Shown here piece after piece: positions 1-64,000 of a stretch of DNA of 64,000 bases. Source of the stretch: a virus; the IMG/VR virus record IMGVR_UViG_3300046692_000091, positions 143,261 to 207,260 of that record; one strand, given 5' to 3'. The notes under the pieces were generated by a model. That model worked only from the letters and a program-made list of their open reading frames with translations, was not told where the DNA came from and ran no database searches. The position numbers were made by a program, and so were the translations under genes. The first letter of the stretch is position 1. Every line of letters starts with the position of its first letter.

Positions 1-12
1 CTGAACCGTGTC

Positions 13-963
13 ATGAATTTGCATAATGTCGATTTCGCCATCGCAACTGAAAAAGGCAATCCCATCTCACCCACCCCGAAACAAAAATGGGTAGTCTTCA
101 TCGAGAAGTATAGCCATAACCGAGACAAGTCTATCGGCATGCATCGAATTGGTAAAGGACCAGAGATTGGTCGGTGTATTCCTAATACCAATGATGACAT
201 CGACAAACATGATTGGGTATTCCATACTCGTGATCAGGCTGCTGCCAAACGCATCAAAGGTTTAGTGTATTCGCCAGATGTAATGACGGAACAGTTAATG
301 TTCAATGAGTTACAACCATGTGTTGACAAGCTTAAAAGGCATGAAGGTATCCATATCTACACCACCGATGCTGGTGAGAAGTGGTATGCTACAAGTGACT
401 GCGGTGTGAATGATCAAATCCGCATGCGTACGAAAGGAAGTGCCGCCAGTGTGAGTAGGTACGGTTGGTTCTATAAAAACGTGATGGACCAATATGGTGG
501 CGAATGGCTACTGCATCGGTTAAGTCTCAGTAGTAAAGAAGTAATCGACTACTCAGTGGAATCATCTACCCTTACCGGTGAGATTGTTCCGAAGGCACTG
601 AAGAAACATTACCGACTAGAAGAAACCAAAGGAGATAGCTCCATTACGGTTCTGACGCCAGAAGAGTTCACTGGGTTGTATCGTAAGAAGAATTACGAAC
701 TGTTGCTCGACCTACGTGGTGTGGCTGAAGAAGGAACAGTCCTGGATATCAATGATCTGCTAACGACCATTGTGATGAAAGAATTCCCTGGGGCTTATCC
801 TAACGTCAACCTGGATAAGTTGTTGTTCCTGATCCATGGTGGAGAACCACTCGCCGGTAAGTCGATGCTGGTATGGCACGGGCGTAAGTACTACTGTACC
901 ATTCGCAACAAACAGAAATTTAGTGTCAATGCTGGTTCCGCATTTCCTTCCACTCCCTATTAA
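13..963 (+). CDS. hypothetical protein (316 aa); frame open to window start, may be 5' truncated
   Basis: Long ORF; packed against next gene (stop 963, next ATG 972). Confidence 0.5.
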   Translation: MNLHNVDFAIATEKGNPISPTPKQKWVVFIEKYSHNRDKSIGMHRIGKGPEIGRCIPNTNDDIDKHDWVFHTRDQAAAKRIKGLVYSPDVMTEQLMFNELQPCVDKLKRHEGIHIYTTDAGEKWYATSDCGVNDQIRMRTKGSAASVSRYGWFYKNVMDQYGGEWLLHRLSLSSKEVIDYSVESSTLTGEIVPKALKKHYRLEETKGDSSITVLTPEEFTGLYRKKNYELLLDLRGVAEEGTVLDINDLLTTIVMKEFPGAYPNVNLDKLLFLIHGGEPLAGKSMLVWHGRKYYCTIRNKQKFSVNAGSAFPSTPY

Positions 964-971
964 GGATCACC

Positions 972-1889
972 ATGTTCAAATTTTTCGCACGCCTGCTATC
1001 TAACCGTCGTCTCGACAAGATCTATGCTGATGAACGCTTCGCTGAGCAGATGCCTTCCCTTCGGATTGATTGGAGTGAAGACATTCACCTGGATCTAGAT
1101 CGTGATGGTCAACGTATTGCTTACCATACCCCGTCGATGAAACAAATCGACATTAATACTGTTAAGGTAAAGAGTGGTCAGGAAGGTAACTGGGCAGACC
1201 GCAGTAAACCACGTTACCAACATCAGTATGACGTTGTGGAGCAAGTAGCTAACTTCTTGCAGATGCGCAATGTTGATCTATGGTGCGGTGTACCATTCTG
1301 TAAGATCGACGGCCGAGTCCATTACGTTGCTCGTGACAGTGTTCGTCCACTGTATGTTGTTCTCTACACGGAAACTGGTAAAGAATACCGTATTCCTAAG
1401 GCACTCTTCGGTTACTTCAGAGATGAAGATTTGCTGAGACCTGATATCTACACCATGCATCCTGTCGATCTACATACACACAAACCAGTGGAAGATTGGA
1501 AGCCCATTATTCAAATGGTTCCAGGTAAACAAGATATTCATGGTGCTTATACGTACCTGAATGAAGTAGCAGGTTGTCCTGGTATCTTAGACTTCCAATC
1601 CCAGGATATCATCATCAACATTAATATCCTGGATAACAGTGCTACACCAATTGTTGACCTGAAGCCGTTCCTCTGGGCTATCCGTGATGGTGTTAAACAT
1701 GAATCCAAACGGTGGACCCTGAGTATCGATCAGATCCAACTGCAGATCGGCATGAACCCGAAACCTATCAAGGTATTGGATTTGTCTCACGAACTTCCAG
1801 AGCATCGAATCATCCTGTCTGATGTGCCTACTCTCTGGAGTGTTGAAACGTACATTAACACTGGCAACCTCCCAACTACTTACCCTTAA
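972..1889 (+). CDS. hypothetical protein (305 aa)
   Basis: Long ORF; 'aggatcaccATG' SD-like; tandem packing. Confidence 0.6.
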   Translation: MFKFFARLLSNRRLDKIYADERFAEQMPSLRIDWSEDIHLDLDRDGQRIAYHTPSMKQIDINTVKVKSGQEGNWADRSKPRYQHQYDVVEQVANFLQMRNVDLWCGVPFCKIDGRVHYVARDSVRPLYVVLYTETGKEYRIPKALFGYFRDEDLLRPDIYTMHPVDLHTHKPVEDWKPIIQMVPGKQDIHGAYTYLNEVAGCPGILDFQSQDIIININILDNSATPIVDLKPFLWAIRDGVKHESKRWTLSIDQIQLQIGMNPKPIKVLDLSHELPEHRIILSDVPTLWSVETYINTGNLPTTYP

Positions 1890-1898
1890 GGAACCAGA

Positions 1899-3056
1899 AT
1901 GTCTCTCTGTACTTGGTTTGTTGAACTACTTTACGGCAAAAAAGAAGTAGGTACCATCGCTGGTGCCGAAGAAGTAAAGCCAGAAGCGGAAATGTTCTGC
2001 CGTAGTAATCGGCGGGATACGTGGACTAAGCGTATCTATTCGGATATGATTGCCACTGGTGCCGATCTGGTATGTATCTCCACCCCAGGTAATCTTCATC
2101 GTTATCGTGGTGTTCTGTTTAACCATAAGTTGAAAGTGTGGGATGTCGTCACACTGGCTGAAGTTGAACTTGGTACATTGTGGTCGAATGGTGGTGCTCG
2201 CGGATGCTATAAGTCATCTCGTGAGATCGATGATCATCGTTCCCGTTATGAACCTCACAAGAAGATGATGAAAGAGTACGAAATCGTAGGGGGCTTTATT
2301 AACGAAGTAACCTATTGTAAAGGCATGTATGGTAACCATCACACAGGATTCTCCAAGCACTATTACCTGTCTATCGGTATTAATGTGGACCATCTGAGAA
2401 TGGTAGAGGAATTCAATACAGATAAACGGTACCGTGTTGCTACGCTTCCTAATGGCACGCAACTCTTTCGTACTGTCCCACAGATGGTTCAACAAAACAT
2501 AGCTACTTCGGCTACCAGTTTATTCACCTATACTACCCAGACAGGTGAGTCAATCACCATACCGAACTGGGTTATGGGCACGATTAAACAGGTACAGCTC
2601 GTTGATGCCGATGGGAATGATACGGTATTGGCCGACCCTATCAAGATCACCAAGCTAGATGATGGTGAGGATGTAGGGAAAGAAGCATACATCTATTTGG
2701 TTGAAGGTACGGCTAATACATACACTCGTGCCCGCTATCGGATCGAAGTTGAGTCTGAACGTATCTTTGGTGGTAAGATCGTAGACGTGGATGCCCTGTT
2801 GGAATCCATTTTCCACCGTATGTGTTTCCAGCAAATCGATCACAAGGGCAAGTTGTTCATCGACCACATCCAATACCTGTGTTTGGATGGAACGACCCAT
2901 ACCGCTGATGTAGGTGGTTTCTTGTCCATCGGGGCAGAGGCTTATCGAGCAGGTAGAACACAGGCTGGTGTGCATCATGGGTCACATGGCCATACGTATT
3001 TACAGGGCCCATTGATCGTAACCCATGTGGCCTTCCCTGAGGAACCAATTTACTAG
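1899..3056 (+). CDS. hypothetical protein (385 aa)
   Basis: Long ORF; 'aaggaaccagaATG'; followed by promoter motif and hairpin. Confidence 0.6.
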   Translation: MSLCTWFVELLYGKKEVGTIAGAEEVKPEAEMFCRSNRRDTWTKRIYSDMIATGADLVCISTPGNLHRYRGVLFNHKLKVWDVVTLAEVELGTLWSNGGARGCYKSSREIDDHRSRYEPHKKMMKEYEIVGGFINEVTYCKGMYGNHHTGFSKHYYLSIGINVDHLRMVEEFNTDKRYRVATLPNGTQLFRTVPQMVQQNIATSATSLFTYTTQTGESITIPNWVMGTIKQVQLVDADGNDTVLADPIKITKLDDGEDVGKEAYIYLVEGTANTYTRARYRIEVESERIFGGKIVDVDALLESIFHRMCFQQIDHKGKLFIDHIQYLCLDGTTHTADVGGFLSIGAEAYRAGRTQAGVHHGSHGHTYLQGPLIVTHVAFPEEPIY

Positions 3057-3086
3057 ATTTAAAACATTTATAAGGCTATATTACTG
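3056..3086 (+). promoter_or_regulatory. phage promoter-like motif ...taaggCTATATTACtg
   Basis: One of 7 plus-strand copies of CTATATTAC in AT-rich context upstream of gene starts. Confidence 0.5.
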
Positions 3087-3108
3087 TAGTGATGTAGCTC
3101 CACCCATG

Positions 3109-3134
3109 GGCCTCCTTTCGGGGAGGCTTTATGT
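3109..3134 (+). terminator. hairpin (UUCG loop) + CTTTATG
   Basis: gcctcctttcggggaggctttatg. Confidence 0.55.
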
Positions 3135-3156
3135 CCTGTAATAGAGGTATCCCAAT

Positions 3157-3441
3157 ATGATTCATCCAGTACGCTGGGCGATATCATTAATGGCAACTGC
3201 TCATCTCTACTTAAATGGAGGCGATCCAAAAGTCGTTCGTGGTATTGTAAAGCACCTAAACGTTCTGTATAACACAGAACTAGTAATGTCGCATGATCTT
3301 GATAAAGAAGTATGTGTACTAGAAGCTCTAACAAAAAGAGTCAGTGGGGTTTTCGACCACTATGGTGATGATAACCAATTATCCCCGGATGTGCGCATGT
3401 CCTACATCGAAATGCAATTAATATCCGCAAGACGCCTCTAA
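3157..3441 (+). CDS. hypothetical protein (94 aa)
   Basis: ORF just after hairpin-CTTTATG element. Confidence 0.45.
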   Translation: MIHPVRWAISLMATAHLYLNGGDPKVVRGIVKHLNVLYNTELVMSHDLDKEVCVLEALTKRVSGVFDHYGDDNQLSPDVRMSYIEMQLISARRL

Positions 3442-3486
3442 GTTAAGGGGGGTCCTGCGAAAATCTATCTTCCAGGAGGAATCCCC

Positions 3487-3849
3487 ATGAAACCTATGTA
3501 TTTGACCCTTACCGACAACACGTTGACTTTTGAAGACCTGGTTAATGTAGGCCAGGATGCAGAAGCTCTCAAATTCACGTTGGTTGATCGTTTTACCCGT
3601 CAGCCAATAGATCGTCCTATGGTTGTTGCAGCGACTGATACGCGCCATGAAGGCGTTGTTGTATCGTCTGTAGTAATGCATAGCGATGGCGAATCTACCT
3701 TTCAAGCTTTGTTTGACTGGTGGAATAAATGTGAGATCCATGAGATCGCAATCGAATGGTATCACATCGATAGTGCCAAGGTTGATATCCGTGTGAAGGG
3801 TAATCCTAAACACGTTGTAAACTATGCTCTGAAAGTAGAAAAAGCATAG
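3487..3849 (+). CDS. hypothetical protein (120 aa)
   Basis: Strong SD 'ccaggaggaatccccATG'. Confidence 0.6.
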   Translation: MKPMYLTLTDNTLTFEDLVNVGQDAEALKFTLVDRFTRQPIDRPMVVAATDTRHEGVVVSSVVMHSDGESTFQALFDWWNKCEIHEIAIEWYHIDSAKVDIRVKGNPKHVVNYALKVEKA

Positions 3850-3942
3850 TCTATCCTTTGGATTGGACACCTCTGACCTTTACGGGTTGGGGGTGTCCAT
3901 CTATTGCTTTTCTTTTTTATACTCAGCACCCCTCTAGTATAG

Positions 3943-4377
3943 GTGAACGACCATACTAAAAGCAAAGGAGGGAGGCTTTTATTTTGTAACATGGTTACGT
4001 TAGTAACATCCTTATTCCCTACCAACAAGAGATCAGAAATGACCGCAAGTAATGTTGTAAAGATCCCGGTAATCTGCATGGGTGCAGAATCGAAATTCCT
4101 GACTAAGAAGACAGTTCAGCTCGAGAAGATCGTAAGCTGTCAATTGGTAGACGCATATGGCGTACAGATTAAGGATTATGTGGTAGCTAATGAAGCTCCT
4201 ATTCCTAATCTGTACCAACGGACCATCTATAAGAAAGGTCTGGCAACATCCGAAAAGATTGGGTCGCTATTTGTTGATCAAGTAACAGGGTCTTATACTC
4301 TGAAGCTGTTAGATCCATTGGCTCGACCAGCAGGTGTTGATATCCAACTTACCATCCAAACGAAGGAAGCCGCATGA
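3943..4377 (+). CDS. hypothetical protein; start uncertain (GTG 3943, ATG 3990 or ATG 4039); C-terminus ...KEAA
   Basis: ORF; stop overlaps next start (gccgcATGa). Confidence 0.45.
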   Translation: MNDHTKSKGGRLLFCNMVTLVTSLFPTNKRSEMTASNVVKIPVICMGAESKFLTKKTVQLEKIVSCQLVDAYGVQIKDYVVANEAPIPNLYQRTIYKKGLATSEKIGSLFVDQVTGSYTLKLLDPLARPAGVDIQLTIQTKEAA

Positions 4378-4811
4378 CTGAAGTGTCTATTCGCCGTATG
4401 CCTGTTGATGACAGTGCAGATAGCCGTCAAGCCATTATTCAGGTACCGATTCATAATACCGAATGCTACCAACTACCTGATCTGTTGGGCATTAACCCAA
4501 CAGCAATTCATTGGATCACTCCGGTCCAAGTCTCAGCACAATACTCAGGTATCCCAGCCCCAGGATTTACGTTTACCATTCGTCCTTACCGTGAGCAAGA
4601 AGGTGGTGGACAATGGGTAGATGTATTCTACCGGCTGAACAAGGTAGCCCTCATTTCGATCGGTGGACCACATGGCCGTATCGTCACGGGTAATGCACTC
4701 GATGAACAATTGGCTAAGTTGTTCCCTGAGATGGCAGAAGCAGTAGCACAAGTAACGGTGGCCTTCCTCGTGCAGTACGAGGTTCCTCATGAAGACACGT
4801 TTGCTACTTGA
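4374..4811 (+). CDS. hypothetical protein (145 aa)
   Basis: ORF; ATGA overlap with upstream gene. Confidence 0.55.
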   Translation: MTEVSIRRMPVDDSADSRQAIIQVPIHNTECYQLPDLLGINPTAIHWITPVQVSAQYSGIPAPGFTFTIRPYREQEGGGQWVDVFYRLNKVALISIGGPHGRIVTGNALDEQLAKLFPEMAEAVAQVTVAFLVQYEVPHEDTFAT

Positions 4812-5166
4812 TTATTCCAATCGCGGGGTAGTCTCAGGCAGATCTAATAGTTTGGTACATCACGGATCTCCTGATCTTCAGTTTACTGATGTGAATGTAC
4901 TGGCAGTTACGCAAGGGCCACAGACCTACGAATCTGAGTTAGGCTTCTATAAGGAGCCTCAACTTGAGTTCCCCAATCGGATAGTGTTTACTTTCTTCGA
5001 TAAGATTCAGAATCAATTGATTGCTGAGTTGGAAGTAGAACTCCAATTGAAGAGAATGCGTTGGATCAAGTCCGTGACTATGTCTCGGGTTACACCTTTC
5101 CAAGTTGAGATCGAACTGATTCAAGATCCAGCTATTCCCAGCCACTTATGGAGTATAGCGATTTGA
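4789..5166 (+). CDS. hypothetical protein (125 aa)
   Basis: ORF; overlaps neighbours by a few codons. Confidence 0.45.
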   Translation: MKTRLLLDYSNRGVVSGRSNSLVHHGSPDLQFTDVNVLAVTQGPQTYESELGFYKEPQLEFPNRIVFTFFDKIQNQLIAELEVELQLKRMRWIKSVTMSRVTPFQVEIELIQDPAIPSHLWSIAI

Positions 5167-5579
5167 TAGAATTGACGATAGCTTTATACGACAAACGGGA
5201 AGGTGATCTAGGAGATTGTGTTAGAGGCACCGAAGATAAAACTTTAGGGAAGCCATTTTGGATAACCCCAGGTCTAACATTCGAAACTGATGGGCAACCC
5301 ATCCATGCCTTTAAAACAGTTCCCACGCTACACTCTTACGTGGGTGTAAAGACTTTCCAGATCTGGGACAAGCGCAGTCAGTCCAAGCGAAAGCTTGTGG
5401 CAACGATTACGATAGACACCGCTACTAATAGCTACGTTGTGGCATTAGAAGACTACTATCAACGTCGTCGGTTGAATATGACTTTCCATGTACATGGGAA
5501 TTATGTTAGACCTCCTGCGCCTGTGGCATTCCATAACAAGACCCATCACGGTGATTGGGTTTTCGATAATACGATCTAA
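5148..5579 (+). CDS. hypothetical protein (143 aa)
   Basis: ORF in tandem array. Confidence 0.5.
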   Translation: MEYSDLIELTIALYDKREGDLGDCVRGTEDKTLGKPFWITPGLTFETDGQPIHAFKTVPTLHSYVGVKTFQIWDKRSQSKRKLVATITIDTATNSYVVALEDYYQRRRLNMTFHVHGNYVRPPAPVAFHNKTHHGDWVFDNTI

Positions 5580-5581
5580 TC

Positions 5582-5734
5582 ATGAAGACCAAACTCGAGA
5601 TGATCCACACTCTGCAACAACAGATGGAAACTCTCATTGAAGATAACCTGAAACTGGTTAAACAAATGGGTGCTCTAGTAAAGAATCAGACTGATCTAGA
5701 AAAGCGTCTTGCAAAGCTAGAGGAAAGGAAATAA
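5582..5734 (+). CDS. small coiled-coil protein (50 aa), not in ORF track
   Basis: ATG 5582 right after upstream stop; heptad-like MKTKLEMIHTLQQQMETLIEDNLKLVK...LEERK; fills the 150-nt gap exactly. Confidence 0.4.
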   Translation: MKTKLEMIHTLQQQMETLIEDNLKLVKQMGALVKNQTDLEKRLAKLEERK

Positions 5735-5736
5735 CC

Positions 5737-6201
5737 ATGCAACATCCGGTAGTAGCTAAACAAGTATTTTCGGATCTAGGTATCGTGCTCGATGGCCGTT
5801 CCTATTTCCCAGAAGATTCCCTCAATGCAACCTTGATCGAAAAGGTACTGCAGCGAGAAGCCCGTTGGTTGACCTATAACAAAGCTGGTGTGCTAGTTGG
5901 CTATAATGCCGAAGAGGATATCCAACTAGGTACTCGGGTTGCACTGAACCATAACGGTTCGGTAGATGACGCCGATATTTTCTGGTCACCTCTCTCTGGG
6001 GATAAAGATACCCCTTTGGTTCAGCTGTATGCTGAAGGCTTAGAAGAGACAACCAATCGCATGCAAGAAACCCGTGCGTACATGATGCAATGTATGGGTA
6101 GCCGTGGCTGGGTTCCTACCTTTGATGATGCTGGTGATCTGGTGGGGCTATGCCGTAACTTCATTATCGATGTAAGTCAAATCAATCGTCGTGCTGCTTA
6201 A
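5737..6201 (+). CDS. hypothetical protein (154 aa); ends ...RRAA
   Basis: SD 'gaggaaaggaaataaccATG'. Confidence 0.55.
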   Translation: MQHPVVAKQVFSDLGIVLDGRSYFPEDSLNATLIEKVLQREARWLTYNKAGVLVGYNAEEDIQLGTRVALNHNGSVDDADIFWSPLSGDKDTPLVQLYAEGLEETTNRMQETRAYMMQCMGSRGWVPTFDDAGDLVGLCRNFIIDVSQINRRAA

Positions 6202-6209
6202 GGATTTAA

Positions 6210-6656
6210 ATGAAAACGTTTTTGTATCTGTTACCGATCGAACATGATCAAGAAATCAAAGATCTACTGCGCATGGTTTCAAAGCCACCAACTGAGTGCT
6301 ACTCCGGACCTATGGTGATGGAGAGTAAGCTGATTGATCTGGTAGGTAAAGCCGAACGAGTAGAAACTGATCAAGGTCTGGATGCTCGTAACCTGGTCAT
6401 CCCCGAAGATAAGATTTGTGTTGGGATCATGGTCGAACATAGTGAGGGTGAAAATGTTCATCGGACCGAATGCGACATGTTTGCTGATCACCCAGAATTC
6501 GAACATCCGGTAGGTGGTCTTGCTAATCGAATGGACCGCGCTGCCGATGTATTGATCGATAGACTACACCGTCCAAACAAAACCACTTCGTATGCCTGGA
6601 CCTATAACGGCATGAGTGGTTACAAAGCTTTGCGGTTGTGTGGGCGTTACAGTTAA
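6210..6656 (+). CDS. hypothetical protein (148 aa)
   Basis: SD 'taaggatttaaATG'. Confidence 0.55.
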   Translation: MKTFLYLLPIEHDQEIKDLLRMVSKPPTECYSGPMVMESKLIDLVGKAERVETDQGLDARNLVIPEDKICVGIMVEHSEGENVHRTECDMFADHPEFEHPVGGLANRMDRAADVLIDRLHRPNKTTSYAWTYNGMSGYKALRLCGRYS

Positions 6657-6704
6657 TTCACTTCGGTGTATTAATATTCTGACCCATCAACTAGAGGCAA
6701 CGTG

Positions 6705-7073
6705 ATGCAATGTTTAACACACGTACTGAGGTCGTTGGTTCTCGTAACCGCATTAGCGGCTGCAACGAATACAATGGCAACAGAGGTGATTGCGGATGGA
6801 ACTTACTGTGAGAGTCTAGCTGAAATGGCTAAGGCAGGAGCAGAAGCTAAATCCCGTGGTGAGTCTAAGCAACAATGGCGCACTAATCTCCTCTCCCTAA
6901 AGGGATACGTTGTGAAGAATAAAGATAACGTTCTTTACAGCATTCTTCCTAAAGCGGTATCGGAAGTGGACGCAGTCTATAAGAATCGTGAGACTCCTAT
7001 GGACACATACCAAACTTCCTACGTCGGCTGCATGACGAATGATTACGGTTCCGCCGTAACCATCAACTATTGA
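6705..7073 (+). CDS. secreted protein with N-terminal signal peptide
   Basis: N-terminus MQCLTHVLRSLVLVTALAAATNTMA; SD 'agaggcaacgtgATG'. Confidence 0.5.
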   Translation: MQCLTHVLRSLVLVTALAAATNTMATEVIADGTYCESLAEMAKAGAEAKSRGESKQQWRTNLLSLKGYVVKNKDNVLYSILPKAVSEVDAVYKNRETPMDTYQTSYVGCMTNDYGSAVTINY

Positions 7074-7078
7074 TATTT

Positions 7079-7104
7079 GGCCTTCCTTCGGGGAGGCCTT
7101 ATGT
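7079..7104 (+). terminator. hairpin + CTTATG
   Basis: ggccttccttcggggaggccttatg. Confidence 0.55.
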
Positions 7105-7125
7105 CCCAATCAAAGAAAGGTAAAT

Positions 7126-7272
7126 ATGGAAACGTTAGGCTCTTCATTAATATTGTTAGGTATTCTCGCCTTCTTCTTCGGTTTCGGTGATATGTGCGGG
7201 ACTAATAAAAAGGTAGTTGTTGGTAGTGTTGCCGCAATCGTAGCGGGCGTGATTATCAATTTAATCAACTAG
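7126..7272 (+). CDS. small membrane protein (48 aa), not in ORF track
   Basis: METLGSSLILLGILAFFFGFGDMCGTNKKVVVGSVAAIVAGVIINLIN; two hydrophobic helices. Confidence 0.45.
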   Translation: METLGSSLILLGILAFFFGFGDMCGTNKKVVVGSVAAIVAGVIINLIN

Positions 7273-7280
7273 GGGGTTCT

Positions 7281-7457
7281 ATGTGGGCACTCTATCTCGT
7301 AGCATTTGTTATCTTCGCTATCGGCTTGGAGTTCTTCTTAGGGGAACGTCAATCCAAAGTAGACGATGATGACATTGGACGTACCAGTACTGGTGAAGAA
7401 CGTTTCGCAGGACTGGTATTAATGTTGGTAGGTGTAACAATTGCATTATGGGTGTAA
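7281..7457 (+). CDS. small membrane protein (58 aa), not in ORF track
   Basis: MWALYLVAFVIFAIGLEFFLGER...FAGLVLMLVGVTIALWV; SD 'tagggggttctATG'. Confidence 0.45.
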   Translation: MWALYLVAFVIFAIGLEFFLGERQSKVDDDDIGRTSTGEERFAGLVLMLVGVTIALWV

Positions 7458-7458
7458 C

Positions 7459-7656
7459 ATGGAAACATTAGTTGGAATTATAGCTGCAATCGCCATGGCC
7501 AGTGCAATTGCTTTACTGGTATTGGGGATCAACGCTCTATGTTGGTGGGAAGCCTTTCTTCCCAAAACAAAGCGAAAAGTATTTATCAGTGCCTGTGTGT
7601 TGGGCACGATTGTATTTTTCAGTGTGCTTTGGTTTATTTGGCTCATGCACAACTAA
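7459..7656 (+). CDS. small membrane protein (65 aa)
   Basis: METLVGIIAAIAMASAIALLVLG...; starts at taacATGg after previous gene. Confidence 0.5.
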   Translation: METLVGIIAAIAMASAIALLVLGINALCWWEAFLPKTKRKVFISACVLGTIVFFSVLWFIWLMHN

Positions 7657-7684
7657 CACAAAAAATCTGAAATCTATATTACTA
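7655..7684 (+). promoter_or_regulatory. promoter-like motif aaaaaatctgaaatCTATATTACtactgtg
   Basis: Nearly identical 30-mer at 27808; precedes sspB-like gene. Confidence 0.5.
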
Positions 7685-7717
7685 CTGTGAATTCATAAAG
7701 ACCATTAGGGGCTACAA

Positions 7718-8458
7718 ATGCAAATCGAACAACGCGATACCAACATGACCCGCACTATGATGGACGCTTTCTTCAGTTGGTTCGCGGCAAACGACATCAG
7801 CCGTATCCACGTTATTGTGGACGGCACCCTTTTTGACAGTAAGGCTTTCGTAGACGATATGAATGGTCTGTATCAGATCCGTTTGTCTATTGGCGCTGCT
7901 GCAGTTCGTGGTTTCGGTTATCATGAACATGGCTTCTCGTACGGTTGCATGCGTCAAGGTGTTCATATCGACATGGACATTCCTTACGAAGCAGTGTTGG
8001 GCTTTGTTATCCCAACTGGTGAGAACACCGAAGTCATCTTCGAGGTTCCTAACCTGGAACGTCACCAAATGAAACTCGAACAACAGAAAGGTTTGTTGCC
8101 ACAACTGGGTAACTTCGCTTTCGTTGATCATGAAGGTAAAGCACTGCCGGATGAAATGGTTCATGAGCTGATGCGTCAACTCGTTCCATCCAATGCGGCC
8201 AAAGCAATCGAAGCCGCTCCTTATGCCGTACATGGCATCGCCCCAGAGACCCAGGATGAGGAAGGCAATCAACTGCCAACCATCACTGACCTGATGACCC
8301 GTAAACCTCTGGCGCAGCGTCCTGCTAAGCCCCAGCCTAAAGAAGCTCAAGCACCATTGTTGAACTTCGGCAATGTAAGTGGTACACAACTTCCAGCCCC
8401 AAAACCAACCCGTGCCATCCCTGCAGGTTGGTCCGTAATCCAAGGAGGTAAAGCATGA
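7718..8458 (+). CDS. sspB: SspB-like ClpXP adaptor homolog (stringent starvation protein B family)
   Basis: N-terminal ~110 aa aligns to E. coli SspB: MMDAFFSWFAANDISRIHVIVDGT vs LLRAFYEWLLDNQLTPHLVVDVT; IRLSIGAAAV vs IVLNIAPRAV; ...IPYEAVLGFV vs ...VPLAAVLAIY. Long low-complexity C-terminal tail, as in SspB. Confidence 0.6.
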   Translation: MQIEQRDTNMTRTMMDAFFSWFAANDISRIHVIVDGTLFDSKAFVDDMNGLYQIRLSIGAAAVRGFGYHEHGFSYGCMRQGVHIDMDIPYEAVLGFVIPTGENTEVIFEVPNLERHQMKLEQQKGLLPQLGNFAFVDHEGKALPDEMVHELMRQLVPSNAAKAIEAAPYAVHGIAPETQDEEGNQLPTITDLMTRKPLAQRPAKPQPKEAQAPLLNFGNVSGTQLPAPKPTRAIPAGWSVIQGGKA

Positions 8459-9168
8459 ACCCGTGTGACCAACTGGCGCATATCACGTGCCGTCGTAAAT
8501 CCCCGCGCCTGGCTGAGATCTTCAAGAAGCTGGATGGGGATTCGCATTTCCAGCAATTGGATATGTATGAACTGAATGACATGTTGTTCCGTGAACTAGC
8601 ATGGATGCCAAGTATGGTATCGATGGATTCTGAAGAACTCTATCAGGTCAACATCCGCACTATCCCGATCGCTCGTTTCGAAGATGGTGGTCTCCGTGTA
8701 CTGTCAATGGATACCCAAACCTTCTGGCCCAGTATGAATGATGTACAATCGGAACATGCTGTTCTGCAAGACATGGTTCATGCAGCTATGGTTAAGCATG
8801 TAATGTCCTGGGGCCTACGAATCAAAGAACCAGAACTGCGTATGCCGGTGTACTTCTCATTCGATCAACTCCGTCAGAATCTGGACGCTGTTGTTGTAGG
8901 GGCTGGTTTGCACACACTGACTGACGAACTCCGTCGTGTGCCACGTAAAACCAATCACCTCACTATTAATGTGGTGTTGACGATTACACCATCATTGATG
9001 TACCAGATCCGTGACCAGTCTCGTGCACAGATCTACATCTGCGACAACAACTTGCAACCTATCAATAACTTTGAAGGTGTTGTTGATAATGGGAACGAAA
9101 GTTTCTTTGACTTCTTGCGGAAACATAGTTACGACAGTAGCGTAATGTTAATGCCAGGTCTGGAGTAA
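8455..9168 (+). CDS. hypothetical protein (237 aa)
   Basis: ATGA overlap with sspB-like gene. Confidence 0.55.
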   Translation: MNPCDQLAHITCRRKSPRLAEIFKKLDGDSHFQQLDMYELNDMLFRELAWMPSMVSMDSEELYQVNIRTIPIARFEDGGLRVLSMDTQTFWPSMNDVQSEHAVLQDMVHAAMVKHVMSWGLRIKEPELRMPVYFSFDQLRQNLDAVVVGAGLHTLTDELRRVPRKTNHLTINVVLTITPSLMYQIRDQSRAQIYICDNNLQPINNFEGVVDNGNESFFDFLRKHSYDSSVMLMPGLE

Positions 9169-9171
9169 CAA

Positions 9172-10554
9172 ATGCTTATTCAGGAAGTGTTAGGGTTATA
9201 CCACAATGCAATAGAGATGCTCAGTTCGGGTGACTCAACAGTCAAAGGTTTCATGACGTTGGGTGTCATGGGTCTGTTGGGTTATTTGGGGCGTACGATA
9301 CCCCAAACAATCTGGGCGTTCATCAAACGTAACACGATTTCATCGATGACTTTCACTCGCGCAGGTTCATATTCCATGGACATGCAGAACTACGTAGAGT
9401 TCATGCGTTGGTTCTCACAATCCAAGTGGGCTAAATATGATCGCAATCGACGTGTAACATTCGATCGGAATGACCCAGCTTTTGGACCAGGTACTGGCTT
9501 CCACTGGTTTGTTTGGAAAGGTCGTTACTTCTGGTTTAATGTTGTCCGTTTGAATTCCTCCGGTACCGATATCGAGAAAGAAGAATTCACACTGTATACA
9601 TTCGGTCGTACCACTAAACCATTCGAAGAACTGGTGGAAGAGTTCCGTATCAAGCCATGCAAGAAATCGATACGTATCTATGCCCCATCGAATGACGGTT
9701 GGAACTATCAGGGGCGACTACGGTTGGACGCTGATGAAACACTGATCATCGATCCAGAAGTAGAGAAAGAGTTCTTTGGTTCTATCGACTGGTATCTGGC
9801 AAACGAACCATGGTACCGTAAACGTGGATTGGCTTATAAACACACTGTCGTGTTGCATGGTCCACCTGGTACCGGTAAGACTTCGTTGATCAAACGTGCA
9901 GCCCGGAAGTACAAGCGGGATATTCACTTCCTGAACTTGGCTACCCATGGTCGTCAGTTGACTGATCTGATGGGTAAGTTGTCGGCTGGTGACATTCTGT
10001 GCATTGAAGACTTTGATGATGTCAAGTCGTTGCACCGTCGCACTGGTCCGAAGAAGATGGAAATCGGTGAACTGGACATCGGTTCCGATAAGAAACCAGA
10101 AGCGTTGTTGATGGACTGCGAGATTCAACTCAGTACCTTCCTCAACGTTCTGCAAGGCGTTGTAGAGCTCGATGATATCATTATCGTGCTGACTACTAAC
10201 CACCTGGAACTGATCGATCCAGCGGTCTACCGTCCGTCCCGTGTGAACAAACTGATCGAAGTGCTACCTCTGAAAGATCCGGAAGTTAAGCGCTATATCG
10301 ACACGATGTATGATAATCCTACTTACGATCGTAATGTAATGTACCCAGACGTTCCAGCTTCTACCCTGGCTGGTATCTTCATGGAGCACCCGAACGATCA
10401 CCTGGCTTTCATTGATAAGCTAGATTCGTTGGACGACAAATACGTCGCGGAGAACTATGCTCTACAACCAGAGCCCCCGCGCCCACCTTCCAAGAAAAAT
10501 AAGGACCCTTCTCCAATAGGAGGACAGGTTCTTGAAACCGTAGAGGCAGCGTAA
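9172..10554 (+). CDS. membrane-anchored AAA+ ATPase, Bcs1-like
   Basis: N-terminal TM helix GFMTLGVMGLLGYLG; Walker A HGPPGTGKTSLIK; Walker B ILCIEDFD; BCS1-like ...IHFLNL. Confidence 0.7.
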   Translation: MLIQEVLGLYHNAIEMLSSGDSTVKGFMTLGVMGLLGYLGRTIPQTIWAFIKRNTISSMTFTRAGSYSMDMQNYVEFMRWFSQSKWAKYDRNRRVTFDRNDPAFGPGTGFHWFVWKGRYFWFNVVRLNSSGTDIEKEEFTLYTFGRTTKPFEELVEEFRIKPCKKSIRIYAPSNDGWNYQGRLRLDADETLIIDPEVEKEFFGSIDWYLANEPWYRKRGLAYKHTVVLHGPPGTGKTSLIKRAARKYKRDIHFLNLATHGRQLTDLMGKLSAGDILCIEDFDDVKSLHRRTGPKKMEIGELDIGSDKKPEALLMDCEIQLSTFLNVLQGVVELDDIIIVLTTNHLELIDPAVYRPSRVNKLIEVLPLKDPEVKRYIDTMYDNPTYDRNVMYPDVPASTLAGIFMEHPNDHLAFIDKLDSLDDKYVAENYALQPEPPRPPSKKNKDPSPIGGQVLETVEAA

Positions 10555-10555
10555 C

Positions 10556-10897
10556 ATGGATAATTTTGCACGTCACAACTTCAACGTCTACCCGGAAGAG
10601 ATGACCTACCACAAAGATCGCTTCTTGCAAAATGATGCTGGTTGTGCGGTAGTTACATTCGTTGGGGCTTTTCATGGCGATACCATTCTGACGAATGAAG
10701 TCGAAGTGATTGCACGTGGTGTGGAACTGGGTAAGATCGCTCGGTTCCTGGTTCGTTCAGGTGATCAGGAAACCCATCTCGACATGGATCTGACAACCTG
10801 CCGTTATGAAGCAGAAAGCAATATCAAAACCAAACTGGGTGACGTCGTACTGGTGTTCACCGCGCACTACCCAACCGAAGAAAAGGAAGCTGCATGA
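10556..10897 (+). CDS. hypothetical protein (113 aa); ends KEAA
   Basis: ORF; stop overlaps next ATG. Confidence 0.5.
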   Translation: MDNFARHNFNVYPEEMTYHKDRFLQNDAGCAVVTFVGAFHGDTILTNEVEVIARGVELGKIARFLVRSGDQETHLDMDLTTCRYEAESNIKTKLGDVVLVFTAHYPTEEKEAA

Positions 10898-11832
10898 TTC
10901 GCGTTCGTTATGGTTACAGTCATAGTTCTTCGACGATGCCTGTTGAAATGAAACACATGCCGGGTGGTGAACTCCACCCAACGCTTGACACGGATCACTT
11001 GAATGCCAGCGAGTACACCATCTACGCCGACACCAAGAGCTCGGATGATCTGTTTGGTATTGCTCTGGTAGCTAACGCTATCCGCCGTAATGCCGAAGTA
11101 CCAATCAAAGCACTCTCTCTGGTAATTGGTTATGTGCCTTATGCACGCCAAGACCGTATTGTTGGTGGTGAAGGTGAGGCACTATCGATCGAAGTGATGG
11201 CCGACTTCATCAACATGCTGAACTTCGATGCAGTGATCATTGCAGATCCCCACAGCGATACAACTCCGGCTTTGATCCGTAATGCTAAGGTCATGTCCCA
11301 GGAAATGATCTTCAGTGAATTCCTGATCCGCGAAACGGCAGACTTCGATACCCGTGAGATTGCTTACGTGCCATCTGAGTACATCCTGGTTTCCCCAGAT
11401 GCTGGTGCGATCAAGAAGACCGAGAAGCTGGCTACTAAGTTCGGCTTTAAAGGTGTAGCGTACGCTAACAAAACACGCAATACCCGTACCGGTAAGATCA
11501 CTGGTTGTACTGTGGACCGATTGGTTTTGGATGGTGAACCAGCAATGATAAGTCAACTACAAGGCGAGAAGCTTTTAGTAGTTGACGATATCTGTGATGG
11601 TGGTTATACATTTATCCAATTGGCCGAAGTGTTGAATACCTACAGCCCAGCTAGTTTGGAACTGTACGTCACTCACGGTATCTTCTCTAAAGGTCTCGAG
11701 CCGTTGTATAAAGCGGGTTACACTCGTGTTGTTACTACCAATGCTTATGGCATGGAAGGTAGCACTGAGCTGTATGCGCTTGAGAAAGAAGAAAAGAAAG
11801 CACTCAAATTCGTAAAAATCGATATTGCCTAA
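10894..11832 (+). CDS. ribose-phosphate pyrophosphokinase family protein (Prs-like; alternatively ADPR pyrophosphokinase Adps of the NARP1 pathway)
   Basis: Prs signatures GYVPYARQDR and PRPP-binding loop LLVVDDICDGGYT; 312 aa. Confidence 0.7.
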   Translation: MIRVRYGYSHSSSTMPVEMKHMPGGELHPTLDTDHLNASEYTIYADTKSSDDLFGIALVANAIRRNAEVPIKALSLVIGYVPYARQDRIVGGEGEALSIEVMADFINMLNFDAVIIADPHSDTTPALIRNAKVMSQEMIFSEFLIRETADFDTREIAYVPSEYILVSPDAGAIKKTEKLATKFGFKGVAYANKTRNTRTGKITGCTVDRLVLDGEPAMISQLQGEKLLVVDDICDGGYTFIQLAEVLNTYSPASLELYVTHGIFSKGLEPLYKAGYTRVVTTNAYGMEGSTELYALEKEEKKALKFVKIDIA

Positions 11833-11841
11833 GGATTCAAA

Positions 11842-13656
11842 ATGTCAATGTTTCTCAACGCTGGTACCGCTACTGACTTCTACAAACCTGGCCACGGTCC
11901 ACTGTATCCAGAAGGCACTACCCGTAAGTACTCCAACTTCACCCCACGCTCGGCGAAGAACTTCCTGCGTTCCAAAAGCTGCTCGGCTTACTATGATAAC
12001 AAAGTAGTAAACTTCGGCCTGTATGGTACCTGGCAAGAACTGGTTGACCTGTGGGATAAAACCTTCTTCCAAGTTTCGAAGAAGAAAGCAATCGCCTTCA
12101 TCAAACGTCGTTTTGATAATGGCACTGGTCCTGATGTTATCACAACTGCTCAAATCGCTGCACTCCACGATGTCGGCTTCCTGCCGGTAACTGTGTTGTC
12201 CATCGAAGAAGGTAACCGTGTCGATATCGGCATTCCTCTGTGGGTTATCTATAACTCCGAAGAATACCCAGAACACTACTGGCTGGTTAACTACCTGGAA
12301 ACCATCACCAGTTCGTACAACTGGCAGTCGATCACCAACGCAACCATCGCCTACGAATATCGTCGTCTGTGCGAGATCTGGGCTGCTAAGACCTGTGATA
12401 ACAATGACCACGTTAAAATCCAAGGTCATGACTTCTCGTTCCGTGGCATGCCTGGTCCAGAAGCTGCTGGTCGTTCTAACGCGGGCCACTTGGCTTCGTT
12501 CTGGGGTACTGATACTATCCCGGCAATCGATTACATCGAACGCCTGTATAACGCCAACTCTGATAAAGAAGTCCTGGGTGTATCGGTTACTGCTACTGAA
12601 CACGCCGTTGCTACTGCGAATATCCTGTCTCGCCTGAAGCACAAGATCCGTGCTCTGCCTGCCGACACTGTTATCTCCGGTGAAATGATCGATCTGCTCA
12701 AACTCGAATGCGAGCGTGAGTACATCCTGGAAATCATCCTGGTAAAAGTGAAGAAGGGTATCATCTCCCTGGTTTGCGATTCCTTCGACTTCTGGAGTGT
12801 TATCGAACACGTACTGCCTTCGCTCCGTAAGGAAATCGAAAGCCGTATCGTGAACGAACTCGGTCTGGCTAAAGTAGTTGTACGTCCTGACTCGGGTAAT
12901 CCGGTACACGTGATCTGTGGTTTCAAAATCATGGGTGAGTTCGCTGACATTGCTGCATTCTCGAAGCATGTCTACGACAACGGTACTTTCGAACTGGGTA
13001 TGTACGAAGCTGTGAAGATTGGTGATGTTTACCATGAACTGCAGAATACTACTTGGACTAGCTGCTCTATCGAAGACTTCCTGGGTCGTGAGATGAAGCG
13101 GGTAGAAGCAATCGGTGCGATCGAATCCCTGTGGGAATCTTTCGGTGGTCACACTAACACCAAAGGCTATAAAGTACTGAACTCGTACATCGGTCTGATC
13201 TATGGTGACTCGATCACTGTTGAACGTACCGAACAGATCTTCCAACGTCTGGCTGATAAAGGCTTCGCTTCGTCGAACGTTGTTCTGGGTATCGGTTCGT
13301 TTACTTATCAGTACAACACTCGTGATACCTTCGGCATGGCCATGAAGGCAACTGCGTGTGAAGTGCAGGATGAACTGATCGAGCTGTACAAAGATCCGAA
13401 GACCGCTGCATCCAAGAAGTCCGCTAAAGGCTTCCTGCGTGTACTGAAAGACGAGAACGGCAAATATACACTCGAACAAGAAGTGGAAATGGATTGGAAA
13501 GATCTGTTCTACGGTTCGGGTGAACTGAAGCCTCTGTTCCACAACGGTAAGTTCCAGCGTGCTGAACATTTCGGTGATGTACGTAGTCGCATTGACTCTA
13601 CTTTCGTAGTAGCTAATGACGATGACGGTTTCGACCCAGTCGAAGAAGCGGCATAA
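11842..13656 (+). CDS. nicotinamide phosphoribosyltransferase family protein (NAMPT/NadV-like, or Namat-like), 604 aa
   Basis: N-terminal GTATDFYKPGH resembles NAMPT DSYKxxH; type II PRTase-like length; ends VEEAA. Confidence 0.65.
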   Translation: MSMFLNAGTATDFYKPGHGPLYPEGTTRKYSNFTPRSAKNFLRSKSCSAYYDNKVVNFGLYGTWQELVDLWDKTFFQVSKKKAIAFIKRRFDNGTGPDVITTAQIAALHDVGFLPVTVLSIEEGNRVDIGIPLWVIYNSEEYPEHYWLVNYLETITSSYNWQSITNATIAYEYRRLCEIWAAKTCDNNDHVKIQGHDFSFRGMPGPEAAGRSNAGHLASFWGTDTIPAIDYIERLYNANSDKEVLGVSVTATEHAVATANILSRLKHKIRALPADTVISGEMIDLLKLECEREYILEIILVKVKKGIISLVCDSFDFWSVIEHVLPSLRKEIESRIVNELGLAKVVVRPDSGNPVHVICGFKIMGEFADIAAFSKHVYDNGTFELGMYEAVKIGDVYHELQNTTWTSCSIEDFLGREMKRVEAIGAIESLWESFGGHTNTKGYKVLNSYIGLIYGDSITVERTEQIFQRLADKGFASSNVVLGIGSFTYQYNTRDTFGMAMKATACEVQDELIELYKDPKTAASKKSAKGFLRVLKDENGKYTLEQEVEMDWKDLFYGSGELKPLFHNGKFQRAEHFGDVRSRIDSTFVVANDDDGFDPVEEAA

Positions 13657-13662
13657 TCGGAC

Positions 13663-13700
13663 GGGGACCTTCGGGTCCCCATCCTATTTTCTTTTTTGTC
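13663..13700 (+). terminator. hairpin + T-rich tract
   Basis: ggggaccttcgggtcccc + atcctattttcttttttg. Confidence 0.6.
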
Positions 13701-13710
13701 GGAGTAAACA

Positions 13711-14325
13711 ATGATCTGCTGTCAAAATTGTAATGTTGATGCTGTTAGTCCTCAGCGTTCAGAAGTAAATGCATCCATCCGCTTTGATGCAACTGATGCC
13801 CCTAATCCAGCATTGATCGGCAAGAATCTCCGCTTGGTTAATGGTACGTTGTTCACTCGTGATGGCGCAATGCCTAAAGGCGGCTTTCGTGTTGAGATGA
13901 TTACTACTGGTGCAAAGCATCGTATCTCGATCTACCGCATGACCTTACCTTTCGATGAGTTGATGCTGATCCTACAATTCGATGAAACGGTTGGTGAAGT
14001 ACAAGTCAGACAGTTCGCAAATGTCGAACCACTGGTACAACTCCATCTGGAGATGACCAAAGAATTCGTGGAAGAAAAACTCTACCAAGAACTAGCACCA
14101 TTGGTATACCGTGTACCTTCACGTGCAGCTATGCTCCAACTCTTCGAGCATCGTAAATTGTCAGGCCGTGTTCTGGAGGCAGCCGAAGTACAAATCCAAA
14201 CCAATAACCGGACAGGTAACTGGCCGATGATGGCAATATTCCATCAGAATCTCCTCGGTGTTGAGACGCGAAATTCTCCTGTTATTAATATTCCTGATTG
14301 GAGAAATAACGCAGCTTGGCAATAA
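13711..14325 (+). CDS. hypothetical protein (204 aa)
   Basis: SD 'ggagtaaacaATG' after terminator. Confidence 0.55.
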   Translation: MICCQNCNVDAVSPQRSEVNASIRFDATDAPNPALIGKNLRLVNGTLFTRDGAMPKGGFRVEMITTGAKHRISIYRMTLPFDELMLILQFDETVGEVQVRQFANVEPLVQLHLEMTKEFVEEKLYQELAPLVYRVPSRAAMLQLFEHRKLSGRVLEAAEVQIQTNNRTGNWPMMAIFHQNLLGVETRNSPVINIPDWRNNAAWQ

Positions 14326-14349
14326 TGTGTAATTAACCGGAGAGCTTTA

Positions 14350-15774
14350 ATGAAAGAATATTTGTCCATGCAGCAAGAAGTACTGGAACGAGGCGTGCCG
14401 AAAGGTGACCGCACTGGTACTGGTACTATTTCTTGCCCTGGTGTTAGTCGTGTATATGACATCAGCGATAATCGGTTGGCTGCAACGTCTACCAAAAAGA
14501 TTCACATCAAGACAGGTCAGGTTGAAGAAGACTGGATGTTGTCAGGTGATACCCGACTGAAGTTCCTGAAAGACAACAACTGCAACATCTGGGACGAATG
14601 GGTTCTGAAAGGTACCGGTATCTATCGTAATCGTACGGTCAAAGAAATGCGTCGAGTTTATACTCGTAACCATTTCGGTTGGTCTAAACCAGTCGTTCTA
14701 GATATCGGTTGTGACCCAGAGAACACAGAAGTCTGGAATAAGGTTGCAGAAACAGAGGACTTCGAAGTCTGGGCATGGGACGTAACTAAAGGCATCGGCA
14801 TTAAACCACATCATGGCATTCGGGATAAGTCCAAGGATAGTCTGAATTGGATGAACTGGCAAAACCCAGAAGATCCTATTTGGCTTCAGTTCTACTCTGC
14901 TCTGGGTATCTCTGATCTGGAAGTAATGGACGGAGAACTCGGTAAGGTATACGGGGCAATGTTCCGTAGTATCGAAGACACCCGTATCGATAGTGGTGGG
15001 GGTGTTAATGAGAAAGAATGGACAGACCGTGGATTCTCTTGGGAAGGTATGTTAGGTGATGGCCGATCGGTGTATACGCGTAAGATCGATCAGGTTGCTA
15101 AACTACTGTATGATCTGGAGCATAACCCAGATTCTCGTCGTTTGATTCTGTGTCCATGGAACCCAGCATATGTAGATGAACAAGCATTGCCTCCTTGCCA
15201 TTCATTCATCCAGTTCTGGACGCGTGAGATGACTTCCGAGCAACGTTACCATGTCTATTGTAAGCAGTATGACCGTGAGCAAAAAGAGTTGCTTGACGAC
15301 ATTGCTAAACGTAGTCGTGCCGACATTTATACTGCGCATGCTCCATATCCGTTGTCATGCTTTGCTGAAGTCGACGACCGTGGTACTTTCTTCGATCATT
15401 ATAAGCTGCATGCTTATCTAGATGAGCTTGATGTTCCACGTCGTGCTTTGACATGCATTGTTTATATGCGGTCTAACGATGTGTTCTTGGGTGCACCGTA
15501 TAACCTCACGTTCTATTCTTCACTAACGCACAAGCTGGCTCACCAGTTTAACATGTACGGTGAGAAACTGGTTCACTTCGTAGGTGATGCACATATCTAC
15601 CAGAACCATTTGGATCAAGTTGCCGAACAACAAGCTCGTACACCTGACCGTGATATGCCTCGACTGAAGATCAATGTTCCGAAAGGTACTTCGATTCTCG
15701 ACATGACGTTCCAAGATCTGGAAGTGATCGGTTATAACCCACAGCCTGCTATTGAAGCACCTGTAGCTGTTTAA
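14350..15774 (+). CDS. thyA: thymidylate synthase ThyA, 474 aa with large insertions
   Basis: DRTGTGT, DPDSRRLILCPWNP, catalytic LPPCHSFIQFW, C-terminal GDAHIYQNHLDQ; three inserted segments relative to ~264-aa ThyA. Confidence 0.85.
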   Translation: MKEYLSMQQEVLERGVPKGDRTGTGTISCPGVSRVYDISDNRLAATSTKKIHIKTGQVEEDWMLSGDTRLKFLKDNNCNIWDEWVLKGTGIYRNRTVKEMRRVYTRNHFGWSKPVVLDIGCDPENTEVWNKVAETEDFEVWAWDVTKGIGIKPHHGIRDKSKDSLNWMNWQNPEDPIWLQFYSALGISDLEVMDGELGKVYGAMFRSIEDTRIDSGGGVNEKEWTDRGFSWEGMLGDGRSVYTRKIDQVAKLLYDLEHNPDSRRLILCPWNPAYVDEQALPPCHSFIQFWTREMTSEQRYHVYCKQYDREQKELLDDIAKRSRADIYTAHAPYPLSCFAEVDDRGTFFDHYKLHAYLDELDVPRRALTCIVYMRSNDVFLGAPYNLTFYSSLTHKLAHQFNMYGEKLVHFVGDAHIYQNHLDQVAEQQARTPDRDMPRLKINVPKGTSILDMTFQDLEVIGYNPQPAIEAPVAV

Positions 15775-15782
15775 CAACATAA

Positions 15783-15808
15783 GGCCTCCCATTGGGGAGG
15801 CTTTTATA
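15783..15808 (+). terminator. hairpin + TTTTATAT
   Basis: ggcctcccattggggaggcttttatat. Confidence 0.55.
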
Positions 15809-15820
15809 TCGGAGTTTCAA

Positions 15821-16078
15821 ATGCAACAGAATATAATTGTAGCAGTAAGCTATCCGGTTGTAAGTAAAGACAGCGTAAAGTTTGTTCATTCAATCAACAA
15901 TGATGAGGGTACGATTACCTTCGTCTCTGTCGATACTCCTGATAAAGCACAACTTTTTGGTGGCGAAGTAGGGGCGGTTGCAGAGTTCTTAAACTACCAT
16001 GTTAAACCTAATCTGGAAAATACATGGAAGTTCAATTCTGTTGACATAAACAAAATCAAACCAGAGGAGGCAGCATGA
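15821..16078 (+). CDS. hypothetical protein (85 aa); ends PEEAA
   Basis: ORF after terminator; gaggaggcagcATGa junction. Confidence 0.5.
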   Translation: MQQNIIVAVSYPVVSKDSVKFVHSINNDEGTITFVSVDTPDKAQLFGGEVGAVAEFLNYHVKPNLENTWKFNSVDINKIKPEEAA

Positions 16079-16590
16079 CCTTTCGCCGTGAACTGAGTAT
16101 TGAAGAACGCTGTGCATTTGCTAACCTGCTGACCGATCAGCGGTTGACTGATATCCCGTCACGTTATACCCCTACAAGCATTCGTTCACTTGGGGTATTT
16201 ACTAAAGATGGCATGACGGTCGAAGCCATGCATGCGCGGCTGGATGAGACAGATGTTCCTCGTTATACTGACAACCCATACCCAGAATTTGAAGTGGGGG
16301 ATTACATTCAATCCAACAATGCCCGGCTGTATGCAATCCAATTGCAAGACAATGGCAGTCTCAAGTATACCCATCATGGCTATATCGAAACTATGTTGGC
16401 CAAGTCATTGCTTGGACACTTGGTAAAAGAAGGCGATAATTTGGTGTATCGTCGTGTGGATGAAGATGAACAAGTACTCTTGACGATTCGTCCAGGTGAC
16501 TTCTTGGTTCGCCGTATGGCAGATATGAAAACCTATGCCTATTGGTTGCCTGCCCGTGATGGGGAAGGCGTAGACACAGTGGAGGAATAA
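16075..16590 (+). CDS. hypothetical protein (171 aa)
   Basis: ATGA overlap. Confidence 0.55.
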   Translation: MTFRRELSIEERCAFANLLTDQRLTDIPSRYTPTSIRSLGVFTKDGMTVEAMHARLDETDVPRYTDNPYPEFEVGDYIQSNNARLYAIQLQDNGSLKYTHHGYIETMLAKSLLGHLVKEGDNLVYRRVDEDEQVLLTIRPGDFLVRRMADMKTYAYWLPARDGEGVDTVEE

Positions 16591-17010
16591 ATGCGTCAAA
16601 TAAAAATCGAGCTATCCAAGAAATCAGAAGGTTTTAAAGAAGCTCTTGAAGCATACATCAAAAAGAATTCAGTCTCAGGAATGCTGGTAGAGTTCGGCAC
16701 CCCTGATCTGACCCCATACAAGGACGCCAAACGTCGTGGGTGGCGGTTACGACAAGTGAACCCAGCGAATGTATGCGCTGTGCTTAAAAGCCCCGTATAC
16801 AACGAATCTGACAATACGTATATCTTTACGGTGCATCCGGATGGTGGACGGCGCGATGTACTGGATGCTTATAATGAAGAGCTCATGATAGGTACCCGAC
16901 TGATGAAAGATAAAGATGGCATGGTAATTGAAATTATGCAAATCGATTTCATCCTGGCCAATAACCACGTTGACGTCGAACATGAAGAAGTAGGGAAAAG
17001 AAAGAAATGA
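16591..17010 (+). CDS. hypothetical protein (139 aa)
   Basis: TAAATG junction. Confidence 0.55.
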   Translation: MRQIKIELSKKSEGFKEALEAYIKKNSVSGMLVEFGTPDLTPYKDAKRRGWRLRQVNPANVCAVLKSPVYNESDNTYIFTVHPDGGRRDVLDAYNEELMIGTRLMKDKDGMVIEIMQIDFILANNHVDVEHEEVGKRKK

Positions 17011-17282
17011 ATACGTTGCTTAAAATCTGTATCATCTTGTGCTTTCAGTTGTATTGGTTGCTGGCCTGGCCATTCATGAAACGTACTCGTTACCTCACCA
17101 CAGCCGGTAAGTTGAACCGTATTCCGAATATGGGTACCGGTTGCAGCGAGATCGTTAAGCTGTTGAATCGGGACTATGGCGCTGAGATGCAGATTGAAGT
17201 AACGGCTAGTCCGCGCTTCCGTTATGATCGTTTCCGCTGGACATTCCGTTTCTGCGATTGCACCATCCGCGTTACCGAATAA
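17007..17282 (+). CDS. hypothetical protein (91 aa)
   Basis: ATGA overlap; hydrophobic N-terminus. Confidence 0.45.
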   Translation: MNTLLKICIILCFQLYWLLAWPFMKRTRYLTTAGKLNRIPNMGTGCSEIVKLLNRDYGAEMQIEVTASPRFRYDRFRWTFRFCDCTIRVTE

Positions 17283-17352
17283 AAATATACCCGTGTTGAT
17301 TATTGATTGCGATGAAGTCTGTCGCTTTCAATATCTCACGAGGTGTATTTCA

Positions 17353-18735
17353 ATGACTCAAGAAGTTGCTGTATCTGTCGAAGTTGTAACTCCACCAGTA
17401 GTGGAAGCTGTTGTTGTAAAAGAAATCAAAGAAGGTTTCGGTGTTGTAGAGAAAGACCGGAAACTTGCACGTATCGTTGTAATTGATGATGTCGTTAAGC
17501 ATCCTAATGCTGACGCTCTGGAACTGGCTGTTATTGGTGGCTGGCAGCTCTGCGTTAAAATTGGCGAATACAAGAAAGGTGATCGTGCAGTCTACTGTGA
17601 AATCGACTCTCTGCTCCCACTGTCTAACGTAGAACTGTTCGGCTTCCTGGAAGAACGCCGTTCCGATAACCGTCGTGTAAATGGTGTGAACTTTCACCGT
17701 CTGAAAACCATCAAGCTGCGTAAAGAACTTTCGCAAGGTCTGCTGGTGCCAGTTCCTGCTAAGTTCAAAGATGCTCCGGTTGATACTAACCTGACTATCG
17801 AACTTGGTATCCTGAAATACGAAGCCCGTGCACCTATGGAACCTGGTTCGAAAGAAACCCGTGGTTCGGATTGGTACTCGCGTTTGGTTCGACGTATCCT
17901 GGGTAATATTGGCGGTACTCTGCTGCCATGGCCTACTCAGCTGATGAAGTCTGACCAAGATCGCGTACAGAACAAAACTGTTGCTTTCGCTGTGGCTCAA
18001 GAAGAAGGTGAAGAATTCGAAGTTACCTTCAAGCTCGACGGCCAGTCGATGACAGTCTTCTGCATCGATGATAACGGTATCCGTACTGGTGTCTGCTCCC
18101 GTAACTACGAACTGGGTATTGGCGGTGGTCAATGGACATTCGCTGAACAGATCCGTTACTGGGTTGGTACTTTCCTGGCTCGTAACCGTAAGATCATCTC
18201 CTGGAAGAAAACCAAGGATGAAGAAGGTAACTTCAAGCTTAAGGTTCGCTGGAACGGTGTGAACATCCCTGAGTGGAAAGCCAAAACTGAAGGTGGCGAT
18301 AACAACTATACCCGTACTGTTGCTAAGTACGACATCATCGAGAAGCTGAAAGCCTACCAAGCACGTACTGGTGAATTCATCAGCCTGCAAGGCGAACAGA
18401 TCGGTCCTGACATTCAGTCTGGTTTCGAAGGCGTAGAAGAACACGAGTATCATGTCTTCAACGTATACCGCAATGGTAACGAAGAAGTCCTGCCAGAAGA
18501 AGCACGTAAGATTGTTGCTGAACTTGGTCTGACTTACGTCCCAGTGATGCATGAACGTTTCAAGATCCCTGCAGAATTCACTGTTAAGGATATCCTGGCT
18601 ATGGCCGAAGGTCAACGTGCTTTCAACCAGAAGAAAGGTACTTACCGTGAAGGTATCGTGTTCAAGTCGCTGAAACGAGTAATGTCGTGGAAAGCTATCT
18701 CGAATGCTTACCTCTGTAAGAAAGCTGACGAATAA
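17353..18735 (+). CDS. ATP-dependent RNA ligase with N-terminal tRNA-binding (Myf/EMAP-like OB) domain
   Basis: tRNA_bind signature VVKHPNADALELAVIGGWQLCVKIGEYKKGDRAVY; ligase motif I TFKLDGQS; SD 'gaggtgtatttcaATG'. Confidence 0.55.
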   Translation: MTQEVAVSVEVVTPPVVEAVVVKEIKEGFGVVEKDRKLARIVVIDDVVKHPNADALELAVIGGWQLCVKIGEYKKGDRAVYCEIDSLLPLSNVELFGFLEERRSDNRRVNGVNFHRLKTIKLRKELSQGLLVPVPAKFKDAPVDTNLTIELGILKYEARAPMEPGSKETRGSDWYSRLVRRILGNIGGTLLPWPTQLMKSDQDRVQNKTVAFAVAQEEGEEFEVTFKLDGQSMTVFCIDDNGIRTGVCSRNYELGIGGGQWTFAEQIRYWVGTFLARNRKIISWKKTKDEEGNFKLKVRWNGVNIPEWKAKTEGGDNNYTRTVAKYDIIEKLKAYQARTGEFISLQGEQIGPDIQSGFEGVEEHEYHVFNVYRNGNEEVLPEEARKIVAELGLTYVPVMHERFKIPAEFTVKDILAMAEGQRAFNQKKGTYREGIVFKSLKRVMSWKAISNAYLCKKADE

Positions 18736-18743
18736 TCGTAGGC

Positions 18744-18766
18744 GGACCTTCGGGTCCGTTTATGCC
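18744..18766 (+). terminator. hairpin + TTTATG
   Basis: ggaccttcgggtccgtttatgcc after RNA ligase gene. Confidence 0.55.
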
Positions 18767-18777
18767 ATGGTGATAAG

Positions 18778-19137
18778 ATGATCTACGACTTAATTGGTAA
18801 TCAGGTTCACTCTGCACCAAGAACCACGCAAGTTAAATACATAGAAGGAAAGAACGTGACTGAGTTTTATACCAGAGGTAATGGGCGTGAAGTAACCGCA
18901 GTAATGAATGCTTTGGCCCCAGATAAGTTTTCATGTATTCAGGAAGTCATTGCTTGCATGAAAACGGGTGCTACTGATACCTACCGTGTATCGATCACAC
19001 AGAAGCGTTCATTCTGGAGCGGACGTATATACGAGTACGCCATTGTTCGGGACTACTTGGATAACCATGTCTTCGAATCAAAACGTCAGGTCGCCCATAA
19101 ACCCAAACCGTTTAACATAGCCCAAGTTATCGGCTAA
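18778..19137 (+). CDS. hypothetical protein (119 aa)
   Basis: SD 'ggtgataagATG'. Confidence 0.5.
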   Translation: MIYDLIGNQVHSAPRTTQVKYIEGKNVTEFYTRGNGREVTAVMNALAPDKFSCIQEVIACMKTGATDTYRVSITQKRSFWSGRIYEYAIVRDYLDNHVFESKRQVAHKPKPFNIAQVIG

Positions 19138-19268
19138 TAAAAAAGAGATCTAACCGTGAAACGTTTCCTGACCATTGCCTTCTCCGTGCTCATTGGTAGT
19201 ATCCTCGTAACAGGTACTCTCGTTCAACTGCAACTGACCGTTGTCAAAAATCATCAACTGGAATCGAA

Positions 19269-19559
19269 ATGAACAAGCTTTATACTCTCGCTTTTGCTTC
19301 TCTGATTTCATCGTGTGCCGCTACACCGTCTTATGCTACACCTGTCCCTGTACCAGAATTACGTGGTGAGCTGATCGCCACTCGTTGCTTTGTTGCTGAT
19401 GACAAGATTAGCCCAGTAGATTGTCTTGCCGTAGTGGACATCGGCAATCGTCCGAAAGCTTTCGCTACTGACAAGAAAGACTACTCCAACCTAGTTGGTG
19501 AAACCGTAGTTGTGGTTAGTCAGGGTAATGGGTTTAACGATATCGTCTCCAGCAAATAA
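19269..19559 (+). CDS. putative lipoprotein (96 aa)
   Basis: Signal peptide with lipobox MNKLYTLAFASLISSC. Confidence 0.5.
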   Translation: MNKLYTLAFASLISSCAATPSYATPVPVPELRGELIATRCFVADDKISPVDCLAVVDIGNRPKAFATDKKDYSNLVGETVVVVSQGNGFNDIVSSK

Positions 19560-19568
19560 GGTTATCTC

Positions 19569-20045
19569 GTGACAGATCCAAGACAGCAAGAAATAGATTG
19601 CATCGAACTCATGCGTGACCGGTTGATCAAAGAACCACATAACTGGCGTGGTACTGTGTTGGAAGAATCCAGTTGGTACAAGCTGCTAGTGGGTGAACTG
19701 GATCTTACTGAGTTCACAGTAGCATTTCGCTACTTGCTCAGTTATTGGGATAAACGTCGACTTAATGTTGGCGGCATCATGAAAATGGAAACCTATATTC
19801 GCTTGTGGAATTGCCTATCGGATGACGCTAAACAACAATGGCCTGATATCGATATCAAGGTGCATCAGTTTGTCGGTCGTCCAGAATGTGCGATCCATGT
19901 CCTGCAGGATATAATGCGTGGCCCTACTGACATCAGTACTTACCTGGATCAATTTCTGCGCGATGATGTCGGTTCTACCTTCCGCTGGGTACAAGGTATC
20001 CAAAGAGCAAAAGTAACACGCCAACTCAATAAGGAAGCAGCATGA
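19569..20045 (+). CDS. hypothetical protein (158 aa); ends NKEAA
   Basis: ORF; ATGA overlap downstream. Confidence 0.5.
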   Translation: MTDPRQQEIDCIELMRDRLIKEPHNWRGTVLEESSWYKLLVGELDLTEFTVAFRYLLSYWDKRRLNVGGIMKMETYIRLWNCLSDDAKQQWPDIDIKVHQFVGRPECAIHVLQDIMRGPTDISTYLDQFLRDDVGSTFRWVQGIQRAKVTRQLNKEAA

Positions 20046-20443
20046 GTAATCAACCTGTAACGCGTCGTATTTATAACCTGGTTCGCATCAAAGACAAACA
20101 AGGTAAAGCTTACACAGGCTTTGTTGTTGGTCTAGCCGAGAAGTGTGGTGATAGTGAACTCGATGGTCAAGCATTCTATGCCACCGAAGATCTCAGTGGT
20201 TGGACGGATGAACAGTTCGCTTTAGTCAATAAGAAACTGAAGGCCATCTGGGACTGTGCTGTCGATTATCTCGTATGGGATTGCACTCATGGCGATAATG
20301 AGCAATATATTTCCCGCATTTGTCCTGGTGATCTATTGTTGGTCATTGACGACAAAGTTGTTCCGGTTATCGGGGAACTACGTGAACTCATGTTTGAATA
20401 TGAGCACTACACAGTTGATGCCCCTCTGGAGAAAGCAGCATAA
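20042..20443 (+). CDS. hypothetical protein (133 aa); ends LEKAA
   Basis: ORF. Confidence 0.5.
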   Translation: MSNQPVTRRIYNLVRIKDKQGKAYTGFVVGLAEKCGDSELDGQAFYATEDLSGWTDEQFALVNKKLKAIWDCAVDYLVWDCTHGDNEQYISRICPGDLLLVIDDKVVPVIGELRELMFEYEHYTVDAPLEKAA

Positions 20444-20715
20444 TGGCTAAGGCAGTCCGACATAAAAGTGGTGTGTGGATGCAACCAGGTACAGAAGGCT
20501 GGGAAAAGTATCATAACCCACCTGTAATAATGAAAGTACCTAATGCTCCACTCTCACTCGATCAGTACATGGACGAGCTTGATAAGAAGTGGCGTAAAGC
20601 CGAAGGGCGTGTTCCTGTTAAAGAACTGGATGAACGGGGACTGATGCTAGAAGGCCGTATTCCATGGGACCCTGTTCGACTGAAACAACTCACCGAAGAA
20701 CGGTTGGCTGCATGA
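20443..20715 (+). CDS. hypothetical protein (90 aa); ends ERLAA
   Basis: ORF. Confidence 0.5.
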   Translation: MAKAVRHKSGVWMQPGTEGWEKYHNPPVIMKVPNAPLSLDQYMDELDKKWRKAEGRVPVKELDERGLMLEGRIPWDPVRLKQLTEERLAA

Positions 20716-20993
20716 AGTATATCGCTATCCTGATAGGCTTGCTACTATTAAGTGGTTGCGAACCAACAGCTATATACACAACCAAAGGTACTTTGATCGG
20801 AGCTAATTGCGGACCAAAGGTCATGGGTCGTTATGGCACCGCATTTGATTCTGGTTGTGTTGTTGCAGTAAAGACAGATAAGGGAGTTTCGACTTATCCT
20901 GTAAGTGTAGATAATACCACAATTGTAGGTTCATCTGTGGTCGTCATTGAAACTGGCAAGGAAATGTATCGGGTAATAAAGTCAATTGAATAA
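20712..20993 (+). CDS. putative lipoprotein (93 aa)
   Basis: MKYIAILIGLLLLSGC lipobox; ATGA overlap. Confidence 0.5.
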   Translation: MKYIAILIGLLLLSGCEPTAIYTTKGTLIGANCGPKVMGRYGTAFDSGCVVAVKTDKGVSTYPVSVDNTTIVGSSVVVIETGKEMYRVIKSIE

Positions 20994-21072
20994 GGAGATA
21001 ATGTATGTGTAATTTAAGCATACGGTAGCCTGCCTCATTTCGAGGCAGGCACCGCAGTGTGAGTAATTACCA

Positions 21073-21333
21073 ATGTCTGCTGACAAACAAACGCGTGCAT
21101 CAAACCGTTACCACGATTTCCGTATCATCCGTAATCAGTTGTCAATCTGGAAGTTTCACAATCCGACTGGCGGCTGGTTGTCGGCACAGAAGCCATCAGG
21201 CTGGCGTAAACGGAAAGCGATGAACTGTAGTTGTCATACCTGTCGTGGTTGGGCTAAAGATGCGCGTCAATTTCGTTACGATTACCAGTTGGAGAAATCC
21301 GGTATGAAACGTGAAGAATACGAAGGGATCTAA
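21073..21333 (+). CDS. hypothetical Cys/His-rich protein (86 aa)
   Basis: CSCHTCRGW segment. Confidence 0.45.
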   Translation: MSADKQTRASNRYHDFRIIRNQLSIWKFHNPTGGWLSAQKPSGWRKRKAMNCSCHTCRGWAKDARQFRYDYQLEKSGMKREEYEGI

Positions 21334-21488
21334 TGCGTACATTCATGAGTGTTAAAGGCTTTCGGCGTTGGTCTCGTATGGGACTGGCTGGACGAATCAA
21401 ACAGCTCATTAAAGACGACATGGGTAAAATGAGTTGGTTTCGACCAACTCGACAGAAACGCTGGGTTCCTGGTAAGGAGGAAACATGA
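21333..21488 (+). CDS. small basic protein (51 aa), not in ORF track
   Basis: taATG overlap; followed by further tiny ATGA-linked ORFs. Confidence 0.3.
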   Translation: MRTFMSVKGFRRWSRMGLAGRIKQLIKDDMGKMSWFRPTRQKRWVPGKEET

Positions 21489-21680
21489 ACGACGAATGGG
21501 AAGGCTACATCACTAATGAAGAGGAGTGGATCTAATGAGAGAGCTCGATTGGGATCTGTTCGTTAAGGAACTGGTATGAAAGAAGGAGAGATTGATCTCG
21601 GCTTTATGGTTCGACCTGCCCAACACAGTGATGGTTGGGAAGATTACTGTGACGAACGTCCAGATATCTAACAACATATT

Positions 21681-21720
21681 GGCTACCCTTCGGGGTAGCC
21701 TCTATTCCCTTTTCTTTTTT
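21681..21720 (+). terminator. hairpin + T-rich tract
   Basis: ggctacccttcggggtagcc + tctattcccttttcttttttg; same hairpin recurs at 52077. Confidence 0.6.
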
Positions 21721-21747
21721 GAAACTTTTTAAAGGCCTATATTACTT
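21717..21747 (+). promoter_or_regulatory. promoter-like motif actttttaaaggcCTATATTAC
   Basis: Follows terminator and T-run. Confidence 0.5.
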
Positions 21748-21776
21748 TCTTGTAATTACCCACAAGAAGGAAGCTA

Positions 21777-22025
21777 GTGATGTCTCTTACCGCTGTTCTG
21801 TTTTCTACTATGATCGGTTTCAATGAAGGCAACGCTCGCCCTGCGGTACCCAGTCAAGAGAAGATCGAATTCCGTGGTCCGAATGCGATGTCAGCATGTC
21901 GCTCATTCGAACCAACGCTGCATACCAAACCACCCACGCAGTATGGTAACCGCAAAGTGTCAGTTGATACTTACGGGAACGGGATGGTACAGCGTGAAAC
22001 TTTCTGCGTGCAAACGGAGCAATGA
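21777..22025 (+). CDS. hypothetical protein (82 aa)
   Basis: Downstream of CTATATTAC motif; SD 'aaggaagctagtgATG'. Confidence 0.45.
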   Translation: MMSLTAVLFSTMIGFNEGNARPAVPSQEKIEFRGPNAMSACRSFEPTLHTKPPTQYGNRKVSVDTYGNGMVQRETFCVQTEQ

Positions 22026-22396
22026 TGTCAAAACTTAAGGAAGAGATATATAAAGGAGAACTACGTAATTTGGAGTTCTCCTATATCGCAGTAACCCTGC
22101 AAGCACTGTGGGAAAAAGGTTATGAACCATTCTTGATGTCAATGCTGGATGTTGATATCGTATCTGACCATACCTTTCGTATTACCAAAGTAGGTGCGAA
22201 GTGGTATATCAATTGTTCAGGCCTGTTTTCTTGGGATGTTAACTTTACCGTGGAGAATGGTAAAGTAGGTGGGATTTACATTAGTAACACCAACTGCAAA
22301 AGAAAACAACTGTTGTTCCAGTTGCAAGATCTGGTTCTACATATCTTCACTACGTATCACCAGAACGATGTCCAAATCGACTTCACTGTAAATTAA
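22022..22396 (+). CDS. hypothetical protein (124 aa)
   Basis: ATGA overlap. Confidence 0.5.
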   Translation: MMSKLKEEIYKGELRNLEFSYIAVTLQALWEKGYEPFLMSMLDVDIVSDHTFRITKVGAKWYINCSGLFSWDVNFTVENGKVGGIYISNTNCKRKQLLFQLQDLVLHIFTTYHQNDVQIDFTVN

Positions 22397-22399
22397 GTG

Positions 22400-22428
22400 T
22401 TGACACGATAAGAGCCATCACCTATAAT
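22400..22428 (+). promoter_or_regulatory. perfect sigma70 consensus promoter TTGACA-17-TATAAT
   Basis: TTGACAcgataagagccatcaccTATAAT; the -10 hexamer sits in the loop of a 9-bp hairpin (gagccatca/tgatggctc). Confidence 0.55.
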
Positions 22429-22460
22429 GATGGCTCACCCACAGTAAGAAAGGATGCAAC

Positions 22461-22667
22461 ATGAAATACGAAGACCTGCTGCTTAACTCCGACCAGACAC
22501 GGGTTCTGTATCTGGTGGATGTACTCAGAGCAGCAGTGGCTGAAGGGCGTGAAACTCACAAGCCACAAGGGATTGCCATTACGGAAACACTCGCAGTATT
22601 CAGCCTTAATGACGTAGAGCGCAAGGCGTTGCACAGAGAGGCGATTGAACGCCTCCATACCACTTAA
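22461..22667 (+). CDS. hypothetical protein (68 aa)
   Basis: Behind a perfect sigma70 consensus promoter; SD 'aaaggatgcaacATG'; hairpin terminator follows. Confidence 0.5.
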   Translation: MKYEDLLLNSDQTRVLYLVDVLRAAVAEGRETHKPQGIAITETLAVFSLNDVERKALHREAIERLHTT

Positions 22668-22674
22668 CCATAAC

Positions 22675-22700
22675 CGAGCCCCGAAAGGGGCTCATCTGTT
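22675..22700 (+). terminator. hairpin terminator
   Basis: gagccccgaaaggggctc + atctgtttct. Confidence 0.5.
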
Positions 22701-22715
22701 TCTAAGGATTGACAA

Positions 22716-23015
22716 ATGTTTCTAGGTGTTCCAAGTACAGCATGGATCAATGCTATCGCTGTCCTCTTCGGTTTCTGGGGAATCTGGCTTTGTACCTCGG
22801 TATGTGATAGCAAGTCAACCATCAAGCAGATCCCATATGCTACAGCTATTGCTGGTTGCATGAATATTCTTGTAGTGGTACTCAATCTGTCATTGTTTAC
22901 ATACGGCATGTTACTTAAAGCCGAAGTACAACAAGAACGGGCGCATGACATCGCGGAATATCGAGAAGAACTATTCGCTCCAGACATAGTACTACTTGTT
23001 CCAGTAAAGCCTTAA
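22716..23015 (+). CDS. membrane protein (99 aa)
   Basis: Two hydrophobic helices. Confidence 0.45.
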   Translation: MFLGVPSTAWINAIAVLFGFWGIWLCTSVCDSKSTIKQIPYATAIAGCMNILVVVLNLSLFTYGMLLKAEVQQERAHDIAEYREELFAPDIVLLVPVKP

Positions 23016-23045
23016 CCCTTCAAGAAATCCAACAGGAATTGCAAT

Positions 23046-23726
23046 ATGTCCATGTACAGCGGTTTGCAACTTGATCTGAAGTTGCGTTCGGATATCCCAC
23101 CAGCTATCATCGTGTGGCTATCGAAGCATTCTCTAGGTGATGGCAACATTCCTGAAATCAATTCATTCTTCTCTTCTGGTGTTCCATACTTCGAAGATTG
23201 GAAAGGTGGTTCTTTGGTTTTCAAAGAAGATCATTGGCATCTGAAGTCTAATGGCGTTGGTTCCAAATACGACGACATGAAGATTGCATTCTTTCTGCAT
23301 GAACTCCAGCCTTGGATGGTTGAAGAACCTGGCCGTATTCTGGCCCGTACCATTTACGAAGAACATTGTGCTACTGAAGAAGTCTTCTGGATTGACCCAG
23401 AGACAACTCTGGTACGCCGTCGTCGTGGTGTGGTATATGGCTACGACGCACCAATGCAAATGATGCCTATGGGTAAGGAGATAGATGAACCTAAAGGTCA
23501 TTCTGATCATCACCCGAAAGATTGGGATGCCGAAGAATTGGCAGCACCGCTTGGTAACATCGAAGGTTACCCACAACCTAAATGGGCTGATGAATATACC
23601 TTCAACTATCCAGTGAATCCGAAAGTCAATGTGAGAGCAGAGACTAAACGTATCCTGGCAAAACAACACAATGATGGGCACGTAAATAATGTGCTCGCCG
23701 AACTAGCGAAGATGGAAGGGAAGTAA
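23046..23726 (+). CDS. hypothetical protein (226 aa)
   Basis: ORF. Confidence 0.55.
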   Translation: MSMYSGLQLDLKLRSDIPPAIIVWLSKHSLGDGNIPEINSFFSSGVPYFEDWKGGSLVFKEDHWHLKSNGVGSKYDDMKIAFFLHELQPWMVEEPGRILARTIYEEHCATEEVFWIDPETTLVRRRRGVVYGYDAPMQMMPMGKEIDEPKGHSDHHPKDWDAEELAAPLGNIEGYPQPKWADEYTFNYPVNPKVNVRAETKRILAKQHNDGHVNNVLAELAKMEGK

Positions 23727-24139
23727 TGAATATTGTAACATGGCGTGATGCTCGTTTAGTGTTGGTTAAGGATAGCCTGTTGTCATTAGCAGCGCGTCTT
23801 GGTTACATGGGTACGGAGCAATTGAACGAAGTCCCTGTAGGTCAAGGTACCGATGGTTGGAACGTAAGAATCAGCGCCGTCAAAGGCATTGGTCAACGTA
23901 TCAAACACGTCATGGACGTAGAGATCTGGCATGAAGAACCAGGTAGCAAGCGTTGGAAGTTTACAGTTGATGTATTGGGTCAAAACCAGTGCAAGAACTG
24001 TTACTTCCCTGAAGTGCGTGTGAATGAACGAGATGTGGATCGCATCGGGCCGGATGAGTGGGCTGATCTGTGCTTCCTACCAGAAGTCTTTGGTGACTTC
24101 GTTGCAACTGAATTGCTGAACCATTACAACCGGGGATAA
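23726..24139 (+). CDS. hypothetical protein (137 aa)
   Basis: taATG overlap. Confidence 0.5.
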   Translation: MNIVTWRDARLVLVKDSLLSLAARLGYMGTEQLNEVPVGQGTDGWNVRISAVKGIGQRIKHVMDVEIWHEEPGSKRWKFTVDVLGQNQCKNCYFPEVRVNERDVDRIGPDEWADLCFLPEVFGDFVATELLNHYNRG

Positions 24140-24141
24140 TA

Positions 24142-24621
24142 ATGCTTAATCCAACTCGCGGTCTTATTCGCAAAACCGTATTTGGCCAAGATATCCGGCC
24201 AATGCAACCACCCATCAACTGCAAGATCGGTAAAGAGTTGGCGGGTTACATGACCAAGGGACTAGTGGATCGTTTCTTGGAATACGGTTACCTGTCCATG
24301 ATCATAAAGCACAGCAAAGAATACACACCAATCTACACTTTCCAAGCGGCGACACATGTTGAGGAAGTGAAGATTCATGTCATGCCTAAGTGCTTCACCA
24401 TCTATCGTGATAAGGTAGATGGCGATGATCGCGGTATCTACTTCGTCACTGTTAAGTTGGATATGCATTTCAACGTAACTGACGTAGAGATCGAATCAAC
24501 AAAAATGGCTTTCATCGATGTAGCTACCGATCTACATCGTGTCTTGACTGGATACATGAACCAGTTCGACACATTCGGCAAAGCAAAGAACCCAACCCCA
24601 CAAGAAAAAATCGACTGCTAA
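24142..24621 (+). CDS. hypothetical protein (159 aa)
   Basis: ORF. Confidence 0.5.
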   Translation: MLNPTRGLIRKTVFGQDIRPMQPPINCKIGKELAGYMTKGLVDRFLEYGYLSMIIKHSKEYTPIYTFQAATHVEEVKIHVMPKCFTIYRDKVDGDDRGIYFVTVKLDMHFNVTDVEIESTKMAFIDVATDLHRVLTGYMNQFDTFGKAKNPTPQEKIDC

Positions 24622-24630
24622 GGATTAGTA

Positions 24631-25113
24631 ATGAAGATGTCTACTACTGCAAAACGTATTGGCCTGGCGCAACTGGAAGTAGTTGTTAAGGATTTCATTG
24701 GTAGCGGTTACTTGGCTATGTTCACTGCCGCTGCACCTTCGCACACTTTCCGTGTTGCAGAAAACCAGACCTTGGAACTGCGTTATGCAGACTCGGGTAA
24801 AATCAAACGTATTTTTATGGTGTTGACGAATACTCGTTCGACCCGTTCGGAAACTGTGGTATACACAATCCCTCGTGGCGATATCGCCGAGATCAGTGTT
24901 ACCCCAGTTCCAGGTAGTCAACTCCAGAACTACATTAAGCTAGCCATGGAGCTTGCTAATGCAATCGTCGTGGTTCAAGACAGCTGCACTGTAGATGGCG
25001 AACTTCGTGTTAGCTATCCAGGCGGTACTGGTTATTCGGCTATCGATGGTGAAGGCGCAGCTGAAGCATTCGTTCGCATGCGTAACAATGGTAGCCCAGG
25101 AGTTGCAAATTGA
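24631..25113 (+). CDS. hypothetical protein (160 aa)
   Basis: ORF. Confidence 0.55.
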   Translation: MKMSTTAKRIGLAQLEVVVKDFIGSGYLAMFTAAAPSHTFRVAENQTLELRYADSGKIKRIFMVLTNTRSTRSETVVYTIPRGDIAEISVTPVPGSQLQNYIKLAMELANAIVVVQDSCTVDGELRVSYPGGTGYSAIDGEGAAEAFVRMRNNGSPGVAN

Positions 25114-25385
25114 ATATGGTCTTGCTAAACCAGTTCATGTTTTACTTGGTGTCCTTTGCGATTAGCGGTATGTGGTTTACATATCGCGCATTCTCGACTG
25201 GTTGGGAAGCACGAACATATGCTTCTCAATACAAGCCAAGTATTCATGGACTAGATTACAAGGCTCGCTACGATAAGATGTTCAGTTATTTCACGATGAT
25301 GTGTGTAGCTGCAACATTCATGTGGATGTTCTTTTCGGCTCTTCTATTAATAGCTTACTTTGGGGGGACTTATGAAACATCTTGA
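25110..25385 (+). CDS. membrane protein (91 aa)
   Basis: Two TM-like helices. Confidence 0.45.
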   Translation: MNMVLLNQFMFYLVSFAISGMWFTYRAFSTGWEARTYASQYKPSIHGLDYKARYDKMFSYFTMMCVAATFMWMFFSALLLIAYFGGTYETS

Positions 25386-25815
25386 TTTACCCTGCATTTC
25401 AATGCTGAATGGAATCTTGAAGGGGGTGGAACTTAAACGCTTCCAGATGGAAACTCAAGCAATCGGGTACCTCACACAAGCGGAAGGTATGTGGTTGACC
25501 CAGAAGAATTCTCCGATGTTGTATTCGGCGGATGACTGGGTCGGCGAGAAGTTCGATATCCACGCTTATGGTCCAGACAAAGTAGTTCATTCTCAAAAGG
25601 TGTATGTAATCACCCATTACCATGATGAATGGAAACTTATTCTGTCTTCACCAGAAACGGCGATGGAAAACTTACCGCAGCTCATGCGTAACCTGCGTTT
25701 GGATGAAGCACTTATCCCAGATATGATTCTACTGAATCTGGATCTGTATCCACCTCAAGGACGGAGACCAAAAAGGGGTTGGCTGTATGACCCTAAAAAC
25801 CACTTCTGGAGTTAA
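25372..25815 (+). CDS. hypothetical protein (147 aa)
   Basis: Internal ATG chosen to limit overlap. Confidence 0.45.
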   Translation: MKHLDLPCISMLNGILKGVELKRFQMETQAIGYLTQAEGMWLTQKNSPMLYSADDWVGEKFDIHAYGPDKVVHSQKVYVITHYHDEWKLILSSPETAMENLPQLMRNLRLDEALIPDMILLNLDLYPPQGRRPKRGWLYDPKNHFWS

Positions 25816-25818
25816 GAC

Positions 25819-26208
25819 ATGAAGTTACTTAAAATCATGCTGGCTACAGTAATCGCATTCGGGGTGGTGTTAAGCCATCCCGTTATGGCGGTTCCTGAAC
25901 CGACCCAAGAGACAGGAATCTCGGCAGAAACATGCACCACAGCTGGTCGTTATATCGCGGACGTACTTCGGATGATACAGGAAGGTCGTACCAATATTGA
26001 GATCATGTCATGGCTCGATAGCGTTACACCCGATGCCAAGGAAAAACCACAGGCTTATCTAGGTGTGGTAATGGTAAAACTAAATGTCGTATCCGCTCGG
26101 GTGGCTTTAACAAAAGCATACAAGCCCAGCGTGATACGGCAAAAACAAATTTCTGATTGCATGACAAAAGATGGCACGCAATTAATGGTTTACGGAAAAA
26201 CACAATGA
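25819..26208 (+). CDS. secreted protein (129 aa)
   Basis: Signal peptide MKLLKIMLATVIAFGVVLSHPVMA. Confidence 0.5.
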   Translation: MKLLKIMLATVIAFGVVLSHPVMAVPEPTQETGISAETCTTAGRYIADVLRMIQEGRTNIEIMSWLDSVTPDAKEKPQAYLGVVMVKLNVVSARVALTKAYKPSVIRQKQISDCMTKDGTQLMVYGKTQ

Positions 26209-26672
26209 AACTGAATGTAATCAACCTGCTCAGCAAAACCTTTGGTGAGCGTTATGTATCGGCTAGTGACCTGTTCCGCAAATCACTGAACACGGTAGCT
26301 ACTCCAGTAATGGGTAGCAAGAAAGCAGTACTGTGGATCATTGTTGACAATGGTCAACGTGGTGAAGATGTTACTCGTCGTCACTATGAAACGATGTTGG
26401 CAGAAGACTCGTTGATCGCAGGTAAAGAAATGCCAATCGATCCGTACGGTGGTCCTCGTGAACTGGCTGTCCGTTTGCTGCAACAAGGTTACGAAATGAA
26501 GTTGACTTTGATTCCACCTGGATTCGAAGATACTGAGCGTTATCTGTCGTTACACCATTCCGCTATGGTTTCCGAACATAAAGACATTCAGGCTGTGTGC
26601 TATAACCTGGATAACCGTGTTATGCCAGAAGCGGACCCTGAACCACTTAAGATTGAAGGAATCAATACATGA
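26205..26672 (+). CDS. hypothetical protein (155 aa)
   Basis: ATGA overlap with upstream gene. Confidence 0.5.
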   Translation: MKLNVINLLSKTFGERYVSASDLFRKSLNTVATPVMGSKKAVLWIIVDNGQRGEDVTRRHYETMLAEDSLIAGKEMPIDPYGGPRELAVRLLQQGYEMKLTLIPPGFEDTERYLSLHHSAMVSEHKDIQAVCYNLDNRVMPEADPEPLKIEGINT

Positions 26673-27112
26673 GAGCTATCCTTGCTACCTTTGCACTGAT
26701 CCTCCTCGTAGTACTGGGTGGCCCTGCTAAAGCACAAGACCAACCCTTCGGTACCTTTGCAGTAGAAAAGCTTACCATCACTCCAGCTGTGTGCATGGAG
26801 GTAGGTGCACTGACTGAACAAGCTGTAGGGCACATGCAAACAGGTTCCAGCGATATGGACCTGATCGGTGACTTGGCTGCAATGGCTCAGCGTGATCTCA
26901 ACAATGATTCACACTATCTGGCAGCAATGATGACCAGTACTGCTATCCCGCATATTCGCACACGGATCAATGCCCCAGAAGTTCTGGCATTGGTTAAGAA
27001 GGTACCGGGTAACACCCGTGTATCCGCAGTTGGCTTGGATATGAAGATCAAATGCTCTAAACTAGAAGGCACAACTTACGACGTGCCAAAACGAATTAAA
27101 GCTAAGGTTTAA
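26669..27112 (+). CDS. secreted protein (147 aa), paralog of 27115-27549
   Basis: Signal peptide MRAILATFALILLVVLGGPAKA; shared LTITPAVC segment. Confidence 0.5.
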   Translation: MRAILATFALILLVVLGGPAKAQDQPFGTFAVEKLTITPAVCMEVGALTEQAVGHMQTGSSDMDLIGDLAAMAQRDLNNDSHYLAAMMTSTAIPHIRTRINAPEVLALVKKVPGNTRVSAVGLDMKIKCSKLEGTTYDVPKRIKAKV

Positions 27113-27114
27113 AC

Positions 27115-27549
27115 ATGAAAGTAATGTTTGCTATTTTCGGTCTGTTCTTTATGGGTCTGTTTGGTACTCTTGCGGCTGAGGCCAAAGATGCACCAATCAA
27201 CTACAGCGTTAAAGAAGATCTGGTAATCACACCAACTGTTTGCCAGATATATGCCGACACATTATCGTTGGCGTTGATGAGTTATGCAACCGACGCATCG
27301 TTAACAGATATCACTGGCTTGATGGATAAACAAATCCTGGTGTATATCAAAGACAATGAACAATATCTTGGCCGCACCATGGCAAGCATGGCGCTGGGTA
27401 TATCCCTTAGGATCATGCGTGATCAAGCAGCAGCAGACGGACCGACTATGGCGAATAAAACAACCATAGCGGCAAATATCACAGAAGATACATTTATTTC
27501 GTGTCGACAGGATGTCGGCAAAACCCGCGGTGCATATCGCCGCAACTAA
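27115..27549 (+). CDS. secreted protein (144 aa), paralog of 26669-27112
   Basis: Signal peptide MKVMFAIFGLFFMGLFGTLAAEA; LVITPTVC. Confidence 0.5.
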   Translation: MKVMFAIFGLFFMGLFGTLAAEAKDAPINYSVKEDLVITPTVCQIYADTLSLALMSYATDASLTDITGLMDKQILVYIKDNEQYLGRTMASMALGISLRIMRDQAAADGPTMANKTTIAANITEDTFISCRQDVGKTRGAYRRN

Positions 27550-27559
27550 GGAGGAAGTG

Positions 27560-27760
27560 ATGTATAATAAGTACCTTCGAAAACCTCTCTCTTACCTCAT
27601 CGGATTTATGATAGGATGGATATTACTGGGCGCATTCGTTCCAGTACTGTCAAGGACATTTACCACCATCGGCGACGATGTTTTGGTTTGTAGTCAAGAA
27701 TGGAACTTCATTCGCTTTAAAACCAAATGCCGTGTAGATGTCCCTCTTACCGATCACTGA
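27560..27760 (+). CDS. small membrane protein (66 aa)
   Basis: SD 'aaggaggaagtgATG'; TM helix; terminator follows. Confidence 0.45.
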   Translation: MYNKYLRKPLSYLIGFMIGWILLGAFVPVLSRTFTTIGDDVLVCSQEWNFIRFKTKCRVDVPLTDH

Positions 27761-27763
27761 TCT

Positions 27764-27800
27764 GCGCCGCCCTTCGGGGCGGCTTTGCCTGTTCTTTTTT
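27764..27800 (+). terminator. hairpin + T-rich tract
   Basis: gcgccgcccttcggggcggc + tttgcctgttcttttttg. Confidence 0.6.
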
Positions 27801-27807
27801 GTCTGTT

Positions 27808-27837
27808 TACTCGAAAAAATCTGAAATCTATATTACT
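27808..27837 (+). promoter_or_regulatory. promoter-like motif aaaaaatctgaaatCTATATTACtacagtg
   Basis: Near-identical to 7655 copy; follows terminator. Confidence 0.5.
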
Positions 27838-27947
27838 ACAGTGTATTCAAGACAAAAGAATTAATGTCTAACCGCAGCTAGTGGGGTGGGTTATGTAAAC
27901 GTTAGCAGGAAACTAATACCGTTAGGCATCTAATATAGGAGCATGCA

Positions 27948-28421
27948 ATGGCTTATACCAAATTAGCTATTGTTCGTGGGGAATGGCAACTTGACCCTGA
28001 TCAAGTATTCCGTCTCTATGTGCACCCAACACTCGAACTCATCGACCGTGCCGGAGAAACGCACCATGTATCAGCATTCGCAACAACTGTCGGAAGAGCA
28101 AGTAAATCACGATGTGAAACGTCGGGTACTCTCTTTTGCTCCGCCTCCGAAACCAGTAGCTCGTTTGGGGGAAGACCAGGGCAAGCCTTCAGAACGTCAG
28201 ACCAAAAGTGGCTGGAACCGTTAAGTCCAGACCAAAGTTTTCACATGCTTGGAGAATTGTCTAATAACAGTTCTCCGATTATGGCTGCTCTAGTATCTCG
28301 ATCAGCTGTTCAATGGCTAACTGAAGATATGGAGCCAGATCTCGTTTGCATTGATGATGCGATAGAGACCAACCAGTACGATGGACAGATCATCGAAATT
28401 CTTAAACGCATGAAGGTTTGA
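27948..28421 (+). CDS. hypothetical protein (157 aa)
   Basis: SD 'ataggagcatgcaATG' downstream of promoter motif. Confidence 0.5.
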   Translation: MAYTKLAIVRGEWQLDPDQVFRLYVHPTLELIDRAGETHHVSAFATTVGRASKSRCETSGTLFCSASETSSSFGGRPGQAFRTSDQKWLEPLSPDQSFHMLGELSNNSSPIMAALVSRSAVQWLTEDMEPDLVCIDDAIETNQYDGQIIEILKRMKV

Positions 28422-28762
28422 TAATGAGTAACCGGATTGAAATGTTGGTAAGCCAAATCCCAGATCGTGAAGAGATCATCAAAAAGGGTACGGCTCGTGA
28501 AGTAGAAGAAATCCTGCAATTGGTCATGCTGGAATTCCGTTCAAACGAAGGTGATAACGATACCTTCGCTAAAGTTCAGGATAACGTAGATTCCTGGAAG
28601 TGGTATATCGAGCTTCCATTCGCTGTATCAGAATATGTTCAGCACGCTGTGCGCGATGCACTCGCTGAGAAGTTCTTCGATATTGTTCATTTCAATGACT
28701 ACGGTTCATTCGAAGCTGGCAAGACCCGCATGTCCATCACAGTCCTCAAGAGTGAAAAGTAA
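28418..28762 (+). CDS. hypothetical protein (114 aa)
   Basis: ATGA overlap. Confidence 0.5.
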   Translation: MIMSNRIEMLVSQIPDREEIIKKGTAREVEEILQLVMLEFRSNEGDNDTFAKVQDNVDSWKWYIELPFAVSEYVQHAVRDALAEKFFDIVHFNDYGSFEAGKTRMSITVLKSEK

Positions 28763-29091
28763 TGTGCCATATTCACCACGATCCTGATGCTATCATTCAG
28801 GCTTATACCGAAGCAGTCACCAAACGCGTAATCGACCAGATCATGGCACTGCATGGCGAAGACTTAATGCCAGCAGTGATTCGCCTTAATAGGGATGGCT
28901 TGGTGTTCCAGCATCTGATCAATGAAGATATCCATTCTGCATCCAAAGCAGGTATGTCCATCATCCGTGAGATGAATAGCCTGGGATTTGTTGATATTAA
29001 GTTCTATGATCACTGCATCGCTGGCCAGCGTACTTCGATGGAATATACTCTGACGACTATCGAGAACTTCGAGGTTATTCTGAATGTTTGA
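28762..29091 (+). CDS. hypothetical protein (109 aa)
   Basis: taATG overlap. Confidence 0.5.
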   Translation: MCHIHHDPDAIIQAYTEAVTKRVIDQIMALHGEDLMPAVIRLNRDGLVFQHLINEDIHSASKAGMSIIREMNSLGFVDIKFYDHCIAGQRTSMEYTLTTIENFEVILNV

Positions 29092-29359
29092 TCTGACTAA
29101 GTGCGATACGTTCCATGAGGGTGATGTGCTTCTCACTTTCAAAATTGGTGACGATGAAACTAAAGCCAAGATGATCCCAGTAATGGCGAGCTTGGGTCTG
29201 TACCAATGGGCTTACTCCAAACGTGAAGACGATGGCTGTGAGCAATACTTGTTCGTAGCTGATTACGAACAGCGTAAGGTTGATCATCTGCGTAGCTGCA
29301 TGAATTCGTTGTCTTTGCCGGAAAGCTTTAAAGCAAAGCTCTCGGAACTGGCTTCATGA
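29084..29359 (+). CDS. hypothetical protein (91 aa)
   Basis: ORF. Confidence 0.5.
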   Translation: MFDLTKCDTFHEGDVLLTFKIGDDETKAKMIPVMASLGLYQWAYSKREDDGCEQYLFVADYEQRKVDHLRSCMNSLSLPESFKAKLSELAS

Positions 29360-29694
29360 TTCAATACCCATGTGATCTCCTAGCAGAACAACTTAAGAAG
29401 CTGCGTGAGCGGTTCTGGTGGCTTACTGGCGACACATTGCCCCTACCGGGTGAATACATCATCGATCAGTCTCATGGACGTTTCTACGAGTCCACTGAAG
29501 AACTGGTCACTCGTCGGCGTGAATGGCTTATTAACCGATCAGGCAAGACTGCGTTCCGTTTCAACTTCGATGGTGAGGCTGAAACTTTATACGTAGGTTC
29601 GCTAACAGATGAGGATGAAATCATCTTCTCTTGGTTACGTGGTGAGGATACTAAACATGACAAAGGAACTATTCCCGGAGAACCTGTCGTTTGA
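29356..29694 (+). CDS. hypothetical protein (112 aa)
   Basis: ATGA overlap. Confidence 0.5.
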   Translation: MIQYPCDLLAEQLKKLRERFWWLTGDTLPLPGEYIIDQSHGRFYESTEELVTRRREWLINRSGKTAFRFNFDGEAETLYVGSLTDEDEIIFSWLRGEDTKHDKGTIPGEPVV

Positions 29695-29839
29695 AGAAGT
29701 CTTAGCTAGTGTGGCGGGGGGTGCTTTAGTGCAGTCCCGTCATCTACCTGAAACCAAACTTGCGCTGGAACCTACCCAACAGACGGATCGATTGGAACTC
29801 AAACCAAATCCAGAATATCTGGTGGACGTGTACATATGA
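29657..29839 (+). CDS. hypothetical small protein (60 aa)
   Basis: Internal ATG; overlaps previous gene by ~38 nt. Confidence 0.3.
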   Translation: MTKELFPENLSFEEVLASVAGGALVQSRHLPETKLALEPTQQTDRLELKPNPEYLVDVYI

Positions 29840-30114
29840 GCAGCAAACAAATGACCCTGATCCGTGGGGTTATGGTAAACGATCTGTTGGAAATCAATCA
29901 ACAGGTTCAAGATGGTATCGATAGCCAAGAGTTAGGCTTTACCATCGATCAAGCTGTTGCTGTTAAACAAGCAATCCAAGACACTACTGTCGGTGTACTG
30001 CATGTGATCGACAAGCATGCGCAAATCTTTCCTGCTGGTCATGATCTCGGCTCTAATCCTTTCTTTAATGAATCGGAACTAGCCGAAGCTTACATCGAAG
30101 CAATCAACTCTTAA
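29836..30114 (+). CDS. small acidic protein ending ...YIEAINS (INS-tail family)
   Basis: ATGA overlap; C-terminal aromatic-x3-[IV]NS shared with 7 others. Confidence 0.5.
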   Translation: MSSKQMTLIRGVMVNDLLEINQQVQDGIDSQELGFTIDQAVAVKQAIQDTTVGVLHVIDKHAQIFPAGHDLGSNPFFNESELAEAYIEAINS

Positions 30115-30122
30115 GGAACAAC

Positions 30123-30371
30123 ATGGATACCGAAGAACTCGTTGAATCTGTTGCAGAGGCTAATGACCTCAAACAAAAAGAAATTCTGGATGGCATGATC
30201 GGTATTCGTATCGAAGCAGAAGCTATGCCCCAAGTAGAAGGCATTCATCACGCTATCTCTGAAACTGCTCGTCTGTATGAAGGCGCATTCGTTCTGGAAG
30301 TAACTGCCAATGGTTGTGCTACCGAATACATGGGTACCGCAGATCGTTACCTGGAGTACGTTAACTCGTGA
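30123..30371 (+). CDS. small acidic protein ending ...YLEYVNS (INS-tail family)
   Basis: SD 'taaggaacaacATG'. Confidence 0.5.
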   Translation: MDTEELVESVAEANDLKQKEILDGMIGIRIEAEAMPQVEGIHHAISETARLYEGAFVLEVTANGCATEYMGTADRYLEYVNS

Positions 30372-30604
30372 CCCATCTTGTCCCTGATGAGAAAGTCGAT
30401 GCTGCTGCAAAGCTATTCATCGACTGGTCACGCAGTGTAGATGAAGATGAGTTCGAAGCCACCTTCAAAGGTCTTGATGGTATCCTTGATATTCTAGCTA
30501 AGGCGATGATTATCCCATTGGATACTAAAGATCGTCTCACTGCTGCGATTGGCCGTATCAATGAAGAAGAGGAAAAGAAAACCTTCGAAGACTTCTTCAA
30601 ATAA
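30368..30604 (+). CDS. small acidic protein (GTG start), no INS tail
   Basis: GTGA overlap with upstream stop. Confidence 0.4.
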   Translation: MTHLVPDEKVDAAAKLFIDWSRSVDEDEFEATFKGLDGILDILAKAMIIPLDTKDRLTAAIGRINEEEEKKTFEDFFK

Positions 30605-30674
30605 AGAACTACTAATTCCCGTAATACAATGCGTGAATGTTTCGCGCTAATCATTCTCAATAGGAAGCACCGCA

Positions 30675-30908
30675 ATGACTGACAAAATCGTAGAAGCCAA
30701 TGTTGAATCCCGTGATGCCCTGATCAGTATTATCAATGAAGTCCGTAGCACCGCCAATGGCGAAGTCACCATCGCTGCCGCTGTTGATGTTGCAATCACC
30801 GGCACCGTAATTGCTGTTGAACAAGCTGTCCTGTCCGGTGGCATGGGTTCGGTAGTTGACCTGAACGAAGCCCTGGGTAAGAACTGGGCCGAAGCCGTTA
30901 ACTCCTAA
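30675..30908 (+). CDS. small acidic protein ending ...WAEAVNS (INS-tail family)
   Basis: SD 'aggaagcaccgcaATG'. Confidence 0.5.
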   Translation: MTDKIVEANVESRDALISIINEVRSTANGEVTIAAAVDVAITGTVIAVEQAVLSGGMGSVVDLNEALGKNWAEAVNS

Positions 30909-31192
30909 TGGCGCTGTCCCTAATCGACTCAGGGTTGTTCAAGCTGTTGGACCGTGATCGTGACCAACTGGTGTGCGATGAGTTCAAAGATGCACGTGAC
31001 GAGGCCGGTAATCTAACCGTCGCCTCCGTCTCTGCAGCTATGGATAAACTGTACGACAGAACAGTCGGACAAACGTTGTACGCTTTAGATAGCGTAGGCT
31101 TCTTCACGATTGCCGATACTAAAGCTAGAACAATTACAGATATCGTTTCTCAGTCAATGGGCGACGAATGGTTCGCTGCAATCAACTCGTAA
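30908..31192 (+). CDS. small acidic protein ending ...WFAAINS (INS-tail family)
   Basis: taATG overlap. Confidence 0.5.
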   Translation: MALSLIDSGLFKLLDRDRDQLVCDEFKDARDEAGNLTVASVSAAMDKLYDRTVGQTLYALDSVGFFTIADTKARTITDIVSQSMGDEWFAAINS

Positions 31193-31201
31193 GGAAATCC
31201 G

Positions 31202-31549
31202 ATGTTCCCTGTTTACTTCCAAGGTAGTGTAGTTGGTGCCATTCTAGGTATCATCTTGATTCTCTCGTTGGCAACCATTCTGATTCGCAATAAAAGCGAA
31301 GGCATGAAGTGGTTCTCCAACAAATACCGCTGGTTGGTGGCAACCGCTATACTGGTCAGTTGGACTGGTTCGTTCGTCAATATCGGTCTACACCAAGTTG
31401 AAGGTGATCGTGCCCGATTCGATCAAGCTGGTACTCTCACCGAGAAGAACATTCCTAAGGTTACTCGTGACACTCCTTCACCGGAGTCGGCACGTAAAGC
31501 TGCTGACGAATCTCGCAAAGAGATCGACGCCGGTAACCTGAACAAGTAA
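31202..31549 (+). CDS. membrane protein (115 aa)
   Basis: Two TM helices; SD 'taaggaaatccgATG'. Confidence 0.5.
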   Translation: MFPVYFQGSVVGAILGIILILSLATILIRNKSEGMKWFSNKYRWLVATAILVSWTGSFVNIGLHQVEGDRARFDQAGTLTEKNIPKVTRDTPSPESARKAADESRKEIDAGNLNK

Positions 31550-31591
31550 TACCTGGTTACACTCAAACTCGAATTCAAAAGGAAATGCTAC

Positions 31592-32455
31592 ATGAAACTG
31601 CTGTCCGTTATCAAGTCCGCTGCACTCGCCATGATCGCCGTCGTTGCACTGCAAGGCTGCTCGTTCGAAGTCATCCCACCTGCCTTCAAAGGTAAGATTC
31701 TGACTACCTCTGGTTACAACCCAGAGATCCTGGAACCAGGTAAAGAAACTCTGTGGGGTCGTGATGAACTGGTCCTGCTGGAAACCGGTACTCGCACTGT
31801 TGCTGAAACCATCACCGTGAAGATGGATGACAAACTCGATCTGACTTTCGATGTTCGTTTCCGTACTCGCATTGGCGGGGACAAGAAAGTCCTGAACCAA
31901 ATGTTCAATGACATTCAGGTCAAAGAAAAGCGTGTGACACTGCAACAAGTCTACGGTGTGTATGGTCTTGATGTAGTGCAATCGGTATCTCGTTCAGTTG
32001 TTGGCAAATACAAAACCGAAGATGTCGGTGCTAACTTCGATAAGATCACCGCTGATCTGTCTGAACGTCTCGTGAAAGCAATGGTTAATTCCCCCCTGGA
32101 AGTATCGAACGTTACTCTTGGTAATCTGAAGTATCCTAAAGTGATTACTGAAGCGATCGAGAAACAACAAGAGCGTCTGCTGGCTATTGAAACTGAAACC
32201 AACCAGCAAGCCATCGAAACAGTTAAACGTGATAACCAACTGCGGTTGGCACAACTGGATCGCGATATCGAACTGACCAAAGCCAAGACTCTGCGGGATG
32301 CTAACGCCATTACTGCGGATGGTCTGAGCCCGGCACTGCTGCAATACCGTGCTCTGGACGTACAAGAGAAAATGGCTGAGAATGATGCCGCTGTATTCGT
32401 ACCATACGAAGCCTTCGGTACCGCTGGCATGTCTAACCGTATCTTCAACAAGTAA
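31592..32455 (+). CDS. SPFH/band-7 (HflC/K-like) domain lipoprotein
   Basis: Lipobox MKLLSVIKSAALAMIAVVALQGC; long Ala/Glu/Gln-rich coiled-coil typical of SPFH proteins. Confidence 0.55.
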   Translation: MKLLSVIKSAALAMIAVVALQGCSFEVIPPAFKGKILTTSGYNPEILEPGKETLWGRDELVLLETGTRTVAETITVKMDDKLDLTFDVRFRTRIGGDKKVLNQMFNDIQVKEKRVTLQQVYGVYGLDVVQSVSRSVVGKYKTEDVGANFDKITADLSERLVKAMVNSPLEVSNVTLGNLKYPKVITEAIEKQQERLLAIETETNQQAIETVKRDNQLRLAQLDRDIELTKAKTLRDANAITADGLSPALLQYRALDVQEKMAENDAAVFVPYEAFGTAGMSNRIFNK

Positions 32456-32471
32456 CACTGTCTAACGGACT

Positions 32472-32510
32472 GCCTCCCTTCGGGGAGGCTTTCTGTCATT
32501 TCTTTTTTGT
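32472..32510 (+). terminator. hairpin + T-rich tract
   Basis: gcctcccttcggggaggc + tttctgtcatttcttttttg. Confidence 0.6.
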
Positions 32511-32519
32511 GAGGTTACG

Positions 32520-32798
32520 ATGACTCAATTCGACGAATCTTTCCAGGCAATCGAACGAAACATCTCAGGTGGTAGTTACGCCCGGAATAATCCTTGCCCA
32601 GTCTCTCAAGCTTTCGCTAATGGCTTGGAAGAAGGAGCACGTCATGGTGTACGGGTAACGCTGGATATCCTGGAGCTCCATGGGCATCTAGAAAATGAAG
32701 AAGCTGGTAAAGTATCCATCCAGAACCAATGGGATGATTGGTACCACACCATGCTTGACGAACATGTCGATGTAATTAACGGAGTACCCACAGAATGA
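32520..32798 (+). CDS. hypothetical protein (92 aa)
   Basis: SD 'gaggttacgATG' after terminator. Confidence 0.45.
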   Translation: MTQFDESFQAIERNISGGSYARNNPCPVSQAFANGLEEGARHGVRVTLDILELHGHLENEEAGKVSIQNQWDDWYHTMLDEHVDVINGVPTE

Positions 32799-33052
32799 CC
32801 CCTGTACCATCTGATTTCTTTCGTGGTCTAGTAGAACACATTGCCCATAACACCAAGCAGCATGATGCGATTGATCTCGCCTTGGTCCATTCTGGAGCAG
32901 CAATGACACTGGACTACTTTGCACTGCAGACAATTCGTGCAGAGCCAGACGGCTCGCATATAAACGCAATGGCTATGTCTGATTGTTTCCGGGAGCATGC
33001 CGAACTGTTCTATGCTGATCCTGAACAACAGCAAGCAAAAAAAGACGCATAG
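32795..33052 (+). CDS. hypothetical protein (85 aa)
   Basis: ATGA overlap. Confidence 0.45.
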   Translation: MTPVPSDFFRGLVEHIAHNTKQHDAIDLALVHSGAAMTLDYFALQTIRAEPDGSHINAMAMSDCFREHAELFYADPEQQQAKKDA

Positions 33053-33089
33053 GCATTCCCTATGTATTAACTCCATTCGGAACACCAAA

Positions 33090-33197
33090 ATGAAACACCG
33101 CATCATAGCCTTCTTCTATGAATACCGTAACCCATTGGGGTTAGCGCTCGTAGGTGGGCTATACATCGCTTTCGTAAATCTCTCTGGCCTCAGTTGA
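33090..33197 (+). CDS. small membrane peptide (35 aa)
   Basis: MKHRIIAFFYEYRNPLGLALVGGLYIAFVNLSGLS. Confidence 0.3.
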   Translation: MKHRIIAFFYEYRNPLGLALVGGLYIAFVNLSGLS

Positions 33198-33213
33198 CAA
33201 AAGGAAAACTGCA

Positions 33214-33672
33214 ATGTCTCCCGCTCTTGTTCTCTCCCTCGCTGCTATTGTAATCGTTCTACTCGTTGCCTACTATGCGTGGGTTGGTCTTATCAATGCT
33301 ACCGGTGGTGGCTTGAAAGAGTGGGTAGATGCAGACTTTCCTGATATCGTGCATACGCCGAAAGCGACATGGTTGACTGGGTTTAAATATCGCCAACATG
33401 GCTTGTCTGTTAAAGCTAAATTGGATGTGCCGATCTGTCTAGAATATGATCAGCATGTACATCTTGGTCGGTTCTCTGTGGTTGACACCTTTGCACGTTC
33501 CGCCAGTTCATTAGACGGGGTTGATCAGAACCATGAAAAGGATCTGGTTGCCTATGACTTTGGTATGGATCTGGAACTCATGACTGGTGGTCAAATCGCT
33601 ATGCGCGTAGTCTATAACCGCATCAGTATTACCGACATCGAACCAGTCATCAAGGAGTCTGCCTGTGAGTGA
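33214..33672 (+). CDS. membrane-anchored protein (152 aa)
   Basis: N-terminal TM LVLSLAAIVIVLLVAYYAWVGL; SD 'aaaggaaaactgcaATG'. Confidence 0.5.
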   Translation: MSPALVLSLAAIVIVLLVAYYAWVGLINATGGGLKEWVDADFPDIVHTPKATWLTGFKYRQHGLSVKAKLDVPICLEYDQHVHLGRFSVVDTFARSASSLDGVDQNHEKDLVAYDFGMDLELMTGGQIAMRVVYNRISITDIEPVIKESACE

Positions 33673-34018
33673 GTACCCAAAGGCAACCAAGGCCGAGCTT
33701 GAAAAAGCATATGCCTTGGTTAATGAATTAGAGAAAGAACTCGTAGCCGATTCACAAATGGCACGTGGAATTTGGTTTGCTGATATTCAAGCGAACGTCC
33801 TAGATCAGAACCCCCCAAAGTTTGACAAAGGGTCAACGATGACCCAAGCTTTCCGCATGGGGATTGATCGTGGTGTGGAATGTGTATTGAGCGCAGTCGA
33901 TTCTCGGGGCATCCTGATGATCGATGGCAATGATCGAATGCTCAACGTAGACATCACTAGCGATGGTCCGGATATGTTACCCCTGGTAGATCTGTGGACT
34001 ACCTACATTAATAGCTGA
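33665..34018 (+). CDS. protein ending ...WTTYINS (INS-tail family)
   Basis: GTGA overlap; C-terminal INS. Confidence 0.5.
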   Translation: MSEYPKATKAELEKAYALVNELEKELVADSQMARGIWFADIQANVLDQNPPKFDKGSTMTQAFRMGIDRGVECVLSAVDSRGILMIDGNDRMLNVDITSDGPDMLPLVDLWTTYINS

Positions 34019-34025
34019 GGTCTCG

Positions 34026-34361
34026 ATGTATCAAACCACCAATGATGAACGTTGGGCAAAAGCCACGACTCGTGTTATCACTGATGCTGAGATGAATAAT
34101 GCCAGTATCCGTATTGGTCAGAACATGATGTTCCAAGGGCTCAATCAGGACCTTAAGGAATTGAATCAGCTGGTCGATATGGACGAGGATAAAATCAAGT
34201 GTGTCCAGCTAGGTATGTGCATGGTTTTCAATTACATTGAAGACGCTCAGTTAGAACTGATCAGTAAAGAAGATCAGGGTTCACTGAATCCTACTCATGA
34301 ATCACATGACTATCATCTTGGTTTTGCATGGGATAGTTACATCGCTTCTATTAATAGCTAG
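34026..34361 (+). CDS. protein ending ...YIASINS (INS-tail family)
   Basis: SD 'tgaggtctcgATG'. Confidence 0.5.
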   Translation: MYQTTNDERWAKATTRVITDAEMNNASIRIGQNMMFQGLNQDLKELNQLVDMDEDKIKCVQLGMCMVFNYIEDAQLELISKEDQGSLNPTHESHDYHLGFAWDSYIASINS

Positions 34362-34423
34362 GCTCTGTATGATCTTATGTATCTATGTTTGTAGATATCA
34401 TCCTGATCACTAAGGAGTCTTAA

Positions 34424-34963
34424 ATGGCTATTCTGAAGAAAATTGAAGCTGTTGCTGCACGTGTAGCACAGGACATCACCCCACTGGAACTGTTCATCAA
34501 TGAACACCTGACTACTCAGCGTGTAATTGATTACATCAGCAATACCCAGATCGATAACCCGTCCATCCGTGTTAACATTGATGGCGCTACCCTGACCACT
34601 CCAGCCGTCGCTGCTCTGAAGGCTTCCATTGAAGCTGCAGAATGGAAAGACGTTGAAGTCATCCAGGAAGCTAAACGTGTAGTCGTTGCTTTCTCGGTTA
34701 AACCAAAGGTTGACGTTTACGTCGCCACCGTTAGCCCTGCTTCTCCATCGGTAGCTGTTGCTGGCACCGTACAACTTGTCGTTACTGTAACTAAGAACGG
34801 CGAAGCGTATAGCGCTACTCCTACCTATACCTCTGGTACTCCAGCTAAAGCCACCGTTGCATCTAACGGTCTGGTTACTGGTGTTGCCGTTGGTACTTCG
34901 GTTATCACCATTGCTGAAGCTGGCAAGTACAGCGTCACCAAGACTGTTACCGTTACTGCTTAA
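34424..34963 (+). CDS. bacterial Ig-like (Big_2) domain protein
   Basis: C-terminal VAVAGTVQLVVTVTKNGEAY...LVTGVAVGTSVITIAEAGKYSVTKTVTVTA; SD 'taaggagtcttaaATG'. Confidence 0.55.
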   Translation: MAILKKIEAVAARVAQDITPLELFINEHLTTQRVIDYISNTQIDNPSIRVNIDGATLTTPAVAALKASIEAAEWKDVEVIQEAKRVVVAFSVKPKVDVYVATVSPASPSVAVAGTVQLVVTVTKNGEAYSATPTYTSGTPAKATVASNGLVTGVAVGTSVITIAEAGKYSVTKTVTVTA

Positions 34964-34969
34964 TATATC

Positions 34970-35002
34970 GCCTATCCTTCGGGATAGGCTTTATGTTGTT
35001 TT
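34970..35002 (+). terminator. hairpin + CTTTATG; exact 33-nt repeat of 48805-48837
   Basis: gcctatccttcgggataggctttatgttgttt. Confidence 0.55.
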
Positions 35003-35007
35003 CTTTT

Positions 35008-35037
35008 ATTCAAACTTTTTAAACGCCTATATTACAT
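35008..35037 (+). promoter_or_regulatory. promoter-like motif actttttaaacgcCTATATTAC
   Basis: Same layout as 21717 copy. Confidence 0.5.
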
Positions 35038-35069
35038 TCTTGGATTCACTAACTATAGGAAAAGGCCCG

Positions 35070-35453
35070 ATGACTAGTGTAAAGACCGATCGCGAACGCG
35101 TAGAAAAACTGTCAATGTTCAGCATAGATCTCACCCAGAAGATCCGTTCACTAATCGATGTCTTAGGACCATACGCACCTCTGGCACAAGCGTTGTCCGA
35201 ATACCCTGATGCCTTAATCGTAAAAGCACAAGTAAAATTGCGTGGCTCAAGTAATAGTCTCTATCAGGTCTCTATCCTAGATAGTGGTCAACTGCAAGAA
35301 GTGTTCGTCACCGACAATGACGTATCTCGCTATATTGCACTCCGCTTTAACAAAGCGGTATTTGGTACGAGCGACATATTCGATCGTGCCTCAATCTCCG
35401 TTGATGGTGTGACTATTGATCCTGAATCTCAGGGTCTAGCCGACATCGACTGA
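35070..35453 (+). CDS. hypothetical protein (127 aa)
   Basis: SD 'aggaaaaggcccgATG' downstream of promoter motif. Confidence 0.45.
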   Translation: MTSVKTDRERVEKLSMFSIDLTQKIRSLIDVLGPYAPLAQALSEYPDALIVKAQVKLRGSSNSLYQVSILDSGQLQEVFVTDNDVSRYIALRFNKAVFGTSDIFDRASISVDGVTIDPESQGLADID

Positions 35454-35457
35454 GAAC

Positions 35458-35490
35458 AGTAACCCTTCGGGGTTACATATTTTTCTTTGT
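35458..35490 (+). terminator. hairpin + T-rich tract
   Basis: gtaacccttcggggttac + atatttttctttg. Confidence 0.55.
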
Positions 35491-35511
35491 GTGTTTTAAG
35501 GAATTTGCAGT

Positions 35512-35946
35512 ATGACAGTTGCACCAGAAATGGTTCCATTCGTTTATTGCGGTGGTACGTTAGCTGTATTCATCATAGGTACATTACTGTTCTTACTTAT
35601 CCGCGGCATGATGGATCAGCGTGAGAATGAAAAGCCCGGCGAAAACAAACGTACTCGTTACATGATGCGTTTCGTTTATGATGCAGTTAACGTTAGGAGA
35701 ATCGGCTATTACTCTACGAATACGATGAAGCCTTATATACAGGCGTATCCAAAGTATGCGGCGGTAATAACTGGTTATCCGGCGGCGAAGTCTGTGTTTG
35801 ATGACCATGCTAAACTAAGCCTTGGTCAAGTCAAAGAACAATTTGCTTATCTGTACCCTACGTGCCGAATCTATCTAATGGAAGAACGCACTTACTTCGG
35901 TATTAAATCCTGGTATGACCTAACGAGCGTGGATCTGGTCCCATGA
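35512..35946 (+). CDS. membrane protein (144 aa)
   Basis: N-terminal TM VYCGGTLAVFIIGTLLFLLI. Confidence 0.5.
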   Translation: MTVAPEMVPFVYCGGTLAVFIIGTLLFLLIRGMMDQRENEKPGENKRTRYMMRFVYDAVNVRRIGYYSTNTMKPYIQAYPKYAAVITGYPAAKSVFDDHAKLSLGQVKEQFAYLYPTCRIYLMEERTYFGIKSWYDLTSVDLVP

Positions 35947-36239
35947 GTGAATATGTAATCGAAATCATCCGTGGTCGTGATCACATTTATCTGTCTCGTA
36001 AAGAGAGCGGTAAAGCCAATGTCACACCGCAAGAACGCAACGCTATTACTTTTGAATCATCAACTGCAGCTAAGCTAGTGATTGATGCATTGATGGAAAA
36101 GCCCACCTCAGACATGCGTAAGCTGTTGAAGGTTCAAGAAGACTGGAATCGTCCAGTCCAACTGTTGGCCCGTAAGCGGTTGGGTAATAGTCACATGACT
36201 ACCAACGCCCGTATGTATCTATTTAAGGAAGCCGCATAA
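35943..36239 (+). CDS. hypothetical protein (98 aa); ends FKEAA
   Basis: ATGA overlap. Confidence 0.5.
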   Translation: MSEYVIEIIRGRDHIYLSRKESGKANVTPQERNAITFESSTAAKLVIDALMEKPTSDMRKLLKVQEDWNRPVQLLARKRLGNSHMTTNARMYLFKEAA

Positions 36240-36376
36240 TGTGGAAATTTACTTCGTTTGATGGACTCGTTTGGCGCACCCCTAAACAAATGAATCTGGT
36301 CGCCGCTGTCGCTCAGTGGACAATTTCCACTGGTCTTGGCGAAGCAGATATCAAAGAAATCATTAACATCCACTAA
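36239..36376 (+). CDS. small protein (45 aa), not in ORF track
   Basis: taATG overlap; fills gap before 36389. Confidence 0.3.
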   Translation: MWKFTSFDGLVWRTPKQMNLVAAVAQWTISTGLGEADIKEIINIH

Positions 36377-36388
36377 AAGGAATTAGTC

Positions 36389-37072
36389 ATGATCGAGATT
36401 AAAGTTAAGCCACAACATGGTAAAGGTCCTGGTATCAACATTCACGGTAAACACGTGACTGAATCGGTACACCAGATCTTCTCTCGTGTAATGCGTGCTA
36501 ATCACATGGACAGTCCTTACTACAAGGCCCGTCAAAAGTGTTCTGCATTCTTCCAAGGTGGGCATGATGCACCGAAAGGTGAATGGCTATTCATCGAGTT
36601 CTGGGGTAGTGATTACCTGGACTTCGTACAGATCATCCGTAAGCTAGTTAACTATCTCGATAATGAGGGTAATCCGCTACCGATTACCTACAGCTTCCCT
36701 GAAGAACAACGGGAGCGTGCGGATAACATCCATCACGATACATTGCGTGGTAAGTATCAGAACAATGCTGACGGCACGAAGACACTGTTCCCTGTAGATG
36801 GGGATGATGTAATCGATCTGATCTGGCACATCGAACACGAAGGCTTCGTAATCCATCGTACAGAGATCCATGTTGATCCTTACGAGTGGGAAGAGAAAGG
36901 TGCGCTGGGTGTATTCCAGATGATCACTGAGGACACTACTGTTCCTTACATCTGGTTGCTCGGTGAGAACCTACGCTTCCTACCGACCGACGAAGAACAG
37001 AAACGGGCTGTCATGGATCTGTTGGGAGAATTCAAAATCGCCTACACGTTGAAGAAATATCCGAATGTCTAA
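36389..37072 (+). CDS. hypothetical protein (227 aa)
   Basis: SD 'aaaggaattagtcATG'. Confidence 0.55.
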   Translation: MIEIKVKPQHGKGPGINIHGKHVTESVHQIFSRVMRANHMDSPYYKARQKCSAFFQGGHDAPKGEWLFIEFWGSDYLDFVQIIRKLVNYLDNEGNPLPITYSFPEEQRERADNIHHDTLRGKYQNNADGTKTLFPVDGDDVIDLIWHIEHEGFVIHRTEIHVDPYEWEEKGALGVFQMITEDTTVPYIWLLGENLRFLPTDEEQKRAVMDLLGEFKIAYTLKKYPNV

Positions 37073-37367
37073 ATCTTTGACATGGGAACTCGAATGGATT
37101 GATAACAATCCAGATCGATACGAAGGCCCTTGGCATCAGGCAGCGGTGAAACGGTTCATCACTGCCCGCTATCTACGGAATGCGCTGATCAAAAAGGATG
37201 TGTCCTATACAGGTGATCCTGAGAAGCGTTACAAGTACTTGGGAACTTCCAAAGGGGCGGGCACTAGTAAAGGAGAGATCCTAGAAGTTTACTGGTGCTT
37301 CGTTGACAACCAACTGTATCACCGTACTCCCGGTGATTTCCGTGATCGAATTCAGGATAGCCGATGA
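37065..37367 (+). CDS. hypothetical protein (100 aa)
   Basis: ORF. Confidence 0.5.
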   Translation: MSKSLTWELEWIDNNPDRYEGPWHQAAVKRFITARYLRNALIKKDVSYTGDPEKRYKYLGTSKGAGTSKGEILEVYWCFVDNQLYHRTPGDFRDRIQDSR

Positions 37368-37588
37368 GAGAACTTGCTGATGGCGTGTATGACACGTGTC
37401 CACTACATGGACCGAAAGTCTACATGCCTGACCGTTTAGTGCGCGTCACTGACAACTGTGTATCGTTTGTGATTGATGACATTGTTATACCCGATCCCAA
37501 ACCGAGTGGCTTTCCATTCCGTTTCTCCGTTGCTGACTTTTTCAGCGTAAACGTACTCTTTAACAAAGAAAAGAATAAGGTTGCATAA
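37364..37588 (+). CDS. hypothetical protein (74 aa)
   Basis: ATGA overlap. Confidence 0.45.
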   Translation: MRELADGVYDTCPLHGPKVYMPDRLVRVTDNCVSFVIDDIVIPDPKPSGFPFRFSVADFFSVNVLFNKEKNKVA

Positions 37589-37590
37589 GA

Positions 37591-38298
37591 ATGACTAATT
37601 GCGTTATCTACACCGACACCCCTTCTCGCGACGTGGTTCCTTATCGTGTCTACCTGCAAGAAGCTGGTTCGATGGGTATGGCAGATTGGTATCAAGGTAC
37701 CATGGGAAAGCTGAATACGTTGGACTCCCGTTGCTTGGTATTCCCTAATGCAAAAGAAGCTGAGGATTTTGCTCGGATCTTTGCTAATATACATAGTCGG
37801 TTTGGTGGTTGCCAGACCGTTGGTTATCATGGTGTTACTGAAAACGGTAACGCCTGTCCCCCATTCAAGATCGTTAAACATGGTGATCAAGAAATGGGCT
37901 GGACTCCTGAAAAACATGAGGCCTGGCTTAAGCGTAATGCGGCTTGGAATGAAATGCTTATACCGGCACTGATTAGTCGTGACAGCGTAACTGTTGCACG
38001 TGAGGGTGATGTCACCCCAGAAGAACTGCTTAACCGTATTACCTACCTGACTAATAACCTGGTAGAAGAAGAACTCGATGAAGTTCTTGGTAACATCCAG
38101 AACATGGAACGCTTGGAATTCAAGTGCACCGATATCGATACATATCCTGAATCCGTAACGATTCATTATACTCGTAAACTTCCAGCCTTCGAACCCTACC
38201 ATTGCTCGATGACCGTTTGCTCGTTGAATCTCTATGATGACAAAGGCATCAAGCAGTTGAAAGATCTGGCTGCACGTCGAGAACTTGCGGATGCGTGA
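37591..38298 (+). CDS. hypothetical protein (235 aa)
   Basis: ORF. Confidence 0.55.
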   Translation: MTNCVIYTDTPSRDVVPYRVYLQEAGSMGMADWYQGTMGKLNTLDSRCLVFPNAKEAEDFARIFANIHSRFGGCQTVGYHGVTENGNACPPFKIVKHGDQEMGWTPEKHEAWLKRNAAWNEMLIPALISRDSVTVAREGDVTPEELLNRITYLTNNLVEEELDEVLGNIQNMERLEFKCTDIDTYPESVTIHYTRKLPAFEPYHCSMTVCSLNLYDDKGIKQLKDLAARRELADA

Positions 38299-38731
38299 AC
38301 AAACCGATATGCGTCGGTACAGTGTGTCGCAGCAATACAAGTTCTATGAGCTCGACAAAGATACCACGATGGCTAATATCGCCTTAGGCTTGACCTGTTC
38401 ATACAGCGACATGCTTCTGGTCTTCCCGGATGATCTATCCTGGGATACTTGCCAGTACGATGGTTTCGGTGGCTACGGTATATTCGAAGTTTCAGTATGC
38501 GTGAAGAATGACTCATACTGGAACAAGCAAGGCCCATTCATATACCGTGGTGCACATGTCGTTTTCTTTGGCGGTTCTATCGAAAAGATCCAGGCACAAG
38601 CAGAGAAATGGTTTCTCACTAACCGGGATCTGAAGAACGAACTATATACTCATCGCTATGGTCGTAAAGTTACGCCGGTGCTTTTATCACTACGTTGCTA
38701 CGAACCATATGTACCCAAGATAAAAGAGTAG
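38285..38731 (+). CDS. hypothetical protein (148 aa)
   Basis: ORF. Confidence 0.5.
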   Translation: MRMREQTDMRRYSVSQQYKFYELDKDTTMANIALGLTCSYSDMLLVFPDDLSWDTCQYDGFGGYGIFEVSVCVKNDSYWNKQGPFIYRGAHVVFFGGSIEKIQAQAEKWFLTNRDLKNELYTHRYGRKVTPVLLSLRCYEPYVPKIKE

Positions 38732-38736
38732 AAAAG

Positions 38737-39018
38737 ATGAGCGTTAAGTTGATCAAGCGTGACAATGTGTGGGTTACTGAATTCTTAGGGAAAGAGCGGC
38801 ACTTCATCATTGATACTGATTTGGTGACTTGGCGCTCACTCGGTGTACACCCATCTGGTGCAGTCGAGTTCCAGATTGATCTGGATGGTAGTTTGGAAAA
38901 CGTACGCAGTATTTTTACTGGAGAAGACATTACGGAATTGGACATTCCTCGTGGCCATTCAGTTGCTGGAATGATTAAAGCAACAAAACCGTACGTACAT
39001 AGGGGGAATCATGTTTGA
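38737..39018 (+). CDS. hypothetical protein (93 aa)
   Basis: Internal ATG after upstream stop. Confidence 0.45.
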   Translation: MSVKLIKRDNVWVTEFLGKERHFIIDTDLVTWRSLGVHPSGAVEFQIDLDGSLENVRSIFTGEDITELDIPRGHSVAGMIKATKPYVHRGNHV

Positions 39019-39421
39019 TGTAACTGCAATAAATCTGGTCTTACTTTTCCTGGTGATCGCTGGTCTGATTTGGTGGTTGATCCGCTGGGTAGCGAAACCG
39101 GTAGCTATGCTTCAGTTCACCGGTGTAGAACTGATCACGCAATACGGCACACAACGCGTTATAGAGCATTCTAAGCTGCGTTCGGATGATGGTGATAAAC
39201 CACTAGTCTCTGGACTGAATGACTTCTATATCACCGTTCAGGATGGTGTATTACGGTACCATAACCCTGGCGAAGCTCATCTACTTAACCCAATCCTACG
39301 AAGCTCTGAGGAGATCCTATTCTTCAGACTGCAAATTCGTGTGGTCGGTGAACGAATTGTAAAGTTCGAGCAGACCAATCTTTCCAAACCGAACGCTACA
39401 TTGCTGTGGAGCAAAGCGTAA
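39011..39421 (+). CDS. membrane-anchored protein (136 aa)
   Basis: N-terminal TM AINLVLLFLVIAGLIWWLI. Confidence 0.5.
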   Translation: MFDVTAINLVLLFLVIAGLIWWLIRWVAKPVAMLQFTGVELITQYGTQRVIEHSKLRSDDGDKPLVSGLNDFYITVQDGVLRYHNPGEAHLLNPILRSSEEILFFRLQIRVVGERIVKFEQTNLSKPNATLLWSKA

Positions 39422-39517
39422 GGAGGTAAACCATGCTATATAGCGAAGTTGGTTTCCTTACAAGTATCCTAGTGGTACTCGGTATTATGGTATCTTCAAC
39501 TCTCCTAAGGAATACAA

Positions 39518-39979
39518 ATGTCAGAGTCACTCAATGCTGGTCAGTTCCCCGTACTACATCGCAGTAGTAATGGTGCGCTCTTCGTGCAGCATCAACAATC
39601 TTTGCCTCAGCGAGTAACCTTGCCTAGCGGTGATGTTGTTGAAACTGGTTTCGTAAAAGTCACTGGCGTCGATGCCATTGATCTGTATGCCCTGTGCCAA
39701 AACAATGGCCGTAGTAAATCCCTGTCGATTAAAGCGATCGTTTATATTGACGAAGGCGATAACTTGAAGGTGCATGATGTTAAACGTATGGCTCCGGCTT
39801 TACTGAGCGATCCAGCTTATGTCACTAAAGGCAAAGCTAAAATCGAGATCGGCCATGTAACTAAACTGTGTGGATTGCGCTGGGGTTTCAATCTCCAGCT
39901 TGACCCTGCAACCGGTAAGTGTACCATCGAAGTGGACCGGGAATCCCCGATCGTTGGTTTGAAGTTGCAGTTCGATTAA
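39518..39979 (+). CDS. hypothetical protein (153 aa)
   Basis: SD 'ctaaggaatacaaATG'; terminator follows. Confidence 0.5.
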   Translation: MSESLNAGQFPVLHRSSNGALFVQHQQSLPQRVTLPSGDVVETGFVKVTGVDAIDLYALCQNNGRSKSLSIKAIVYIDEGDNLKVHDVKRMAPALLSDPAYVTKGKAKIEIGHVTKLCGLRWGFNLQLDPATGKCTIEVDRESPIVGLKLQFD

Positions 39980-39982
39980 ACG

Positions 39983-40009
39983 GGGTCCCTTCGGGGACTC
40001 CTTTATGTT
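39983..40009 (+). terminator. hairpin + CTTTATG
   Basis: ggggtcccttcggggactcctttatg. Confidence 0.55.
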
Positions 40010-40036
40010 GCAAAAAATTATAACCCTATATTACCA
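40008..40036 (+). promoter_or_regulatory. promoter-like motif aaaattataacCCTATATTAC
   Basis: Follows terminator at 39983. Confidence 0.5.
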
Positions 40037-40098
40037 TTTGGTGTAGGGAAATCGTATCCATGACCAATCCTGGTGTTTGACTAGTAAGGCAACAAAGA

Positions 40099-40383
40099 AT
40101 GCTAAGCTCGCTCTTCAATCTGACCATCCGTAGTCTCGCAGCATCCAAAGTAGAACCAGGTATGGTATTAACCGCAGCACGAGATATATTCGTGACCATT
40201 CTCGATAGACGTGGGGCACACCACGATATCTTGTTTGCGAACGAAGGGGATCAGGTCCGAGTTGAAGGATCTGATAGTCACCGTCCTGGTGATTTGTTCG
40301 TATGCTCCAACGTCGACAACTTTGATGAAGTCGGCTCAGTAAATCCACATGACCTCGAAGACGCCTTTAATGAGTACAAATAA
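40099..40383 (+). CDS. hypothetical protein (94 aa)
   Basis: Downstream of promoter motif; SD 'taaggcaacaaagaATG'. Confidence 0.45.
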   Translation: MLSSLFNLTIRSLAASKVEPGMVLTAARDIFVTILDRRGAHHDILFANEGDQVRVEGSDSHRPGDLFVCSNVDNFDEVGSVNPHDLEDAFNEYK

Positions 40384-40724
40384 TGCAATTTGATAATCTC
40401 TACGAATACATCGACCAAACTTACGATGTTCAGCTCGATAAAGCGTTCCTTAAAAAAGAAGCTCCGTCGCTGACATACCTGAAACTGGTCCGAGTTCTTT
40501 CGGTGTTAAAGATTGATCCGACTGGTCAATCGGCAGAAGCTTTGTTCGCCGATGCTGTCCGTCAGGAACGCAGCGCGTTCACACCACATCAATACAGCCT
40601 CGTGCAGAACCTACTCACGCTGGCCGATCTCCATGAGATCATTGAAACCCTTATTCGCAAATCAGGAAAGAAAACAAATGCTCCTTTCGACAACGGTCAG
40701 TTCGCCGACGATATTAATAGCTAA
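40383..40724 (+). CDS. protein ending ...FADDINS (INS-tail family)
   Basis: taATG overlap; C-terminal INS. Confidence 0.5.
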   Translation: MQFDNLYEYIDQTYDVQLDKAFLKKEAPSLTYLKLVRVLSVLKIDPTGQSAEALFADAVRQERSAFTPHQYSLVQNLLTLADLHEIIETLIRKSGKKTNAPFDNGQFADDINS

Positions 40725-40910
40725 AGAAGACTTGACCGTGACCATCGGTGATCACACAGCTACTCTTGCCCAGAAAGGCGAGCGTGTAACTCTGTTGTAT
40801 CAACATGATGGTTTCCTAGAAGTCATGGCGACGGATGGTACCAGCTTTTATACAAACAACGATAAAGTAGTACCTGTCACCTAAATCTAATGTGATTATA
40901 GGAGATAGCG

Positions 40911-41270
40911 ATGTTTCAAGTAGACGATAAATTTTACACTTGGTCTTCCACCATGCATGGCCGAGGCTTTCGAAAAGAACTGGTAACCACTGGTGCGTTT
41001 GTGATAGACCACATCAGTACCGGATGGGTGATCATCGGTCATTCTCGTACAGTCAGTGCCGAGGTGGATAAACAGATTGCATTGCTAAAAGCTGGACGTC
41101 ATCCTAATAGACGATTCCAATCGCAGTTTTCCAGTACGAACCATGAAAGTTCGTCGGACATCAAGCTAATGGAATTTCCAGCTAAAACTGTCAAAGATGG
41201 AAAGCTGATTGAATCCAAGATCCGTTCTAGCTATACTGAGCAAGGCGGAACATTCTGCGTCACTAACTGA
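40911..41270 (+). CDS. hypothetical protein (119 aa)
   Basis: SD 'ataggagatagcgATG'. Confidence 0.5.
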   Translation: MFQVDDKFYTWSSTMHGRGFRKELVTTGAFVIDHISTGWVIIGHSRTVSAEVDKQIALLKAGRHPNRRFQSQFSSTNHESSSDIKLMEFPAKTVKDGKLIESKIRSSYTEQGGTFCVTN

Positions 41271-41279
41271 GGAAGTGTA

Positions 41280-41894
41280 ATGTTAGGGTATACCCAAATG
41301 CATCACCGGACTGGTATTGAAGAACTCCGTCTAGCGGCTGTTGAAAATATCCGGGAAACACTAGGGGATGCTCGTTGGGAGTTCATGGTTACTGAACGTG
41401 ATCCTGACGTACCTGCAGTACTCACCACCATCGGCAATAACCGCTATGGGGCACCTGATCTGATTCTGGGTTGTGGCATGACTGATAAAGGTCTGGGTCA
41501 TCTTCGTATGTCCTATGGCGATCTGTTTGCTTACTTGGAATGGCACAAAGACTTTACCTCGGGCGAAGTTGATCTGGTTGACTACTATACGTTCCTGCTG
41601 AAAGAACGTGGTCATGCCAAGATTGTTCCAATCAAACCCTCCGGTCGTATCCATCTGCTTCACGTAGATGCTGAACGCTGGTTAGCTGGTCAAGGTTGGC
41701 AACATGCTCAGTACTACAATGCAGATGAGCGTAAAAATGCACGCTTCCTGCAACTCGTACTGAGCGATGACGATGGTCGGTTACCATGGGACGAAGGTTA
41801 CAACTACGTCCGACAGCATATCCTGGAATCCAAACCATTCGGTGTTAAGCCAGTTGATGCTCCTGTATCTGCCCGTGCCCATTATTTGAACTGA
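41280..41894 (+). CDS. hypothetical protein (204 aa)
   Basis: SD 'gaggaagtgtaATG'. Confidence 0.55.
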   Translation: MLGYTQMHHRTGIEELRLAAVENIRETLGDARWEFMVTERDPDVPAVLTTIGNNRYGAPDLILGCGMTDKGLGHLRMSYGDLFAYLEWHKDFTSGEVDLVDYYTFLLKERGHAKIVPIKPSGRIHLLHVDAERWLAGQGWQHAQYYNADERKNARFLQLVLSDDDGRLPWDEGYNYVRQHILESKPFGVKPVDAPVSARAHYLN

Positions 41895-41901
41895 GGTTGT
41901 A

Positions 41902-42156
41902 ATGTCTGATCGTAAATTTGCTGTATGTGAATACGTTCAATTGAATTGTGATGTCATGATCAACAAGCCTGGTAGTGGCCAAGTGCTTTATGCACCTAAG
42001 GACACTGTAGTGCGGGTCATGTCGTTTGATCCAAGTCTGGACTCCCCTTATGGTGTCCGTGTTGATGGCGAACCTTATCGCAATGCTCCGGTTACCGAAG
42101 CCATGATGGATAAGATGCCAATGGGGTATGTACATGCCGAGCCCGTGGGACTATAG
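41902..42156 (+). CDS. hypothetical protein (84 aa)
   Basis: SD 'tgaggttgtaATG'. Confidence 0.45.
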   Translation: MSDRKFAVCEYVQLNCDVMINKPGSGQVLYAPKDTVVRVMSFDPSLDSPYGVRVDGEPYRNAPVTEAMMDKMPMGYVHAEPVGL

Positions 42157-42505
42157 GTCCGATCAACGGCAAGGGGTAAACTGGGAACGTAAGTATTACA
42201 TCGTACTGGCTGATGAAACAGGTCAGCCATTGTACGAATACGTTCGCATGGTCGGTAAAATTTACTCCAAGATTAAATCCTCACGCAAAGCACATTTCGC
42301 ACCGCTGGATAAGAAGAATGAACGCATCTACTTTATCCAGTATTCAGATGCCCGTAATGCGATAGTAACTATTGCTAAAGCATCTGCAGCGAATGTGCCC
42401 GTGGGACGTTACCTATTGATGGTGACGCAAACCTTTGAAAATGAACCTGTGGCATCATTGCCATACTACGTAGAAAGAGAGATTAAAGATGACACAAGTG
42501 ATTGA
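42128..42505 (+). CDS. hypothetical protein (125 aa)
   Basis: ORF; start may be slightly downstream. Confidence 0.45.
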   Translation: MYMPSPWDYRSDQRQGVNWERKYYIVLADETGQPLYEYVRMVGKIYSKIKSSRKAHFAPLDKKNERIYFIQYSDARNAIVTIAKASAANVPVGRYLLMVTQTFENEPVASLPYYVEREIKDDTSD

Positions 42506-42899
42506 CGAGTCAGTCAAAGTTTTGGATATCAAGCTGTTCAACCAGAGTACCCACTATTACAATCTGAAAGTGTGTGAGGGTAGCTATACTCTGCACGATA
42601 ACGAAGAAAGTCGGGCATTCAACGAACACTTCCTAACTCCGGATGATGCAAAGTTCGAAGACCAGATTGTACAAGCTGTGTTCTGTCTGGGTAACCAACA
42701 TGCGCCGGCAACTGTACGGGATCTGATCCGCATTGTCCGTACGAAGAAAGTCGATCAACAAACGCTGGCGGAGTATTCGATGTTCACCATCGGTGACTTC
42801 GTTATCCTGACTAAAGATGAAGTGATCATCGCCATCAATGGTGATGTTACTCGTCGCAATCGTGTTGATGGTTTCGACACAACTCGGGGGCAGGCATAA
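42489..42899 (+). CDS. hypothetical protein (136 aa)
   Basis: ORF. Confidence 0.5.
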   Translation: MTQVIDESVKVLDIKLFNQSTHYYNLKVCEGSYTLHDNEESRAFNEHFLTPDDAKFEDQIVQAVFCLGNQHAPATVRDLIRIVRTKKVDQQTLAEYSMFTIGDFVILTKDEVIIAINGDVTRRNRVDGFDTTRGQA

Positions 42900-43195
42900 T
42901 GCACGTTGTTCGCTTAGCAACAGATCGGTTGGGGGCTAACCCTATTGGCCAAGTCTGTGAAGCGTCTAAAGTGAAGAAATTGATGTGGTGTCCTAAGGGC
43001 ACCTCCAACACCATCGCTGACACTGCCGACTACCATGTAGGAATGATGATCGCTTCTGGTTTCATTAACGAACCCACAGCGCTCAACAAGTTCCTGCAGA
43101 AGCTGAAACAACCTGCCGGTGAGTATTACGTTCTGTTGTGGAACGTCACGCGCGGTAACTCCGATGCTGTCTTCGAGTTTGACTTTGCTGGGTAA
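42899..43195 (+). CDS. hypothetical protein (98 aa)
   Basis: taATG overlap; terminator follows. Confidence 0.5.
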   Translation: MHVVRLATDRLGANPIGQVCEASKVKKLMWCPKGTSNTIADTADYHVGMMIASGFINEPTALNKFLQKLKQPAGEYYVLLWNVTRGNSDAVFEFDFAG

Positions 43196-43216
43196 GCCTT
43201 CGGGCTTACCTTTATG
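43191..43216 (+). terminator. hairpin + TTTATG
   Basis: ggtaagccttcgggcttacctttatg. Confidence 0.55.
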
Positions 43217-43231
43217 CCATATTAAGGAAAT

Positions 43232-43771
43232 ATGATGCCTTTTGTACTGTACATCTGCTGGATGCTTTTGTCTGCTTGGGGTTGCACCCGTATTGCGACC
43301 GCGTCATTTGGACCAGGTGATGGGGTAGAACGATTACTACTCTGGATGTTCCTCTGGCTGGTTTGCCTGGTACTGGTTGGGTACCTGCTGCTTAAAGCTT
43401 ATCCTGATAAACCCCGTGGTAAGTTCAGCCTGGATCATGTATCGCTCCGTTATTGGGATGGTATTGGCCAGTACACCGAAGTATTGGATATAGCTCTAAC
43501 ACACAAGGTTTTCGAAGTAGGGGCTTGCGTCAATACCTTCTATGCAATCCTGGAAGATACCGATTATCCAACTCCTACCCGCCGTGGCAGTGTAATGGCT
43601 TGCCGACCAGTATGGATTCGTTCTCTGAAAGAAGTAGAGATCAATAGCCAAACTGATCTGTTGAAGATAACGATCGATAAGGATGGCATGACCAAGGTTA
43701 AATACATCGGTCCTGCCACCTGTGTTACAGCTGATTGCAAATGGCAATTTACCCCAGGGGAAAAGAAATGA
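43232..43771 (+). CDS. membrane protein (179 aa)
   Basis: Two N-terminal TM helices. Confidence 0.5.
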   Translation: MMPFVLYICWMLLSAWGCTRIATASFGPGDGVERLLLWMFLWLVCLVLVGYLLLKAYPDKPRGKFSLDHVSLRYWDGIGQYTEVLDIALTHKVFEVGACVNTFYAILEDTDYPTPTRRGSVMACRPVWIRSLKEVEINSQTDLLKITIDKDGMTKVKYIGPATCVTADCKWQFTPGEKK

Positions 43772-44187
43772 ATAACGAAACGTTCTATGTTGTCGAAGTA
43801 ATTCGCAAAGCCGACAACATGGCGTTTATGTTGTTCGGTAATCATTCGAGTGATGCGGATGATAGCTGGTATTTCGATCAGCGACGTATCAGTGATCTGC
43901 GTGATTGGGCGCGGTTGGGTTCCATTATCCGTATCGGCGACCATATCGACCACAATCAGTGGCTCGTTGATTTTGTTATCCCGCAGATGCGTATGTTGCA
44001 AGAGCGTTATCCTCTTAGTGACGACCATCACGGAGAGGGTGTAAAACATGTTACGCATAAACTTTGTATATACAAGGTCGATATGCGAGCTAGTTTAAAT
44101 TTACGTTTTAAACCAATGGTGTGTCAGACCTTCCATCTGGTAGGTGAAGCATTTATTGGCGCAATCAAGCAAGGATATACTACATGA
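43768..44187 (+). CDS. hypothetical protein (139 aa)
   Basis: ATGA overlap. Confidence 0.5.
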   Translation: MNNETFYVVEVIRKADNMAFMLFGNHSSDADDSWYFDQRRISDLRDWARLGSIIRIGDHIDHNQWLVDFVIPQMRMLQERYPLSDDHHGEGVKHVTHKLCIYKVDMRASLNLRFKPMVCQTFHLVGEAFIGAIKQGYTT

Positions 44188-44540
44188 GTAACCAAACAAT
44201 CCAATCGGTAGCAGTTGAAACCAAAACAGACAAACTCGCCCGTTTGCGGAAAGAGTACATCATCGATCAGTGGCCTACGTTCCTGAAACTTTTCCCTGGG
44301 ATGTCCGAGTATCGCGGTGAAGGCCCTTTGGAACAAAAGGCTTTGGAGATGCTGGAGCTGAGCTATACCGCACAAGTATCTATCATCGGTGTGAAAGTAC
44401 CCGATGAAGATCTACCTGCGCTACAAGCTCGGCCCACCAAAGACTTCATCAAGCATTTGAAGTCAAGTTACAACCGTTCTAATTTGGCCGATCAATGGCG
44501 TCTGGTACGCGATCAGTTCCTGATGGATCTCGAAGAATAA
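44184..44540 (+). CDS. hypothetical protein (118 aa)
   Basis: ATGA overlap; terminator follows. Confidence 0.5.
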   Translation: MSNQTIQSVAVETKTDKLARLRKEYIIDQWPTFLKLFPGMSEYRGEGPLEQKALEMLELSYTAQVSIIGVKVPDEDLPALQARPTKDFIKHLKSSYNRSNLADQWRLVRDQFLMDLEE

Positions 44541-44542
44541 GA

Positions 44543-44567
44543 AGAGTCCCTTCGGGGACTCCTTTAT
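44543..44567 (+). terminator. hairpin + CTTTATT
   Basis: gagtcccttcggggactcctttatt. Confidence 0.5.
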
Positions 44568-44587
44568 TACGTTAAGTGGAGTTACAC

Positions 44588-45040
44588 ATGGCAATGTCGA
44601 AAGCTGAAATTGCAATGAACGCTAAGTTTCCAACTAGTGGACCTAAGTACGTCCCTTGGTATAAAGCACCAAGTAATACTCATGTTCGTACTGACGATAT
44701 GTTCGATGTTGATCGTCAGGGCAATGGGTTCATTGTAACGGTATACGAATACCTGAACAAGAAGAAAGAAACCTGTCGTGAAGTGATCCGTGTCAAGCAC
44801 ATGGGTAAGGTTACCATACGTGATCTCGCTACTTGTTATGGTTGCCACCAAGTGCATAAGCGCGCTATGGAATCACATGACTTTCTTACCGTGTACAATC
44901 GCCTGTGTCTGGAAGCACCACTCAGTCGTGTGTATCGCTTCGATCACAATGGTCTTGCTATTAAGTGTTCTGGTAAAGCCAGTGACTTTGCCGATATGAC
45001 CGATCTGAGACAAGTCTGGCCGCCGGTGGAATCTGAATGA
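44588..45040 (+). CDS. hypothetical protein (150 aa)
   Basis: SD 'gtggagttacacATG'. Confidence 0.5.
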   Translation: MAMSKAEIAMNAKFPTSGPKYVPWYKAPSNTHVRTDDMFDVDRQGNGFIVTVYEYLNKKKETCREVIRVKHMGKVTIRDLATCYGCHQVHKRAMESHDFLTVYNRLCLEAPLSRVYRFDHNGLAIKCSGKASDFADMTDLRQVWPPVESE

Positions 45041-45450
45041 CATACGAAAGATTTATGACTCAAGTCTATCCCAAGCTTCAGTCGTATTTGCCTGGTGGTG
45101 TCAATTACGATTGGCACATGCCTATTCGTACACGGGTGGTGCTTCTTGAGCAAGCAGCTAAAGAACTTTTGCTTGCCGCTACGGAACTTGGTTGTGACCA
45201 TGTCGGTCGTCTCAATACCCCACATAAGTACGATAGCTTAATCTTTATTGCCCGGTTTGTTAATAAAGGTTGTAATCGTAACGATAAGCATGCTTGGCGT
45301 AAGCTCTGTGCAGACTCAGGGTTTGAGGTGCGCAACGAAGATTGGTGGGCACCTGTGTTCTGGGGACCAATGAAAGGTTGGGCGGAATTCCGTAAAGCGA
45401 TACAGGAATACGTTAAGCTTCAACAAAAAATGACTGGTTGTTATCATTAG
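45037..45450 (+). CDS. hypothetical protein (137 aa)
   Basis: ATGA overlap. Confidence 0.5.
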   Translation: MTYERFMTQVYPKLQSYLPGGVNYDWHMPIRTRVVLLEQAAKELLLAATELGCDHVGRLNTPHKYDSLIFIARFVNKGCNRNDKHAWRKLCADSGFEVRNEDWWAPVFWGPMKGWAEFRKAIQEYVKLQQKMTGCYH

Positions 45451-45481
45451 ATGATCATCAATCCGTCAATAGGTATTACCA

Positions 45482-45688
45482 ATGCTTCAAAGAAAACAAG
45501 TCGTTAACCTAGTTAAAGCTGTCGCCGTAAAAGCCCTTAAAGGTCGGACGCACATTTTGCTGGGTAATGCAGGTGATGAGTTCCGCGTAGTTGCGGAGCA
45601 TGAGACGATGCCAGGTTATTACTACATGCGTGGTAAGAATCCGGAATGTCCGCCAATGTCTCTGCTGCACTTTACTGAAGTTGCATAA
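45482..45688 (+). CDS. hypothetical protein (68 aa)
   Basis: ORF before terminator hairpin. Confidence 0.45.
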   Translation: MLQRKQVVNLVKAVAVKALKGRTHILLGNAGDEFRVVAEHETMPGYYYMRGKNPECPPMSLLHFTEVA

Positions 45689-45690
45689 GC

Positions 45691-45718
45691 GCAGCCCTCT
45701 GGGGCTGCATTTATTTCG
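45691..45718 (+). terminator. hairpin + TTTATTT
   Basis: gcagccctctggggctgcatttatttcg. Confidence 0.5.
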
Positions 45719-45730
45719 TTAGGAGTTAAC

Positions 45731-46150
45731 ATGCGTTACAATAGCCCGTCAAAGCAGAAGTTTACTTTACTCGGTTGGACCATGGGTTGGATCGAATGGC
45801 TCATCTTGTTCGGTGTGTTGGCGTACGGAGTTTATGATCACTTCGATAAAAAGCCCCCACCACTCACAACTGTTCAAGAAGTCGAATCCGTCTTCTTAGG
45901 TAGTGATGATGATAATACAAAGTCTGTTGACGTCTGGTTGATGAAATACCAACTGGATTTCGATCGAGCTGATAAGGAATACCAGGATGGCCGGGATCTG
46001 CGATTCTTTAAGCATTCCTTTCTGAAGAAGTGTCTTACGGAAGTGGCGGAGAAGAATGGACCACGTCTATCAGATGCCTGGGTAAGAGAGTGTCTGGAAA
46101 AAGCAGACCGTGAAGCATTCGCTGCTCAAGAATACTGGAAGAAGAAATGA
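45731..46150 (+). CDS. membrane-anchored protein (139 aa)
   Basis: TM MGWIEWLILFGVLAYGVY; SD 'aggagttaacATG'. Confidence 0.5.
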   Translation: MRYNSPSKQKFTLLGWTMGWIEWLILFGVLAYGVYDHFDKKPPPLTTVQEVESVFLGSDDDNTKSVDVWLMKYQLDFDRADKEYQDGRDLRFFKHSFLKKCLTEVAEKNGPRLSDAWVRECLEKADREAFAAQEYWKKK

Positions 46151-46467
46151 AGAAGCTAAGATGGATACAGCTTGGTATGATCGTAGGCGTGGTATTAATC
46201 GCCGCCGGTGTATTTGGCCTTGTGCAGCAAAAGAAAGACAAGGCCGAGGAGCTCCAAGAATGGATAGCTGAAAATGTCTATCCTGTACTGAAGATTCGTA
46301 ATCTGCTTACTACCCAATGTACCCTGCAATGGGAACTAGGTCACTTACGTGAAGTGGGTGGACGTTGGGAACCTGGTGTAGCTCCTGATGATGTCAAAGC
46401 CCGTTGTGCAAGCGATGCTGCCAAGGCCGCCCCTCTTCCTGTTTATACGGACAGCAATAATGAATGA
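46147..46467 (+). CDS. membrane-anchored protein (106 aa)
   Basis: TM IQLGMIVGVVLIAAGVFGLV. Confidence 0.5.
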   Translation: MKKLRWIQLGMIVGVVLIAAGVFGLVQQKKDKAEELQEWIAENVYPVLKIRNLLTTQCTLQWELGHLREVGGRWEPGVAPDDVKARCASDAAKAAPLPVYTDSNNE

Positions 46468-46741
46468 TAAGGCTACTACTTCTTTCTTCGGCGCTTGCTT
46501 TGTCATTGGCTTAGCAGCGTTGAGTGTGGTACTCTGGAACAAATACAATCCACCTCAGTTAGACCCAGGTTATCTGGCGTTCCAAGCTGATACGGATAAT
46601 CGTCTGGCCATTCGTAAGAAGCGTTTGGCCTATGAAGCTGCATGTATCCACGACGAGCGTCTGTTGGATATTCAATTTGGGAAAGTAGTCTATGACTGTG
46701 GTAAGATCTCAAAGCAGGTCTACCCAATGCCAGATGTTTAA
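46460..46741 (+). CDS. membrane-anchored protein (93 aa)
   Basis: TM FFGACFVIGLAALSVVLW. Confidence 0.45.
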   Translation: MNDKATTSFFGACFVIGLAALSVVLWNKYNPPQLDPGYLAFQADTDNRLAIRKKRLAYEAACIHDERLLDIQFGKVVYDCGKISKQVYPMPDV

Positions 46742-46792
46742 AACCATCTGAAGACTACATTACAATAGTGATAAGAACCTAAGGAGTTGTAA

Positions 46793-47470
46793 ATGGACCA
46801 AGTTAAGAGTAACTTTGAAATCGCACGTGGTATCGTTCGTCGCTACATGGCAAACTTCACTGATTCAACTACTCCACCAAAACTGGTGAAAGGTGGTTTC
46901 TTTGCTATGATCGCCTCGGATACTGGGGAGGTCTGGCTTGGGGAAGCTCAGTCCTTCGCAGCAACTATCACGCGTTTCAGAGCTACTACTGGAAAGCAGA
47001 TTGCTGATTGCATGGCGCAAGCTAAGCTGCGTGGGGCTAAGTTAGAACTGTGGCTGTTGACACAACCAACTCGCTTCTCTGCACAGGAGTTGGAAAATGA
47101 GCTGTATGAGTGTGACCTGTTGGCTGGACGGAAACGTCCTAACCGTGAAGGCGCAGGTGAGTTGCTGGTGGTTCGCCATCGTCGCTCGCTGAACTACTTC
47201 GTGGTATCCAATCGTCAGGAATCGACGCACGAGTCTGTGCTATCGCGTTTCCTGTACCGGTTGAATCAAACTGGTGGTGATGTGCACAACAAACGGTTGT
47301 CTGATTTCATTACCGAGAACGTTGAGGATGTATTGAATCAACGCGGTTTTGATATTACGTTTGTTGCACACTTTGTGGACAATGAAGATCTTTGGTTGAA
47401 GCGGCAGGTTTATATCGACGAGTGTCAATCAGGCGAATGCTTGAACCACCGTAATGTTGACCTGGTTTAA
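46793..47470 (+). CDS. hypothetical protein (225 aa)
   Basis: SD 'aaggagttgtaaATG'. Confidence 0.55.
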   Translation: MDQVKSNFEIARGIVRRYMANFTDSTTPPKLVKGGFFAMIASDTGEVWLGEAQSFAATITRFRATTGKQIADCMAQAKLRGAKLELWLLTQPTRFSAQELENELYECDLLAGRKRPNREGAGELLVVRHRRSLNYFVVSNRQESTHESVLSRFLYRLNQTGGDVHNKRLSDFITENVEDVLNQRGFDITFVAHFVDNEDLWLKRQVYIDECQSGECLNHRNVDLV

Positions 47471-47546
47471 TTATACTCTCCTTTATTATCTGGTGAGCAA
47501 ATGCTTCCACAAAAGAAATCCCAAATGTCCAAAAGGTTCAATCATC

Positions 47547-48197
47547 ATGAGTGCACACATTGTAGAGATCCATGACCATATCAAAATCCTATTAAAGCGT
47601 ATTGAAAATTATACGTCAAACCGGCAGTATGGTGAGGGGAACATTCCTCACCTGTGCATTAAAGTAAAACACAACAATGGCTTTGCCTGGTTTGGTGTTC
47701 ACATCCTGGAAGCACCAACCATCAACTGGCCTGTAGAAATACGGGACCAGATTGAGAAAGAAATTCGTGATGGTCTTGATAAGATCTGCGATGTCCAGGA
47801 ACTGGTTACTGATATGCCTCGTCTGATGGATTCCATCTCTGACGTGGTAAGTTCACGCAAGCGCCCAACTATCTTTGGTGGGCAAGGCAACGATCTACTG
47901 CAACTCCACATGGACGGTAATGTTCAACTCGATATGTATCGGGATCATCGGAATGGCGATACGCTTTCCTATGGTGGGTTTGAAGGAGAGATTCTGTTGA
48001 ATGGTCGTTGGTATCCATTCTTCATGTATCACCGTGGGGTCATCCTGTATAACTACATCGATGCTACTGTAGCTACGGCTATGATCACTCGTGCACTGAC
48101 TCGTCAGTTCCCTGAGATCTTCGATGAAGACGAACCAGACTTCGTACAAGTTGATCACAGTATCGATCGTACTCGGAATAAACGTAAGGAGCTCTGA
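47547..48197 (+). CDS. hypothetical protein (216 aa)
   Basis: Internal ATG after upstream stop. Confidence 0.5.
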   Translation: MSAHIVEIHDHIKILLKRIENYTSNRQYGEGNIPHLCIKVKHNNGFAWFGVHILEAPTINWPVEIRDQIEKEIRDGLDKICDVQELVTDMPRLMDSISDVVSSRKRPTIFGGQGNDLLQLHMDGNVQLDMYRDHRNGDTLSYGGFEGEILLNGRWYPFFMYHRGVILYNYIDATVATAMITRALTRQFPEIFDEDEPDFVQVDHSIDRTRNKRKEL

Positions 48198-48631
48198 TGT
48201 CTCATCTGGTGCTGGTTGAAATCGCACCTGTAGAAACGTCTCTAGGCTTCTCCCGTTTATCAGGGGAGCCATTGACGTGCCTAGAGTCCTACGCAGACAA
48301 GATCACTGATCTATTTACAATTCGTCAATACGGGTATCACCCTGAATACGGTGCAACACTCTTTGAGATCATCATCGACTGGGGCGACTCTTATATCAAT
48401 CCTGGTCCCCTACCTGGGTACCTCGGTGAGATACTAGAACCATTGCCGCTCAGGGCAGCTCTTGCTAAACTGCAAAGACAGTATGAGGTAATCTTAGAAG
48501 CGAACTGTCAGGTCGTGCGCCACGAGGGCCGGATAACTAGGTGTTCGTTCAAACCGAAAGGTGAATATCTAGATGCCCCGACCAATTTAGACTGGACGCT
48601 CGAAGATCCTCCCAAGCGAGAACTCATTTGA
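48197..48631 (+). CDS. hypothetical protein (144 aa)
   Basis: ATGA-type overlap. Confidence 0.5.
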   Translation: MSHLVLVEIAPVETSLGFSRLSGEPLTCLESYADKITDLFTIRQYGYHPEYGATLFEIIIDWGDSYINPGPLPGYLGEILEPLPLRAALAKLQRQYEVILEANCQVVRHEGRITRCSFKPKGEYLDAPTNLDWTLEDPPKRELI

Positions 48632-48804
48632 CCGAGAATAGTGTACAACTATATATGTGGTGATACTGCATGTGTTGTTTCCTTTCTCTTGATCGCTCTT
48701 TAACAACTTGTGTGTAACGACTAGCGGGGTTAGATTCCCTTGCACCTCCTCAGGCGTCTTTCATCGACTGATGCCGTGTCTTGGATTGCCAAGCGCAATA
48801 AATT

Positions 48805-48837
48805 GCCTATCCTTCGGGATAGGCTTTATGTTGTTTA
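48805..48837 (+). terminator. hairpin + CTTTATG; repeat of 34970
   Basis: Identical 33-mer. Confidence 0.55.
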
Positions 48838-48866
48838 AGACTAACTGACTTAATTGGGGCCACATT

Positions 48867-49322
48867 ATGTATTACAACTTCAGTCACAAAGAACTACCGT
48901 TCCAACTGAATACACTGCTGCGCTTTCTCTGCAAGGCTACAGTAATGCGTCGTCAGTTTGATGAAGACGAACACGTTTCGTTCACACCTCAAACTTCCGT
49001 AACAATGGTTGTGCCGTCACCTGGTAGCTGTGACATCGAACCGTATATCATCGCTACTTGTCCAGTAACTGGTTGCAGTCTGCGTTTGACTGTTAAGCTG
49101 GTACCTGAGCGCTCACTGGGGACACGTAATGATGCTGTGGCATACTTACGTCGCACTCTGTGCCGTGAAGCTATCATGGTGTCTGAGCGCGATATCCACA
49201 ATGTCGAGAAGTATGGTGAGCGTAAGCATTACACCAAGAACTTCTTCAAAGAGCTGATCGCGAAATATCAGTATCGCATTGATACCTTCGCATCCTACAA
49301 CTTCCATGCACGTTACGATTAA
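48867..49322 (+). CDS. hypothetical protein (151 aa)
   Basis: First gene after a 235-nt noncoding stretch and terminator. Confidence 0.5.
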   Translation: MYYNFSHKELPFQLNTLLRFLCKATVMRRQFDEDEHVSFTPQTSVTMVVPSPGSCDIEPYIIATCPVTGCSLRLTVKLVPERSLGTRNDAVAYLRRTLCREAIMVSERDIHNVEKYGERKHYTKNFFKELIAKYQYRIDTFASYNFHARYD

Positions 49323-49330
49323 GGCTTTAT

Positions 49331-49582
49331 ATGTACGGACAATCATTTCAAGGTAACACCATGAGCTTTAAAGCACGACTGAAGTACGAAGCAATAACCA
49401 TCAGTGTAAGTGTAATCAGTGCACTCTGTTATATGGCCACGGTTTTCTGCGTGGTTATGGTGTTTGGTGCAGCTGCTACAAACACGTTGTGGATGGCACC
49501 TGTTGCGTTAGCACTGGCTGTTGTCTGTGCGCGTATCGGTGTTGTTACTCATGGTTATGCTAAACCACGATGGAAACGTTAA
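49331..49582 (+). CDS. membrane protein (83 aa)
   Basis: Two TM helices. Confidence 0.45.
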   Translation: MYGQSFQGNTMSFKARLKYEAITISVSVISALCYMATVFCVVMVFGAAATNTLWMAPVALALAVVCARIGVVTHGYAKPRWKR

Positions 49583-49881
49583 TGGAAATCCCAACAAGGC
49601 AAGATCGCATTCAAAGCCTGTATGGTGAGGCTATCGAGACGTACTCGGTAGTCTTAAACAAAGCTATCCTGGAGGACAGTGAGGAAACGGATGGTAAGGG
49701 TTGTTCTTATATCACTACCCGCTTGAATGCTGACGGAGATTATGTGGACTCACGTGTTATCAAATATCTCGATGAGCATTATCGTAAAGCTGGTTGGATC
49801 ATTGAGCAGCATTCCGATGCAGATAGTGATAAGCAACACATCCGTATCTATTTTCTGCAGCAATCCGTTAAGGGTGATTAG
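49570..49881 (+). CDS. hypothetical protein (103 aa)
   Basis: ORF. Confidence 0.45.
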   Translation: METLMEIPTRQDRIQSLYGEAIETYSVVLNKAILEDSEETDGKGCSYITTRLNADGDYVDSRVIKYLDEHYRKAGWIIEQHSDADSDKQHIRIYFLQQSVKGD

Positions 49882-49992
49882 TACTCTGTATGCAATAGTA
49901 TATAGACGAACTGGAATTCCGTAGAACATCTCCCAACTTATCACCTACCCGTCGGTGTGTTGGTGCTACGTGAATTCCACCTATTTAATACT

Positions 49993-50016
49993 GTCCACCT
50001 GCGGGTGGGCTTTATG
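49993..50016 (+). terminator. hairpin + CTTTATG
   Basis: ccacctgcgggtgggctttatgcc. Confidence 0.5.
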
Positions 50017-50032
50017 CCGCTTTAGGGAACAT

Positions 50033-50209
50033 ATGACTTTCTTGAAATATTTGGCTCTATTTGGAGTCGTCCTGCTTTTTCAGGGTGGTATGGAATTACG
50101 CTATGGTTTACACCATGCTGCGTTTGATACCTGGCAATACTGGGTTGGTTCTAGTCTTCTCTGGTTAGTTGTTACGATTGTATTCGATTGGGTGGAGTCA
50201 AAGAAATGA
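50033..50209 (+). CDS. small membrane protein (58 aa)
   Basis: MTFLKYLALFGVVLLFQGG...; after hairpin. Confidence 0.35.
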   Translation: MTFLKYLALFGVVLLFQGGMELRYGLHHAAFDTWQYWVGSSLLWLVVTIVFDWVESKK

Positions 50210-50901
50210 CTTACATTGTTTACGATGGTAAAGCGCTCATCTCTGATCGATTAATGCAACAAACCGTAGGGCAGGATGCAATAGGTCGTCAGCCTGTCCA
50301 TAAATCCGGCTACGTCAATTTGTCCCGCCTAGGTAAAGGGGTGGACATTTTCTTTGATGATTGTTCCAAGATGATCTTCCCGGAGAAGGGCACGTATAAG
50401 GGTCAACGTATCCTGGTATTTGCCGCCTCTGGTTCAGTCAACAATCTAGGTGAACTGGCGAATGCTTTAGCTGCAGGTGTAGACTTCGATGCTTATTTAG
50501 GGGTTGAAGTAAACATATCTAAGGAGAGTCGTCGTATTTTCAATGGACGTACATCAGTACTGTTGATTACCGAAGATGGTACGGGACATGCTTTTACTGC
50601 GGGTGATAATGGCGTCATTGATGTCACTACAGAATTACCTCTACATCTTGGTGCGGGCATTGACCCAGTCGGCGGTGTCTATCAGATGGTCGTAGGGCCT
50701 ATGACAGCGCTGGAATGTTACGTGGTGGCTTCAAACCATAGTGATCTGGTGAGTCGTAACTTCGACTACTATATCCCTGCCACGCAGACGTACGTGAAAG
50801 ATCAACGGTTAACACCTCGTCAAGCTACACAGATTCTGGAGAAGGTTCAGAAACGAATTAACCTGCTTGCCACGGTGAAGTCTAAACCTTACGTCAATTA
50901 A
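50206..50901 (+). CDS. hypothetical protein (231 aa)
   Basis: ATGA overlap. Confidence 0.55.
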   Translation: MTYIVYDGKALISDRLMQQTVGQDAIGRQPVHKSGYVNLSRLGKGVDIFFDDCSKMIFPEKGTYKGQRILVFAASGSVNNLGELANALAAGVDFDAYLGVEVNISKESRRIFNGRTSVLLITEDGTGHAFTAGDNGVIDVTTELPLHLGAGIDPVGGVYQMVVGPMTALECYVVASNHSDLVSRNFDYYIPATQTYVKDQRLTPRQATQILEKVQKRINLLATVKSKPYVN

Positions 50902-51041
50902 CAAGGAAGTAACATGCTTAACCCAGTACAAGATAGGATAAAGCGTCGTCAGAATGCAATGCGGCTTGACACCGTCCAACGCTACACAATGAAAGCATTC
51001 ATTACTATCGTGGTGATAATAGGACTAGTGGAACTGATGAC

Positions 51042-51314
51042 ATGAATACGGCAATACCTGGTTGGACAACAATAGGTTTATTCCTAGCTTGGTTCATAAG
51101 TCACAGCTTGGTGATCTGGATAGCCTACAGACGAAACATGGCGATCGACATCAAGAATTGGCAAGGTCCCGATCTAGCGGAATTCGAGAAGAAGATGTTC
51201 TTTGCTCAGACTGATCACATCTTGGAGATCTGGTGGTTCAAAGCACTGCGCGCTGTATTCATTTACGGTAGCATCGCATTCTTCTTTATCTGGCTACACT
51301 TCGCTTCACTATAA
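51042..51314 (+). CDS. membrane protein (90 aa)
   Basis: Two TM helices. Confidence 0.45.
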   Translation: MNTAIPGWTTIGLFLAWFISHSLVIWIAYRRNMAIDIKNWQGPDLAEFEKKMFFAQTDHILEIWWFKALRAVFIYGSIAFFFIWLHFASL

Positions 51315-51337
51315 ACAATCTCAGATCTATATTACTC
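51312..51337 (+). promoter_or_regulatory. promoter-like motif caatctcagatCTATATTAC
   Basis: Upstream of 51376 gene. Confidence 0.45.
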
Positions 51338-51375
51338 TTGGGCACATACCCCCAATCGAGAACAAGGTAAAAGTA

Positions 51376-51546
51376 ATGTTGAATAACGCTGATATGTACA
51401 CCCTCGAAATTAAAGACCTGAGCGGCACTGAAGTAACTACGGTTACTAAAGCCGGTTGGGAACTGAATGGCGAATACGACTTCTTGATCGTAGGCCAAAC
51501 CGTGCGCGATTGGCGCATGTACATTGTAACTCCATTCGGAGCGTAA
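51376..51546 (+). CDS. small protein (56 aa)
   Basis: SD 'aaggtaaaagtaATG' downstream of promoter motif. Confidence 0.35.
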   Translation: MLNNADMYTLEIKDLSGTEVTTVTKAGWELNGEYDFLIVGQTVRDWRMYIVTPFGA

Positions 51547-51547
51547 T

Positions 51548-52063
51548 ATGTCGAAGCTAAAGCAGTTGGCAGTGCTGTATGCGAATGAAGACAAATCCAT
51601 CCCTGTTGAATACTACTCGCACACTGGCACTCTGTTACGAGGCTCAATCCAGCGCCTCGATGATGATGTTGCTATTGTTGTAACCCGTGATGCGTCAGCG
51701 CCTATCCGTGTGAAGATTAATGTCACCGGTATGGCCGGGGTAGCAAACCCTCAAGAGTGGTGTCTTACTCGTGAGGGGCGAGATCGTTACTGTACCATTG
51801 ATACTAATGGTGGTGATGAACTACGGCAGCAACGACTGGTAATGATAACGAATGCGTTTGAGAAAATCAAACGTCATGCTGATGATGTACATTACCATTA
51901 CGTAGACCAATGGACTGGGTTGTTTGCATCTGACATTGCTGGCTTCGTATCGTTCAACCTGAATACTCCAGATGTCCCAATCACGGGCTTCTTGGTATTC
52001 CTGGATGGACGTATACGCTTCGTTCATGCTGTACCAGTCGATGTAAAACTTCGACCGATGTAA
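51548..52063 (+). CDS. hypothetical protein (171 aa); last plus-strand gene before the convergent terminator
   Basis: taATATG junction. Confidence 0.5.
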   Translation: MSKLKQLAVLYANEDKSIPVEYYSHTGTLLRGSIQRLDDDVAIVVTRDASAPIRVKINVTGMAGVANPQEWCLTREGRDRYCTIDTNGGDELRQQRLVMITNAFEKIKRHADDVHYHYVDQWTGLFASDIAGFVSFNLNTPDVPITGFLVFLDGRIRFVHAVPVDVKLRPM

Positions 52064-52067
52064 CAAC

Positions 52068-52110
52068 ACGGCATAAAGGCTACCCTTCGGGGTAGCCGAT
52101 ATACCTTATT
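52068..52110. terminator. bidirectional terminator between convergent plus and minus blocks
   Basis: Palindromic ggctacccttcggggtagcc; T9 run on plus side; CTTTATGCC on minus side. Confidence 0.65.
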
Positions 52111-52115
52111 TTTTT

Positions 52116-53942
52116 TTACTTCCCGTAGGAACGCAACCAACGACCGATGCAAGGATCGAAGTTAGATTTGTATTTCAGGAATTTCAGGAACAGTTCTTCC
52201 AAGCGTGGATGTTCACGCAACACCATCGCACTACGAGTTACCTTAATGAAGTCTTCAGCTGGGATCACAATAGTTGGATCTTCCAGAACTCTGGCCAGTT
52301 CAGGTAGTCGATCGATGTTCTGGAAAGCTTTCCATGCATCTTCTACATCACCGTAAATCATCTTAGGGATACTATCCTGGGAGATGTTGAACAGTGTGAA
52401 TGGACCTTCATGTTCACGTAGTGTTACTTCGGTACCATCACCGAAACGATTCAACCAACGCTCGTTATTGCAGAACAGATCAACGTAGTGCTCTGTAGCT
52501 GTAACATTTCCCACTGCCTCCAGCAAACTACGCATGGCTGCAATGTTAGGCATGTTTACAATACGAACGCCATTCCCTACGAACAACTCAGGATGGAACT
52601 CATCAGCATCTACTTCAACATGTAGAACCATGATTGCTTTATCATCACCAGAATCCTTCTCGAATACATAAGCATTCTTACGATACTTAGGATTAGACAG
52701 AGTTGGTAGCTCATCAACATTATCCAGGACAGCTTTCTGGATAGCACTGATTACCTCTTCTGGGTTTTCAATTTCTTTACCCAGCGTAATATGGATGGTT
52801 TTCTTTTCTTCTGCGATTCTAGCCGTCTTGGCAATTTCATCAGTAAGGTAATGATCTGGTTTGATATCTACATTCAGATCTGCTTCTGGGTATGCCGAAC
52901 GGAAGTATCCGATCGTGCACAGTGGCGATGTATCAGTGTCATCAACTTTCAGATTGATAGTCATCTTACCTTTAGCTTCACGGACCGTATCGAACGGACC
53001 AGCATCGGCACCACAGTCTGGATCTTCACCCTCACCGAAGACACCACAGTCATCCAGATCTACACCTTCATCAGCTAAGGCAACTTCGTCATCTTCCAGA
53101 TCCACGAGACTACTCACACGGTCAGTATGATAACGCGATTCAACGCCAGTGACAATGATCAATGTATTCGTTTTCTTAGGGAGACCCAATGAACGATCAC
53201 CTTCTGACAAAGTGGTATCAGCGATGTTAAGTTTGGTGTTATATTGCCCTACGCTAGCCAGTAAATCATGGATATAACGGGAGAGCGCTTCTGCACCAGA
53301 ATTACTATCAAATCCAGTGACAGTAACATGGACGGTATTCACATCTGGATCGGCAGCATCCATGTCTTCGATAGGAGCTGGTTCTTTCGATGTCCGAGCA
53401 ATGATGTCTTTGTACTCAGGCATTTCAGTTACGTCTACTTGGAACAGGTGCGCTAGAACGCGTGCAGCTGCTATGTTAGCTTTACCATGTTCTATGCCGG
53501 AGTCCATGATAGGGCAAGCTGTATTGCAAACCCAGGACCACAGATACGATGGGTCAGAAGCCATAGCTACTTTCAATGTATCGAAAGCTTTTGTGATCTC
53601 GTTCTGTTCTGGTACCACGGGGAGAGTTTCATCAATAACTGGGCCGACTACCGAATCTTCCTCGGTCATAGCACGGGCACATTCATGTGGTCCATCCGTG
53701 GTATAACTGAAGGTGCTGGTAATAGTCATATCGACGAACCAATCCATGCCTTTGAATTCATCTACGAATAGACGGAACACACCATCACCCATAGTGCTTA
53801 CACTGGTGACGTAATTGAACGGGTCGGCTTGCAGATAACGGGCGACCAGTAGACCGAAATTAACTGATGGTTTGGCTAGAGGACGACTGACTTCTTCAAT
53901 TGCCCGATGTACTATTTCTAACAGCGTTGTTTGCGATGACAT
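52116..53942 (-). CDS. large hypothetical protein (608 aa), last gene of RtcB operon
   Basis: Start trimmed to an internal ATG so it does not overlap the upstream stop; acidic D/E-rich middle region. Confidence 0.5.
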   Translation of the reverse strand: MSSQTTLLEIVHRAIEEVSRPLAKPSVNFGLLVARYLQADPFNYVTSVSTMGDGVFRLFVDEFKGMDWFVDMTITSTFSYTTDGPHECARAMTEEDSVVGPVIDETLPVVPEQNEITKAFDTLKVAMASDPSYLWSWVCNTACPIMDSGIEHGKANIAAARVLAHLFQVDVTEMPEYKDIIARTSKEPAPIEDMDAADPDVNTVHVTVTGFDSNSGAEALSRYIHDLLASVGQYNTKLNIADTTLSEGDRSLGLPKKTNTLIIVTGVESRYHTDRVSSLVDLEDDEVALADEGVDLDDCGVFGEGEDPDCGADAGPFDTVREAKGKMTINLKVDDTDTSPLCTIGYFRSAYPEADLNVDIKPDHYLTDEIAKTARIAEEKKTIHITLGKEIENPEEVISAIQKAVLDNVDELPTLSNPKYRKNAYVFEKDSGDDKAIMVLHVEVDADEFHPELFVGNGVRIVNMPNIAAMRSLLEAVGNVTATEHYVDLFCNNERWLNRFGDGTEVTLREHEGPFTLFNISQDSIPKMIYGDVEDAWKAFQNIDRLPELARVLEDPTIVIPAEDFIKVTRSAMVLREHPRLEELFLKFLKYKSNFDPCIGRWLRSYGK

Positions 53943-53944
53943 GT

Positions 53945-54862
53945 TTATACCTGTTGTGTTGATTGAGTGGCACGATGTCCACGTAGACGGATTTTGGTAA
54001 CACCTGGAGCTTCTACCCAAACTGTAGCGACCATGTCCTCTGTACACTCGGTACGAACGGAATAATCATCAGCAGGGAATTCTTCACCGAGTTGTTTCAG
54101 TACGGCAAGCTTAATATTATCTGCGAATTCTACAGCAGTACGATCTTGCTCATGTGCTAGGAATGCATCGGTAAATGCACGATTAGCAGCCATGGTTAGA
54201 ACCAGAGTCTTTTCACTGCGACCACGTTGTGCTTTGGAGATCGGCGCAGGATCGATAGATTCTTTCACAGTTGGTTGCATTGGGTGTTCCTGTTCTTCGT
54301 AACGTTTGTATTCGATAGAGGCTTCTACTACCATGCCAACTCGGACATCTTCTACATTGACACGGAAAGACAAGTCCTTACCGACTCCACCAGTAACATT
54401 CACTTCGAAGTCTTCTTCCAGACCATCGTAATGTGCAACTAGTTCACGGCGGATCTCTTCTTCCGATTTCAGTACCAGTTGATGCAGTGTAAGAGATGCG
54501 TCACCAGTCAACTTAGCGAAGACCTTAGACACAATTCCTTCCAGTACTTCTGCCAGAGTCTGTGATTTACTCTCAGGAGCTGGGCTGAGTTCAGCATAAA
54601 CAGTTGTGACGTACTTGGCACCATCATGTTCGATAACAGCATTCACCTCGAACGTGGACTGTACCCCCTTCCAGTGAATGCAGGTACTGATACCCACACT
54701 CTTGCCTGGATATTCTTTGCGCATCATGGCTTGTATGCCATCGGCTACTTTCTCACGGAGGATATGATTATCCGATGTAACATCATCACGTACACTTGCA
54801 ACTACTTCGTTCGTGAAGTCTTGTAGGTTCGTATCGAACAAAGCTTTTTCTAATCCACCCAT
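53945..54862 (-). CDS. hypothetical protein (305 aa), RtcB operon
   Basis: SD 'aaaaggttaagtcATG' immediately after rtcB stop. Confidence 0.55.
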   Translation of the reverse strand: MGGLEKALFDTNLQDFTNEVVASVRDDVTSDNHILREKVADGIQAMMRKEYPGKSVGISTCIHWKGVQSTFEVNAVIEHDGAKYVTTVYAELSPAPESKSQTLAEVLEGIVSKVFAKLTGDASLTLHQLVLKSEEEIRRELVAHYDGLEEDFEVNVTGGVGKDLSFRVNVEDVRVGMVVEASIEYKRYEEQEHPMQPTVKESIDPAPISKAQRGRSEKTLVLTMAANRAFTDAFLAHEQDRTAVEFADNIKLAVLKQLGEEFPADDYSVRTECTEDMVATVWVEAPGVTKIRLRGHRATQSTQQV

Positions 54863-54865
54863 GAC

Positions 54866-56125
54866 TTAACCTTTTACGCAGAGAATTTGTTTGAGAGTAT
54901 GGACGATGTCCACGAGTTGTTCTTGTGCAGACATTACGTCTTCGATGTTCTTGTAAGCTTTTGGTGTTTCATCGATGACAGAGATATCCTTACGACATTC
55001 TACACCAGCTGTATCACGGACATGATCTTCCAGGGTGAATGTCTTAGCAGCCTGAGTACGGGACATGACTCGGCCAGCTCCGTGTGAACACGAGCAGAAA
55101 GAATCACGGTTACCTTTACCACGGACGATGAAAGACTTAGCGCCCATCGAACCAGGGATAATCCCGAGTGTACCTTTATCTGCGTTCACTGCACCCTTAC
55201 GAGTTACCAGAACGTTGTTACCGAAGTGGCGTTCTTCTGATACGTAGTTGTGGTGGCAGTTGATGGCCGACATATCGGAATCGATTGGCAGACCTAGAGT
55301 ACGGTGGATAGCACCAAGAGTAGCATGCATCATGATCGAACGGTTAAGTGCAGCGAAGCGTTGTGCCCAGGACACGGCTTCGATGTAGTCGTTGTAATAT
55401 TGCGAACCTTCGGGGAGGTAAGCGAGATCACCATCTGGCAGATGAATGAAGAAACGTTTCATTTCTTCTTTTGCTTTCGAGATAAAGTAAGTACCGATTG
55501 CGTTACCGATACCACGAGAACCAGAGTGCAGCATCACCCACACTTGATCGGATTCATCCAGACAGATCTCGATGAAGTGGTTACCTGTACCGAGAGTACC
55601 TACATGGTTCCATGCACGAGCTGCAGCTTTCGCCAACTTAGGATGACGTTCTACAATACGTTCCAGATGCTTACGCAGTTTCTCTGCTTCATCACGGATA
55701 GCTTGAGATTGGTGAGTGAACACGGATACCGTACCAAATGCACCACGATCGTTCTTCCCACCGTTGTCAGTACGGCCATGAGGCACTGAGGCTTCGATAG
55801 CGGCACGCAAATGGCCAAGAGAGGTCGGTAGTGCTGTGGACTTAAAAGTAAGGCGCTGCGCAGCCATACCACAACCGATATCAACACCTACTGCGGCTGG
55901 AATGATTGCGCCTTTAGTAGCAACCACAGAACCCACTGTTGCACCTTTACCCAAGTGTACGTCGGGCATCACAGCAATGTGCGAATAGATGAATGGGAGG
56001 GCAGCAATGTTCTTGAGTTGAGAAATTGCTTCTTTCTCTACTGGTACGCCAACGGTCCAGCCTTTGATTGGTTTAGAACCTGGTTCTACTGTATCACCAA
56101 TCAGTTCAAATGTTTTCTGTTTCAT
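54866..56125 (-). CDS. rtcB: RNA-splicing ligase RtcB (3'-phosphate/5'-hydroxyl RNA ligase)
   Basis: Full-length RtcB signatures MPDVHLGKG, GCGMA, HSGSRG, CHHNY, IIPGSMG, SCSHGAGR; SD 'gtgaggctttatATG'. Confidence 0.85.
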   Translation of the reverse strand: MKQKTFELIGDTVEPGSKPIKGWTVGVPVEKEAISQLKNIAALPFIYSHIAVMPDVHLGKGATVGSVVATKGAIIPAAVGVDIGCGMAAQRLTFKSTALPTSLGHLRAAIEASVPHGRTDNGGKNDRGAFGTVSVFTHQSQAIRDEAEKLRKHLERIVERHPKLAKAAARAWNHVGTLGTGNHFIEICLDESDQVWVMLHSGSRGIGNAIGTYFISKAKEEMKRFFIHLPDGDLAYLPEGSQYYNDYIEAVSWAQRFAALNRSIMMHATLGAIHRTLGLPIDSDMSAINCHHNYVSEERHFGNNVLVTRKGAVNADKGTLGIIPGSMGAKSFIVRGKGNRDSFCSCSHGAGRVMSRTQAAKTFTLEDHVRDTAGVECRKDISVIDETPKAYKNIEDVMSAQEQLVDIVHTLKQILCVKG

Positions 56126-56160
56126 ATAAAGCCTCACGCGGATGGAAAGAGGAATTGTTA

Positions 56161-56186
56161 CATACACTGACTTTGCCAGTATTATT
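56161..56186 (-). promoter_or_regulatory. minus-strand promoter-like bipartite motif (AATACTGG-N11-TATGT) upstream of rtcB
   Basis: RC = taataATACTGGcaaagtcagtgTATGTaac; one of 5 copies. Confidence 0.45.
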
Positions 56187-56190
56187 AAAC

Positions 56191-56217
56191 GGCATAAGGG
56201 TTCCCCGGAGGGAACCC
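56191..56217 (-). terminator. hairpin + CTTATGCC (minus strand)
   Basis: RC gggttccctccggggaacccttatgcc. Confidence 0.5.
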
Positions 56218-56231
56218 GAATACTTACAGGA

Positions 56232-56549
56232 CTACTTGTTACTCAGATGGCATTGAAGATCTGCCATGACGTCGTCCGCAACCTTACGTCGCCCTAACAT
56301 TCCTGTTAGTTCTTCAAGGGTGCATTCTTCAGGGTCCCATTGACCTTCTAGTCCCATACAGGAGCAGTGTGATCCATGGACTTCATAGTACTTACCATTC
56401 TGTTCGTAGAGCACGTAGGCGGACCCACTGTAATCTTCGTAAGTATAGTCAGCGTGTATGATAGTTACCCCTTCAAGCTCAGACATCCGTACATCAAAAC
56501 TCAATGCTACGTCTTCAATATCACCTTCGGACCAATCGTTGTAAAACAT
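56232..56549 (-). CDS. hypothetical acidic protein (105 aa)
   Basis: SD 'aaaggtatagaacATG'. Confidence 0.5.
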   Translation of the reverse strand: MFYNDWSEGDIEDVALSFDVRMSELEGVTIIHADYTYEDYSGSAYVLYEQNGKYYEVHGSHCSCMGLEGQWDPEECTLEELTGMLGRRKVADDVMADLQCHLSNK

Positions 56550-56611
56550 GTTCTATACCTTTAAGCGTGATTACGATGCTCGTAATCTTCATTTGCTTAT
56601 TGCGTATAGTC

Positions 56612-56640
56612 CTGTATAATGTATCTCTACCAGTATTTCT
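56612..56640 (-). promoter_or_regulatory. minus-strand promoter-like motif ~75 nt upstream of 56549 gene
   Basis: RC = gaAATACTGGtagagatacatTATACagg. Confidence 0.4.
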
Positions 56641-56961
56641 TTATCTGGATGAGACAGCATAATGAGAACCCTAAGGCCCCCTATGCTTAAGTAATCTACA
56701 ATACCAATGGCCGGCCTGCTCTATCGCCCACCTATAGGGAGCGATCATTGGTAAATGTAGCGCCACGAGTTGGCAGTATCTTTCCAGTCACGGACACCAC
56801 TCATCGGGTGCCTCTATGGACCATCAAGATAGTTGAACTTATGACTCGGCATCAGAGAGACTGTCACATCTCTAAGCACCATTCGGGTTGAAGCTTGACA
56901 GGCTTCGTTTTGTAGGTCTTCCTCCTTGTGTGTAGTAACCGCGCAACGCTACACTCTGGTC

Positions 56962-56988
56962 GTATACTATTACGTTCTCAGTATTTTA
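56962..56988 (-). promoter_or_regulatory. minus-strand promoter-like motif overlapping radical-SAM stop
   Basis: RC = aaAATACTGAgaacgtaatagTATACgac; faces a 435-nt noncoding region. Confidence 0.45.
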
Positions 56989-57870
56989 TTTCAGGAAAGT
57001 ACCACAACTTGCTTGTACATCAGTACCAACGCGAGGAATTAGTTTTACACGTGCATTGGGTAATCGGCGTTTGATGTAACGATGTAAGTAATCGATATGG
57101 CCTTCTACTGGTTCACGAGAGTAATGCCCTTCTGGTGGATTGTACCGAACGATGTTCCAATTAACCTCTAACTGATATCCATCGATCACATCCAGGATAG
57201 CTTTAACATCAGCAAGGTTATCATTTTCATGTTCAATGAAAGCGTAGTGGATCTTCGGAACTTTGCCTGTGTGCAGCTGCCAGTCTTTGAGGATTGCGAA
57301 TGCATCTCGTGGGTAACCCGCTTTAGGTAACCAACGTTTACGAAACCGATCATTCAATGAGTAGACCGAATAATAAATCTCGGGGTATACCTCTGGATCA
57401 GTGAACACCGATTCAAGTGACCGGCGACTAAACTCTTCTGGCATGATAGTAGATATCAGGAACTTTGATTCAAGTCCATATCTGGCTGCACGTTTCTTTA
57501 AGCCACGCAAGATCTCATCGGCATTACTTAGAAAGATCTTATTAGCTAAAGGTTCGCCTCGTGCCATGAAGTTGAAATGGACCATCTTAGCTGGATGCTT
57601 GTCGGCATAGTATCGTAGGACTTCATCTGCTTGCTGCCAGAATTCTTCAATCGTGGTATCACGTAGTTTATTCTGACCTGTTGCAGTTAACCAGCACATC
57701 CGGCAAGCTTGCTTACAACCTGTCTGAGACGACAAGTAAACAATGAAGTAGTCATCAACCCGACGTACATATCGTGCCTCTAGCATCCCTGGGTGATCTT
57801 CAAAGCGGTGTTCGAAGTTTACTGATTGATCGAGTTGGGATACATGTTGTTTAAAGATTAGATTATCCAT
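56986..57870 (-). CDS. radical SAM enzyme (294 aa)
   Basis: 4Fe-4S motif TGCKQACRMCW (CxxxCxxC); SD 'agggactattagctaATG'. Confidence 0.6.
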   Translation of the reverse strand: MDNLIFKQHVSQLDQSVNFEHRFEDHPGMLEARYVRRVDDYFIVYLSSQTGCKQACRMCWLTATGQNKLRDTTIEEFWQQADEVLRYYADKHPAKMVHFNFMARGEPLANKIFLSNADEILRGLKKRAARYGLESKFLISTIMPEEFSRRSLESVFTDPEVYPEIYYSVYSLNDRFRKRWLPKAGYPRDAFAILKDWQLHTGKVPKIHYAFIEHENDNLADVKAILDVIDGYQLEVNWNIVRYNPPEGHYSREPVEGHIDYLHRYIKRRLPNARVKLIPRVGTDVQASCGTFLK

Positions 57871-58256
57871 TAGCTAATAGTCCCTATTTGCCATCCATCC
57901 AGACGTAGTGAGATATAACCTTTTCGACCTTCTTCTACATACACTGCAGTTGGTTCATATGCCCGGTAAGCTTTTTGTCGATCGGTAAACCCATTACGAA
58001 TATCATGCATTGCCATTTCTAATTTGGAACACATTTGTAGCGTGCTATATGCGCTGTCTCCACGCATGTCATTGAAATATGGCTGTAGTGCTGATCCATA
58101 AGCAACTACGGCTTCATTGATTGGTTGTGGACCTTTGTACCGGGTTAGCTCAGCTTCATAGGCATCGAACGCTGCTGTCTGTTTACGTCTAGCTATGCCT
58201 TGGTTAAGTCGTTCAACCACTGCTCGTTCGCGTGGCCGAAATCTGTTTGGGCGCAT
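57870..58256 (-). CDS. hypothetical protein (128 aa)
   Basis: SD 'aaaaggaatatacaATG'; TAATG overlap with radical SAM gene. Confidence 0.5.
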   Translation of the reverse strand: MRPNRFRPRERAVVERLNQGIARRKQTAAFDAYEAELTRYKGPQPINEAVVAYGSALQPYFNDMRGDSAYSTLQMCSKLEMAMHDIRNGFTDRQKAYRAYEPTAVYVEEGRKGYISLRLDGWQIGTIS

Positions 58257-58282
58257 TGTATATTCCTTTTGTATGATTGCGG

Positions 58283-58310
58283 GCATAAAGGCTATCCCGA
58301 AGGATAACCC
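58283..58310 (-). terminator. hairpin + CTTTATGCC (minus strand) after tRNA-Thr
   Basis: RC ggttatccttcgggatagcctttatgcc. Confidence 0.5.
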
Positions 58311-58335
58311 AATGCGAGGGGCTCTAAGGCCAATA

Positions 58336-58411
<76 letters not shown>

Positions 58412-58416
58412 TAATT

Positions 58417-58505
58417 TGGCGGAAGCATAGAGATTCGAACTCTAGGGGCTGTTACACCCGACGGTTTTCAAGACCGTTGCCTTAAGCCATCTCGGCCATG
58501 CTTCC
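58417..58505 (-). tRNA. tRNA-Ser (anticodon TGA), type II long variable arm
   Basis: RC = GGAAGCATGGCCGAGATGGCTTAAGGCAACGGTCTTGAAAACCGT...TAGAGTTCGAATCTCTATGCTTCCGCCA. Confidence 0.85.
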
Positions 58506-58520
58506 TGTGTTGCTTTTGTA

Positions 58521-58606
58521 TGGTGCGGACAGAGAGACTCGAACTCTCACGCCCTAAGGGCGCTGGAACCTAAATCCAGTGCGTCTACCAATTCCGCCAT
58601 GTCCGC
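58521..58606 (-). tRNA. tRNA-Leu (anticodon TAG), type II
   Basis: RC = GCGGACATGGCGGAATTGGTAGACGCACTGGATTTAGGTTCCAG...GAGAGTTCGAGTCTCTCTGTCCGCACCA. Confidence 0.85.
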
Positions 58607-58636
58607 TGTATATTATTACACACCAAGTATTTTTTT
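58607..58636 (-). promoter_or_regulatory. minus-strand promoter-like motif immediately upstream of tRNA-Leu(TAG)
   Basis: RC = aaAATACTTGgtgtgtaataaTATACa followed directly by the tRNA 5' end GCGGACA. Confidence 0.5.
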
Positions 58637-58637
58637 A

Positions 58638-59369
58638 TTAGACTACGCTGGGGGTGTAATTATTGGTGTAACGCACGTAGTTACTAATTCTTACATTACC
58701 TAGGTAACGAGGAACGTTATTAGCGTTGCTGTTTAGAGCACCTAGGTATAACGTAGACAAGTTAGCGAAGTTACTAGCTGGTCCACTCTGGAAGAAACCA
58801 GATAATGTTCCACCTGAAACTCCAGGCTGCATGTCTTGTAGTACGCCGTTAATATAGAATCTTAGGCGGCGATTAGTATCGCAGGTCATTGCGTATTTAG
58901 TGACTATATTCGTAAAGGTGTTGAAGGTAACTGCCGGGTAACGACACTCTGACTTCGCTCCACTGTTGCTGTTATCAGAGAACATCAATAGATTACCATA
59001 ACCGGCATCACCAAAGCGCATGGTGAAACCTTTGAGTAATGACGAATCTGTCATATAGAATTCGTTTGTCCAAGCCGTAGCATTACCTGGGCGAAGTTCT
59101 GACCACTCGATTGTCCAATTGGTACTAGACAAATCCAAGAGTGGGTTGAAAGCCATGAATAAACGCGAACCACTACCACCAGCTGTAGGCATAGATAGGG
59201 TTGGTTTATTATCAATTAGTGTTGTGTTACTCACCACTGCGCCAGCGGATATTGTGATGGGTCTATTACTAACAGTCTCGGTCACTGTGGCCATGTCAAT
59301 ATACAGGATCACATCACCTGTTTCTGGCGGGACCGAGCTCGAACTTGGTGATAGTAGTAATTCATACAT
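58638..59369 (-). CDS. concanavalin A-like/LamG-like domain protein (243 aa), paralog of 61416-62135
   Basis: Shared blocks with paralog: MYExLL, TGDVxxLYxD, NWTxEWS, RxGDxGxxxLxxxDN, RxSNxxRYTxNYTP. Confidence 0.5.
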   Translation of the reverse strand: MYELLLSPSSSSVPPETGDVILYIDMATVTETVSNRPITISAGAVVSNTTLIDNKPTLSMPTAGGSGSRLFMAFNPLLDLSSTNWTIEWSELRPGNATAWTNEFYMTDSSLLKGFTMRFGDAGYGNLLMFSDNSNSGAKSECRYPAVTFNTFTNIVTKYAMTCDTNRRLRFYINGVLQDMQPGVSGGTLSGFFQSGPASNFANLSTLYLGALNSNANNVPRYLGNVRISNYVRYTNNYTPSVV

Positions 59370-59433
59370 GTTGATTATCCTGGTTATATAAACATATAAT
59401 TAGGTGATAGTCAAAATCCCCTTTGCATAATAC

Positions 59434-59459
59434 AGCATAAAGCTTCCCCAAAGGGAAGC
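59434..59459 (-). terminator. hairpin + CTTTATGCTG (minus strand) after tRNA-Leu(TAA)
   Basis: RC gcttccctttggggaagctttatgctg. Confidence 0.5.
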
Positions 59460-59467
59460 ACTATGTT

Positions 59468-59554
59468 TGGTGCGGGGAGCGGGATTCGAACCCAGCGAGC
59501 CTGTACAGGCGGCGGCTTTTAAGGCCGCTATGTATTCCGCTCCATCATCCCCGC
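59468..59554 (-). tRNA. tRNA-Leu (anticodon TAA), type II; slightly irregular T-stem
   Basis: RC = GCGGGGATG...GCGGCCTTAAAAGCCGC...GGGTTCGAATCCCGCTCCCCGCACCA. Confidence 0.7.
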
Positions 59555-60408
59555 GTGTAACTAAATTCGGTCCCAGCATCCAGGATTCAAGCCCTGGTTA
59601 TCAACGAACACGGGGTCGTTGGTAGATCGCCGCTGGGCGAGCTTTTCATCCCAATGTACAGCTTGAGCTGGTCGCGGCATTCCGCTAGAGGTCAAACCGT
59701 TCCGAAGGGTCTATCTACTTACTCGCCTTACAACGCTTCAGAGTGATGGAGGGCAAGTAAAAGAATCGGGGTAACCCACTATTCCCTTGGCAGCGGTCAT
59801 GGTTTAAGATGACTTGCGGAATAGCTCGTTACATGGGTGCACTATAGCGTACACGTCGCTGCCTTTCGGCCTTCTCATCGATTACCAGCCGCAGCTAGTT
59901 CTCTGTGTATGGCCCAGTAGCCTCTTTACGGGAGTCATCTACTGGGAAGGTTACCACTACAGGACTATCACCTTCTATGGCCTGGTATTCCAACCAGTTC
60001 ATGTAACCAAGACGGACATCTGATCCGTTGCAGCCGAGTCGTAACGCTTCTTCGGTATGGCGCCTTAGTAGTCAGGACTATCTGACCTTTGGGGTATCAT
60101 GAGTACGGGCTTCGAGTTTCCCTGATATTCCACTATTCTAGTCTTTTGTGGAACGTCATTGGGTATCATTCGTAGATCTATACAAGTGTAACTCTGTGCC
60201 CTAGTCTGAGGATTAATCAGACACCTGTATTGATCCGAGCCTATCCCTTCCAGGCTAGGTCTTCACACTCCCACTTCTGGGGGAATGCGTATGTAAAAGT
60301 TTGATGGAACGATCCTCTACCTTCATCTATTCGGACTTAGGCGACCTTTTCAGCACAGTGGGGTGGAGTGCACTTACCCAACATCCTACCATGTCTTTCA
60401 CATGCTCT

Positions 60409-61083
60409 TTATTCGTGCGTAGTAGACAGCTCAGAGATAATGCAGATCGAACCATCTTCAACCGGAGTGGTATCGGAGTAATCAACCTGATTGTAAACAC
60501 CACCATGGAACTGGAAGGTTTCATATTTCCACGAACTATCTAGCTTCAGCACTGGGCAGACTGACTTACGACCTTGGCAAAGCACTGACGCCGATACGGA
60601 ACCAGCAGCTGTGACATGTAAGCTAATCTTGAATGGTACACCCAATGGAACGTCTTCTATTAGTGTAAAGTTGTTTATTAGTGCGTCATCGAAGTTAGCT
60701 CGGAAACCAGCTGTGATCTTCCCTTTATTCCAGAAGACTTTCAGTGGCGGAGTTGTAGCATCTTTGACATGGACTTGTGCAATTACCACTTTCTTAGCCG
60801 AGTTGACTTTAGTAACAGTCATCTCTTGGCGAGACCAGTGATGTGCTGCGCTAGTAAGAGACCAATAAGCTGGTTCTTTCCATTCACAGCGTGTGCGATG
60901 TGTACTTTTGCTGGACGCCCCTAATGTGGGCGCAGAGAGTTGAATAGAACCGTCTTCCAATTGACTGACCACTTCTGGACATCTTACCAAGGCTTCCGAA
61001 CCGAGGAGCTCCAATGCAACCGGATTCTCATCAGAGACCGGTAATGGAGTAGCAATCAAATAGTTACTGATATCAACGAACAT
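60409..61083 (-). CDS. beta-jelly-roll protein, tentatively polysaccharide lyase family 7 (alginate lyase)-like
   Basis: VIAQVHVKD resembles PL7 Q(I/V)H; FQFHGGVYNQ resembles PL7 YFKAGVYNQ. By-eye call only. Confidence 0.35.
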   Translation of the reverse strand: MFVDISNYLIATPLPVSDENPVALELLGSEALVRCPEVVSQLEDGSIQLSAPTLGASSKSTHRTRCEWKEPAYWSLTSAAHHWSRQEMTVTKVNSAKKVVIAQVHVKDATTPPLKVFWNKGKITAGFRANFDDALINNFTLIEDVPLGVPFKISLHVTAAGSVSASVLCQGRKSVCPVLKLDSSWKYETFQFHGGVYNQVDYSDTTPVEDGSICIISELSTTHE

Positions 61084-61101
61084 TTTAACTCTCTTTTGAA
61101 A

Positions 61102-61177
61102 TGGCGGGCATCCAGGGAGTCGAACCCCGAACCGACGGATTTGGAATCCGTTACTCTGCCAATTGAGCTAGACACCC
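61102..61177 (-). tRNA. tRNA-Trp (anticodon CCA)
   Basis: RC = GGGTGTCTAGCTCAATTGGCAGAGTAACGGATTCCAAATCCGTCGGTTCGGGGTTCGACTCCCTGGATGCCCGCCA. Confidence 0.85.
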
Positions 61178-61185
61178 GAATGAAG

Positions 61186-61267
61186 AAAGGGAACAGGAAT
61201 CGAACCTGCGTTTCCGGCTTGGTACTTATGGTGGCCACCGGTGTCCTAGGCCGCTAGACGACCCCTC
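61186..61267 (-). ncRNA. atypical tRNA-like element (possible pseudo-tRNA or noncanonical tRNA)
   Basis: RC has acceptor GAGGGGT/TCCCTTT and T-arm GCAGGTTCGATTCCTGT but ~33 nt of palindromic CCGGTGGCCACC...CCGG where the anticodon arm should be. Confidence 0.3.
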
Positions 61268-61384
61268 TCACAAACTTGGTCGGGTTTTTGTTAAACCAGG
61301 CTAACCGATATCCCTGGTCCCTATCGAGTAAGCTCTAGGGGAGTCTTACTCTTACGCTCGTTTGGAGACTTAACGACAGTCTCT

Positions 61385-61412
61385 CGTATACTATTACACT
61401 GCCAGTATTTTG
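61385..61412 (-). promoter_or_regulatory. minus-strand promoter-like motif upstream of tRNA-like element and tRNA-Trp
   Basis: RC = aaAATACTGGcagtgtaatagTATACgag. Confidence 0.5.
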
Positions 61413-61415
61413 TTA

Positions 61416-62135
61416 TTACAACTCTAGTGGGCCAGGAGTATAGTTACGTGTATATCTAGCGAAGTTACTAAGTCGAACTCTACCGTGATGCCCAGGAACA
61501 GCACGTACCGAACTACCGTTCGAATCACCAAATATAAGCGAGGTGATATTGATCAGTGCTGTTGGTGTAATCGTTTGCATAATGTAGGTTCCATTAGCTG
61601 CACCCTTAGCCAATGGGAGTCTCTGTCCATTACGGTAAATAAAGATCTGACCATTCTTACATACAAATGCCCATCTACTCAAATTACTAACTAAGGCAGC
61701 TTTAGTGAATTGGGTATTATAACAATCGGCTGGTGCAGAGGCTGTGTTATCCCCCAAATGGAGTCTGTCTAAGAAACCAGAGTCACCATACCTGAAGAAT
61801 AGTCCACGGCCAGCTGTTGAACTAGTCATTGAAAATTCAAGGGCATAGGCAGTAGGGGCGGTGTCGTTTATAGATGACCATTCTAATGTCCAGTTTATTG
61901 CACTTAAGTTGAGAGGGGCTGCAAATGTCATCACCTGTTTAGCTGCAACCGTTGGGTATTGCATACTGCCTTGCCCATCGATTAAATACCCAGCGTCAGC
62001 TATTGCTCCACCGGTATTGTTGGTGACGGTACCTAACCCAGATAGATCGGTGGCGGTAACTGGATCATACAAGAATAACACATCCCCTGTGTCCTCCACT
62101 GGTAAACTACCCCCAGCTAATAATGCCTCATACAT
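61416..62135 (-). CDS. concanavalin A-like/LamG-like domain protein (239 aa), paralog of 58638-59369
   Basis: Same conserved blocks as 58638-59369. Confidence 0.5.
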   Translation of the reverse strand: MYEALLAGGSLPVEDTGDVLFLYDPVTATDLSGLGTVTNNTGGAIADAGYLIDGQGSMQYPTVAAKQVMTFAAPLNLSAINWTLEWSSINDTAPTAYALEFSMTSSTAGRGLFFRYGDSGFLDRLHLGDNTASAPADCYNTQFTKAALVSNLSRWAFVCKNGQIFIYRNGQRLPLAKGAANGTYIMQTITPTALINITSLIFGDSNGSSVRAVPGHHGRVRLSNFARYTRNYTPGPLEL

Positions 62136-62198
62136 GACGGTGTGTCCTTTGGTTTATCAATTCAAACTATTGGGCGACATAAGAGTAGCCGAAGCTAC

Positions 62199-62393
62199 TC
62201 ATCCATAAAGAGTTCCCCAGTTAACAACTTTATTCAGTTGTTCTTGAGTAGGGATTTTATCTCTGACTCGTTGCTCGCATTCTTTATCGAATTGTTCCAT
62301 TCTGATACGTGCTTCTTTGAGCCTTTCTTTTTGTTCATCTGTCAGTGGTTCTAATGCGTTACGTGAGAGTGCTATTAAAGTAGCCAGGCTCAT
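62199..62393 (-). CDS. small helical protein (64 aa), member 5 of tandem paralog array
   Basis: MSLATLIALSRNALEPLTDEQKERLKEAR...; ATGA overlap with member 4. Confidence 0.5.
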   Translation of the reverse strand: MSLATLIALSRNALEPLTDEQKERLKEARIRMEQFDKECEQRVRDKIPTQEQLNKVVNWGTLYG

Positions 62394-62572
62394 ATCGTGA
62401 TCAGCCTATTCAAGAGTTCTTGTGAAGGAGCCGTACGCGCGTGGCGCTCGTCAATCTCTTTGTTATATCCCCGCATTCTTTCATAGAACGCTATATTCCT
62501 TTTCTCACGCTCTTCGGCAGATATTGGTTCAGCTCTTTTATTAGCCAGATCTATTAAAGCTTTCAGGCTCAT
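62390..62572 (-). CDS. small helical protein (60 aa), member 4
   Basis: MSLKALIDLANKRAEPISAEEREKRN...SQELLNRLITI. Confidence 0.5.
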   Translation of the reverse strand: MSLKALIDLANKRAEPISAEEREKRNIAFYERMRGYNKEIDERHARTAPSQELLNRLITI

Positions 62573-62736
62573 AATGAGATTACTCTGTTTAAGAGTTCTT
62601 CTGTAACTACTGAGGCTTTCCATTCCTTGGATAACCGGATGTTAGTCTGTCTCATTCTTTCTTGGGCAACGGAAAGGCTTTCTTCATGTGTACCATTGCG
62701 CGTACGAGCATCTTCGATGAGTTGTTCAAGTGTCAT
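62569..62736 (-). CDS. small helical protein (55 aa), member 3, not in ORF track
   Basis: MTLEQLIEDARTRNGTHEES...TEELLNRVISL; ATGA overlaps on both sides. Confidence 0.45.
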   Translation of the reverse strand: MTLEQLIEDARTRNGTHEESLSVAQERMRQTNIRLSKEWKASVVTEELLNRVISL

Positions 62737-62900
62737 AACGTACATCTCTTAGCTAAAAGTTCAGGGGTAACTTTCTGCTTCTCGAAGTCTTCAGCACACC
62801 GCTTATTAAAAGCAGCCGAACGTTTAGCATGGGCTGCCATGCGTTCTTCTTTAGTGCCCATGCTATCTCTTACAGCTTTACACAGTGCCTCTAGACTCAT
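62733..62900 (-). CDS. small helical protein (55 aa), member 2, not in ORF track
   Basis: MSLEALCKAVRDSMGTKEERMAAHAK...TPELLAKRCTL. Confidence 0.45.
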   Translation of the reverse strand: MSLEALCKAVRDSMGTKEERMAAHAKRSAAFNKRCAEDFEKQKVTPELLAKRCTL

Positions 62901-63082
62901 AACGTACACCTTTTGTTCAAGATCTCAGGAGTCATTTGTTGATTTTTCAACTGTTGCTCCAGCCTCTGGTCCAGTTCAGACATATATTTCTTTTGATACT
63001 CTTGAAACTCTACCTGTGTCATACCCATAGCCGATGCAATCCGATCTGCCATTCGTTCAATTAATCCCGGTGTCATTGCCAT
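62897..63082 (-). CDS. small helical protein (61 aa), member 1
   Basis: MAMTPGLIERMADRIAS...TPEILNKRCTL; same KRCTL end as member 2. Confidence 0.5.
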   Translation of the reverse strand: MAMTPGLIERMADRIASAMGMTQVEFQEYQKKYMSELDQRLEQQLKNQQMTPEILNKRCTL

Positions 63083-63345
63083 TAATCCACCTGTATCTGT
63101 ACATAGACTCTTGTCACACCATGCACGAAGTCATAGTTGCTTACGTACTGTGCTTCATTCAAAGGCTTAGCACTGATCCATACTTGGATGATATCCTGTC
63201 CACACTTACGTAGGATCTTAGATACACGGTTCTGGATACGTCTACGACCTACTGCAGATATCTTAGGGAACTCACGCTTTAACATGAGTACCATGCGTTC
63301 ATGGCATTCTTTGCCACGCTGTACTTCTGATGGGGTTCTATGCAT
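63082..63345 (-). CDS. small basic protein (87 aa), possible HTH
   Basis: FPKISAVGRRRIQNRVSKILRKCG resembles a sigma region-4-type HTH; TAATG overlap upstream. Confidence 0.4.
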   Translation of the reverse strand: MHRTPSEVQRGKECHERMVLMLKREFPKISAVGRRRIQNRVSKILRKCGQDIIQVWISAKPLNEAQYVSNYDFVHGVTRVYVQIQVD

Positions 63346-63629
63346 TAGTGCATCACCATTGAACCTTCGAGATGGCAAGCGCAACGACACAGTTGTGTTT
63401 CTGTATCGCCATCAACCACAATCAACAGACTAGGATAGAATTGACGTTTAGCAAAAACTAGCTTACCCCATTCTGATTCTGTATCATCTCGTTCAATAGC
63501 TACAGCCGTTTCACTAAAGTTCTTTTTTAGGAAAGCTTCACTCAGTGTGTGATCTTTATTGAGGTATTGACGTTCACTTCTTGCGCAACAAGGTACCATT
63601 GGATATTCCTCTTTTGGATTAGACAGCAT
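63345..63629 (-). CDS. Cys-rich hypothetical protein (94 aa)
   Basis: MVPCCARSE ... QLCRCACH; start is the ATG inside a hairpin-CTTTATG element. Confidence 0.4.
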   Translation of the reverse strand: MLSNPKEEYPMVPCCARSERQYLNKDHTLSEAFLKKNFSETAVAIERDDTESEWGKLVFAKRQFYPSLLIVVDGDTETQLCRCACHLEGSMVMH

Positions 63630-63650
63630 AAAGGAGATCCGAAGATCTCC
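63625..63650 (-). terminator. hairpin + CTTTATGCTG (minus strand)
   Basis: RC ggagatcttcggatctcctttatgctg; the ATG doubles as start of 63345-63629. Confidence 0.45.
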
Positions 63651-63660
63651 TTTATTGAAT

Positions 63661-63735
63661 TGGCTCCGAGACTAGGATTCGAACCTAGGACCAACGCATT
63701 AACAGTGCGCGGCTCTACCAACTGAGCTATCTCGA
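63661..63735 (-). tRNA. tRNA-Asn (anticodon GTT)
   Basis: RC = TTCGAGATAGCTCAGTTGGTAGAGCCGCGCACTGTTAATGCGTTGGTCCTAGGTTCGAATCCTAGTCTCGGAGCCA. Confidence 0.85.
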
Positions 63736-63736
63736 A

Positions 63737-63814
63737 ATGGCTCCATGACCTGGACTCGAACCAGGGACACCTTGATTAACAGTCAAGTGCTACTACCAAC
63801 TGAGCTATCATGGA
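63737..63814 (-). tRNA. tRNA-Asn (anticodon GTT), second copy
   Basis: RC = TCCATGATAGCTCAGTTGGTAGTAGCACTTGACTGTTAATCAAGGTGTCCCTGGTTCGAGTCCAGGTCATGGAGCCA. Confidence 0.8.
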
Positions 63815-64000
63815 ATGTACTGGGATGCCGGGCTTTACCGGATGATCGTTTTATCTAGACTCCCTCTCATGTCTAGCGATGCTTGTATCCCCAAGGATAG
63901 CCTAGGCTTGCAGCGAGCTAACGGTTACCCGTTTGGTGCAAGAGCTGATCTAGTCTACCGATGGAAATTCTTTATCTATCAGCGGGTCTTGAAGCCGCAC

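What the first reader, a model, noticed from the sequence alone, without database searches (positions are those of the whole stretch)
62199..63082. Tandem array of five 55-64-aa paralogous helical proteins linked by ATGA overlaps
Five consecutive minus-strand genes, three of them missing or mis-started in the ORF track, encode proteins sharing M[ST]Lx[AQ]L[IC] at the N-terminus, a central EER/KEE motif, and [TS]PE[EL]L[NA][KR] near the C-terminus. Two end identically in KRCTL. Every junction is an ATGA start/stop overlap, implying tightly coupled translation. Rapidly duplicating small-protein arrays in phages are typically host-takeover or anti-defence factors under diversifying selection.
Basis: seen in the sequence. 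Interest (0 to 1): 0.55.

Follow-up and report, generated by a model that had tools for sequence, protein, structure and literature searches.

The report
Ordered array of small helical phage proteins
Five back-to-back genes in a giant Pseudomonas phage really do encode related 55-64-residue helical proteins, but they are old, conserved copies of an uncharacterised family already present in phiKZ and its relatives, not a freshly duplicating array, and what they do is still unknown.

Summary
Five minus-strand genes (63082..62199) encode homologous 55-64-aa proteins, and all four junctions are ATGA overlaps. All ten pairs score above shuffled controls (z 3.9-14.9). All five hit PHROG 20797, a family of unknown function.

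The window comes from a Psa21-like Pseudomonas jumbo phage. The last copy (p5) is the orthologue of phiKZ PHIKZ295.1. Other members are 201phi2-1 gp449/gp450 and pf16 gp101. Each window copy belongs to a different old subfamily and is closer to orthologues in other phages (62-80% identity) than to its neighbours (14-33%). Related phages carry 1-6 copies in a conserved order, with members gained or lost.

Where dS is measurable, dN/dS is 0.03-0.33. That indicates purifying selection, not diversifying selection.

The five genes are the distal part of a seven-gene unit bounded by two hairpin+TATG elements. TATG is the phiKZ non-virion RNA polymerase promoter motif. Shine-Dalgarno sequences sit inside the conserved C-terminal codons: Arg is AGG/AGA in 12 of 14 cases, against 8% in long ORFs of the window.

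Published phiKZ transposon data show PHIKZ295.1 is dispensable on PAO1. Nothing links the family to a known fold or function. My best guess, at moderate-to-low confidence, is conditionally useful binders of a host or defence component.

The parts
63627..63652 (-). GC hairpin (AAGGAGATC-TTCG-GATCTCCTT) followed at once by TATG. It is the inferred terminator of the upstream tRNA-Asn genes plus a phiKZ-type nvRNAP promoter, with the G at 63627 as the predicted +1.
   Evidence: The same hairpin+T(T)TATG(C/T)CG element precedes the family gene or operon in phiKZ, PA7, PS119XW, 201phi2-1, D6, RVTF4 and Viktualia. It occurs 11 times in the window against 1.4 +/- 1.3 in shuffles. TATG with G = +1 is the phiKZ late promoter (PMC4666361; PMC12809450). 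The start site is inferred, not mapped.
63345..63599 (-). w84, the first gene of the unit. It is an 84-aa Cys/His-rich protein with invariant CC...CxCxCH...G...H at the C-terminus, so probably metal-binding. It is a conserved neighbour of the family across genera.
   Evidence: Gene call of the identical contig. Homologues lie next to family members in Psa21, Viktualia, L014, L015, L023, 201phi2-1 and PS119XW. No Pfam, PHROG or PDB match. The AF2 model is poor, pLDDT 51. The 94-aa mechanical ORF (63629) starts at the ATG of the TATG motif and is a mis-start.
63082..63345 (-). w87, the second gene, 87 aa, function unknown. It sits in a variable slot: present in the window and L015, and replaced by an unrelated 80-aa gene in D6 and L023.
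   Evidence: One metagenome protein (P0112) is an in-frame fusion of a w87-like protein with a family member. TAATG overlaps at both ends.
62897..63082 (-). p1, 61 aa, subfamily A (...MTPEILNKRCTL).
   Evidence: Orthologues are 59-77% identical in L011-L016, D6 and RVTF4.
62733..62900 (-). p2, 55 aa, subfamily C (...FNKRCAEDFE...TPELLAKRCTL).
   Evidence: Orthologues are 57-64% identical in L014, L015, D6 and RVTF4.
62569..62736 (-). p3, 55 aa, subfamily D (MTLEQLIE.ARTRNGTHE...VISL).
   Evidence: The L014 orthologue is 80% identical. AF2 with 66 sequences gives pLDDT 88.5 and helices at 3-13, 17-42 and 46-49.
62390..62572 (-). p4, 60 aa, subfamily G (MSLKALIDLAN...LNRLITI). It is F-like but lacks the C-terminal extension.
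   Evidence: Orthologues are P0106 (77%) and P0134 (62%). It is nearest to F-type members (50%).
62199..62393 (-). p5, 64 aa, subfamily F (...LNKVVNWGTLYG). It is the orthologue of phiKZ PHIKZ295.1 and is always the last gene of the array.
   Evidence: It is identical to P0003, found on a 314,814-bp JGI contig.
62178..62200 (-). Hairpin GAGTAGC-TTCG-GCTACTC, overlapping the p5 stop codon, followed by TTATG. It is the inferred end of the unit and the promoter of the downstream 239-aa LamG-like gene.
   Evidence: The same hairpin+TTATG follows the last (F-type) gene in Psa21, D6, RVTF4, L011-L014 and L016.

Best explanation
SHOWN. The five genes are a real, ordered array of anciently diverged paralogues of one small-protein family. 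The family is PHROG 20797, with members phiKZ PHIKZ295.1, 201phi2-1 gp449/gp450 and pf16 gp101. Named members are all from Pseudomonas phages; the rest come from metagenomes and viral contigs. The array lies in the tRNA-rich accessory island of a Psa21-like jumbo phage. Each copy (A, C, D, G, F types) has orthologues in other phages. Related phages hold 1-6 copies in the order A-B-C-D/E-G-F, with members gained or lost, and a single copy is sufficient in phiKZ. The phiKZ orthologue tolerates transposon insertions on PAO1 and is listed among the proteins in a proteomics data table for phiKZ-infected cells.

INFERRED (expression). The five genes are the distal part of a seven-gene unit, w84-w87-p1..p5. 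The unit starts at a hairpin+TATG element, which is the promoter type read by the phage's non-virion RNA polymerase, so expression would be middle or late rather than immediate-early. It ends at a second hairpin+TATG. Ribosomes finishing one gene restart on the next at ATGA, helped by a Shine-Dalgarno sequence built into the conserved C-terminal codons (K-R-C = AAA AGG TGT; K-V = AAG GTG; final L/I = NTA before TGA). The copies would therefore be made together in similar amounts.

INFERRED (protein). Each protein has a short amphipathic N-helix, a 26-residue helix with a heptad hydrophobic seam and a conserved R-x-R, and a T-P-E-capped C-terminal turn ending in a hydrophobic residue. A protein this small is unlikely to be stable alone, so it probably works by pairing with itself, a paralogue or a target.

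COMMITTED GUESS. These are non-virion, conditionally useful binding modules. Each would latch onto a Pseudomonas component, either a host factor or a defence protein, through the conserved seam and the RxR/TPExLNK face. The paralogues would cover different variants of that target, which would explain why copy content differs between otherwise near-identical phages.
For: - Paralogy and family membership.
- Orthologues in phiKZ, 201phi2-1, pf16, Psa21, D6, RVTF4 and Viktualia.
- The family is narrow: 97 clusters among 1.84 billion representatives, and nearly all members are 52-66 aa.
- Turnover: the window and L015 share flanking genes at 91% aa identity (dS 0.4-0.6). Yet their arrays are A-C-D-G-F versus A-B-C-E-F, and the shared types are only 60-80% identical with dS above 1 or saturated.
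- Purifying selection: dN/dS 0.03-0.33.
- Transcription unit: hairpin+TATG elements at 63627 and 62178. Meaning of TATG: PMC4666361 and PMC12809450. phiKZ tRNAs depend on the nvRNAP: PMC12571901.
- Coupling: ATGA at 26 of 31 within-array junctions across loci, SD match and AGG/AGA codon bias.
- Structure: AF2 pLDDT 88.5, all helical. Heptad pattern and invariant residues.
- Dispensability: PHIKZ295.1 has 6-14 insertions in 186 bp (PMC12676376 supplement).
- Accessory island: phiKZ orf184-304 is largely non-essential. gp298 is a host-range adsorption factor and gp302 is needed against an intracellular defence of strain Env201.
- Protein data: PHIKZ_p88 is listed in the SEC-MS source data for phiKZ infection.
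- Occurrence in unrelated phage backbones without tRNAs nearby (pf16, L017, L020) points to an autonomous, horizontally moving accessory gene.
Against: - No target, partner or activity is shown. The 'binder of a host or defence component' step is inference from size, helicity, distribution and neighbourhood only.
- A late-type promoter is unusual for classic anti-defence genes.
- Strong purifying selection and a conserved gene order fit a housekeeping-like phage role as well as an arms-race role.
- Restriction to Pseudomonas phages is known only for named phages. The hosts of the metagenome members are unknown.
- The AF2 model is of a monomer, so the oligomeric state is untested.
- The TATG start site and the reinitiation are not mapped for this phage.
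Confidence: 0.4

Rival explanations
1. Morphogenesis or adsorption accessory. The small helical proteins would be late-expressed chaperones, adaptors or minor components for the neighbouring host-range virion proteins: the LamG-like 239/243-aa paralogues, the Kelch proteins and the PL7 depolymerase.
For: - The promoter is of the late TATG type.
- The array is directly followed by LamG/ConA-like paralogues that also vary in copy number, 1-3.
- Neighbours annotated or shown as virion proteins include phiKZ gp298 (a Kelch adsorption factor) and PHIKZ294.1, 201phi2-1 gp452, and genes in RVTF4 and Viktualia.
Against: - 201phi2-1 gp449/gp450 and PHIKZ295.1 are not flagged as virion proteins, although their neighbours are, including a 32-aa one.
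- In pf16, L017 and L020 the family sits among replication, protease or repair genes with no such neighbours.
- Copy numbers of the two families do not track each other.
Confidence: 0.2
2. RNA or tRNA-directed factors. The proteins would bind RNA, tRNA or an RNA-handling enzyme as part of the phage's tRNA and RNA-repair island.
For: - In all phiKZ-like relatives the genes sit among tRNA genes. In 201phi2-1 they lie within 2 kb of its only tRNA.
- RtcB, an RNA ligase and a radical-SAM-like gene are in the same window.
- R-x-R and K/R are conserved. Several members are basic, with pI 9.3-10.
Against: - The tRNA linkage is inherited synteny within one phage lineage. It is absent in pf16, L017 and L020.
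- p1, p3 and p5 are neutral to acidic, with pI 5.7-6.2.
- There is no similarity to any RNA-binding family.
Confidence: 0.12
3. One reading: a recently and rapidly duplicating array evolving under diversifying selection.
For: Copy number varies from 1 to 6 between phages, and array content differs between close relatives.
Against: - Paralogues are 14-33% identical to one another but 62-80% identical to orthologues elsewhere.
- The subfamily order is conserved.
- There is no DNA-level duplication.
- dN/dS is 0.03-0.33.
- The variation is best explained by loss and recombinational exchange of old cassettes.
Confidence: 0.05
4. Antitoxin-like addiction-module components.
For: p1 gives a faint hit to TIGR02574, 'putative addiction module component' (E 0.093, 12.7 bits).
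Against: - The score is far below the 31.9-bit cut-off, and only one of the five hits.
- No toxin-like partner gene is present in any locus.
Confidence: 0.03

Closest known systems
PHROG 20797 / phiKZ PHIKZ295.1 (locus tag PHIKZ_p88), an uncharacterised 61-aa protein
   Same: - p5 is its orthologue: same length class, same N-terminus (MSLxxL), same C-terminal NWGT(L/K)YG.
- Both lie downstream of a hairpin+TATG element in the tRNA island.
- All five window proteins hit the PHROG profile.
   Different: phiKZ, PA7 and PS119XW carry a single copy followed by gp295-like genes. The window carries five subfamilies in tandem, preceded by w84 and w87.
Homologous arrays in Pseudomonas phages D6, Psa21, RVTF4, Viktualia and 201phi2-1 (gp449-gp450), all annotated 'hypothetical protein'
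   Same: - Same family, same ATGA-coupled tandem layout and same flanks: tRNA-Asn ... array ... LamG-like gene ... tRNA-Trp.
   Different: - Member content differs. D6 is A-B-C-D-F, Psa21 is B-E-C-F, Viktualia has six copies and 201phi2-1 has B-E.
- The window lacks B and E and has the rarer G type.
- One Psa21 member (L001 3831-4004) and one D6 member are unannotated or mis-started in GenBank.
Operons of small accessory or anti-defence genes in phage variable islands, for example anti-CRISPR operons or the phiKZ orf184-304 non-essential region
   Same: - Tiny ORFs, tight packing and presence/absence variation between close relatives.
- Dispensable in the laboratory host.
   Different: - No member matches a known anti-defence protein, and there is no Aca-like regulator.
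- The promoter is of the late type.
- The copies are homologous to each other rather than unrelated cassettes.
- This resemblance rests on general knowledge and is not a tested membership.

Membership tests
PHROG 20797 (small phage protein, unknown function) | Significant match to the family profile over most of its 54 positions | tested here: met
   One search gives E values of 6e-6 for p1 (C-terminal half only), 5e-4 for p2, 9e-5 for p3, 0.12 for p4 and 1.5e-5 for p5. p4 is linked independently through F-type orthologues (50% identity) and a p4-p5 alignment z of 14.9.
PHIKZ295.1 orthologue group (F subfamily), for p5 only | C-terminal extension NWGxxYG (or IDYGIRxx), last position in the array, downstream of hairpin+TATG | tested here: met
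Translationally coupled (termination-reinitiation) operon | Stop and start codons overlap, and a ribosome-binding site lies inside the upstream gene | tested here: met
   ATGA at 4 of 4 junctions. The mean contiguous SD match is 5.0 nt at overlapped junctions against 3.0 nt at non-overlapped gene ends. Arg is AGG/AGA in 12 of 14 cases, against 8% in long ORFs of the window.
Translationally coupled (termination-reinitiation) operon | Translation of the downstream gene depends on translation of the upstream gene | not testable with these tools
   This needs reporter fusions or ribosome profiling.
phiKZ-type nvRNAP (late) transcription unit | 5'-TATG-3' at the start site, with G as +1 | tested here: met
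   TATG lies directly after a terminator-like hairpin at both ends of the unit. The composite element is enriched 8-fold over shuffles. The definition comes from PMC4666361.
phiKZ-type nvRNAP (late) transcription unit | Mapped 5' end and middle or late timing | not testable with these tools
   No transcriptome exists for this phage. Supplements of the 201phi2-1 and phiKZ ONT-cappable-seq papers were not available.
Known anti-defence proteins (anti-CRISPR, Tad, Gad, Acb and similar) | Sequence or fold similarity to a characterised inhibitor | tested here: not met
   No annotated PHROG, Pfam, NCBIfam or PDB match. Foldseek gave 0 hits against PDB and nothing against BFVD. No dedicated anti-defence library was available, so new inhibitor families are not excluded.
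Helical hairpin or compact helical bundle | Two long antiparallel helices packed on each other in the monomer | tested here: inconclusive
Type II antitoxin, TIGR02574 / Unstab_antitox | Score above the curated cut-off, and an adjacent toxin gene | tested here: not met
   12.7 bits against a cut-off of 31.9, for p1 only. No toxin neighbour is present.
DUF488 / YeaO (the JGI name attached to p1) | Match to Pfam DUF488 | tested here: not met
   JGI labels P0007 (identical to p1) as 'YeaO (DUF488 family)'. No DUF488 hit appears even at E <= 1.

The most novel reading that the evidence does not exclude
The family would be a new class of modular coiled-coil inhibitors or decoys in Pseudomonas phages. 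Each subfamily would neutralise a different variant of one host defence or host factor, and the Cys/His protein w84 would act as a shared partner. The array would then be a combinatorial 'host-range cassette', shuffled by recombination among jumbo phages and occasionally exported to unrelated phages such as pf16.
Probability: 0.2. Interest if true: 0.6.

Novelty: new member of a known kind. Interest (0 to 1): 0.3.

Why it matters
Small proteins of this kind make up roughly half of jumbo-phage genes, and most are dispensable in the laboratory (PMC12676376). This family is tractable for three reasons:
- It has a phiKZ orthologue for which transposon mutants already exist.
- It varies naturally from one to six copies.
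- It has clear subfamilies.

A strain-specific phenotype of orf295.1::Tn, or of an array deletion in Psa21 or D6, would turn the array into a defined host-range or anti-defence module. The overlap between a conserved C-terminal peptide motif and the next gene's ribosome-binding site is also a clean example of dual coding. Such dual coding can inflate apparent protein-level conservation. As it stands, the finding is a correct but ordinary observation of an uncharacterised phage family.

Tried and rejected
- **Megablast** of the region against 50,697 phage records found no match. Relatives appeared only at the protein level.
- **Pfam, NCBIfam and PADLOC** gave nothing above noise for the five proteins, w84 or w87.
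- **PDB sequence profile search** gave only E > 0.4.
- **The search for related loci** with the whole-family alignment failed because no stretch was conserved enough. The A-subfamily alignment worked.
- **w84.** The homologue search found only 2 proteins. The profile gave no Pfam, PHROG or PDB match. The AF2 model reached only pLDDT 51, so no fold search was run on it.
- **Literature.** No paper mentions PHIKZ295.1 or gp295.1 in its main text. The gp450 hits are for a different phage, PA5oct. The phiKZ structural atlas does not list gp294, gp295 or gp298.
- **Middle-promoter motif.** No AAAnnTTAC motif lies in an intergenic position upstream of the unit. No sigma-70-like promoter lies on the minus strand.
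- **tRNA-linked function.** I considered it and downgraded it, because members outside the phiKZ-like lineage have no tRNA nearby.
- **P0095.** This is an 1848-aa protein with at least 10 repeats resembling the C-terminal motif, plus a CCA-adding-enzyme-like region. Only the 16-residue motif matches, and repetition inflates the score, so I judged it not homologous.
- **Rfam** found only tRNAs in 52-64 kb.
Full report
**1. What is in the sequence**

Reading the minus strand from 63082 to 62199 gives five consecutive genes:

| Gene | Coordinates | Length |
|---|---|---|
| p1 | 63082..62897 | 61 aa |
| p2 | 62900..62733 | 55 aa |
| p3 | 62736..62569 | 55 aa |
| p4 | 62572..62390 | 60 aa |
| p5 | 62393..62199 | 64 aa |

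Every junction is ATGA. The mechanical ORF list extends p2, p3 and p4 to upstream in-frame starts. The ATGA starts match the conserved N-termini of orthologues. They also match an independent gene call on an identical public contig.

The five proteins are homologous. Identity to p1 is only 14-33%. Even so, all ten pairwise local alignments beat shuffled controls (z 3.9-14.9; at most 5 of 2000 shuffles reach the observed score). All five hit the same 54-position profile, PHROG 20797, annotated 'unknown function'. A family HMM finds no further copy in the 64-kb window.

**2. Where the window comes from and who the relatives are**

There is no nucleotide-level match in 50,697 phage records. tblastn places the region in Pseudomonas jumbo phages. 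The PL7 alginate lyase is 75% identical to Psa21's. p5 matches D6, RVTF4, Psa21, Viktualia, PS119XW-like and phiKZ-like phages, and the T4-like pf16. p5 is identical to a protein on a 314,814-bp JGI contig.

The layout tRNA-Asn ... small genes ... LamG-like gene ... tRNA-Trp ... PL7 lyase is shared with Psa21 and D6. The phiKZ orthologue is PHIKZ295.1 (PHIKZ_p88), which lies between tRNA-Asn and tRNA-Thr. In 201phi2-1 the members are gp450 and gp449.

An exhaustive profile search of 1.84 billion representative proteins finds only 97 clusters. Nearly all are 52-66 aa.

**3. Old paralogues in a conserved order, not fresh duplicates**

Family members in 12 distinct phages fall into at least seven subfamilies:
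- A: ...MTPEILNKRCTL
- B: EPTCWKVMGY...
- C
- D: MTLEQLIE.ARTRNGTHE...
- E: ...EYRRSxEPPEE...
- G: ...LNRMITI
- F: ...NWGTLYG

The window carries A, C, D, G and F. Each copy has orthologues elsewhere at 62-80% identity.

| Phage or locus | Array content |
|---|---|
| Window | A-C-D-G-F |
| D6, L011-13 | A-B-C-D-F |
| L015, L023 | A-B-C-E-F |
| RVTF4 | A-C-D-F |
| Psa21 | B-E-C-F |
| L016 | A-D-F |
| 201phi2-1 | B-E |
| phiKZ, PA7, PS119XW | F only |
| pf16 | one D/E-like copy |
| Viktualia | six copies |

A is first when present, and F is always last.

The only DNA-level repeat is 53 nt at 75% identity across two junctions.

Nei-Gojobori estimates are mostly saturated at synonymous sites. Where they are usable, dN/dS is 0.03-0.33.

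The window and L015 share flanking genes at 91% aa identity (dS 0.4-0.6). Their arrays nevertheless differ in content, and the shared types are only 60-80% identical with dS above 1 or saturated. This points to exchange of old cassettes by recombination, under purifying selection.

**4. The transcription unit**

Directly after the second tRNA-Asn comes AAGGAGATC-TTCG-GATCTCCTT-TATG, with the G at 63627. About 28 nt further lies the start of an 84-aa gene, w84. Then come an 87-aa gene, w87, and p1 to p5. These are joined by TAATG or ATGA overlaps.

Overlapping the p5 stop codon is GAGTAGC-TTCG-GCTACTC-TTATG, with the G at 62178. It is followed by the 239-aa gene.

This 'GC hairpin + T(T)TATG' element occurs 11 times in the window, against 1.4 +/- 1.3 in dinucleotide shuffles. 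It also precedes the family gene or its operon in phiKZ, PA7, PS119XW, 201phi2-1, D6, RVTF4 and Viktualia.

In phiKZ, 5'-TATG-3' with G as +1 is the late-promoter motif. It is required by the non-virion RNA polymerase and bound by its subunit GP123 (PMC4666361; PMC12809450). phiKZ tRNA expression depends on that polymerase (PMC12571901).

I therefore infer a seven-gene unit transcribed by the nvRNAP. This is not shown for this phage. No sigma-70-like promoter is present on this strand.

**5. Coupling and dual coding**

Across loci, 26 of 31 junctions between consecutive family genes are ATGA. The last codons of the upstream gene carry the next gene's ribosome-binding site:
- K-R-C is AAA AGG TGT.
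- K-V is AAG GTG.
- The final L/I is NTA, which with TGA creates the ATG.

At overlapped junctions, Arg in K-R-C is AGG or AGA in 12 of 14 cases, against 21 of 266 Arg codons in long ORFs of the window. The stand-alone L017 gene uses CGC, and pf16 uses AAG GTC.

Part of the striking C-terminal conservation is therefore nucleotide-level constraint. The motif [TS]xExL[NA][KR] itself is kept in single-copy genes too, so it also matters at the protein level.

**6. The proteins**

AlphaFold2 on p3 with a 66-sequence alignment gives pLDDT 88.5 and pTM 0.50. The predicted helices are 3-13, 17-42 and 46-49.

The alignment shows hydrophobic positions at about 21/24/28/31/35/39 of the long helix, which is a heptad seam. 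It also shows a conserved R-x-R and near-invariant T45, E47, L49, K/R51 and a terminal L/I/W. Predicted pI ranges from 5.7 to 10.

**7. Neighbours**

w84 has invariant CC...CxCxCH...G...H and sits beside family members in five genera-level lineages. No family or fold could be assigned to it.

w87 occupies a variable slot. One metagenome protein fuses a w87-like protein in frame to a family member.

The wider window contains:
- an RtcB ligase, an RNA ligase, a radical-SAM-like gene, and NAMPT with a PRPP synthetase;
- LamG-like paralogues;
- a PL7 lyase.

Outside the phiKZ-like lineage (pf16, L017, L020) the family gene has neither tRNAs nor these neighbours. Its function is therefore probably autonomous.

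**8. Experimental data on the phiKZ orthologue**

- No paper discusses it.
- In the phiKZ transposon screen, PHIKZ295.1 carries 6-14 insertions in its 186 bp, so it is dispensable on PAO1 (PMC12676376 supplement).
- It lies in the orf184-304 block that is largely non-essential. That block also holds gp298, a Kelch protein needed for adsorption to some wild strains, and gp302, needed against an intracellular defence of strain Env201.
- PHIKZ_p88 is listed in the SEC-MS source data for phiKZ infection (PMC10449902).
- It is not flagged as a virion protein in RefSeq, although the 32-aa PHIKZ294.1 nearby is.

**9. Verdict**

The finding is a real, homologous, translationally coupled array. It is a new instance of an already catalogued but uncharacterised phage family, and equivalent arrays sit unremarked in GenBank phages. 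The 'rapid duplication and diversifying selection' reading is contradicted.

The most likely role is a conditionally useful, non-virion binder of a host or defence component (about 0.4). The rivals are a virion or adsorption accessory (about 0.2) and an RNA/tRNA-directed factor (about 0.12). Interest is modest.

Noticed in passing
window 10894-11832 (+) and 11842-13656 (+): Adjacent genes for a ribose-phosphate pyrophosphokinase (PRPP synthetase) and a nicotinamide phosphoribosyltransferase. From general knowledge, such an NAD-salvage pair can counter NAD-depleting defence systems.
   Followed up: no
window 54866-56167 (-), 17224-18735 (+), 56986-57870 (-): An RtcB tRNA-splicing ligase, an RNA ligase with an OB-fold domain, and a radical-SAM-like protein with a CxxxCxxC motif. 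Together with seven tRNA genes at 58-64 kb, they form an RNA-repair and tRNA island.
   Followed up: partly
window 61416-62135 (-) and 58638-59369 (-): Two LamG/ConA-like paralogues, 33% identical. The first lies directly downstream of the array. The family is present in 1-3 copies in D6, RVTF4, Psa21 and L011-L016, so it is a second copy-number-variable family in the same island.
   Followed up: partly
window, + strand G at about 3133, 18764, 34995, 43216, 48830; - strand G at 15778, 52072, 56193, 59436, 62178, 63627: A recurrent intergenic element: a perfect 6-9-bp GC-rich hairpin, mostly with a TTCG loop, followed at once by T(T)TATG. It occurs 11 times against 1.4 +/- 1.3 in shuffles. It looks like a combined terminator and phiKZ-type TATG promoter.
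   Followed up: partly
window 63345-63599 (-): w84 is an 84-aa protein with invariant CC...CxCxCH...G...H. It is conserved next to the small-protein family in Psa21, Viktualia, 201phi2-1 (unannotated there, L019 6754-6999) and PS119XW gp373. No family or fold was found. The 94-aa mechanical ORF starting at 63629 is a mis-start at the ATG of the TATG motif.
   Followed up: partly
window 60409-61083 (-): A PL7 alginate lyase (Pfam Alginate_lyase2, E 6.5e-39). It is 75% identical to the Psa21 protein and 43% to those of P. putida phages.
   Followed up: no
protein P0095 (metagenome, 1848 aa): It contains at least 10 tandem repeats FTPEIMNKVVDYYIRxGF, which resemble the family's C-terminal motif. 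By eye it also has a region like a CCA-adding enzyme / HD domain. I judged it a short-motif resemblance inflated by repetition.
   Followed up: partly
L001 3831-4004 (Psa21) and L002 3667-3840 (D6): Family members that are unannotated in the GenBank records. In D6 the neighbouring member is also annotated with a shortened start (3465-3599).
   Followed up: yes
window 9172-10554 (+): A BCS1-like AAA+ ATPase, with BCS1_N and AAA domains.
   Followed up: no
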